DNA from: Thecamonas trahens ATCC 50062
Lineage: Eukaryota > Protista > Apusomonadida
Length of the DNA stretch: 64,000 bases
Assembly (NCBI RefSeq): GCF_000142905.1
Contig: NW_013657679.1
Span: 188,657-252,656 of the forward strand
Direction: 5' to 3'
Shown in pieces: positions 1 through 64,000 of the stretch. A program made the translations under genes and the position numbers. Positions within the stretch are counted from its first letter, which is position 1, and each line of letters begins with the position of its first letter. The notes below the pieces were generated by a model. It saw nothing but the letters and a program-made list of their open reading frames with translations, had not been told where the DNA came from and made no database searches.

Positions 1-68
1 GCCTGGGCGTGGTGATCGGCGCGGCCGCTGTCGGCGCAGCCGCCCTCGTTGTGTATCTGTTTGTTTAG
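1..68 (+). CDS. 3' end of a gene entering the window; C-terminal hydrophobic (tail-anchor-like) segment
   Basis: Frame from nt 3 reads LGVVIGAAAVGAAALVVYLFV then TAG at 66-68. Confidence 0.5.
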   Translation, partial: LGVVIGAAAVGAAALVVYLFV

Positions 69-82
69 AGCTCACACAGCGA

Positions 83-526
83 TCAGATAAAGACGCCTCC
101 GTAGTCCTCAAGCAGGCGAGCCTCCTGCGAGTCCTTGAGCGCGTCGGCAGTGAGAGCGAGCGCGGCGTCTTTGTCGAGCGAGCCACAGAGGGCGACAAAG
201 GCTGCGTACACGGCAAGCCGCTGTCCCGACAGGCCGTGGCGCGGACCGCGCGACGGGGCCAACTCCAGCTCGTCCTTGGGCTCCATGACCAGCGCACCTT
301 CATCATCATTATCATCGACCAGCTCTTCCAGCTCCAGCCGCCTCCCTCCGGCTGTCTCTTCACCCCGAATGGCTCCGCCAAGCCTCCGAGCCGACGGACT
401 CGCAGTTGCCGCCGCCCCAGCCCGTGCCCTCCCGCCGCCTGTTCCCCTCCGGCTCGTGCTCCGACGGCCTGACGACCGCGGTCGACTTGGAATACGCCCT
501 GGTGTTGCAGTGGTTAGCCGTGGCAT
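83..526 (-). CDS. Hypothetical protein, 147 aa (basic N-terminus, acidic middle)
   Basis: ATG-started ORF filling the space between convergent and divergent neighbours; no family motif recognised. Confidence 0.5.
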   Translation of the reverse strand: MPRLTTATPGRIPSRPRSSGRRSTSRRGTGGGRARAGAAATASPSARRLGGAIRGEETAGGRRLELEELVDDNDDEGALVMEPKDELELAPSRGPRHGLSGQRLAVYAAFVALCGSLDKDAALALTADALKDSQEARLLEDYGGVFI

Positions 527-601
527 GGCAAGTGGAGTGTGGGGGAGAGGAGAGGGGGGCGAGGGGGGAGGGGGGCGAAGACGCAGGCGTTTGATCGGCA
601 G

Positions 602-643
602 CCTTGATCAAGCACCGCTTGATCAAGCGGTGTTTGATCAAGG
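602..643. promoter_or_regulatory. 42-bp near-perfect palindrome with three TTGATCAA units in a divergent promoter
   Basis: TTGATCAA at 604, 619 and 634 (15-bp period); 20 of 21 pairs complementary about the 622/623 centre. Confidence 0.6.
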
Positions 644-745
644 GCGATGACGAGGTGGAAGCCAGCCAAAAGCAGCTCACACATACTCGTGGCGGTACAG
701 AGACGACGACGGCTAGACTCATCTCTTATCAACTCTCAACAGGAA

Positions 746-2014
746 ATGACATTGTGGCAGAGAGCGGGCGCAGTGGTGGGCGCGATGGCGGTAGTGGGCG
801 GGTCTATGGCGGCGGCAGCCTGGGCTGTCCGTAGAGTCCGGTTGAGCGCGTGGCGTGGTGAAGCGGCTGTGACCGACGAGCGTGGTCAGTATCTGCTGTC
901 GGTGCCAGAGATCGCTGGTGCTGTGGCTGAGGCGGTGACGGATGTCGATAGCGCTGATGATGCCTCCAAGCTGCGGGCGCGGAGGCTGTCGGGCGGCATG
1001 TCGAACTTTCTCTTTGTCCTCCTCGAGGCCTCGGACGGCTCTGTCGTCGGCCTGATGCGAGTGTACGGCGCTGGCGCCGACGCCACGGTCGTCCGCGCCG
1101 ACGAGGGTGCCGTCTTTGGTGCGCTCTCAGACGCCGGCCTTGGCCCGGCGCTGTTAAGCGAGTGGGCCGGCGGGCGGATCGAAGCCTTTGTCGCCGGCAC
1201 GCCCGTGGAGTCGCGGACGCTCGGCCGGCCCGAGTCGGCGAGCCTTCTCCGCGAGATCCTCGCCAAGGTGGCGGCGATGCACAAGCTGGTCATTCCCAGC
1301 GGGCTCAGCTCATCGTCACTTGCAGGCGTCGAGAACTCGATGCTCTTCCACCAACTCGGCAGCTGGCTCGGGCAGCTGGAGGAGGCAGCGCAGGAGGGGC
1401 GCAAGGTCAACGAGCAGCGGCGGCTGCTGCTGACGCTGCCAGACATGCCTGTTTCGATCGAGCTGCGAGCGCTGCGCGACCACGTCGAGTGGCTCGAGGC
1501 CAAGTGGCGGGCCATGGACGGCGTTCGCATGGGCCTCTGCCACAACGACCTGCACGGCGGCAACATCATGGCAACCGCCGACGACGAGGTTGTCCTCATC
1601 GACGTCGAGTACGCTGGGTACTCGATGGTCGGTGTCGACCTTGGCAACATGGCGTGCGAGATGATGCACTCGTACGAATGCGAGAACCACCCGGGCTTTG
1701 TCGTCCGGGCCGACGAGTTTCCATCGCCCGAGACCCGCGCCGCCATGGTGGCGTGCTACCTTGACGCTGCCGGCGAGAGCAGCAACGATGCCGCCGTCGC
1801 TGCTCTCATGGCGCAGGTCGATCTCGGCATCCTCTCCTCGCACCTCATGTGGGCGCTGTGGTCGTTTATCCAGGCGCGGACGTCGGACATTGCCTACGGC
1901 TACACCGCGTACGGCCTGCAGCGGCTCGACCAGTTTGTCCACGGCCGCAAGGCCAGCACAGCCGCCGACGCGGCAGCCAAGGCCGCGCTCGCGAGCGAGG
2001 CCGACAGCGAGTAA
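746..2014 (+). CDS. Choline/ethanolamine kinase
   Basis: LSGGMSN loop, RVYG, Brenner motif CHNDLHGGNIM, IDVEYAG, SHLMWALWS; hydrophobic N-terminus; first ATG at 746. Confidence 0.9.
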   Translation: MTLWQRAGAVVGAMAVVGGSMAAAAWAVRRVRLSAWRGEAAVTDERGQYLLSVPEIAGAVAEAVTDVDSADDASKLRARRLSGGMSNFLFVLLEASDGSVVGLMRVYGAGADATVVRADEGAVFGALSDAGLGPALLSEWAGGRIEAFVAGTPVESRTLGRPESASLLREILAKVAAMHKLVIPSGLSSSSLAGVENSMLFHQLGSWLGQLEEAAQEGRKVNEQRRLLLTLPDMPVSIELRALRDHVEWLEAKWRAMDGVRMGLCHNDLHGGNIMATADDEVVLIDVEYAGYSMVGVDLGNMACEMMHSYECENHPGFVVRADEFPSPETRAAMVACYLDAAGESSNDAAVAALMAQVDLGILSSHLMWALWSFIQARTSDIAYGYTAYGLQRLDQFVHGRKASTAADAAAKAALASEADSE

Positions 2015-2039
2015 AAGGCGAGGCCCGGCTGCAACAGAG

Positions 2040-3248
2040 CTACGGCTTGGTCGGGATGACGATGGAGAGCTTGCGCTTGCCGCCGGGCTTGCGGAGACCG
2101 GCAGCAGGCGCGAGTGGCGGCGGCGCCGCAGACCGCGTGTCTCGTGCAGCCATGACGTCTTGGTCCTCAAGGGCGGTGAGGGTGGCAGTCCACTCGGCAA
2201 TGCGGAGCGCCATCTTGTCCTCGAGCGACTCCTCGGCGAGAGGCTCCGACGGCACGGCTTCAGGATCGTCGACCGCCACAAACATGTCCTCGAGCGGCGG
2301 CGCCGCCGGATCGATGGGTGTGGCCGGGAGCGTCGGAAGCGGACCGGCAAAGGCAGGCTGACCGGCGCTCACCGCGCCGACAGGCGTGGGCTGGCTCTCG
2401 GGAAATACAGCATCCATGATAGCAGCAAGGTTGCGGTGGCCAGGAGTAAAGACTTGCGAGGTCGGCGAGAGGACATCGTTGTCGATGACTGCATTGTAGT
2501 GGCCATTCGACTTGCACAGCAGAATGACCGGCTGGTGGCCCTCGTTGTAGACCTGCAGCGAGGTGGTGGTGTACGCATCATACACAACGACCGTCACCCG
2601 AAAGTGGTGCGCAAGCGCAGAGAGCTCAGGCTCGCCGCCCCACGTTTTGAGCTTGCTCATCTGGTCGAGGTACTCTTCAAACGACGAGTCAACCTCGGCC
2701 TCACAAAACGGCGCAAAGAGCTCCGAGTGCTTCCGCATGTGGTCGCAGGCGATGGCCCTCAGCTCGGCGTGCTTGCCCTGACCCCAGCCCGGAAGCTGGA
2801 AGCCAAACGAGCGAAAGAGGCAGTTGCCATCCATAGCGATGCGATACACGGTGAGGCCGTGCGCCTCGAATCGCGATGTGATGTCTTTGGCCACGGTGAC
2901 CCGCGGCGTCGGCGCCGCCGGCCCACCCACGTCCGACGACGGCAGCCACTTGGCCCGCGCCTCGGGCGCCTTGGTCCGGTATGTTTTGGGCCGCGGGTCA
3001 AAGTTTGCCGTTTGCCGCGACGTCTCGCCGAACCGCGCATACACTGCCGACGCCGATGCGCCCGATGCCCCACTCTTGCCCGTGTACGAGCTCGCCGAGT
3101 CGTAGTACCCGCCGAGAGTTGTCGCCCCCCGCCCGCCCACACCCACGTGCCCTCCCACGAGTCCTCCCGCAGGTCCTTGCCGACCCGAGCTCCTGCCGCC
3201 ACCCGCCATGCGTCCCGCTCCATACCCGTAGCCACCGTACCCGTACAT
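2040..3248 (-). CDS. OTU-domain deubiquitinase
   Basis: DGNCLFRS (catalytic Cys), WGGEPEL, GHYNAV (catalytic His); likely start MYGYGG at 3248. Confidence 0.88.
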   Translation of the reverse strand: MYGYGGYGYGAGRMAGGGRSSGRQGPAGGLVGGHVGVGGRGATTLGGYYDSASSYTGKSGASGASASAVYARFGETSRQTANFDPRPKTYRTKAPEARAKWLPSSDVGGPAAPTPRVTVAKDITSRFEAHGLTVYRIAMDGNCLFRSFGFQLPGWGQGKHAELRAIACDHMRKHSELFAPFCEAEVDSSFEEYLDQMSKLKTWGGEPELSALAHHFRVTVVVYDAYTTTSLQVYNEGHQPVILLCKSNGHYNAVIDNDVLSPTSQVFTPGHRNLAAIMDAVFPESQPTPVGAVSAGQPAFAGPLPTLPATPIDPAAPPLEDMFVAVDDPEAVPSEPLAEESLEDKMALRIAEWTATLTALEDQDVMAARDTRSAAPPPLAPAAGLRKPGGKRKLSIVIPTKP

Positions 3249-3811
3249 AGTAAACACGGGTGGGTAATACTCGGTGTGAGGTGAGGTTGCGATTGGTGGG
3301 GGCGAGGGCAGGTGGGTGATCACGATCGCGATCATGATCAGGTTCGAGATCGGGATCAAGGACGTAGCCAGTCTCCATCATGAGCCCATCACCCTCTGAC
3401 AGTGATCAAACAGAGACGATTGAAGCAAATATAAAGCCTGGACTCGAGCGATGGTATGCAAGCCAGAGATCAGAGGCCCTGGAGGAGCGGGGGAGGGAGG
3501 GGAGGGAGGAGGGAAGGGAGAGGGGGGCGGCCGGCCATCCCGGAGAGGCCAACACCAGCAAGAACTAGAGGCGATTTTTTTTCCCCCTCTGAACGATGAG
3601 GGGGAACAGGGAAAGGAGGAAGGGGGGAAGGGGGGGGGTGGAGAAGGAAGGGTACACTCGTCGCACCAAGCTGAATAAGAGAGAGAGAGAGAGAAAAGCT
3701 AGGGCAAGGGTGACCAAGGTTATGTCGAGCATGAGCGCAGTGGCGTCGGCAGGGCAGGAGACAAAGAGCATGGTGGGTGGGGGACGAGGAGGTGGAGGTA
3801 GGGAAGGGGGT

Positions 3812-5956
3812 ATGGCCAACGGAGGGACGTCGCTGGCGGACGCCCTGTCGCTTATTGCAGCGAACCAGTACGACACCGAGGCGTGGACCAAGCTGCTAGC
3901 CGCCATCCAGCACCTTTCTGTTGACGACGCCCGCGAGCACTACGAGGCGTTCCTCAAGGTCTTCCCCACCGCTGGCCTGCAATGGATGCTGTACGCCAAA
4001 CATGAGGTTCGTGGCGGCGAACCGCTGCGGGCCGAGGCTATCTACGAGCGCGCTCTGCCGAACGTCCTGCACATGGACCTCTGGCTCTCGTACCTCGAGT
4101 ACGTGGAGGCGTCTGTGCCGGCGGCGGCGGCGGCGGCGGTGGCCGGGGGCGACGGCGAGGGCGCCGCGAACGAGGAGAGCAGCAAGGCGGCGGCGGCGGC
4201 GGCGGCGGCGACGGCGCGGGAAAAGGTTGTGGAGGCGTACGAGTTTGCAGTGGAGCACATGGGCTTCCACATTGCGGCGTCGGCCATCTGGACCAAGTAC
4301 ATTGCCTTTCTCAAGGCGACGCCGGCGATGGACGCAGGGCAGGTTGCCCGGCGGAACGAGGCTGTGCGCAAGGCATACCACCGGGCCATTGTCTCGCCCT
4401 CGCTCGGCATCGAGGCACTGTGGCAGGGCTACTCGACTTTTGAGAATGCGCTCAACGTGCAGCTGGCGGCGGCGATTCTCAACCAGCATGCGCGGTCGTA
4501 CATGGCGGCGCGGTCTGCGCTCGCCGGCATGCGCAACGCCATGTCGGGCATTGCCACGTCAGGCCTCCCGCTGCCGCCGTCGACCTCGCCCAAGGCCATC
4601 AACCTGGTGGCGGCGTACCGGCGGTGGGTGGCGTTCGAGTGCGAGAACCCGCTCTCGCTCGACGAAGCCATGCTCCAGCGCCGGGTGGCGTTTGCCTATA
4701 ACCAGGCGCTTCTCGACCTCTACTACTACTCGGAGCTCTGGTTCGAGGCGCATGTCTACTTTCGCAACGCCGGCGACGAGGGCCTCGCCACGGCCTTTCT
4801 TCAGCGCGGCACGCTGGCGCAGCCGGGCAACCAGCTGCTGGCGTACGCGTACGCGGCGCATTGCCAGTCGCTCGGAACCGAGGCGGCCCACGCCGCGGCG
4901 CGCGACTGCTACGAGGCGCTGCTGAAGGCTACCGACGCGCCGCTGGCGTACATCCAGTACATGCGCTTTGCCTGGCGCTGCCTCTCGGAGCGTGCAGCGC
5001 GGCAGATTTTCAAGCGCGCCCGCGCTTCGCCGTCCTGCACCTACCACGTCTACATTGCCGCCGCGCTTTCTGAGTTCCACTTTACCAAGGACCTCGGCAT
5101 TGCTGTCCGCATCTTTGAGGCCGGCATGGAAAAGTACGGGACCGAACCCGAGTACGTGCTCGCGTACCTCGACCACCTCACGCATCTCAATGACGAGTCT
5201 GCGGCACGCTCGGTTTTCGAGCGGTCGCTGGCGGCGATTCCGTCCGCCAAGGCGAAGCAGGTCTGGGGCGCGTATGTCCAGTTTGAGTCGATGCGCGGCG
5301 ACGTGGGCGCCGTCAACGCACTCCTCGCCCGCCGCGCCGCAGCCGCAGCCGCCGCAGCAGACACGGTCACCGACGCCGAACTTGACGTCCACGAGCCGGA
5401 CTCGCTCCTCGAGCAGGCCGCGCGGTTCCGGTTCATGGACCTCTACCCGCTCTCGGCGGCGCAGACGAGCGTCGTCGCCGCCAACGAGGCCGCCAAGGCC
5501 GCCGCGTCCAAGGCTGCCGCGTCGCGCTCACGGACGAGGTCACGGGCCGGACGGACCGCCAACCCGGAGCTTGCGCTTGAGCGATCCAAGCCCAAGCCGC
5601 TGACCGGGACCATGGCTCCGTTCTCGCCGGCCGGCGCCGACACCTCCAAGATGCCGGTCTGGCTCCAGGAGCTCACCCTCCTCCTCCCGCTGCCGACCAA
5701 CTTTACTGCGCCGCTCGTCAACGTCCCGTTCCTCGTCAAGACGCTCACCGGCCTTGACGCCGTGCCCAAGGCCGGGCCCAACGCGGCTGTGATCCCGGGC
5801 CGGTCAGCCTCGGGCGCCTCGGCCGGCGCCGCAGCCGTCGTCGCAGCTGCCAAGAAGCGCAAGCGCGCGGCCGGTACCGTCGGTGCTCCGGCTGTCGAGT
5901 CGGCCACCCACTCGGATGTCTTCCGTGCCCGCCAGCTGAAGAAGCTCAAGAAGTAA
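3812..5956 (+). CDS. CSTF3: Cleavage stimulation factor 77 kDa subunit (Suf/Rna14 HAT repeats)
   Basis: YDTEAW, FPTAGLQW, ECENPL, RVAFAYNQAL, ARQIFKRAR, HVYIAAALSEF, RIFEAGMEKYG, DVFRARQ C-terminus. Confidence 0.92.
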   Translation: MANGGTSLADALSLIAANQYDTEAWTKLLAAIQHLSVDDAREHYEAFLKVFPTAGLQWMLYAKHEVRGGEPLRAEAIYERALPNVLHMDLWLSYLEYVEASVPAAAAAAVAGGDGEGAANEESSKAAAAAAAATAREKVVEAYEFAVEHMGFHIAASAIWTKYIAFLKATPAMDAGQVARRNEAVRKAYHRAIVSPSLGIEALWQGYSTFENALNVQLAAAILNQHARSYMAARSALAGMRNAMSGIATSGLPLPPSTSPKAINLVAAYRRWVAFECENPLSLDEAMLQRRVAFAYNQALLDLYYYSELWFEAHVYFRNAGDEGLATAFLQRGTLAQPGNQLLAYAYAAHCQSLGTEAAHAAARDCYEALLKATDAPLAYIQYMRFAWRCLSERAARQIFKRARASPSCTYHVYIAAALSEFHFTKDLGIAVRIFEAGMEKYGTEPEYVLAYLDHLTHLNDESAARSVFERSLAAIPSAKAKQVWGAYVQFESMRGDVGAVNALLARRAAAAAAAADTVTDAELDVHEPDSLLEQAARFRFMDLYPLSAAQTSVVAANEAAKAAASKAAASRSRTRSRAGRTANPELALERSKPKPLTGTMAPFSPAGADTSKMPVWLQELTLLLPLPTNFTAPLVNVPFLVKTLTGLDAVPKAGPNAAVIPGRSASGASAGAAAVVAAAKKRKRAAGTVGAPAVESATHSDVFRARQLKKLKK

Positions 5957-5961
5957 GCAAG

Positions 5962-8506
5962 CTAGCAGATGATCTGTTTCGTAAAACGGATACTCGAAGA
6001 GAGTGAGCCCCCACCCCATCTGGGGGGGGGGGGGAGAGAGAGAGAGCGAAGACCGGGGCAGTCCAGTCGCTCAGCACAGTGCCTGCTGCGACCGGCGATT
6101 ACTCTGTGACGTGCGCAGACTTTGACGGGGACGGGTTTGTCGACGTGGCCACGGCGTACGACAACATCCACGTTCGACGCAATGACCTTGAAAAACAGCG
6201 ACGCCAGCCCGCCTTGCCGCTGCTTGTCGAGTCGGGCCCACGGGTCGCGACACCGGCTGCCGTCGTGCTCTTCCCCTTCCGAGTCGGCCGCCGCGGCAAC
6301 CGCGAGCGCAGAGCAGGTGGCAATGACCTCGGCTTCTCGCCCACGCAAGAGCGAGACAAGAGCCACGGCTTCGTTGAGGCTAATGTCGGCGACGCAGTAC
6401 CCGGTGATGAGGGAGAAGACGGCAGCAAACGCGATGTCAACCACCTGCTCGACCGAGAGTGTGGCGGCAGCATCGCGCAGAGCCACTGCAGTCGTCCACA
6501 TGGAACGCTGTGCCGCCAACACCAGCTCGTCAGCACACGCCGCAGGTCCTGCCTCGACAGCAGCGACAACCCTGTTCATCTGCCACGCTGACAGGCGCTC
6601 GGGAACGACATGCTCTGGCAGGGGCGGGGAGAGGATTTTGGCGAGCTCGGCGGGAGAAAAGCCTGCGGCCGAGGCGGTGGTAAGAGCGAGGCCGACGTTT
6701 GCGCCGCCAGCGCTGACCGCAGCTTGGAGGAACGAGACGTACACGGGGCGGTAGACGTCGAGGAAGCCAGGGAGGCCGACGAGGTGCGGAGCGACGGCAA
6801 ACGACGTACGGGGCTGGCCGTTGTTCAGCGACCGGACCATCGCCATGCCCATCCGCAGCATCGCGCGCTCGCTGCCCGCGGTCGACGCCACCGCAGCTGC
6901 GACGTCGACGCCACTCGCAAGCACTGCGTCGATGAGTGCCACCGAGTCGGCAGTGATGGCGTCCAGGAGCACGGTGACCACCATGTCGGGGGTGACCCCG
7001 TCGGTGCGGGCCAGCAGGCGCTGCAACGCGGCGGCTTGGCCAAAGGAAGTGGCCGCCTGGACAGCTGCCGGGACATGCTCCGTGGCGACAACAATGTCGC
7101 GGCGGAGTTCGAGGAGGAGGCTGACCAGCCACGCGGTTCTGGGCAAGGTTGCGCGTGAGCGCACGATGAGGCCATCAAAGGCAGCCTGTGCGGCGCGCAG
7201 CGAGACGTGCGGGATGATGCGCATGAGCGTAAGCTGGCCTCCGCCAAAGCCGGTACGCTGGCCTCCGCCAAAGCCGCCAAAGCCGGTACGCTGGCCTCCG
7301 CCAAAGCCGGTACGCTGACCTCTGCCAAAGCCGGTCGCAACGTGCGAGCGATCGTCGTCCATGATGGTTGCGAAGACGGCGTCAGCGACGGCCGGGTCGG
7401 CGAGGTCGACCGAGCGGAGGAGCGAGGACGGGAACGGCGGGTCGGCGGTGACAAACGCGGTCGACCAGGCTGGCGTGAGCGGGGTGAGACGCTCGGCCAC
7501 AGCAGCAAAGACGGCGGCGTCGAGGAGAGAGTCGGGGTCGAGGATAGCGAGGGCCGACCACAACGCAAGCTCGCACGCCTCAGCGTTGTTTGCAAGGTGG
7601 TCGTCAAGGCCGAGGTCAAGGACGGCAAGGACGGTGTCGAGTGGAGCCGACGTGATGATGTCCGGAAGAAAGTCGAGCGAGATGGAGGAAAGTGCCGACG
7701 GGTCGGAGAGGTGGGCGAGCTGGTCGGTGGGCGTGTCAGCAGTGTTGTCGGCAGGGTTGTCGGGCGCGGAAGGATGCCAGTCCTCGGACTCGTCGTCCGC
7801 CTTGCGCCGTCCGCGCCGCACCAGCCCGGCAGGGACGATCCGCAGCTCAATCGTGCGTGTGGCGTGAAGGCGGCGGACGAGATCGCGGATCGGGGCGGCC
7901 AGGTTGGCGTCGTCGGCAAACTCGATGATGGGTGGCTCACCTCCTTCGATGGTGCGCAGCTCGGCGAGCCGCCCTCCAACGCCTTCGGCAAGCTCGATGG
8001 TCACCAGAGAGATGAGCTCGGCCGGGGCGATCGGCGATGTCGGCGAGGATGGCGACGTAGTCGTCCGTGCAGCCGTCCGTGAGCGTACCCGCAGCAAAGT
8101 CGGGCACGTAAAGCTCGGCGAGGGCAGCAAAGGCGTCCGGAGCGTGTTGGCGGATGGCGCCCAAAGCGTCGTGTCCGCACGAGGACGTGAGGAGCGAGAT
8201 CGCGCGAGGGATCGTCCGGCGTGCGGCGACAATCCACCTGTTCTTAAACGCGACGAGGGCAGCGGCGTCGACGACGTCCGGCGGAAGCGTGGGGATGACT
8301 GTGGGGGTGCATGCGGTGAGCGAACGAGCGGCGAGGGCGTAGAGGGGGTCGTTAGACCCGCCGGTGTTTGTGTTGTCGGCGACCAGCCAGCGGAGAGAGC
8401 GGGTGGTGAGCGCGAGGGCGAGGATCGACGAAGGTGGGAGGTAACCGCGGCGGACCATCGTCTGCAGGACCTCCCCCGGAACGTCGGTGAGCGTGAGGGC
8501 GGACAT
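5962..8506 (-). CDS. Lineage-specific protein with F-box-like N-terminus and helical repeats; frameshift near 8025 (error or pseudogene)
   Basis: MSALTLTDVPGEVLQTM..L...ILALALTTRSL is F-box-like; the protein-like frame switches from DIADR to PAELISLV at a GGGG run; 3' end uncertain. Confidence 0.55.
6094..6190 (+). pseudogene. Isolated FG-GAP/VCBS-like Ca-binding repeat remnant
   Basis: Translates GDYSVTCADFDGDGFVDVATAYDNIHVRRND (DxDGDGxxD); no ATG-started host gene. Confidence 0.5.
7233..7335. repeat. 24-bp coding minisatellite (about 4 copies) encoding GFGGGQRT on the minus strand
   Basis: Unit gctggcctccgccaaagccggtac repeated, with one 9-bp internal duplication. Confidence 0.9.
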
Positions 8507-8619
8507 GGTCAAAACGCACAGGGTGTGGATGCGGTGCGGAGACGAGTGCCCAAGCCGCTGCGGTTTGCAGTGGTCGTTCTTCGTACTCGGCCCGGGAGAG
8601 GAAGCAGAGAAAGCGTGAG

Positions 8620-9240
8620 GGACGCGAAGCCGACGGTCATGATCCAGCACTCTACATCGGCCTGGAGCCTACCGAGCCGTTTGCATTTCTGCATGTCCTG
8701 TTCGAGGCCCACTTTGTTCAGCAGGGTAACGCTGCTGACATCCACACACTCGCCCGCGGGGTACATTGAGCAGGTTGACGCCATCGAAACCGCCCTCGCC
8801 CCTGCCTCTGCATCTGCATCGACTGCGGCGTCGAGAACGCGTGATTTCCTGTGATTTCCCTGTTTCGTCGGCATTGGCCAACGGCGCCAACCGCCTCCGC
8901 GCCAAGCTCTGCGGCTACCACAACCGGCATGGCGCATTGCTGACTGATGCTGGTTACGGCAAAACTCCTCCGAGGTGACCGCCTGGCCATCCGCCGCCTC
9001 GAAGCGATCCACGACGCTCGTCTCGACCCTTCCCATCTCGGCGGCGTCGTCCACAAGCTCGCGCACACGTACGAGAAACACGCTGGGCGGCTGGCCCGAA
9101 TTGTCGATGACAATGCTCACTTGCCGTCAATCAGCGCAAGCGACGCCGCTGTGGAGGCGACGAAGGCGTGGTACGCCGCTTTCTCGCTCATCCCGTCCAA
9201 GATCGACCTGGCCGCGTTTGATGACATGTCGAGGAGGAAG
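8620..9240 (+). pseudogene. Degraded gene fragments in shifting frames
   Basis: Protein-like stretches (HDPALYIGLEPTEPFAFLHVLFEAHF; GYIEQVDAIETAL; ALANGANRLRAKL; LHTYEK-like/AWYAAFSLIP segment) joined by frameshifts and a 10-bp tandem duplication at 8841-8860. Confidence 0.35.
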
Positions 9241-9287
9241 GGCGGTGGGGTGGAGAGGAAGGGGAAGCTCGTGCGTGCGGTACTTTG

Positions 9288-9983
9288 TCATGGCAGAACC
9301 GTCTTGAACCACTGCCCCGCCTGCCACCCTTCACGCGAGCGGGTGGGTGTCTGGGCGTCGTACAGGGACGGAGAAAACACAAATACAGGCAGGTTCTTCT
9401 CTATGGCAAAAAGCTTCAACATGTCGTCACAAGAGCAGCACGGCGTCTTCGAAATCCACATGGCCAGCACCGTCGGCTCCAACACTGCCTCGGCGAGAAT
9501 GACGAGCAGTTGCATCTCCGCATGCGGACGCTTCGATTTCCACTTTGCCCTGCGCGCCTTGTGCGACTTGCCCTTGAGCTCGGGAACCCCCTTCCAACCA
9601 GTGCAAGTTCTCAGACTTTGGAAGGACGACCTGAACCGCTTTGCCTCGGGGCCGTGGACGACGTTCGGCAAGAACAGGTGGCAAACACCATCCACAACGC
9701 GCAAGCAGTAGTTGGTTTCGCATGTGGGGGAACACGAACACGGTTTCGATCCCGAGAAGAACAGCACTTTGCTGACTTCGATATCGTCCTTCTTCATTGT
9801 GCCCTGGGCCAACTCCCCAATATCATAGTACATGGCAACTTTTTGCCGAAACACATTGCTGGACGTGGGGTCGAGGACGCTCAAGTCAACAGCATACACA
9901 TCTTTCTCCCCCCAGGTGACAGGGAACCCACTGTCGCCATGATCATCGCAATGTTCCCAGCCGAAAACACCGGTAGCCGCCAT
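9288..9983 (-). CDS. Zinc-dependent nucleic-acid/nucleotide deaminase, OTT_1508-like clade (231 aa)
   Basis: HAEMQLL followed about 20 aa later by WISKTPCCSC (HxE ... SK..CxxC); intronless, visibly more A/T-rich than neighbours. Confidence 0.75.
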   Translation of the reverse strand: MAATGVFGWEHCDDHGDSGFPVTWGEKDVYAVDLSVLDPTSSNVFRQKVAMYYDIGELAQGTMKKDDIEVSKVLFFSGSKPCSCSPTCETNYCLRVVDGVCHLFLPNVVHGPEAKRFRSSFQSLRTCTGWKGVPELKGKSHKARRAKWKSKRPHAEMQLLVILAEAVLEPTVLAMWISKTPCCSCDDMLKLFAIEKNLPVFVFSPSLYDAQTPTRSREGWQAGQWFKTVLP

Positions 9984-10174
9984 TCCAACGAGTGACGTGT
10001 GAGCACTGAGGTCTGAGAAGTCTGAGCACTGTGAGCAGGTCGAATGCCCAGGCACTGTTTGAGTCAATTTTGGGCTTGTTCGGACTCCAACAGCTCCAGC
10101 CGGAAACCCGAAGCCGTGCTTGTCCGACTCCGCCACTTTCATCCGCCCACACAGTCTTTGTCAGACACGTCTCA

Positions 10175-30962: not shown

Positions 30963-32042
30963 ATGCCGGGGGCATGCGAGCGATGCTTGTCACTCGAGGC
31001 TGCACTTACCCGTGCTGAGAAGGAGGCTCACGTCCTCCGGCGCGAGCTCGAGGCTGCGTCGTCGGCCCTCACCGTCCGCGACGAGGGACCACTCTCGGCG
31101 CCCAATTACAAGGCCAAGATCAGGGTCCTCTCATATAATGTCCGAGTCCTTGAGGACCAGCTGGCAGCGCAAGAAAAGCGGCATGCACAGCGACTCCTTG
31201 ACCTTGCCACCGCTCACCGCGCCGACATGGCCCGCCTCGAAGACCGCTTCGAAGCCGATCTCGAGTCGACCCTGGTAGACATCCCACAGTACTCGGCGAT
31301 CTCCTCGCTTGTTGCCCGTATGGCTCCAGCGCCTGCCAGCCCAAGCCCTCCTCCTGCCAGTCCAACTCCTCTTCCAGTCGTTGCTTCTCCTCCTCCCGCA
31401 GATCTTGTTGACGAATCCGACGATGACGAGCTCTTCGCTGCTGCCAGTTTCCAGCCCAACCTCGCTGCCGCCTCGCCGCCTCGTCCTTCTTCTCCAGTCG
31501 TGTCACCAGCCCTCATCGCCCGTTTTGCCACTGCCCGCGGTCAACTCCTTCACGCATCGCAACTCGTCGAAGACCTTGTTGCGTCAGTTCCTCAGCCGGC
31601 AGCCACTTCTGCTCCCGCTCCCACTCCTGATCCTGCTCCCGCTCCTGCCCAGGAGCTCAAGACCGAGCGCGAGGCCGAGCTCGAAGTCGAGCTCAAGGCT
31701 GCGCGCGCCGATGCAGCCGCTCTGCGAGCGCACCTTTCCCGCGCCACGACTTCTGACCCCCGCGAGAGCCGCGCCCGTGCGCTCGAAGAGTCTGAGGGCA
31801 TTCGCGTCCTCCGTGGCCGCATCGCCGAGCTCGCCGAGGAGCTCACCGACGCGCGGGCCGAGCTCGACCTCGCCCATCGGCACGCCGCCACAGACAAGAA
31901 CACCGCTCCTACCTCATCCGACCCACCCACCACCTCCAAGGCCGTTCTCGCGGCCGCCGCCACCTCCTTTGCCGCGGGTGCCGGCGTCGTTGCTGCCTCG
32001 GTCTACGCCATGCCGTCCGTTGTCATGTCGTTTGTCAGCTGA
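30963..32042 (+). CDS. Coiled-coil protein with C-terminal hydrophobic anchor
   Basis: Heptad-rich helices, Pro-rich linkers, terminal hydrophobic stretch. Confidence 0.7.
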   Translation: MPGACERCLSLEAALTRAEKEAHVLRRELEAASSALTVRDEGPLSAPNYKAKIRVLSYNVRVLEDQLAAQEKRHAQRLLDLATAHRADMARLEDRFEADLESTLVDIPQYSAISSLVARMAPAPASPSPPPASPTPLPVVASPPPADLVDESDDDELFAAASFQPNLAAASPPRPSSPVVSPALIARFATARGQLLHASQLVEDLVASVPQPAATSAPAPTPDPAPAPAQELKTEREAELEVELKAARADAAALRAHLSRATTSDPRESRARALEESEGIRVLRGRIAELAEELTDARAELDLAHRHAATDKNTAPTSSDPPTTSKAVLAAAATSFAAGAGVVAASVYAMPSVVMSFVS

Positions 32043-32142
32043 TAGTCATCACGGAACTTGGTCGGCTGAGCCCTGCTGTTGCCATTAAACCCACCGTGTC
32101 GGCGGCGAGGAGCAGTGACATCCAAGCGAGGCACACCTGAGT

Positions 32143-33542
32143 ATGTCGGCAGCCGGCACAAGCCGGTATGTTCTGGGATGGGGCAACGGCTACTACGGAC
32201 GGCTGGCCCAAGGTCGCGGCGACTGGGACGACAAGCCGTACCCAGTGGTGCTGCGGAAGGGGCCTTGGGACGCTGTGCTGACTGGCAAGCGGATGACCTT
32301 GGCTGCGGGCGCGGCTCATGTGATGACGGTGACCGATGGCGTGCTGGCGAGCCACGGCAAGTGCCACTTTGGTCAGCTCGGCCTCGGCATGATCGATGAA
32401 GATGAGAGCTACCCGGTCCAAGTCGCGCTGGTCGGACGCGAGAGCGATGACGACATTGTTGCGGCGTACGCCGGTGAGTCGTCGGGATTTGCTCGGACCT
32501 CGTCGGGGCAGATCTGGGCATGGGGCTGTGGCTTTTACTTTGGTCTCGGCGACAGGTCCGAGGACCATGCGCTTGTTCCGCGCCGAGTTGATGACTGCTG
32601 GCGTGAGGCTGGATGGTACGGCGACGGGCGCGAGATCGTGGACATTGCCGGCGGCGGATCGCACATTGCAGTCCTCTGCTCCGACGGAATCGTGGTGACC
32701 GGCGGCGGGAACCAGTACGGGCAGACCGGGCGCGGGCGCGACGAGCGGGCGGTGGCGCTGGATGAGCCTGTGAAGCTTCCAGAGAGAGCCGTGGCCGTAG
32801 CGGCCTCGCGGCGGCACACCCTCGTTCTCGGCGAGTCGGGGGCGGTGTACTCGGCTGGCGAGGCGGGGGTGGACGTGCTTGGCCGTGACGGCGACGGGCG
32901 CACGTTTGACAAAGTGGCTGGACTGGAGGGAATCAAGCACATCGCACTCGGGCCAAAACACGGGCTTGCAGCGTCGGACGATGCAGTGTACTCGTGGGGT
33001 GCTGGCCTGCACGGCCGGCTTGGGCATGGCGACCACTGCGACGTCTCGCAGCCGACACGAATCGTGTTTGAGCCCACGATGAGCGGGCACGTTGTGGGGC
33101 TGGCAGTTGGCTCCTCACACTCGCTCGTCCTCACTTCAAGTGGCGAGCTATGGTCGTGGGGCTCTGACGTGCGAGGCAAGCAGCTATTCCGAAGCGCTGC
33201 ACGCGACTGAGATCGCGTGACATCGTGCCCGACGAGGCCGACAAGCTCTCGGGTGCGGTGCTGACGCCAGTCAGGATCGACACCCGCCTCGCCGAGTACG
33301 GCGGGAGTGTCGAAGCTGTGGCGTCTGGCACCAACCATACATTTGTGGTCATGCACGGATCGTGGGAGGAGGCGATTGTGGCGCAGGAAGAGAGTGAGGC
33401 CGAGGTGAGGAGGGAGCGGAAGGAAGAAGAGAGGGCGAGGAAAGAGGCCGCGGCGAGCATGGTGGGGAAGGGAATTGTACCTCTGCCACCGCCACCGCCA
33501 CCGCCACCGCCACCGCCCCCACCTCCTCGGCCGATGTGTTAG
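32143..33542 (+). CDS. RCC1/BLIP-II repeat beta-propeller protein; frameshift near 33205
   Basis: WGNGYYGRLA, GQLGLG, GGSHIA, WGAGLHGRLGHG, GSSHSLVLT; last blade VASGTNHTFVV and poly-Pro tail in another frame (to 33542). Confidence 0.85.
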
Positions 33543-33582
33543 AGTCAACGCTGGAGAGAGACCTCAGCTCGTGATGCGCCTT

Positions 33583-34482
33583 CTACTTGCGCACGCCAAC
33601 CATAAACATCCGCCGGAACGGGAAGAGCGTCTGCCCATCGGGCAGCGGCGGGTACGCGGCGCGGAGGGCGGTCCTGTACGCGTCCTCGTATCGTGCTTGC
33701 GCGGTTCCAGACGGGTCGGCAGCGGCAAGCGCGGAGAGAATCGGCTTGAGGCCGGTCTCGCGGGTAAACCTGTACACGGGGTCATCACCGTCGAGAACCT
33801 GGACGTACTCTGTGGACCAGAGGTGCGGGCTGAGGCCTGCGTTGTCGAGGATGGCGTAGTAGGCGGTGTGATCGTGGGCGACGGTAGGGACAGCAAGCGC
33901 TGGCGAGTCAAGATCAAGGTCCAGCTCCGGGTGGGCTTCAAGCTCGCGAGCGAGAACCTTGGTCATGAGCATGTGCGACGGCTGGACACGGGTGTCGGGC
34001 ATCTGAATGGCGAGGACGCCCGATGGCGCAAGAACGTCCGGCGAGGCAAGGCGCGCCAGGGCCGAGGCATGGCTCTCTGGCGAGAGCCAGTGGAGAGCAG
34101 CGTTAGAGAAGACCAGGGCGGCGGGTGTCGGCGGGACAAAGTCCTCGATGGTGCCGAGGACGGTGGTGATGCCAGCCGAGTGGTCGAGGTCTGCAGCTGA
34201 CGCATCGGCGGCGGCCAACATCTCGGGCGAAGAGTCGACGCCCAGGATGGAAGAGGAGGGAAAGGCGTCAGCAAGGTAAGGGAAGAGGTTGCCGGCGCCG
34301 CATCCGAGATCAACCACCAGCGGTATCGAGGCTGCCGAGGCTGCCGAGGCTGCTGACGCCGCCGAAGCTGCCGACGCCGCCGAGGGCACGAACGACGAGG
34401 CAAAGGCAAGGAGGTCGAGAGCGGGGCGGAGACGGGCAGAGTTAAAGGCGAGGTAGCGCGCCGGGTTCCAGGGGTTGGACAT
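33583..34482 (-). CDS. tam: Trans-aconitate 2-methyltransferase (bacterial-type class I SAM methyltransferase)
   Basis: WNPARYLAF..ARLRPALDLL, DLGCGAGN, DSSPEMLAAA, FSNAALHWL, LAIQMP, AYP......LFPFRRMF. Confidence 0.88.
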   Translation of the reverse strand: MSNPWNPARYLAFNSARLRPALDLLAFASSFVPSAASAASAASAASAASAASIPLVVDLGCGAGNLFPYLADAFPSSSILGVDSSPEMLAAADASAADLDHSAGITTVLGTIEDFVPPTPAALVFSNAALHWLSPESHASALARLASPDVLAPSGVLAIQMPDTRVQPSHMLMTKVLARELEAHPELDLDLDSPALAVPTVAHDHTAYYAILDNAGLSPHLWSTEYVQVLDGDDPVYRFTRETGLKPILSALAAADPSGTAQARYEDAYRTALRAAYPPLPDGQTLFPFRRMFMVGVRK

Positions 34483-34718
34483 GATGGGGAGGGAAGGGGT
34501 GGGGTCGGAAGAGAGAGAGAGAGACGCTAGCTTGCTTGGCGTGCTCGGTAGCCCAGGTCAAGTGGCGACGTGTCACGCCGAGAGAACAAACTGAATTGGA
34601 AAATTTCTTCATTGGAGATCTCGGCGCCCCAAGAGTACGCGGCGCAAGCACCGTGCACGTCCTGGGTGCGGCGAAACCGCCGGAGCGCACAGGTCAAGAG
34701 TACGATCGGAGAGAAGAC

Positions 34719-36679
<1,961 letters not shown>

Positions 36680-36727
36680 CTACGGCCCGACATCCCAATC
36701 TACAAGCCTACCCCAGCATGCTGACAT

Positions 36728-37933
36728 TCAATGACTCCGACTCCAGACCCGCACATACCCGTGATCCGACGTCACAACAGGAATCGAAAGTGAGAGCCGG
36801 TGCACAATCCGGTCGTCCCACCCCAGCACCCGCCGCATCCGCTCCTTCACAACATAGTCGGCTGCACGATGGACTGGCGCGTGCCCGGCCGCAAACGCCG
36901 CCTCGACCTCGTCGTAAAACTCTGGCCCGCCAGCCTCGTCCAGCAGCGACACCATCACCACAACCGCGTGCGACGACGGAATCCGCACTCCGCCCTCGCC
37001 GCGGATGTACGGCAGCGAGTCGTCGAGGAGCGTTCCTGCAAGCGAGTTGACGTCAAACGGCTCAAAGCCGCCCGTTGTCATATCAAACAGAAACACTGTC
37101 CGCTCATGGAGGGTGAGTGCGTCCGCAACCTGACCCAGCACACTTCGTCCCTCTCCCGATGGCGCCACCACGACCATCCGGCACATCGAGAGCAGCCCGC
37201 CGTCTTTGCGGCAGCTTCCCGCCGTGCCTGAAGCAGAGTTTGGATGCCGCATGTAGTGAATGTGGTCCACAAGCTCTGCCGCCAGCGCCCGTGCCACCTC
37301 AAGCCCCGCAGCATCCACCACCGCGAGGTGGATCGAGAGCGTCGGCGTGCCGCGATGCGCAAGGAGCGTTTCGCGGACACGAGCTGCCACAGCCTCGTAG
37401 TCCGGATGCTGCGAGAGAAAGCTGGCGATGGCAGGATCAACCACATCAGCCCGGCTCCGCGCCTGTCGTCCGCCCACAGTGACGGTTGAGACCACGAGGG
37501 CGCAGATAGCGAGGAAACCAATGACAGTCAATATTGCCACACACAACATAGACGACGATGATGATGCCGACGACGACGAGGGTGCCGGCCTCGGCGGCGG
37601 CGGCAGCTCAGTCTCGCACATCGGGAGCGCGGCCTGCGCTGCGAGGCCCTCGAGCAGAGGGCGCAGCTCGTCGCGGGTGTCACACTGAGTCACCCACTCG
37701 ACAGTATCATTCGCATCCTCTAGCGCCACACCCACCAATAGGGTGTGCAACCGAGAAGTGAGATTCTTCTTGCGTTGCTTGTTCCTTGGCGTCGGTCCAG
37801 CGCCCGGGAGCTCCGACGGGAGGTAGTCTGTGAGGAGGCCGGTGAGCTTGTCGAGCTGCTCATGACTCGTCACAAATGGCGCAAGGGCCGCGGAGAGCGA
37901 GTCGGCGTTGACGTGGGGATTGGATGGTGGCAT
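36728..37933 (-). CDS. Type II membrane protein with degenerate torsin-like AAA+ domain (LAP1/LULL1-like candidate)
   Basis: TM LCVAILTVIGFLAICALVV, then PTLSIHL, RTVFLFD, HAVVVMVS, HRLSLSIPV; no Walker A. Confidence 0.55.
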   Translation of the reverse strand: MPPSNPHVNADSLSAALAPFVTSHEQLDKLTGLLTDYLPSELPGAGPTPRNKQRKKNLTSRLHTLLVGVALEDANDTVEWVTQCDTRDELRPLLEGLAAQAALPMCETELPPPPRPAPSSSSASSSSSMLCVAILTVIGFLAICALVVSTVTVGGRQARSRADVVDPAIASFLSQHPDYEAVAARVRETLLAHRGTPTLSIHLAVVDAAGLEVARALAAELVDHIHYMRHPNSASGTAGSCRKDGGLLSMCRMVVVAPSGEGRSVLGQVADALTLHERTVFLFDMTTGGFEPFDVNSLAGTLLDDSLPYIRGEGGVRIPSSHAVVVMVSLLDEAGGPEFYDEVEAAFAAGHAPVHRAADYVVKERMRRVLGWDDRIVHRLSLSIPVVTSDHGYVRVWSRSH

Positions 37934-38149
37934 GGGGGGGGAGGAGGTAGGGCAAGTGATGTATGTATGTGTGAGTGTGTGTGTGTGTTTAAGACCCTTC
38001 CTGTGGTGAATGCGGCGTGGCTGGCCCAACACGGTCGACGAACTGGGCACCAAGACCCACAGCCACCCAAGGTCAAAGCCACTTCCGTGCCGCCCTCTCG
38101 ACTTCCCGTTTCACCTCCACCTCACCTCTCTTGAGCCGACTCGGATATC

Positions 38150-38389
38150 ATGGACGATAGCCTCATTGTTACGGCAACAGAGCGTCCCACGCCAGACTCG
38201 GCTGATACAACTCTCACGGTGGCCAGGCCTTCGAGTACTTGGTCTGGCTCGGCCCTCTGGTCCGCCCTCACCCGTAACATCCTCGTCCCGCTTGTCCAGG
38301 GTGCCGCCATGGGCCTTGGCTCACACCTCATGCTCTACACTTGGACATGGTGGAAGTGCAAGCCGACTACCGTCCGTGGTACCCTGTGA
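38150..38389 (+). CDS. 79-aa single-pass protein resembling Mim1/Tom13
   Basis: NILVPLVQGAAMGLG..L....W..W resembles Mim1 N..LPF.NG.M.G.G. Confidence 0.55.
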   Translation: MDDSLIVTATERPTPDSADTTLTVARPSSTWSGSALWSALTRNILVPLVQGAAMGLGSHLMLYTWTWWKCKPTTVRGTL

Positions 38390-38901
38390 GGCACCGAGAT
38401 GAAGGCCTGTGTCGGCCGACGATGGGCTGCCTGCGGCGACTGCGGTGAGAAGGGGATGAGGGGAGCGGTCTGCGCTCCCGTCGGCTGCGCTTCCATCTAT
38501 ATGCATCACTGGTGCGATGCGATGGGGCGGTGAGCCTTCAGTGGCTCTGGTCTCCAGCTGTTTAGTGTGGAAGAGTAAATCATCCGTGCCTTGAGCCGTG
38601 ACGGGCGGCTGGATCGAGGGCGCGTCACGCGAGCGGCTGCGTCCTGCCATGTGGCGATGTGGCCAGTCGACGAGCGCCCTACTTCCAGGCCAGGACTGGC
38701 AGCGGCCCGGGAAAGCGGTTCACAAAGCCGACGCGTCGGGTCGTCAGCCGCAACAGTGGCTGGTACCGATCCCGAGGGAGTGCAAGGTCCAGCAAGCACA
38801 TCCGGTCGGCGCCCAACGTATATCGATAGCTGCTCAGCCGAGCAGCTGCACCATTGCAGTAAGCACCAGCGATCGCAGCTCTCCTGCTTCCTCTTCTTCG
38901 A

Positions 38902-39099
38902 TCACCTCTCAGCCTGGCTCTCCCCGCCGGTGACGGCCTCGCCCGACGCGTCGTCGTCGTACGAGACATCGTCCGAGTCGCGCTCAAGCCGGAGGTCGGG
39001 CTTGAGGATGTTGTGCATGACAGAGGCCCCTGCAAACATAGAGAGCGAAACCGCAGCCCACATCTTGAGCAGCGAGCTTCGTGTGTACGGCACAGACAT
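38902..39099 (-). CDS. BRAWNIN/C12orf73 (DUF4516)-like complex III assembly microprotein
   Basis: LKMWAAVSLSMFAGASVMHNILKPDLRL matches the family pattern LKM.AA....M.AGA.V.H...PDL. Confidence 0.8.
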   Translation of the reverse strand: MSVPYTRSSLLKMWAAVSLSMFAGASVMHNILKPDLRLERDSDDVSYDDDASGEAVTGGESQAER

Positions 39100-39639
39100 G
39101 GCGGACGGCAGAGTTGAGTGCTGTCGGCTGCTGAGCACGACGCGGGGTTGGCAGTCGTTGGCACCAAGCCCGTGGTCGGGGGGGGGGGGGGGGGGGGGGG
39201 GCAGGCGGCAACCCAGGGGTGATCCACCGGCTAACAAGCTTCTACAATACTATGTGTGGAGATCACGCGTAGCATGGTATGTTTGATTCAGTACTGGACA
39301 TTGATTTCGGCCATCCGAGGGTACACGTGGTTGCCCCGGTTGGGCAGCTGCGGGTTCGAGTTGGTGCACAACCAGCTGCATAGCGCGTGACTGAGCAAGC
39401 CAAGCTCCATCCAAGCCCACCATCTTCTATCCATGCCGTCACACCCCCTCCGCTCCTTGACTCATCAAGCTTAAAAACTGATGTGCTGATGAACGCATGG
39501 ATGTGTGGGTATATGGGCGTACGACGCGATGAGTCGATGGTGGCAGGAACAGGTGCTCTCCAGATGGAAACGTCTGGGTTGGGTCTGGGCAAGAAGAGGG
39601 GTATGTACTTGACTGCCATAGGTGGAAGGACGGGTGAAG

Positions 39640-40305
39640 ATGGCAGCAGATGAGGTTGCGTTCAAGGTGGTGATCCTTGGAGATGACGGCGTGGGAAAAG
39701 TATGTGGTTGCCGCGTCCAGAAGTGGCCAGAGAGGATGGAAGAGACAGGGTCCGGGTGCTGGTGCATGGGAAGGAAGAACAGATCTCAGCTCACTACAGA
39801 TGACGTTCTGGTGAGGGGTGGACGGAGAGAGCAGATGACTTTAGCAAAGAAGTGGAACGAAATGACCCAGGGCGGTGATGCTGTGAGGGTGGAAGCACTC
39901 GAGGCAACCGTGTATCCAATCCACGTGCGGACGACGGCTGGGAGTGTGGTGTTCAACACTTGGGTGACCGATGGGCCTCAGATGGATGAAAGGATGCTGG
40001 CCAATGTCGAGGCTGCTATCCTCGTCTTTGCTGTCGACGCGCGAGACTCGTACAAGAACTTGCCTCATTGGCATCGGCATGCCTACAACAGCGCTGGTAA
40101 CAGTATGCGGCTGCCAATGGTGGTGTGCGGCAACAAGGTCGACGTCGTTGAACGGGTCGTTAAGCCCAAGCACATCACTTTCCATCGCAAAAAGAACTTG
40201 CAGTACTGCGATGTGTCTGCAACCGGAGGCTACAACGTCGAACGGCCCCTTCTGTATCTGATCCGCACGCTCTCAGGCCAGCCAGACCTTGACCTTGCAG
40301 AGTAG
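39640..40305 (+). CDS. Divergent Ran-family GTPase paralog; intron 39700-39834
   Basis: FKVVILGDDGVGK, YKNLPHWHR, CGNKVD, ITFHRKKNLQY, VSA...YNVERP; G3 altered, no acidic tail. Confidence 0.85.
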   Translation: MAADEVAFKVVILGDDGVGKVCGCRVQKWPERMEETGSGCWCMGRKNRSQLTTDDVLVRGGRREQMTLAKKWNEMTQGGDAVRVEALEATVYPIHVRTTAGSVVFNTWVTDGPQMDERMLANVEAAILVFAVDARDSYKNLPHWHRHAYNSAGNSMRLPMVVCGNKVDVVERVVKPKHITFHRKKNLQYCDVSATGGYNVERPLLYLIRTLSGQPDLDLAE

Positions 40306-40362
40306 TTCGAGTGCAAGTGCTCGTCCCAGAGTGAACTACGAATGTCCAGCACGAGAGTGTGT

Positions 40363-41595
40363 TCAAGACTTGCCTATCATTCCGGATTGATGGGGGGATC
40401 GAGCGTAGGGGCTCGGGTATCGCGGCCGCGCCGCACGGGACGGGGACATGCCCATCGCGACCGGCATCGGAACCATGGACGGGTAGGCACGGCGCTGGTG
40501 CTGCATCTGAGTGAGTCCAAAGATTTGCGCAGAGGCCTTGTGCATCCGAGCCTGGAACTCGACTCGCGGAATGGGACGGCCGGCGCCCGGGCGGGTGGCC
40601 ACGGTAGAGCGGCGCTGAGCAAAGATCGGTGAACCAATCTGGCGGACGAGTGGCGAAGAGTACGGCGAGGCAAAGACTGCAGGGTGGACTCCATGCGGAG
40701 AAGTGGGAGCCATGCGGCGCGGCGATGGGGACGCGTGCGACGGGTGCGACGGCGATGCGTGGGCTCGATAGATGGCCCGTTGCGCCACAAAGGCACCGGG
40801 ACCGAGAGAGGGCGAAGACGGAGTTGGTGCCTTGGTCATGATGGGGGCAGATGCGGGGGGGGCAGCAGCAGCCGGCGCAGGAGCAAGCGCAGGGACAGAC
40901 GGTCCGTCGGTGAGCGCGGACGAACTACGAAGCTCGTCGACCTCCTTGGTCTTTCGATCAAGCTCCTCATGCAAGATCTCCACAGTTGCCTCGAGCGACG
41001 CGATAAGCGCGGCCTGTGTCTCTGCAGTTGCTTCGAGCTCCTCAATGACCGCCTGCTGCTGTCGGGTCGTGGCCTCGTACTTGGCCTCGAGCAGGAGCGA
41101 CTCCTCGTGTGCGAGCGAAGTGTTGAGCTCGGCCTCCTCGGCTGCAGACTCCAACTGTGCCCGAAGCTCCTCAATCAAACGGGCCTGTTCCTCGATGACC
41201 TCCGATTTGACAGCATCCGATTTGGCGGCAGCCTTGGCGCCCGGCGACCGCGAGCCGCGAGACCCGCGCACAGCGGTCGTTCGGCGTCGGTCGGCCTCGA
41301 TCTGCGAGAGGAACGCGTTCTGCTTTTGCAGGGCCGCGGCCTGGAGCTCGAGCGCCTCAGCTTGCTCCTTGACTTGAAGCTCCAGCTCGAGAATCCTCCG
41401 TCTAGCTGCAGCACGCTCCAGCTCTGTCGACGGTGAGCCAGGAAGTGATGACAATGGTGACGGCGAGGTCAGGACCGGGGTGCGCGACGGCGAGGGTGCC
41501 ACCTGTTTGGCGCGCGAAAGCAGGTCGAGTACCTCGGCTTCATCTTGGGCCGAGTATGGTGTGACGTCCGGCGAGTCTGGGTATACTTTAGACAT
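40363..41595 (-). CDS. Coiled-coil protein with Pro/Ser-rich tail
   Basis: 410-aa ATG ORF with E/Q/L-rich heptads. Confidence 0.7.
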   Translation of the reverse strand: MSKVYPDSPDVTPYSAQDEAEVLDLLSRAKQVAPSPSRTPVLTSPSPLSSLPGSPSTELERAAARRRILELELQVKEQAEALELQAAALQKQNAFLSQIEADRRRTTAVRGSRGSRSPGAKAAAKSDAVKSEVIEEQARLIEELRAQLESAAEEAELNTSLAHEESLLLEAKYEATTRQQQAVIEELEATAETQAALIASLEATVEILHEELDRKTKEVDELRSSSALTDGPSVPALAPAPAAAAPPASAPIMTKAPTPSSPSLGPGAFVAQRAIYRAHASPSHPSHASPSPRRMAPTSPHGVHPAVFASPYSSPLVRQIGSPIFAQRRSTVATRPGAGRPIPRVEFQARMHKASAQIFGLTQMQHQRRAYPSMVPMPVAMGMSPSRAARPRYPSPYARSPHQSGMIGKS

Positions 41596-41938
41596 GCGAT
41601 GCTTGTTGTGAGCGTAAACCGTGTATGAGGAGGATGAAAAGGTGGTGTGGCTTGAGGTGGGTGGGTGAGCTGAAGGGTGACGGTGGCTGGGAGTGGTGTG
41701 CGGTGCTGTGACGTGTGATCAGAGACTCGCTGTCAGCGGGGATGCGGGCGCCAGGACTGGTTCAGTGGAGCTGCATCAGAGCGTTGATGGACTGCACAAC
41801 ATGGTTGAGCTGCGTCCAGTTTCTCTACTTTTGTTACAGTACAACGAGCACGGGGGTTGATGGTGCGTGCGGTGTGTTAGATCAGTGTGTCAAGTATGAC
41901 GGGAGAATGTGTGTGTGTGTGTGGGGGGTGAAGGTGGT

Positions 41939-42352
41939 TTACATCTGCTTGGCGAGCTTGCGCAGGCGAGCCTCACGCTCGGCAAACTTGGCAGCAAGGC
42001 GCTTGGAATAGTCATCTAGGGCGGCGACCGAGACCTCAAGCTGGGCCACTGTTGCGGCGATGGTATCGATCTGATCGAGATACGGCTGGAGGTGGGCATA
42101 CTGGACCTTGAGCTCTTCCATGTGACCGGCTAGGCCCTGTGTGACCTCCAGCATATGGGCGTACTTTGCCGTAGCTGCGGCATTGACCTCTGTCAGCACT
42201 GTATAGTCCGAAGCTGACGAGGCGAGTTCTGCGTCGAGGTAGCGTGCGAGGGCGTCGAACATGGTGTGCGTGGCCTCTTCAACACGCTGCATGTCGTCGA
42301 CAGCGGGGTGCTCGGCAGCGGGGTGTGTGGTGGACACTGGTGTGGCCTCCAT
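41939..42352 (-). CDS. BLOC1S2: BLOC-1/BORC subunit 2
   Basis: MF..L..YL..EL....DY.VL..VN.....KY..M, LQPYLDQID.I...V..LE.....LDDYSKRL.AKF. Confidence 0.9.
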   Translation of the reverse strand: MEATPVSTTHPAAEHPAVDDMQRVEEATHTMFDALARYLDAELASSASDYTVLTEVNAAATAKYAHMLEVTQGLAGHMEELKVQYAHLQPYLDQIDTIAATVAQLEVSVAALDDYSKRLAAKFAEREARLRKLAKQM

Positions 42353-42435
42353 ATGTGTGTGTGCGGAGAAGGGAAGCGTATGTGTGCGTGTGTATGTGTG
42401 TGTGTGTATGTGTGTGTGTGAGAGTGTGTGTGGGA
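42352..42435. repeat. (GT)n-rich microsatellite in the BLOC1S2/PIGN divergent promoter
   Basis: Direct reading of sequence. Confidence 0.85.
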
Positions 42436-42617
42436 GAGTGGAGAGATGTGGTGGTTGTGGTTGCTCTTGTCGGGGCTGGGGTCGGGGTGTGTGGGAGGAG
42501 TCGCACAGCTCTGGTCGGACTCGGATGGTCGGACGAGAGGCGGCTCGCGAGGTCACTCACACTCTTCTCTCGCACACTGGCTTCGTGGTGGTGTTGCAGC
42601 TGCGGAGAGAAAGCAGG

Positions 42618-45413
42618 ATGAGCATATGGCAGAGTAAGGTGGTGCGGTCGACTACGGCGGTGTTTGTTCTCGGACTAGTCTTCCAGACCGTCTTCTTCTA
42701 CTCTATCTTTGACGTCTACTTTCAGTCGCCGCTGGTGACGGGCGTGCCGTCTGTCCAAGTCCCGTCGGGCGCGCCGGCAAAGCGTCTGGTTCTCTTTGTG
42801 GCCGACGGCCTCCGCGCTGCCTCGTTCTTTGAGCGCAAGCCTGACGGGACACCACGCGCTCCGTATCTAAGGTCTGTCATCGAGCATCGTGGCTCATGGG
42901 GCGTGAGCCACACCCGAGTGCCCACAGAGTCGCGCCCAGGCCACGTCGCTCTCCTCGCTGGCTTTTACGAGGACGTCTCAGCCGTGACCAAGGGCTGGGC
43001 CGCCAACCCAGTCGAGTTTGACTCTGTCATCAACCAGTCACGGGTGACGGTGGCGCTTGGCTCGCCCGACATTGTGCCGATGTTCGTGGATGAGGTCCCG
43101 CACGCCCATGGGCTCACCTACGACGCTGCCATGGAGGACTTTGCCCTCGCCTCGTCGTCGGTCTCGCTTGACGATTGGGTCTTTAATCGGGTCGGTGGTA
43201 TTCTCGACAAGCCAGGCTCCGCCTTTCCGGGCCTCGAGCCCGAGGCCCTCGATGGGCCGGGCACCCTCTTCTTCCTCCACCTGCTAGGCATCGACACTGC
43301 CGGCCACGCCAAGAAGCCGGCGTCAGACGAGTACCTGGCCAACATCGAGGCTGTCGACGCGGGTGTCGAGCGGATTGTGGCTCTGTTTGAGGCCAAGTAC
43401 GGGCGCGCCGAGGAGGCCGGGACCGCCTTTGTGTTTACTGCTGATCATGGCATGTCGAACCGCGGCTCGCACGGCGACGGCGATCCACACAACACACAGA
43501 CCCCTCTGGTGACGTGGGGCGCTGGTGTGCGCCGGCCGGTGAAGCTTCCGGTCGAGGCGCGACAGCCCGGCCGCGATCCGCCTGGCTGGGGCCTGGACGC
43601 CTACGAGCGGAAGGATGTCGAGCAGGCCGAGGTGGCCTCGCTGATGGCCTCGCTCCTTGGGCTGCGGTACCCGACCAACGCGGTAGGGTTGCTCCCCATC
43701 GAGTACCTCAATGTGGCGACGTCGTACAAGCTTGACTCGCTGGTTGCCAACGCCGCAGCTATCTACCAGCAGTTCAAGGTCAAGACTGCGGCAGTGCGGG
43801 CGCGAGTGCTCTTGTTCAAGCCGTACGTTCCGCTCATCTTTGGCGAGTCGTACTTCTCCAAGATCTCGCAGTATGTGAGCGATGGGCACGCGGGGCAGGC
43901 TATTGCCATGGCCCGCCGCGTCGTCCAGCTCTCGCAGGACGGACTCTACTACCTCCTCACCTACGACTGGGCTTTTCTCATGACCTTTATCATTCTGGGC
44001 TACGTCTCGTTTGGCGCGCTCATGGTTGTCTGGGTGGTACGTAGCTACGGGCTGAGCTCAAGCGATGCTGCGATGCTGGTGGCTGCAAGCAGGTCGAAGG
44101 AAGCCGCCAAGTATGAGCGGTTTGTTGAGTGCGTGACGGGAGTGGTTGTGGCCGCGCTGACGTGGCTCCTCTGGATCGAGTCTGCTCCGTGGCGGTACTA
44201 CCTCTACGTCGGCTTTCCACTCTTCTTTCTCCACCTCCTCGCCAAGGCCCAGCTCGGACTTGTGTTCGAGGCGGCTGTGGGCGGCGAGGCGAGCGGGATG
44301 GCGCGGGCGGCGGCAGTGGGGTGCGGAGTGGGCTTTGTCGAGCTCATGGTCGCCTCGTATTTTTACCGCGAGGTCTACACCCTCTGCTTCCTTGTTCTTG
44401 CCCTGTGGCCAACGACGCGCTGGTGGCCGGCGCGGGCGCAGGGTGCAGTGCAGGGTGCATGGATTGCAAGCTGCGTCAGCCTCTCGGTCTTCACTCTGCT
44501 TCCAGTTGAGATGGAGTCGTCGATTGCGCTGGTGGTGGGCGGGCTCGGACTAGGCCTTGCGGGCGTGTTGTGGCTGATCGAGGCTGATCCTGCGGGCACT
44601 GGCGTGGGCCAGTTGCCAAAGCAGCTGCTGCGGCTGCAAATGGTGGTTGCAGCCTTTGCCGGTGCCCTCGTGTGGCAGACGGAGACCTTGCTGGCGCGCG
44701 GGGCGCGTGTGCCAACGAGCAACCTCGTCCTTGCGTGGGGCTTGAGCCTGGCTGGGCTTGTGGGTCCGCTCTTCTCGCCACGGCATTGGCTGTGGCGGAC
44801 GGTCTCGCTCTACCTCGGCCTCGCGCCTGCGCTTGTCCTCCTCTCGGTCCACTACGAAATGCTGTTCTTTACGGCGCTTCTTGGGTCGCTGGTGGCTTGG
44901 ATTGTGATTGAGGCAGCGGGTGAGGACGGAGGAGGCTTGCAGCGGGCGCTTTCGCTCCGCGACGTGCGGACTGGGGGAATGGTGCTGCTCTACATCAACG
45001 TGGCGTTTTTCGGGACCGGCAACGTGGCGTCGATGTCGTCGTTTGAGATCAGCTCGGCCTTTCGGTTTGTGACTGTCTTTCGCCCATGGGTTATGGGCGC
45101 TCTGCTTGTGTTCAAGGTACTGATTCCGATTGCGCTCGTCTCGTGCGCGCTCGGCTTTGTGGGCCGTGTGCTCAAGGTGCCAAACATGGCGCTTTTCTTC
45201 CTCGTGGTGGCCATGAGTTCCGTCTGCTCGCTCAACTTTTTCTTCCTTGTCAAAACCCAAGGCGCGAGTTGGAAGGAGATTGGGAACTCGATCTCGCACT
45301 TTGCGATCCAGAATGCATTCCAGCTCCTGCTTACCGTCTTGTACGGTCTCGCCAACGTGGTGAGCTTTGGGGCGGGCTTGCCATTTGAGAGCGGTCCGGT
45401 TAAGGTCGAGTAG
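42618..45413 (+). CDS. PIGN: GPI ethanolamine phosphate transferase 1 (PIG-N/Mcd4)
   Basis: SIFDVYFQSP, RLVLFVADGLRA, SHTRVPTESRPGHVA, FLHLLGIDTAGH, TADHGMS..GSHGDG, SWKEIGNSISHF. Confidence 0.97.
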   Translation: MSIWQSKVVRSTTAVFVLGLVFQTVFFYSIFDVYFQSPLVTGVPSVQVPSGAPAKRLVLFVADGLRAASFFERKPDGTPRAPYLRSVIEHRGSWGVSHTRVPTESRPGHVALLAGFYEDVSAVTKGWAANPVEFDSVINQSRVTVALGSPDIVPMFVDEVPHAHGLTYDAAMEDFALASSSVSLDDWVFNRVGGILDKPGSAFPGLEPEALDGPGTLFFLHLLGIDTAGHAKKPASDEYLANIEAVDAGVERIVALFEAKYGRAEEAGTAFVFTADHGMSNRGSHGDGDPHNTQTPLVTWGAGVRRPVKLPVEARQPGRDPPGWGLDAYERKDVEQAEVASLMASLLGLRYPTNAVGLLPIEYLNVATSYKLDSLVANAAAIYQQFKVKTAAVRARVLLFKPYVPLIFGESYFSKISQYVSDGHAGQAIAMARRVVQLSQDGLYYLLTYDWAFLMTFIILGYVSFGALMVVWVVRSYGLSSSDAAMLVAASRSKEAAKYERFVECVTGVVVAALTWLLWIESAPWRYYLYVGFPLFFLHLLAKAQLGLVFEAAVGGEASGMARAAAVGCGVGFVELMVASYFYREVYTLCFLVLALWPTTRWWPARAQGAVQGAWIASCVSLSVFTLLPVEMESSIALVVGGLGLGLAGVLWLIEADPAGTGVGQLPKQLLRLQMVVAAFAGALVWQTETLLARGARVPTSNLVLAWGLSLAGLVGPLFSPRHWLWRTVSLYLGLAPALVLLSVHYEMLFFTALLGSLVAWIVIEAAGEDGGGLQRALSLRDVRTGGMVLLYINVAFFGTGNVASMSSFEISSAFRFVTVFRPWVMGALLVFKVLIPIALVSCALGFVGRVLKVPNMALFFLVVAMSSVCSLNFFFLVKTQGASWKEIGNSISHFAIQNAFQLLLTVLYGLANVVSFGAGLPFESGPVKVE

Positions 45414-45480
45414 CGGGTAATACGAATTGTTGTGTCAGCAAGTGTCACAGCAATTGGGTGTGTAGCTCCAAGTCGTGGTG

Positions 45481-46622
45481 CTATGTGGCGTCGACCAGAG
45501 TAACAAAGGTGGCCGGGAAGAGGCCCTCTTCGTCGCCGAGCCGGCCAAACCACCAGCCGCTCTCGTCCTCTTCGATGACCTCGATGAGGTCGCCCTTTTT
45601 GAAGGAGATGTCCGACTCGGGATCGCCAGCATACTTGGCGACAGCGCGAGCGTAAACAACGGGAGGGGCGGGCGAGGTCGTGGGTGTGTCGGCTGCGTCG
45701 GCGGCGGAGGCAGGCGGCTGCAACGCAGGCGTCGGCTGGGAGGTGGAGGTGGAGGCCGAGGACGGCGGCGGCGGAGGGGTTTCGCCCCAGGTATTCGCCC
45801 CCTGAGCAGAGGAGAGCTTTCGCTGGGCATCGGCGTGGAGGGTGAGACGGCGGATGCGTAGGGCTTCGTTGATGGGTGGCGGGACGGGCGGCGGCTCGGC
45901 GGCGGCGTCAAACTGGTTAGACGAGCCGATGAGGACCACGTGGTTTGCGGGGAAGCGGCCAGAGACAGAGCCGATCTTGCCCTCCCACCATGCACCGCCC
46001 TCGTCGGGATCCGAGTCGAGGACGACAATGTCGCCGACGGCGAGCGAGATCTCGCCGGGGCGTTCAGCGGTAAAGGCAAACATGGCGCGGGCCTGGGGAG
46101 GGGCACGCTTTGTGGTATTCTTGAGGACGGCCGAGACGTCTGCAGCCCGATCCGATCCGGACTTGCCTGACTCACCGATGAGGGTGCGGAGTGAGAGGAA
46201 CTCGCGGACGTCCTCGAAGCGAATGAGGATGTCTGGGATAGTAAGGAGCTCGCTGAAGAAGACGTTGAACGCCTCCTTGCGCTCCTCAATGGTGGCCGGC
46301 GAGAGGCGTTTGAGGTAGTTCTTCTTGGGGAACGAGTCTGGAAAGCCTTCGATCTTCTTCTCCTTGAGCTGGGAAGTGCAAGCGGGCGGGATGTTGAGTG
46401 AGTGTGAGAGGGGAAGAGGGCAAGAGGAGAGACGGGAGACAGTGGTGGTGGTGGAAGAGAGGGGCGACGTACAGTGGCGTAGAACCTGCGGATGGCCGAG
46501 TATCTGCGGTAGATCATGACGACGCCAGCAGATGTGGCGACCGAAAAGACATAGACAGTGTACGACTTTTTCTTGTCGAACCGTGTCTCGTGGCCCTCGC
46601 AGACCACAGTGATGTCTGCCAT
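45481..46622 (-). CDS. PX-SH3-SH3 adaptor protein; intron 46472-46369
   Basis: YTVY, RRYS, FPKK, IEERK (PX); two SH3 domains (EISLAVGD...WWEG...GRFPANHV; ISFKKGD...GWWFG...GLFPATFV). Confidence 0.88.
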
Positions 46623-46944
46623 AGGGTGCGGGGTGGGGAGGTGGGGGGGTGGGGGGTGGGAGGAGGTGGTGAGGGTGGGGTGCTAGGGTGAGGGGAGAGG
46701 GAGTGTGTGTGGGTATTGGTGGTGGTGGTGGTGGTGGTTGCAGGTGACAGAGGTTGGGGGGGGGGGGGGGAGTTGGTGGTCGCCGGTTGGTTGGTTGGTG
46801 GCTTCGGCGGCAGTTGATTGGGAGGGAGGGAGGGGGGGGGAGCTGAGCGGGGGGAGACCACCACCCCACTGCAGACAGGGGAGGGTGGGGAGAAGCGAGT
46901 GTAGGAGCTGAGCCAGAGACCCGGCTGTGTAGAGTGTGCAGACC

Positions 46945-48258
46945 ATGGGCATGGATATGGACATGGAGACGGGGTCGGGTATGGGTGTCGCTGGGGTGGC
47001 CACGGGAGCGGAAGCTCGGCCTGGTGCGGGCGGGGAGGCCAGCGGGGCCAACACGCCGCCGCGCAGCAGCCGGGCAGGACGGACCATTGCCACGCAGACG
47101 CCGGTGCAGGGGGGCAGGAGCGGGCGCAGGAACAGCAGTAGCAGCGCAGAGGCCGGAGAAGGAAGAGAAAGCAATGTGTATGCAGAGGTTGCGGCGGCCG
47201 AGCAGACGTTGGACGGGTCACTGCTGATGGGGAGCATGCGGCGCGGCGAGGACAACGGTGCAGCTGGTGGCGGTGGCGGAGGTGGAGATGTAGGCGGAGT
47301 TGGAGGCAGCAGGGCTGTTCGTAGCGACGGCAAGGTCGGTGCGACGGAGATGGCACGTCGGTGGGCGAGCTGGGTGTGGGTGTGCTGTCTCGGTCCGCGG
47401 CCGTCGTCGGCAGCGTCCGGACGTCCGCCGCTGACGAGTGACGAGGAGGCGGAGCTGGGCAACCGGCGTGCGGCAGCGGTGATGTGCGGGATCGCGTTTG
47501 TGCTCGCGTTTCCGGCAGTGTTTGTTGGAGTGAGCACGTGGAGCGCGGCCGAGTGCACCGAGCCGCTCGGCGAGCACCTTGTGGTCAACGGGGTGGTCGG
47601 CGCGTGCTCTGCACTTGCGTACGCTGTGGCCTATCTCAACCGCGACAAGGTGTATGTCAACCTTGTGCAGTATACGGTTGTGGGCCTTCTTGTCCTCTTT
47701 GGCGTGGTGTGGAACGTTCTTGGGGTCATGTGGTATTCGTGGTCGGCGCAGTGCGTCCGCGACACGCCGTCGCAAGCCCTCGACACGCTTCGTGGCTTTG
47801 TCTTTGGCTACATCGTGCTGAATACCTTCCTTGAGCTTTTCTCATGCTCGTTCCTCTACTGCTTTGGCTACTGGGCCGCGCTGGGGAGTGGCGACAGCGA
47901 CGACGAGTGGGAGGTTGTGGCCGTCGCCCCGGTCGGCGACAAGGTGGTCAACGAGCCGCACATCTCGCCGCTCCGCGGCGTCGAAGTGGGAGGAGCCGGT
48001 GAGACGTCTGTCCTCGATGCTACCCTCTCGGGCTCGGACGAAGAGTGCAGACGTGAGTCGGCGTCGCGCTCGGTTGAGAGCGACGAGAGCTCGTTCGAGG
48101 AGAGTGATCGCGGGAGCGGGTGGGGCGGCGGCAAGGTGCTCCCCCCCATCGGAGCGCCCAACTCGGGCGTCGTTCACAACAACTGGCTCGGAGCGTCTGG
48201 CGGGCTCGGACGCGGCGGCGGTGCTGGATGGGGTTCAGTCGAAGGTGAAGAAGTGTAG
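46945..48258 (+). CDS. Four-TM membrane protein with low-complexity termini
   Basis: Four hydrophobic helices with a Cys in each extracellular loop (ECTEPL, AQC). Confidence 0.7.
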   Translation: MGMDMDMETGSGMGVAGVATGAEARPGAGGEASGANTPPRSSRAGRTIATQTPVQGGRSGRRNSSSSAEAGEGRESNVYAEVAAAEQTLDGSLLMGSMRRGEDNGAAGGGGGGGDVGGVGGSRAVRSDGKVGATEMARRWASWVWVCCLGPRPSSAASGRPPLTSDEEAELGNRRAAAVMCGIAFVLAFPAVFVGVSTWSAAECTEPLGEHLVVNGVVGACSALAYAVAYLNRDKVYVNLVQYTVVGLLVLFGVVWNVLGVMWYSWSAQCVRDTPSQALDTLRGFVFGYIVLNTFLELFSCSFLYCFGYWAALGSGDSDDEWEVVAVAPVGDKVVNEPHISPLRGVEVGGAGETSVLDATLSGSDEECRRESASRSVESDESSFEESDRGSGWGGGKVLPPIGAPNSGVVHNNWLGASGGLGRGGGAGWGSVEGEEV

Positions 48259-48681
48259 TGTGTGTGGTTGTTGGTTGCATGAATTGCGGTGTGGCCATGG
48301 AGAGCACCAGATGCTTGAGCATTGCCCACATGGGACGATCGAGATTGTTGTCAACTTGGGGTGCGTGTGTAGCTTCCCCCGCTCCTGGCCCCTCGCTCCT
48401 CGGCCGATCAGCCGACCGTATGAAACACACGACACGACGTGCTAGACCACCACCTTCCCCACCACTTCACCCTACCCACCCCTCACCCCCCACCCCTGCC
48501 CCCGCTCCTGCTCCCACCCACCCACCCACTCATACATCACATCTCCTCACACCTCCTCACACCTCCCTATCCCCTCTCAACTCTTCACCTCACCCCCACC
48601 CCGTACCCCCCCCCCCCCCTTTTTCCCCCTCCCCCCGCGCGCCCACCCCCTCACCCTCCTCCCGCCCGCCCACGCCCACAG

Positions 48682-49605
48682 ACACAAGCCATCAACTCGA
48701 TGTCGTTTCACTCGTCTGGCGAGTATTTGGTGACGGCGTCCGATGACGAGTCGATCCATGTGTACAACGCCAGCGATGCGAGCCAGTCGACGACGCTGTA
48801 CTCGAAAAAGTACGGCGTCGACCTCATTCGCTTCACCCACCACACCAACACGGTCGTCCACGGGTCCAAGAACGAGTGGGATCACACACTGCGGTATCTC
48901 TCGCTCCACGACAATCGCTATTTGCGGTACTTTAAGGGCCATCGTGCGCAAGTGACCAGCCTCGAGATCTCGCCAGCCGACGACACGTTCCTCTCGGGCT
49001 CGCAGGACGGATCGGTCCGGCTGTGGGACGTCCGCCTCCCGGCGTGCCAGGGCTTCCTCCGTCTCCGGCCGTCGGCCACGCCGGCTGTCGCCTTTGACCC
49101 AGAGGGCATCATCTTTGGTGTCGCCATTGCCGACGCCTCCCAGGGCCAGCACGCCGTCAAGCTCTACGACGTGCGCTCGTTTGACAAGGGTCCGTTTGCT
49201 ACCTTTGAGCTCAACCTCGGCGTCGCCGCCTCGCATCTCACCTTTGCCTCGCTCACCTTTTCACCCGACGGATCCGCCATTCTCCTCTCCACCTCAGGCG
49301 AGCCACTTGTGGTCCTTGACTCGATGGAGGGCGAGCCGCAGGCCTTCCTTCGTGGCCGCCTCAACGAGTCTGGCCTTCCGCTCGTCGCCTCCTACTCGCC
49401 CGACGGCCGCTACATCGTTTCTGGATCAGAGAACGGCGCCGTCCACCTGTGGTCATCTTCCCCCGAGCCCAACAGCCTCGTCGCTCCGGAGATTGCCACC
49501 TTTCGCGGCCACCCCGAAGCGGTCACCAACGTCGCCTGGTCGCCTACCTCGGCCCTCATCGCTTCGGGCTGCACCTCGCTCGGTCTTTGGGTTCCTCCGG
49601 CGTAA
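48682..49605 (+). CDS. WDR82: WD40 protein WDR82/Swd2 (COMPASS/CPF); 5' exon unresolved, upstream of a C-rich intron
   Basis: LYSKKYGVDLIRFTH, LRYLSLHDNRYLRYFKGH, AFDPEG, KLYDVRSFDKGPFATF. Confidence 0.93.
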   Translation, partial: TQAINSMSFHSSGEYLVTASDDESIHVYNASDASQSTTLYSKKYGVDLIRFTHHTNTVVHGSKNEWDHTLRYLSLHDNRYLRYFKGHRAQVTSLEISPADDTFLSGSQDGSVRLWDVRLPACQGFLRLRPSATPAVAFDPEGIIFGVAIADASQGQHAVKLYDVRSFDKGPFATFELNLGVAASHLTFASLTFSPDGSAILLSTSGEPLVVLDSMEGEPQAFLRGRLNESGLPLVASYSPDGRYIVSGSENGAVHLWSSSPEPNSLVAPEIATFRGHPEAVTNVAWSPTSALIASGCTSLGLWVPPA

Positions 49606-49834
49606 TTGCCCTCACTTTGTCGGCCAACAAGCTCGTCTTGGCCCTCGCCGCCTGTTTGTGACCATCTTGATGAGCCCCGAGTCCATCCTTTGTGAGCGAT
49701 AAAGGTCCAACCGGTGGCCCAAGCCACGTCAACAAACGCCTCAACTTTTGCCATCACCCACTCCCTCCCGACGACCACCCCCTCTCCCTCCCCCCCCACC
49801 CCCCAAACCTCCCACACTCCTCACAGCATCAGCC

Positions 49835-51154
49835 ATGTTTGCCCTTGCTCGTGCATCCGCCTCTGCCGCTGTGGCTGCGCCGGCAGCCGCTCGTGCCGCA
49901 GTCCGCTGCATCTCTGACGCGGCCCTTGCCCAGGAGCTGACCTTTCCCATTGTACGTCCTCTCCCTCCCCCACCCACCCCCACTCCCCACCTCGGCCCTG
50001 CCCCCCCGCCCCCTCCCCTCCCCCCTCCTCCCCCCCCCCCCCTCCCTGAACACTCATGCTACTCTCCCTCCATACAGACTCCGTTCAAGTGCCACCTCAC
50101 CGACGGCCCGCAGGTCGAGGAGATGACGACGACGGGCGCAGAGCTGCTCGAGTTTTTCAAGCTCGCCGTCCACTACCGCCGGCTGGAGCTTGTGGCCGAG
50201 AGCGCGTACAAGCAGCAGCTCATCCGCGGCTTCTGCCACCTGCACATCGGGCAGGAGGCCATTCCCATCGGGATGGAGGCGGCCATCTCCAAGGCCGACT
50301 CGGTCATTACCGCCTACCGCTGCCACACCCTGCTCAAGGCTCGTGGCGCCAGCGATGTGGAGATTCTTGCCGAGCTTCTTGGCCGCGAGGCCGGTTGCTC
50401 GCGCGGCAAGGGCGGCTCCATGCACATGTACGGCCCCGAGTTCTACGGCGGTAACGGCATTGTCGGCGCCCAGATCCCCATCGGCGCCGGCCTCGCCCTT
50501 GCCCACAAGCACGCCAACGCCAAGGCCGCCGACGACGCCAAGCGCATCGCCGTCGCGCTCTGCGGTGACGGCGCCGTTCCGCAGGGCCAAGTTCACGAGG
50601 CCTTCAACATGGCCGCTCTCTGGAAGCTGCCTGTCATCTTCTGCGTCGAGGACAACCAGTTTGGCATGGGCACTTCGGTCTCGCGCTCCAACGCCAACAC
50701 CGAGTTCTACACCATTGGCCACGGCGTCATCCCGGGCGTTCAGGTCGACGCCATGGACCCGCTTGCCGTCAAGGCCGCCTTCCAGTGGGCCCGCCAGGCC
50801 ACCATCGACAACGGACCTACCATCCTCCAGCTCAAGACCTACCGCTACCGTGGCCACTCGATGTCCGACCCGGGCACCTCCTACCGCACCCGCGACGAGG
50901 TCAAGGAGGTCCAGAAGTCCAGGGACGTCATCGAGGGCATCCGCGCTCGCGTCATTGACGCTGGTATCGCCGACGCCGCAGAGCTCAAGGCCATCGAGAA
51001 GGACATCCGCAAGACCGTCGAGGCCGCCCTTGAGGAGGCCAAGGCCTCGTCCGAGCTCCCCGCCTCGGAGCTCATCACCGACATCTACGTTGACAAGGAG
51101 TCGCAGAAGGGCTTTGTCCGTGGTGTTAGCCTCGACAAGTCATGGGTCCTGTAA
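49835..51154 (+). CDS. PDHA1: Pyruvate dehydrogenase E1 alpha, mitochondrial; intron 49952-50077
   Basis: IRGFCHL, GKGGSMHMY, FYGGNGIVGAQ, GDGA, TYRYRGHSMSDPGTSYRT. Confidence 0.97.
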   Translation: MFALARASASAAVAAPAAARAAVRCISDAALAQELTFPIVRPLPPPPTPTPHLGPAPPPPPLPPPPPPPLPEHSCYSPSIQTPFKCHLTDGPQVEEMTTTGAELLEFFKLAVHYRRLELVAESAYKQQLIRGFCHLHIGQEAIPIGMEAAISKADSVITAYRCHTLLKARGASDVEILAELLGREAGCSRGKGGSMHMYGPEFYGGNGIVGAQIPIGAGLALAHKHANAKAADDAKRIAVALCGDGAVPQGQVHEAFNMAALWKLPVIFCVEDNQFGMGTSVSRSNANTEFYTIGHGVIPGVQVDAMDPLAVKAAFQWARQATIDNGPTILQLKTYRYRGHSMSDPGTSYRTRDEVKEVQKSRDVIEGIRARVIDAGIADAAELKAIEKDIRKTVEAALEEAKASSELPASELITDIYVDKESQKGFVRGVSLDKSWVL

Positions 51155-51373
51155 GTACCTGCGATCGTCATGCTCATGACCGCAATCGTAAACACCCCTT
51201 CCCCCCCCCCCCCCCCCCGACGACTACCAGTAGCTACGATCCCTCCTCGCCTCGAATTGGCGCCGCCCCACGCCCTCCCCCTTCCCCCCCCCCCCCAGCA
51301 CCACTCCCACCTCACCCACCCGTCACCTCACCTCTTCCCTTCCCCTCCCCTCCCCACCCTCTTCTCTCTGCTC

Positions 51374-52222
51374 ATGACGCTAGTCACTCTAAGGCGTCCC
51401 GCAGTCGCCGCCACCACTGCTGGAGTGGCTCTCACCCAGGCAGCTTGCCTCCACCTTGTCGGCCCGCCGCTCGTCTGGCCACAACTCATTCTCGCCATTA
51501 CAATAGCAGCTGCGCTGAGTCTGTCGTCACCTCCCCCAACCTCGCGTCTGGCCCGCGGCTTGGTACTCACACTCTCTGCTATCGCTGCCTACGCCGGCCT
51601 CCTTGTTGTCATCGCTGCACCCTCGCCGCTTGCTGCCTCCGTCGCCATCGTCGCCCCGCTTGCTCTCTGGACTGGCCTCGCCGCGCACACTCTGACGGCG
51701 GTCTCCCCACTCGTTGCTCCTGCTCGCGCCCTCATCCTCTCATACTACGCGAGTGTACTTGTTCTACTCCTCCACGACGCACCCTATGCCTTTGTCGATA
51801 CCGAGCTGGCAACAAGCGTGGCCCTTGTCGGCACGCTTGCCATCTCGCTCGTCGCCCGCGTCGTCGACGACGCTGCAGACCCCAGCCCTGTCCGCTGGCT
51901 CGCCCTCTCGTCGGATTTGGCGGCCCGCGTCCGCCGAAGCGGCTGCTCCATCGTCAATTGGAATGCCTCTTCCGCCGCCACGCTCCTCGCCACTCCCGAG
52001 GCTGAGCTCGCCACGACAGTGGTAAGCCACCAGGGCGCGTTGTTTCTGCTTGTCACCCCGCTCGCCACCCCCCCAAGTTTGAGCTTGATCCTGTCTCCCA
52101 CGCCCCACGCCCGCATCCCGCTGTTCCGCATCTCTCTGCCGCCGCCCTCGCCCTTACCGCCATCGCCTACGAGCTGGCTGCCACTGCCCTCGCCACCCGC
52201 TTCCTCGTCCACGGCCTCATGA
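51374..52222 (+). CDS. Hypothetical multi-pass membrane protein
   Basis: About six hydrophobic segments; start uncertain. Confidence 0.55.
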   Translation: MTLVTLRRPAVAATTAGVALTQAACLHLVGPPLVWPQLILAITIAAALSLSSPPPTSRLARGLVLTLSAIAAYAGLLVVIAAPSPLAASVAIVAPLALWTGLAAHTLTAVSPLVAPARALILSYYASVLVLLLHDAPYAFVDTELATSVALVGTLAISLVARVVDDAADPSPVRWLALSSDLAARVRRSGCSIVNWNASSAATLLATPEAELATTVVSHQGALFLLVTPLATPPSLSLILSPTPHARIPLFRISLPPPSPLPPSPTSWLPLPSPPASSSTAS

Positions 52223-52359
52223 GTCTCGTCCTCGTTGGCGTTCTCGGCTGCATCGCCCTCGCCCAGCAACAGACGCCAGGTCACAGGTAGCCGTCTGCGC
52301 TCTGCTCTAGTAGGTTGTTGGGTGGAGGCACCACAGTACCTTTATTGGTTACATTGGCC

Positions 52360-54552
52360 TCACAGCGACGATGCCAGCATGCCGGGGCCGACCCGGCGCG
52401 CGCCAGCATCCATCATGTCCTTGAGCGTCGCCTTCCACACCTTGCTCGGCTCGTCCTTGTTGAGCGTCGAGTATGACGATGCCACAAAGAGTGCACGGTA
52501 CACGTCGCCGTCAAACCGCCCAAGCACCGAGCCGAGCTTCTCGTCCGAGTGGTCAAAGGCGTCCACAAGCCGGATGGTGTGCGGTCGAAGCTCGACAAGG
52601 AGCTCGCGGACTGCACCCCGAACCAGCCCGGCTTGCTCTGCGCTCACGTACCCATCCTCCAGCCAGTCACCGATGTGGGTCTCCATCTGGTGGAGCGCAA
52701 AGAGCGCGCCGAGGTCGCGGAGAATGCTTGCCACCGCCGCATCCGTCTTGAGCTCGGCCACACGCGCAAAGTAGTTCTGCACAAGCACAAACATCGAGTG
52801 CGCCCACGCCACCTGGTTGACCTCGATGAGGGCCACCCGCCACGCCTCCGCCTGCGAGACCCCGTCGCTGGCCACTGCCTTTCGCAGCTGGCTCGCCAGC
52901 GATGCGAGCTTGAACGCGGCGCGGTGTCCAAACGCGGTCTCGAGCGTCTCGGGCCTCCGCCACTCGCTAGTCGTCGCTGCACTCGCACGCGGGCTGGGCT
53001 TGTCGGCGGCCAGCGCCAGCGCCTCGCCCAGGTACTGAAAACGTGCCGAGAGCGAGTCTAGCACCTCGCGCGCCTTGTCCGGAGACCCGGCCGTTGCCGC
53101 AGCAGTAAAGACCTTAAGTAGGTACTTAGTCGTCTGCCCGGTGATCATGTAGTTGTCGCCTTCCACCGTGTTGTGGTGCACGCCGTGGGTGTAGAGGTCC
53201 GGAAAGCCCGACGCACGCAGATACCCATGCCCGCCGCACGCCAGCCGGCACTCCTCAATCCCAGCAGCCTTGATGGTCGAGCACACAGCCTTGAGCCCGG
53301 ACGATGTCGCGTGCAAGTCCGGCAGCACCGCGAGACTCGAATTGTCCTCGATCGCCGTAAGCAGCTCCTCGTGGAGCTCGTGGATGGTCGCCCCCATAAA
53401 CTTGAAGACATAGCTAGCCGCCAGGAGCGGGAAGAGCCGGAACTGCTGGAGCGGGTACTCGATCACGGCATACTCATCAGAGTCGGACCCGTCCTTAAAT
53501 CCCTGCCGCCGCACCGCAGAATACCGCAGCGCAATCGTGACCGCCGCAGAGAGCTCGGTTCCCGACGACGCCACAATAAAAGCCCGCACCCCGAGCATCG
53601 ACGAGTAGAGGAGCTTGCGCGATGCTCCGCGTGCCGGCTCGTACTCGCCCTCGCGCGTCACTCGTGCGTACTTCATCGCCATGTTTTCACGAGGGATACG
53701 GACCTTGTTAAAAACGGCCCACCCGTTGTCCTGCATGTTGTACCCGAGCTTCGGCCCGATGTCGCCGGTGTATACTCCCGGGAGAAGCTCGTGGGTCTCG
53801 CGGTCGCGGAGCGGAACCAGAAAGTTGTGAATGCCGTGGTCAGTCCCGTTCAACAGCAGCCGCGCGTAGACCACGGCGTAGTTGGCGGTCTTGCCGAGCG
53901 TTCCTGGCCACCACTTGAGCGCCGCCAGGTCTGGCGTCTCGATCACAAACTCGTCCGTTTCCGGATCATACGTTGCCGTCGTCTGCAGCCCGCGGACGTT
54001 GGAGCCGTGCCCGAGCTCGGTCTGGGCGTACGCGCCGAGAATCGCGTACGAGTCTGCAGCCGGCTTCCATTTGGCCACCTGCTCCTCGTCAAAGAGCACT
54101 CCGATGTTGGGAGAGAACATGACCCACTGGAGGTCCGTCGGCAGCTCGTCGTGGACGTGCTCGCGAAGTGCGTACAGCACCTTGGGATCTGTCACATCCA
54201 GCCCGGCACCCTCGGCAGCTTCCAGCAGCGCCGCCTGTCGCGCATGTGCGTTGGCCACAGCCTCGGCGCGCGGCACGTAGTACTTGGGCAGGCCAGCCTT
54301 GAGCGCAGCCAGCCCCGAGTCTTCCAGGATCTTGCGTGCCGCCTGCTTCGCCGCTACCTTGTCCTCGCCGCCCTCCAGAATCGCCGTCAGCTCTTCCACA
54401 GGCAGCCATGACCGAGCCCGCTCCGCAGCCAGGTCGAGCGACTCTGCTGACGGATTCGCCGCAGCCTCCTCGGCTGTCGCCGGCAGCAGCTCGCGGTACG
54501 CCGGCAGCAGCGCGGGCGCCACATCCGGGGAGATGTCCTGGAACGAAGTCAT
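52360..54552 (-). CDS. ACOX: Peroxisomal acyl-CoA oxidase
   Basis: GAYAQTELGHGSNV, KWWPG, GDIGPKLG, RYSAVRRQ, CRLACGGHGY, EGDN, S.LGRFDGDVY; PTS1-like SSL end. Confidence 0.95.
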   Translation of the reverse strand: MTSFQDISPDVAPALLPAYRELLPATAEEAAANPSAESLDLAAERARSWLPVEELTAILEGGEDKVAAKQAARKILEDSGLAALKAGLPKYYVPRAEAVANAHARQAALLEAAEGAGLDVTDPKVLYALREHVHDELPTDLQWVMFSPNIGVLFDEEQVAKWKPAADSYAILGAYAQTELGHGSNVRGLQTTATYDPETDEFVIETPDLAALKWWPGTLGKTANYAVVYARLLLNGTDHGIHNFLVPLRDRETHELLPGVYTGDIGPKLGYNMQDNGWAVFNKVRIPRENMAMKYARVTREGEYEPARGASRKLLYSSMLGVRAFIVASSGTELSAAVTIALRYSAVRRQGFKDGSDSDEYAVIEYPLQQFRLFPLLAASYVFKFMGATIHELHEELLTAIEDNSSLAVLPDLHATSSGLKAVCSTIKAAGIEECRLACGGHGYLRASGFPDLYTHGVHHNTVEGDNYMITGQTTKYLLKVFTAAATAGSPDKAREVLDSLSARFQYLGEALALAADKPSPRASAATTSEWRRPETLETAFGHRAAFKLASLASQLRKAVASDGVSQAEAWRVALIEVNQVAWAHSMFVLVQNYFARVAELKTDAAVASILRDLGALFALHQMETHIGDWLEDGYVSAEQAGLVRGAVRELLVELRPHTIRLVDAFDHSDEKLGSVLGRFDGDVYRALFVASSYSTLNKDEPSKVWKATLKDMMDAGARRVGPGMLASSL

Positions 54553-54793
54553 AGTCAGTCTAGTCTACAGTCGTGCACACGCGCGGGGGCTACAGTGCAA
54601 TAAGTCGAGTATGTCGCTCCCCCCTCGCCCGCCCGGCCCCCCCCCCCCCCCCCCCCCTTCCACCCTCCTGTCACTCACTCACACCTGTGTCCTCCCCACC
54701 CGCATCAATGCCACAGCCAAAAACTCCCCCTCCCCATCTCATCTTCTTCCCTCTCCATCATCATCTGCTCATTTCCTCCCCTCCACCGCTATC

Positions 54794-55171
54794 ATGATCA
54801 GCCCACCTCCACCTCCGCCGTCTCCGACCGCGTCACCGTCGCCTTCCCTCCTCCCGTCAACCTCGTCCTCGTTCCCCGCCTCGCGAATCACCACGCCGCT
54901 CGCGCCTCCACTCCGCGCATCGACAGCATCTGCCTTTGCCCACGCTCATGCCCTTGCTCGATCGCTTCGCTCTCTCATCGAGCTTAATCGCCGGCCTCGA
55001 TGTTCTGCAGAATCGGGGCCGCCGTCGCCATTGTTGGCGACGCCGCCTACCCTCGCCGAGCTCGCTGCTTCCGCTGCTGCCGTCCGCTCGGCAGGCGCCC
55101 GAGTCTTTGCCACCCTCCTTGCCTTCCACCGACGGCTCCTCGCCAAGCAAGCAGCCCTCTCTCCCCCTTGA
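54794..55171 (+). CDS. Short ORF, possibly the true N-terminus of the downstream kinase
   Basis: Same frame as 55202, separated by 30 nt with two stops just after a CCCCC run. Confidence 0.35.
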   Translation: MISPPPPPPSPTASPSPSLLPSTSSSFPASRITTPLAPPLRASTASAFAHAHALARSLRSLIELNRRPRCSAESGPPSPLLATPPTLAELAASAAAVRSAGARVFATLLAFHRRLLAKQAALSPP

Positions 55172-55201
55172 CCATAATACCAGGCCACACACAGAAACAC
55201 C

Positions 55202-58200
55202 ATGTCGTTGACGAGTCCGGGCCTCCAAGCGCTCACAGCCTCGGCTGCTTCGCTTGTCGCCGCCGCCCGTGCCACTCCCAGCGCCTCGGGAGAACACATC
55301 GCCGCTCTTGCCGACCTCATTCCCGCCTTTGAGAGCCACGGGGCGCACATCTCCTTTGCCCTCCTCGAGCTTGCAAACCCAGACTCTCACCTCCATCTCG
55401 ACTCGCTCAAGCGCATCTTTGAGGATACTGGCGACTCGTTCTCGCTCTCCTGCTTCCTCTCCATCGAGCAGCTCGCTGCCGCCGCCGGTCCAGAACACCT
55501 GCCGGCCCGGCCGCTCCCCTCGCCCACCTCCACCTCCCGCCTTGCGCAGATCTCCGCAGATGCCGCGGCCGCCGCTCTTTTGCGTACCCGCGCCTCGCCT
55601 CCGCCGCACCTCACATCTTGCCCCGTCTGTGAGACAGAGCTCGACCTTGTCGCCTCCTCCCGCGACTCGCCGCCGTCGCCCTGGTGCCAACTCTGCCAGG
55701 CTGCCCCGCTGCCATGGACCTGCCTCTGCTCGTATGTCAACTCTTCCGACCCGCTCTCCTGCAAACTGTGCGGCTACTCGGTCTTTCACACCCGTCTTCG
55801 GGCCATCCTCTCGGGCGGACTCGCCAACGTCATCGTCCTCGACCTCATCCTCGATCGCTACTTTACTGTTGCGCCTGCTCCACCCTACGACACCGCCGCG
55901 GCGTTACCGCCGCTCGCGTCGCCGTCTGCTGCACTCGCCACCCTCAACCCGACCCTCGACCTAGATCTGGTCCTCTTTGCCATCTCCTCCGGGGCAAACC
56001 TTCCCGTCCTCCACTCCCTTGCGTCGCGGTTTATCGAAGGCCAGACGACGTCCTCCCTCCGTTCTGCCGCCATCCTTCACCTCGCTTCAGCCGCCATTGC
56101 CGCCTCGCGTCCACCGCTCCTCACAGACCTTCTCCTTCCGCTCGCGAGCGCTTCTCTTGATGACGCTCCGGACATTCTTGCCAGCCTCGTCCGTCCCGCA
56201 CTCGCCGCTGGAGCTGCTTGGCTCTTTGACCTCCTTGTCACCCACCATGCGCTTGACCTTCACGCCTTTGTTGGCCTCTCTTCAGGTGACAACGTCCTCC
56301 ACATCGCCGCCGCCGTTGCCTCGCCGCAGTCGCTCGTCGACCTGCTCCACCTGCTGGATCCTGACAACTCCCCGCACCGCTGCCTCGCCCTTCTTGACGC
56401 GCCTAACTCGACTGGCCTCACGCCGCCTCAGCTTGCGGCGTCCAACGAGGTTTGGGGCCTTCTCGTTGGCCTCCGCGCTCGCCTCCGCCGAGCTCCAGCA
56501 GCGCTCGCGCCCCACCCCGCTCCACCGTGCGCCTTTCTTGCCACGTCTTGGGCGGCTGTCACACTCGCGTCGGACCCTCCGCTCGGCGAAGGCCAGTTCT
56601 CCGTTGTCCGCGCTGGCCACTATCTTGCCCAGCCTGTCGCTGTCAAGATTCTCAAGGCCGACGCCCGCGCTCCGTCAACTCACAAGATCTTTCTCAAGGA
56701 GCTCGCTGCCGTCTCGCGAATGGCCCATCCCAACTGTGTCCGCTTTGTCGCCGCCATTGTCGAGGAGACCCAGCTGGTCATCCTGACAGAGCTGCTTGTC
56801 TTTGGCGACCTCAACGCCCGCATCTACGGCGCCCGTGGCGTCCCACCCTTTCCCTCATGGTCTGCCAAGATCCGTGCTGTAATTGCTGTTGCAAAGGGCA
56901 TGGCTTTTCTTCATGGCTGCGGCATGGTCCACCGTGACCTCAAGCCTGCGAACGTCCTCCTCGAGGGCCTCGGCGGCGGCTGCAAGCTGGCTGATTTTGG
57001 CCTTGCCGTCCTTCAGGCCAACATCGACGCTGGCGCAGAACACTCTCATGTCGGCACTCCGGCATACATGGCGCCGGAGGCGCTCCTAGGCCACGCGAAC
57101 GACATGCACTCGGACGTCTGGTCCTTTGGCACTCTCCTCTGGGAAGTCGTCGCCGAAATGCGGCCCTCCCGCCAGGCCCGTCTTGCCAACTGCTACGCTC
57201 TCCCCGGCGACATCGCCTTTCCCACCTGGCCGGCCACTCTCTCCACCCTCCTCTCCCACACTCTCATTCCGCACGAGCCATCTGCCCGCCTCTCCTTTGT
57301 TGCCATCCTTGAGCTTCTCGACGCCCTTGCCCGTGAAGTTGCCTTTGTCGAGGCCATCCAGAATGCTGACCTCTACTCCATCAAGGCCCTCCTCGCCGCC
57401 GCCTCACCCGACCTTGTGCACTCGCTCGTTGCCCTTTCGGCGCCGCCGCCACTTGCCTCGGCCCTCCACGTTGCCGCACTCTACAACGACACTTCCTTCG
57501 CTGCCCATCTCCTGACGCTCTCGGCCTCGGCGTCCTGGCTCGACCTGGAGCCCTGCCCTGCCCTGCTCACAACCTCTTCTGATCTCCGTCTTCTCCTCCT
57601 TGCCCGCGGCCAAGCCTCGTGGGCCTCACTCCCGCACCACTCGCTTGTCGACGCTGCCTCATTTGATGCCGCAGCCTCGCTCGTTCTTCCCGCGCGCCCC
57701 ACCCTCCTCCACCTCACCGTCCTTCCCATCCCGGATGCCTCACTTGAGCTTCTTACCCATCCGTCGCGCGCCTCACTTGAGCGTGCAGCCTGGATCCCTG
57801 CTGCGCTTGTTGTTGTCCGCTCGCCCTCACTTCATCGCTTTGTCCTCTGCCAGGATGCCAACCCGCTCGCGGTCTTTGCCTCGTCCTCCGCCGCTGTCGT
57901 TGTCCACCCCGAGCTCGACGCCCTGCTCCTCCTTGACGAGTTGACCAACGAGCGCTTCCTCCTCCGTGTTCTTCCCGACCAGCCGCACTCGCTCTCCACC
58001 CTCACGCTTGCTGCCCTCCTCCAGGCATGCATTGCTGACGTACACCTCCCGCCGCCGTCTCGCGCCACTGTCGATGCTCTTCTCAATCCACACACGCCGC
58101 CCGCGCCTCCCGACTACGTCGACGCTACCGCCCGGCATCTCGGTACCAGTGCCAACCTCACCCTCACGTCCAACTCTATTCCCACCGCCCCACTCCGCAC

Positions 58201-61032
58201 TGCCACCCTCACGCTCACGGCGTCACTCAGCAACTCGGGCTGGATCGAAACGACGCCTCATCCGCCGCCTCTTGTCGAGAGCAATGGCACCCTCGCTGTC
58301 GACGACAACACCACCCTCACCATGGCACCCACTCCCTCGCACCCCGAGTCGGGCCTCGCCACACTTGCCCTCGCCCAGCCCACCTCGTCGCTTGGCCGCA
58401 CTCTCTCGTCGTCGTCGTCCGATGCTTCACTCGTCCGACTCGGCGCCTCGCTTGGCTCGGCAGCCACCCTTGACTCGGGCTGCAACATCTTCCCGCTCGA
58501 CTCACCTGCCATTGTTGTCTCGGACCGCCTCGCACCCGAGCTCGGCGCTGCTTCCGAGACTGGCCTCCGCTCCGGCGCTCGCGGCCTCTGCCTCGGCGCC
58601 GATGTTGCCATCAAGGACGTGGCCGTTGGTGCCCTCGACGGCGCCACCCGCCTTCTCTGCACCATCCACGCTGCCGCACACCCGTACGTTGTCTCTCTCA
58701 TGGGCATCCAGCTCGATCCGCGCGAGACTGCTCCGTCACGCGTCCGCCTCATTCGCGAGCGCATCAAGGGAACCGTTCTCACCGAGGCTCTCTCTCGCCG
58801 GGTCGGCAACCTCATGGACGCTCCGTCCGAGATTGTCCGCGTCCTCTACCAGCTTGCGCAGGCGCTCGTCTACCTGCACTCGCAGCTGAGCCTCCCGCAC
58901 GGCTCGCTCACGCCGTCCAACGTGGTCCTCACTCAGCTCAATGCCACGGTCATGCTCACCGATCACGGCCAGGCCGCTCTCGAGGCCGCAGCTCTCGAGG
59001 CCGTCGCCGCCTCGGGCGAGCGCATTCCGGAACTTGCCCACCGTGTCGACCTCGCCTACGCCCCGCCCGAAGTCCTCAAGGGCACGGCAGCGGCGACCTC
59101 GCTTGCTGCCGACATCTGGGCGTTTGGCTGCATTGCTTGGCTTCTCCTCTCCAACTCGCACCGAGACGTTGGCCGGCCCATCCGGCCCTACGACGAGCTC
59201 TCCTCGCTCTCGTCGCGCTTCACCCGCCCGAACGAGCCACCCGGCATTTTCCATGCCGACATCCCGCCGGCCCTTACTTCGCTCTTTCAGGCCTGCTGGT
59301 CGCCGCATCCAGACGCTCGCCCGCCAGCGGCCGACCTTGCAGCGTCCCTCGCCCTTGTCCTCGAGCCGCCGCCACTCTCGGGCTTTGCCGACTCGACCAC
59401 GCTCATCGCCGACACTGTCGTCATGGAGCGCTGCCTCGCCGTCCTTGCCGCCGCCAAGGCCGCCGCCGCCCCGCACGCCGTCATCGTTGCCGCTGCCGAC
59501 CGCCTTGTCGGCGCTCTCCGCCTTTACACGCCGTCTACACCTGTCCTCGTCGAGTTTGAAGATGTCCTCTCTGTCGCCCTCGCCCTCCTCGCCAACTACT
59601 GGCCAGCGGCGGCTGTATCGCTCGCCGCACTCCGTCTCATTGCCGCCGTCCCGGCCTCTGCGCTTGACTCGAGTGCAGGGCGCGCCCTTGTCGAGACTGC
59701 CACCGGTGACGTCTGGACGGCCTTTAACGCGCTCGCCGCTGTCGACTCGCTCGACTTTGACCTTGTCGACGCCGCCCTTGCTGCCCTCTCGCGTCTCATT
59801 GACCTTCTTCACAAGGGCTCCATTGCCTGGCTCGACACCTGGCTTGTGGCTAACGTCCGCGAGGTTCTTGCCGGGGGCGCTGCTATCGTCGACTACGCCT
59901 GCTGCCATGCTTCTCTACCATCGCCGGGTGCGCAGCGCACCGCGCTGGTCCACACCGTCCGCTCGCTCCTTGGCCTCCTCGCCGTCACCGGGCCACACCT
60001 CCAGCGCCTCTCGCTCCTTGACCGCACAGACTACGAGGAGCTCATCCGCATTCTTGCCCGCGTCGTCGACATCCAGCTTCTCCAGCCTGCTGTTGCCGAC
60101 GTCCTCACTGTTGTTGTCGTCCTTCTCGACGACATTGCCTTCCCACTCGCCTCGCTTGACCCGCTCATGCCGCCGCTGCGCCGCCTCCCGACGAAACCCG
60201 CGACGCGGTTGTCCCGCTCCATATGGTTGTTGTTGGCGCCCACATGTTCCAGACCCGCATCCTCACCCCGCCGGTACCCGCCGCGCCGGAATCTCTCGCG
60301 AGTCATCCGAGCCCGGACGTCTACGACCATGTGTTCTTTGCTCAAATGATGCTCTCCTCCTCCGACCCGGCCCACGTCCAGGCAGGCGTCGACGCCGTTG
60401 TCCGCATGATGACCTGGGGCCCGGCTTCCAACTGGCCGGCTGGCGACGTCACGCCGCCATCGTCATCGTCCTTCTCTTCGGCCTTCCTCTCCTTTGTCCC
60501 GTCCTTCCTCAAGCGGCGCTCGTCGTCGACCTCCTCACCATGCCGCTCGCCGTCGTCGCACCCTGCCGCTGTCGTCGCATTCCTCGACCCAGGCCAGCGC
60601 GACGCTCTCCGCGACCTTCTTGCCGCACTTGCGGTAGTCAAGGCCCTCATTCGTGTCTTTGAGCACTTTTGCAACCACTCGTGGCTTGTCCAGTGCTCGG
60701 CCCGCCTCTGCGCCCTCCTTGCCGCCACCTTTCCTGCCGTCTGCGCTCGCGATGACCTCCTTCTCGCCCTCGTCAACGCCGCCTTTCAGCACTCGTCCAA
60801 CCGTCGCATGTTCAAGTTTGCCCTCCGCACCTACCAGCATCTTGCTGATGCAGGCCTAGGCGACTCGGCGAGCCCGCTGCTTGTCTCGTTCAAGACCTCG
60901 CTCGACCAGCTGGCCCATGGCCGGCGGCACCCGTCGTCACCCAGCCGGCCCGACGGAGACTCTTCCCCCACCTCTACCCCTCCCACCGACAGCCACTGTG
61001 GCAACACCTCACCACCCCAATCACTGCTGTAG
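55202..61032 (+). CDS. Large multidomain kinase: Cys zinc ribbons, ankyrin-like repeats, TKL kinase, pseudokinase, helical C-terminus; frameshift near 60170
   Basis: WTCLCSYVN....CKLC; GDNVLHIAA, GLTP; GEGQFS, VAVK, HRDLKPAN, DFG, APE; second domain VAIK, HGSLTPSN, TDHG, PPE, DIWAFG. Confidence 0.85.
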
Positions 61033-61049
61033 CTGTAACATACACCCCT

Positions 61050-61937
61050 ATGTCGGCCACGAGGCCGTCGCGCAAGCGGCGTCGCACCCTGCCGCCGCCT
61101 TCCATACGCCTCGAGCCGGCCGTCACCACTGCGGCCGTCGACTCGGACGCCAGCAGTGTGCCCACGACCACCAACACGGTTAGTGCCCACCCACCGCGAG
61201 GGGAGCCCAGCCCGCCGCGAGGGGAGCCCAGCCCGCCGCGAGGGGAGCCCAGCTCGCCGCGTTGCTCACCTCCACCAGCTGCTCCTGGGTCGTCATTTGC
61301 ACTTGTCGACACTGTTCTCGCTCAGCTCGACCCGGTGAGTGGGCCCGTCAGCGCTGTGCTGCAAGACCACCTCGTCGAGTGGCACTCGCGCTTCCCTACC
61401 ATACTCTCGGATGTTGCCACTGTGCAACGGTTTACGCGGGCGATCCTCACCGTTGCTGCCAAGCTCAACGTCGAGCGCGATCCGCTAGATCCACGTGGCC
61501 CGCGGCCGGCAGGCACACCGCCGCAAGGCTGGGACGTCGCCCTCCCCACCATCTACGCCTTTCTTGCTTCGCTCTTTGACGGCTCGCAGTCGGCGCAGGA
61601 AACCCGCGCCACCTTTGTGGCCATGGGTCCGCTTGAGCAGACCCTCGTTCGCTACCTTGTTGCCCACCTTGCGTTGAACACTACTGATCCCGCGTTCCGC
61701 GAGTCGGTAGCCTCGGCGGCGGCGGCCTCGACGCTGCTCGCGGAGGCCGGCTCTGACGCCGCTGCCTCTACCCTCCGCCCCGTTGCGCACGAAGCCATGG
61801 TTGCCGCTGCGGCTGCCATCACGCCCCTTCCTACCTCCAGCCTGGTCTCGGCCTACGCTGCAGTTGTTAGCTCCGAGGCAGCCGACGACGGCCGAGGAGA
61901 GCTCGAGCGCGCAGTCAAGCGCGCCCGTCGCCACTAG
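61050..61937 (+). CDS. Hypothetical protein with basic NLS-like termini
   Basis: 295-aa ATG ORF; RKRRR and KRARR. Confidence 0.65.
   Translation: MSATRPSRKRRRTLPPPSIRLEPAVTTAAVDSDASSVPTTTNTVSAHPPRGEPSPPRGEPSPPRGEPSSPRCSPPPAAPGSSFALVDTVLAQLDPVSGPVSAVLQDHLVEWHSRFPTILSDVATVQRFTRAILTVAAKLNVERDPLDPRGPRPAGTPPQGWDVALPTIYAFLASLFDGSQSAQETRATFVAMGPLEQTLVRYLVAHLALNTTDPAFRESVASAAAASTLLAEAGSDAAASTLRPVAHEAMVAAAAAITPLPTSSLVSAYAAVVSSEAADDGRGELERAVKRARRH
61191..61260. repeat. 21-bp coding tandem repeat x3 (PPRGEPS)
   Basis: ccgccgcgaggggagcccagc repeated. Confidence 0.9.
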
Positions 61938-64000
61938 CACCAACAGGCCTGGCCTGGCTAGCACGCCAGGCTTGAAAGGCACGGGCATCAAACTTTGGCT
62001 GCTTGCGTCCGCGCAACGCCGCGTTTTCGGCCTCGAGAAACGCTGTTCGCGCCCGCAGCTCGGCAATGGTTTGAGCCTGCTCGGTCACGGTCTCAACTGC
62101 ACCGTCAGCTTCGAGCTGGGCAAGCTTGTCGTGGAGGTGCTGGATGCTGTTGCGTGACGCCGCGGCAAACGATGCTGATTGTGCCAGCGCCTCGTTTTCA
62201 GCACTGAGGGTGGCGACCTGAGCCTGGAGCTCAGCGAGCAGCGCGTTGCTGCCCGGCTGCCCGTGGCCCTGCATTGCTGCCTGTGTCGCCTCGAGCTGGG
62301 CCGAGAGCACGTCGATCTGTGCATGCGCCAGCTCGAGCTGAGTCCGCAGTGCCGTCCACCGCTCCGGCCCACGCTCCAGCCGTTCAAGCAGCGCCGCCAC
62401 GGTTGGTGCCTCGACCCAGCTCGCCTCATAGCGGACCAGCTGCGCCTCTGTCGCCGCCAGTTGCGCCTTTTGCCTCTCCAGCGCCACCACCCAGTCGTGG
62501 CCGCGGAGCTGGGCAAGTTCGTGGTCGCGTGCCACTACTTCGGCCCGGGCGACCTTGACCTGCTGCTGCAACACTGCTACGTACTCGACCAGCTCAGAGT
62601 TGTCGGCGGCCTGGATCCGCGTCGCGTGCTCCGCCACACCTGCTACCGTTTGCGTCGCCGCCTCGCGTCGCGGCAGCCGTTGGCCTCTCTGCTGGTTTCG
62701 TGCCGGGACGACCGGCCGGTTGACCGACGGCTCTGCCAGCGAGTCGCTTGAGGTGTTGAGCGATTCGAAGTGGAGCGACTCAGAGTGGAGTGAAACAATG
62801 TCAGGTATCGAGGTAAATGTGGGATGCCGGCCAAGCCCGTACACAGGCGCGCCGCTCTCGTCCATGGGCAAAGGCGAGTCGAGATACTCAGCTTCGCTTT
62901 CAACGCTCACGATCCGGAATTCGTCGCCACTCGCCTCGGACGGCAGCAGTGCCAAGCCATCATCCGACGCTGCTGTCTCGCCGAGCTGGCACCTGTTCGG
63001 CGAAGACGAGGCTTCGGACGACGCCGCGGAAGAAGAAGAAGAAGAAGAAGACGACGACGGCGATGCCGTGAGTGAGCGGGTCGGCGATGGCTCCGGTGAA
63101 TCGCTTGAGCCCAGACTACTCGCGGCCTCATTGTTCGACACGAGGACGACTACGGCTTGAGATGGCTCGTACCTGGCTTTGTCGTCACCATCTGCTGACT
63201 TGGCCGCACTGCCTCTACTGGACCACTCGGGAGAGCTCGGACCGTGGACAATAGGGCCGAGCGGCTGGGAGTCACTCGAGTTGCAGGATTCTGCAGATAG
63301 CGAAGACGGTGTGGCGAGGGCGGCGAACGGATGGGTGGACAGCTGCGGCGCATTGCTCTCTGCAGCCATCGCAGCCGCCACCGCCGGCCGGAACACTTCA
63401 CGGAACGACGGCGGGGTGCCTCCCTCTGTGGCGACGGTCGGTGCGGCTGACTCTCCGGAGAGCTCGTGGTTCTCAGCACGTGCGCGATGGGCATCAGGCG
63501 CTGTGCGCGCGGGTGCGGCTGGTGTTGTTGAGGCAAAGTCGAAGAAGGCATCGGCAGCCTGCGGCGGCGGCGGCCGACGCGGCTGCGACGAGTCGCCAAG
63601 CTGTGCCCAGAACGCAACTGCCGGCGAGGTTGGTGGTAGGACGAGTGGCGGACGGGTCTTGGGTGAGACGCCAGCTGGCTCGGGATGCTGAGTCGCTGAT
63701 CGCTGCGCCCAGTACGACGAGCGCCTGCGCTCAAAGTCGGAGGCGTCAAAGAGCGGAGGGAGGAGCTCGCCGTCGGGCCCGCGCTGCGGGCGGGCGAAGA
63801 GATAGCAGTGCGGCTCGTAGCCGAAGCGTACAATGTCTCCGTCGCGAAGCTCGTATTCGGCAAAGTGGATGCGCTTGTCGTTGACAAAGGTACCGTTGCG
63901 CGAGCCGAGGTCCCGGACGAGCGCGCTCGCGCCCGCGCTGTTCGCGGATTCCACCACGATCTCAGCGTGCCTCGATGAGACTGAGCGCGACGCAAGGCTT
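61915..64000 (-). CDS. FHA-domain + coiled-coil protein, 5' end outside the window
   Basis: VSSRHAEI, RDLGSRNGTFVN, L.DGDIVRFG; long C-terminal coiled coil. Confidence 0.85.
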   Translation of the reverse strand, partial: SLASRSVSSRHAEIVVESANSAGASALVRDLGSRNGTFVNDKRIHFAEYELRDGDIVRFGYEPHCYLFARPQRGPDGELLPPLFDASDFERRRSSYWAQRSATQHPEPAGVSPKTRPPLVLPPTSPAVAFWAQLGDSSQPRRPPPPQAADAFFDFASTTPAAPARTAPDAHRARAENHELSGESAAPTVATEGGTPPSFREVFRPAVAAAMAAESNAPQLSTHPFAALATPSSLSAESCNSSDSQPLGPIVHGPSSPEWSSRGSAAKSADGDDKARYEPSQAVVVLVSNNEAASSLGSSDSPEPSPTRSLTASPSSSSSSSSSSAASSEASSSPNRCQLGETAASDDGLALLPSEASGDEFRIVSVESEAEYLDSPLPMDESGAPVYGLGRHPTFTSIPDIVSLHSESLHFESLNTSSDSLAEPSVNRPVVPARNQQRGQRLPRREAATQTVAGVAEHATRIQAADNSELVEYVAVLQQQVKVARAEVVARDHELAQLRGHDWVVALERQKAQLAATEAQLVRYEASWVEAPTVAALLERLERGPERWTALRTQLELAHAQIDVLSAQLEATQAAMQGHGQPGSNALLAELQAQVATLSAENEALAQSASFAAASRNSIQHLHDKLAQLEADGAVETVTEQAQTIAELRARTAFLEAENAALRGRKQPKFDARAFQAWRASQARPVGASGDGRA

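What the first reader, a model, noticed from the sequence alone, without database searches (positions are those of the whole stretch)
9288..9983. Intact toxin-type zinc deaminase (OTT_1508-like) in a protist accessory island
Seen: HAEMQLL (about 9504-9524) and WISKTPCCSC (about 9429-9458) supply all zinc ligands and the catalytic Glu. A basic patch (KGKSHKARRAKWKSKR) directly precedes HAE, and a second Cys cluster (PCSCSPTCETNYC) lies upstream. The gene is intronless, more A/T-rich than its neighbours, and intact among decayed genes. Established: HAE...SK..CxxC typifies the OTT_1508-like clade of the deaminase fold, found in bacterial polymorphic toxins and sporadically in eukaryotes. It lacks the TadA/ADAT-type EPC.MC motif. 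Inference: a laterally acquired DNA/RNA mutator or antiviral editor, and a possible base-editing enzyme. This is my best candidate for an undescribed system here.
Basis: partly seen in the sequence, partly recalled or inferred. Interest (0 to 1): 0.8.

Follow-up and report, generated by a model that had tools for sequence, protein, structure and literature searches.

The report
Stand-alone DYW-like deaminase in a protist
This intact protist gene carries a complete zinc-deaminase active-site motif and has one close relative in our searches; its predicted shape most resembles the plant RNA-editing (DYW) enzymes without their RNA-guiding repeats, so it likely converts C to U in nucleic acids, on a target still unknown.

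Summary
9288-9983(-) is an intact 231-aa ORF with HAE154-156 and PCxxC181-185. A spliced, poly(A)-bearing run covers 9203-9960 without change. One relative was found (P0004, 35% identity). The OTT_1508 label is not supported: the GxxK and axxP signatures fail, P0004 lacks the lysine, and TadA-like proteins score higher on that model. The Cys cluster and most of the basic patch are not conserved in P0004. Sequence profiles point to AID/APOBEC. [quoted passage not shown] Best structural matches are OTP86 DYW (Z 7.5) and PPR-DYW (7.0), nearly tied with APOBEC3H (6.5). No PPR array, second zinc site or inhibitory lysine is present. Best reading (about 0.48): a divergent, guide-less DYW-type C-to-U deaminase; AID/APOBEC-like 0.27. 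Activity, substrate and origin are untested. 'Decayed neighbours' is partly assembly error, and no mobile-element signature was found.

The parts
9288..9983 (-). Deaminase ORF, 231 aa (P0001); an in-frame upstream ATG at 10142 would give 284 aa
   Evidence: unchanged in contigs of runs X1-X4
9759..9983 (-). Residues 1-75: low-confidence N-terminal part, acidic start (7 D/E against 1 K/R in the first 35 aa, counted by hand), so unlike a mitochondrial presequence; residues 37-68 resemble a PPR E2 motif by eye (consensus recalled, untested)
   Evidence: pLDDT below 50; no Pfam hit for residues 30-110 or 30-70
9705..9743 (-). Cys cluster, residues 81-93; absent from P0004, so not a family feature
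   Evidence: alignment A1
9672..9710 (-). Predicted strands 1-2 (residues 92-104), DGxxHL[FL] shared with P0004; in the place of the DYW PG-box hairpin
   Evidence: DOT4 sequence; PG box = first two strands
9525..9671 (-). [quoted passage not shown]
9504..9524 (-). HAEMQLL: zinc ligand H154 and predicted catalytic E156
9429..9458 (-). WISKTPCCSC: end of strand 3 and zinc ligands C182, C185
9288..9386 (-). Strand 4, aromatic Y208, 18-residue loop without helix 4, last strand 224-227; GWx4[WY]FxT shared with P0004, and both proteins end here
9203..9960 (.). Stretch covered by one 758-nt contig of run X2, which behaves as cDNA; 0 differences, 0 gaps
   Evidence: GT..AG joint 15463-15632; 24 A behind 19738

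Best explanation
This intact gene carries a complete zinc-deaminase motif (H154, E156, C182, C185) and is likely a strongly diverged, stand-alone DYW-type enzyme that would convert C to U in single-stranded nucleic acid, probably RNA. Shown: the ORF, the motifs, one homolog, cover by a cDNA-like contig, and no PPR array in the ORF. Predicted: a deaminase fold with a PG-box-like hairpin, a gating-type amphipathic helix, no helix 4 and a short tail. Inferred from the family: zinc activates water and E156 shuttles the proton. The DYW inhibitory lysine position holds I177 and the four second-zinc ligands are missing, so it would be less autoinhibited than plant DYW domains. It has no guide of its own, so it would either be recruited by a separate RNA-binding partner, as plant DYW1/DYW2 are, or bind through the basic patch with loose specificity. 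The acidic N-terminus argues against mitochondrial import, so a cytosolic or nuclear target (host RNA, or viral or selfish nucleic acid) is my guess.
For: (1) The AlphaFold2 model from alignment A5 (33 rows, none DYW or APOBEC; one bacterial APOBEC-like domain included) has block pLDDT 61-89 over residues 91-230: strands 93-97 and 100-104, helix 112-127, no helix after strand 4, last strand 224-227. (2) Top structural rows: OTP86 DYW Z 7.5, rmsd 3.5, 108 of 132 residues; PPR-DYW Z 7.0, 3.9, 115. In the search of 48,161 chains the four rows with Z of 5 or more are PPR-DYW 7.0, DddB 5.9 (3.4, 93), DYW1 5.8 (3.9, 100) and a Pseudomonas toxin deaminase 5.2 (4.6, 115); AID scores 4.5 (2.8, 87). (3) The DYW gating domain is a ~55-residue insert with an amphipathic helix at exactly this place, reported only in DYW-type PPR proteins (PMC7611903). 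(4) By eye against the DOT4 DYW sequence printed in PMC6424221: residues 92-132 align without a gap (G99, F104, P112, E113, R125, G132 identical; F117, F121, L124 on the helix's hydrophobic face), and 147-208 align without a gap (H-to-C spacing 28 in both). The terminal aromatic pair falls at 225-226. P0004 has FAPD and ITVRS where the cotton consensus has YvPD and IiVRD. (5) Dinoflagellate proteins filed in the DYW clade carry HAE and SHTPCxSC with short tails (8 rows of Fig. S25 seen), so an APOBEC-like active site occurs inside that clade. (6) P0004 ends at the same place.
Against: No sequence tool detected DYW: no DYW, E or E+ Pfam hit for either protein or for six fragments, and no DYW chain among 40 and 48 PDB profile hits, which are 39 and 48 APOBEC-type chains. 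Identity in the structural alignments is 10-11% to DYW but 17-20% to APOBECs. APOBEC3H (Z 6.5, rmsd 2.8, 88 aligned) is within about 1 Z of the top row. No row reaches Z 8, which the tool says may mean only a common arrangement, and Foldseek found nothing at E of 0.001 or below. HxEK, CxxCH, the second zinc site, the strand-4 Asp and the base-stacking leucine (K179 here) are all missing. The DOT4 comparison is by eye (13 identities in 103 positions) and has no statistic. The model rests on two full-length family members. No activity, localisation or partner was tested.
Confidence: 0.48

Rival explanations
1. It is a divergent AID/APOBEC-like deaminase with a long loop-3 insert and a tail cut after loop 7, acting on ssDNA or RNA cytosine in defence against viruses or retroelements.
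For: The two-sequence profile ranks APOBEC3G first: single domains reach about 20-23 bits, against at most 15.1 for 32 bacterial deaminase domains and 12.2 for 36 T-even dCMP deaminases. The best Pfam hits are APOBEC_N 24.4 bits (P0001) and APOBEC2 26.9 bits (P0004, cut-off 26.8). Residues 197-220 align to human AID without a gap, 7 of 24 identical, including the loop-7 aromatic (by eye). An Asn follows strand 2 in both proteins, and P0004 has VSSSPC as APOBEC2 does. Loop-3 inserts reach 64 aa in SNAD2.
Against: The same Pfam models give 20-31 bits to ordinary dCMP and TadA deaminases, so their rank is weak evidence. The PDB holds many APOBEC chains. The model has no helix 1 of any confidence, no helix 4 and no helices 5-6. 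This reading needs a 42-aa insert and a ~70-aa truncation that both happen to copy the DYW layout. The bacterial APOBEC-like domain L304 matched poorly (probability 1%).
Confidence: 0.27
2. It is an OTT_1508-like toxin deaminase taken up from bacteria.
For: PF14441 hits at E 6e-4 and 1.4e-4. K179 precedes the Cys pair. Fungal members have a helical insert at the same place, and the clade shows C-terminal decay.
Against: GxxK is WISK in P0001 and WVSS in P0004; there is no axxP or conserved His after strand 4. The score is under the cut-off and under that of TadA-like proteins. HAEMQ also occurs in TadA, dCMP and viral deaminases. No bacterial or viral relative was found. I could not obtain a true member for direct comparison (0 of 808 genome searches over the cut-off).
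Confidence: 0.08
3. It is a derived dCMP deaminase of the T4-phage type, acting on free nucleotide.
For: T4 dCMP deaminase is the only phmmer PDB hit for P0001 (E 0.075). T-even enzymes fill the weak phage tblastn list (E 8-9). hhalign gives probability 53%, E 1.4e-4, over residues 139-221, including LYD..EGW. These enzymes also have a long insert before HAE.
Against: A profile of 36 T-even enzymes scores P0001 8.0 and P0004 5.3 bits (best of 500 shuffles 4.2 and 2.8). PF00383 gives 14 and 13 bits, against 85-87 for true members. The NA, NxxP and second-zinc His are absent. Structural Z is 4.1 at rmsd 6.3 over 103 residues. There is no PHROG hit.
Confidence: 0.06
4. It belongs to a separate small clade that fits none of the named families, or it is a relic without activity.
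For: Sequence and structure signals disagree, only two members are known, and no Z reaches 8.
Against: All catalytic residues are kept across 35% identity, which argues against a relic.
Confidence: 0.11

Closest known systems
Plant PPR-DYW editing deaminases (OTP86 DYW 7o4e, consensus PPR-DYW 9kfx) and the short trans-acting DYW1 (7w86) and DYW2
   Same: Predicted strand 1-2 hairpin in the PG-box place, gating-type insert with amphipathic helix, H-to-C spacing of 28, no helix 4, tail of the same length ending in an aromatic pair; best structural matches.
   Different: No PPR array, HAEM instead of HSEK, PCxxC with proline, no inhibitory lysine, no second zinc site, no DYW tripeptide, no obvious organelle presequence, 10-11% identity, no Pfam DYW hit.
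Dinoflagellate expansions of the DYW clade (Krishnan 2018, Fig. S25)
   Same: HAE and SxTPCxSC active site, Phe seven residues after the last Cys, short tail without second zinc site (8 rows seen).
   Different: They have a conserved R after HxE and H before the Cys pair; no sequence hit links them to P0001; they are expanded (1-39 copies), while copy number here is unknown.
AID/APOBEC-like deaminases (AID, APOBEC2, APOBEC3G/H, NAD1, SNADs)
   Same: HAE..SxxPCxxC, Asn after strand 2, hydrophobic-aromatic pair after strand 4, best sequence-profile matches.
   Different: 47-aa loop 3, no predicted helices 4-6, no basic residue at the end of strand 4, no signal peptide seen by eye.
OTT_1508-like deaminases (PF14441)
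   Same: HAExQL and, in P0001 only, SK before the Cys pair; helical insert as in fungal members.
   Different: No GxxK, no axxP, sub-threshold score, no toxin or immunity context.

Membership tests
Zinc deaminase superfamily | HxE and CxxC zinc site with catalytic Glu | tested here: met
   H154, E156, C182, C185 in P0001, kept in P0004
Zinc deaminase superfamily | Alpha/beta deaminase fold | tested here: met
   Model; the five top rows and the 17 top rows are deaminase structures or deaminase fusions, all Z below 8; core rows of the alignment were deaminases, so partly circular
DYW clade | PG box covering strands 1-2 | tested here: inconclusive
   Predicted hairpin in register with DOT4, G99 and F104 identical, but no PG or SW letters and no Pfam E+ hit
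DYW clade | [quoted passage not shown] | tested here: met
   Helix 112-127 at pLDDT about 77-85; 108 of 132 OTP86 residues aligned; Lys seven residues before His in P0001, P0004 and DOT4. The beta-finger is not predicted (helix 140-150 instead, pLDDT about 62)
DYW clade | HxEK motif, inhibitory Lys (K915), Asp at the end of strand 4 | tested here: not met
   HAEM, I177, S204; dinoflagellate members also depart from HxEK
DYW clade (classical) | Second zinc site (two His, CxC) and DYW tripeptide | tested here: not met
   D186, D209, no C-terminal Cys; QWF and SYF at the matching place
DYW clade | C-terminal hairpin: strand 5 antiparallel to strand 4, no helix 4 | tested here: inconclusive
   No helix 4 and a last strand in the model; strand direction could not be read because coordinates are not given
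PPR-DYW editing factors | N-terminal PPR array | tested here: not met
   231-aa ORF, no PPR Pfam hit, no splice joint listed at the gene
PPR-DYW editing factors | Organellar C-to-U RNA editing | not testable with these tools
   No host genome held; no raw RNA reads
AID/APOBEC-like | Aromatic residue in loop 7 and Asn at the start of loop 3 | tested here: met
   Y208 and N107; aligned to APOBEC3G RIY/RLY
AID/APOBEC-like | SxS before PCxxC; basic residue after strand 4 | tested here: inconclusive
   SSS in P0004, SKT in P0001; basic position is S or Q, but SNADs vary there too
AID/APOBEC-like | Helix 4 before strand 5, and two helices after strand 5 | tested here: not met
   The protein ends 23 residues after Y208, so helices 5-6 cannot be present; no helix 4 in the model. 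SNAD1/2 also lack helices 5-6
OTT_1508-like | GxxK before CxxC | tested here: not met
   WISK and WVSS
OTT_1508-like | Polar residue (usually His) and axxP in the loop after strand 4 | tested here: not met
   Neither protein has them
OTT_1508-like | Structural or profile-profile match to true members | tested here: inconclusive
   No member obtained; none named in the fold lists
dCMP deaminase | NxxP after strand 2, NA after HxE, TxxxT in strand 3, second zinc His | tested here: not met
TadA/ADAT | EPCxMC and two helices after strand 5 | tested here: not met
   TPCCSC; short tail

The most novel reading that the evidence does not exclude
A DYW RNA-editing domain has shed its PPR guide, second zinc site, inhibitory lysine and organelle targeting, taken on an APOBEC-like active site, and now works as a free, constitutively open C-to-U editor or mutator in the cytosol or nucleus of a protist. 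That would be a route from organellar editing enzyme to APOBEC-style defence, and a compact new base-editor scaffold.
Probability: 0.2. Interest if true: 0.8.

Novelty: new variant of a known kind. Interest (0 to 1): 0.52.

Why it matters
The gating insert was reported only in DYW-type PPR proteins (PMC7611903, passage seen), and AID/APOBEC-like enzymes were listed from animals, dictyostelids, two haptophytes, one green alga and bacteria (PMC5889660, Fig. S2). Either assignment adds a small protist branch that the literature searches did not turn up, and that mixes features of the two main divisions of the fold. It is a 231-aa single-domain protein, easy to test for RNA, ssDNA or dsDNA deamination. 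The gene seems to have been missed by public annotation. The limits are plain: two members, no system around it, no demonstrated activity, and scattered divergent deaminases are common in protists.

Tried and rejected
Homolog searches: word-index searches with P0001, A1 and A2 returned nothing or only P0004. Pattern scans of viral, metagenome and genome collections gave no relative (241 loci screened). Phage and plasmid tblastn gave only weak hits. A2 in 401 proteobacterial genomes gave 9 weak matches, one of them a TadA-like protein. PADLOC and PHROGs gave nothing for either protein; NCBIfam gave only a cytidine deaminase hit at E 0.22 for P0004. No host genome is held, so paralogs, PPR partners and mitochondrial editing could not be checked. 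No RNA holder is listed among 19 runs; X2 is labelled 'DNA?', and I read it as cDNA from its joint and poly(A) end. No X2 cover was seen between about 9960 and 10155, which is no proof about the start codon. Single-sequence folding failed (pLDDT 31.6). Foldseek against PDB and viral models gave no match at E of 0.001 or below. Three scans and one genome search for a DYW sequence to align failed. A background count of the DYW-like landmarks in other deaminases was written but not run, because the script machine was lost. In one search, 18 of 21 XOO_2897 loci and 7 of 24 PF00383 loci were dropped because the extraction pattern missed them. Pfam rank as a clade test was rejected after controls. 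The antisense ORF 8947-9711 was rejected as the source of the X2 contig, whose ends fit the minus-strand ORF better; contigs do not show strand. The host name used in paper searches (Thecamonas) is my guess from composition and was not established. The Iyer 2011 supplement could not be read and may list further members.

Full report
Observation. The minus strand at 9288-9983 holds a 231-aa ORF with HAEMQLL (9504-9524) and WISKTPCCSC (9429-9458), a basic patch and a Cys cluster, as described. Contigs of four runs from two samples show no substitution or gap in it. Run X2, labelled 'DNA?' by the tool, has a GT..AG joint at 15463-15632 and 24 adenines behind 19738, so it behaves as cDNA. One of its contigs covers 9203-9960 unchanged. 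That indicates transcription of the stretch in one run; contigs give neither strand nor level. The exact protein is absent from the 15-billion-protein collection, and no near-identical sequence came back, while two neighbours are present. The gene therefore seems unannotated.

Context. The host is a GC-rich, intron-poor eukaryote; no tool named it. Housekeeping genes flank the region: choline kinase, an OTU protease and a Suf/CstF-77-like gene on one side, a USP on the other. Between 5962 and 14467 the six ORFs tested besides the deaminase have no useful Pfam or PHROG hit. The five of them scored for composition are host-like; the deaminase has GC 0.56 and the lowest codon-adaptation score of 27 in-frame ORFs (one out-of-frame row was dropped but stayed in the reference counts). 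Its GC3 of 0.69 is inside the host range, so there is no clear sign of recent transfer. No terminal repeats were found. The frameshifts at 13204 and 19345 are each absent from contigs of three runs, so part of the 'decay' is assembly error.

Relatives. HMMER over 1.84 billion representatives returned one protein, P0004 (182 aa, 35%, E 6.6e-7), a single sequence on a 1083-nt ENA contig. It shares DGxxHL[FL]xxN, KWK, HAEMQL, WxSxxPCxxCD, the aromatic after strand 4 and GWx4[WY]FxT, and it ends at the same place. It lacks the Cys cluster, the lysine of SK and most of the basic patch. All other searches failed (see Tried and rejected).

OTT_1508 test. Iyer 2011 (PMC3239186; abstract and passages including Table 1 seen, supplement unavailable) defines the clade by GxxK before CxxC and a His plus axxP after strand 4. 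Neither protein meets these. The Pfam score of 20.2 bits is under the cut-off of 27, and TadA-like proteins with HAEMQVL score 23-25 bits on the same model. HAEMQ is also found in TadA, dCMP and viral deaminases. In a base-editor screen the clades named as active on ssDNA did not include OTT_1508 (bioRxiv 2023.05.21.541555, passages).

Sequence signal. Eight of 11 Pfam hits are AID/APOBEC-type models. The two-sequence profile returns APOBEC-type chains in 39 of 40 and 48 of 48 PDB rows. APOBEC3G domains score about 20-23 bits, against at most 15.1 for 32 bacterial domains and 12.2 for 36 T-even dCMP deaminases. Residues 197-220 match human AID without a gap, 7 of 24 identical (by eye; PMC5889660, main text parts 1-4 of 7 and supplement parts 1, 3, 6, 7 and 100 of 100 seen). 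Against this, the same Pfam models give 20-31 bits to housekeeping enzymes. A T4-type dCMP deaminase also aligns (probability 53%), but a family profile scores only 8.0 and 5.3 bits.

Structure signal. A single-sequence fold failed. I then folded P0001 with P0004, one bacterial APOBEC-like domain and 30 rows cut to the HxE-CxxC core; no DYW or APOBEC sequence was included. Mean pLDDT is 62: below 50 for residues 1-75, 61-89 by block for 91-230. The model has strands 93-97 and 100-104, helices 112-127 and 140-150, helix 155-165, strand 172-176, helix 183-195, strand 200-204, a loop with no helix, and strand 224-227. Best matches are OTP86 DYW (Z 7.5, rmsd 3.5, 108 aligned), PPR-DYW (7.0, 3.9, 115), APOBEC3H (6.5, 2.8, 88) and APOBEC3G (6.0, 3.2, 98). 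In the wide search they are PPR-DYW, DddB, DYW1 and a Pseudomonas toxin deaminase, ahead of AID at 4.5. These values are middling and partly tied, and Foldseek found nothing significant. From memory, AlphaFold2's training structures predate the DYW structures (released 2021 and later in these lists), so the DYW-like layout is unlikely to be memorised.

DYW comparison. In OTP86 the PG box forms strands 1-2, and a gating insert of about 55 residues with an amphipathic helix joins strand 2 to helix 2. K915 inhibits the catalytic Glu and a C-terminal motif binds a second zinc. The authors found the gating sequence only in PPR proteins (PMC7611903, passages). Set by eye against the DOT4 DYW sequence (PMC6424221, one passage), P0001 runs at a fixed offset from 92 to 132 and, after a two-residue deletion, from 147 to 208, and ends with an aromatic pair where DYW stands. 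Identity is only 13 of 103, and the background test could not be run. The cotton and soybean consensus sequences (PMC5365158, PMC6888332, one passage each) fit P0004's FAPD and ITVRS. HxEK, K915, the second zinc ligands and the PPR array are missing, so it is not a classical member. Dinoflagellate proteins filed under DYW also have HAE and SxTPCxSC. No DYW sequence could be fetched for a scored comparison, and Pfam DYW and E models gave no hit.

Mechanism. Shown: gene, motifs, conservation, transcript-like cover. Predicted: the fold and the gating-type helix. Inferred: zinc-hydroxide deamination with E156; a cytosine target, because both leading families act on C and the aromatic after strand 4 is said to limit the pocket to pyrimidines in AID/APOBEC-like enzymes; weak autoinhibition; targeting by a partner or by the basic patch. 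Plant DYW proteins can be recruited in trans (bioRxiv 2026.09.04.749523 and PMC13324415, passages), and protist PPR-DYW proteins are tied to mitochondrial editing (PMC11946409, passages). The acidic N-terminus argues against import here. Hypermutation of integrated viral DNA in another protist has been linked tentatively to deaminases (bioRxiv 2026.01.13.699255, passages), which keeps a defence role plausible without supporting it.

Verdict. A real, apparently unannotated orphan deaminase of a two-member family. It works like a C-to-U nucleic-acid deaminase; the DYW-type reading is the likeliest (0.48), AID/APOBEC-like next (0.27), OTT_1508 unlikely (0.08). It fails full membership of every named family. 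Four paper searches found no description (listings only). Earlier scan notes report other divergent DYW and APOBEC-like genes in protists (unchecked), which lowers the surprise. New variant of a known kind; interest 0.52.

Noticed in passing
window 13204 and 19345: Apparent frameshifts in an orphan gene and in the USP gene; contigs of three runs each carry one more base, so both look like assembly errors.
   Followed up: yes
window 15464-15631 and 19738: GT..AG intron upstream of the long USP ORF, and a poly(A) end behind it, in run X2.
   Followed up: partly
window 5962-8506 (-): Two or three ORFs that read like one long Pfam-less gene with a frame change near 8000, not bridged by a listed contig; it includes Gly-rich 24-nt repeats at about 7229-7333.
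   Followed up: partly
window 8947-9711 (+): A 254-aa ORF overlapping the 3' half of the deaminase antisense; its first ~100 codons may be a real convergent gene (X2 contig 8698-9106).
   Followed up: partly
window 10175-11449 (+): Intact 424-aa orphan, divergently oriented from the deaminase with 191 bp between the starts; single-member cluster, no useful family hit.
   Followed up: partly
L304:1309-1821 (G961): A 1051-aa open frame from a genome in the phylum of G005 with an AID/APOBEC-like domain near its end (only APOBEC-type Pfam hits); possibly an undescribed bacterial toxin.
   Followed up: partly
L015, L018-L020: Short viral-contig deaminases with HAEMQ and an unusual spacer before PCxxC.
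   Followed up: no
window 14526-14625: A 100-base assembly gap inside the orphan region.
   Followed up: no
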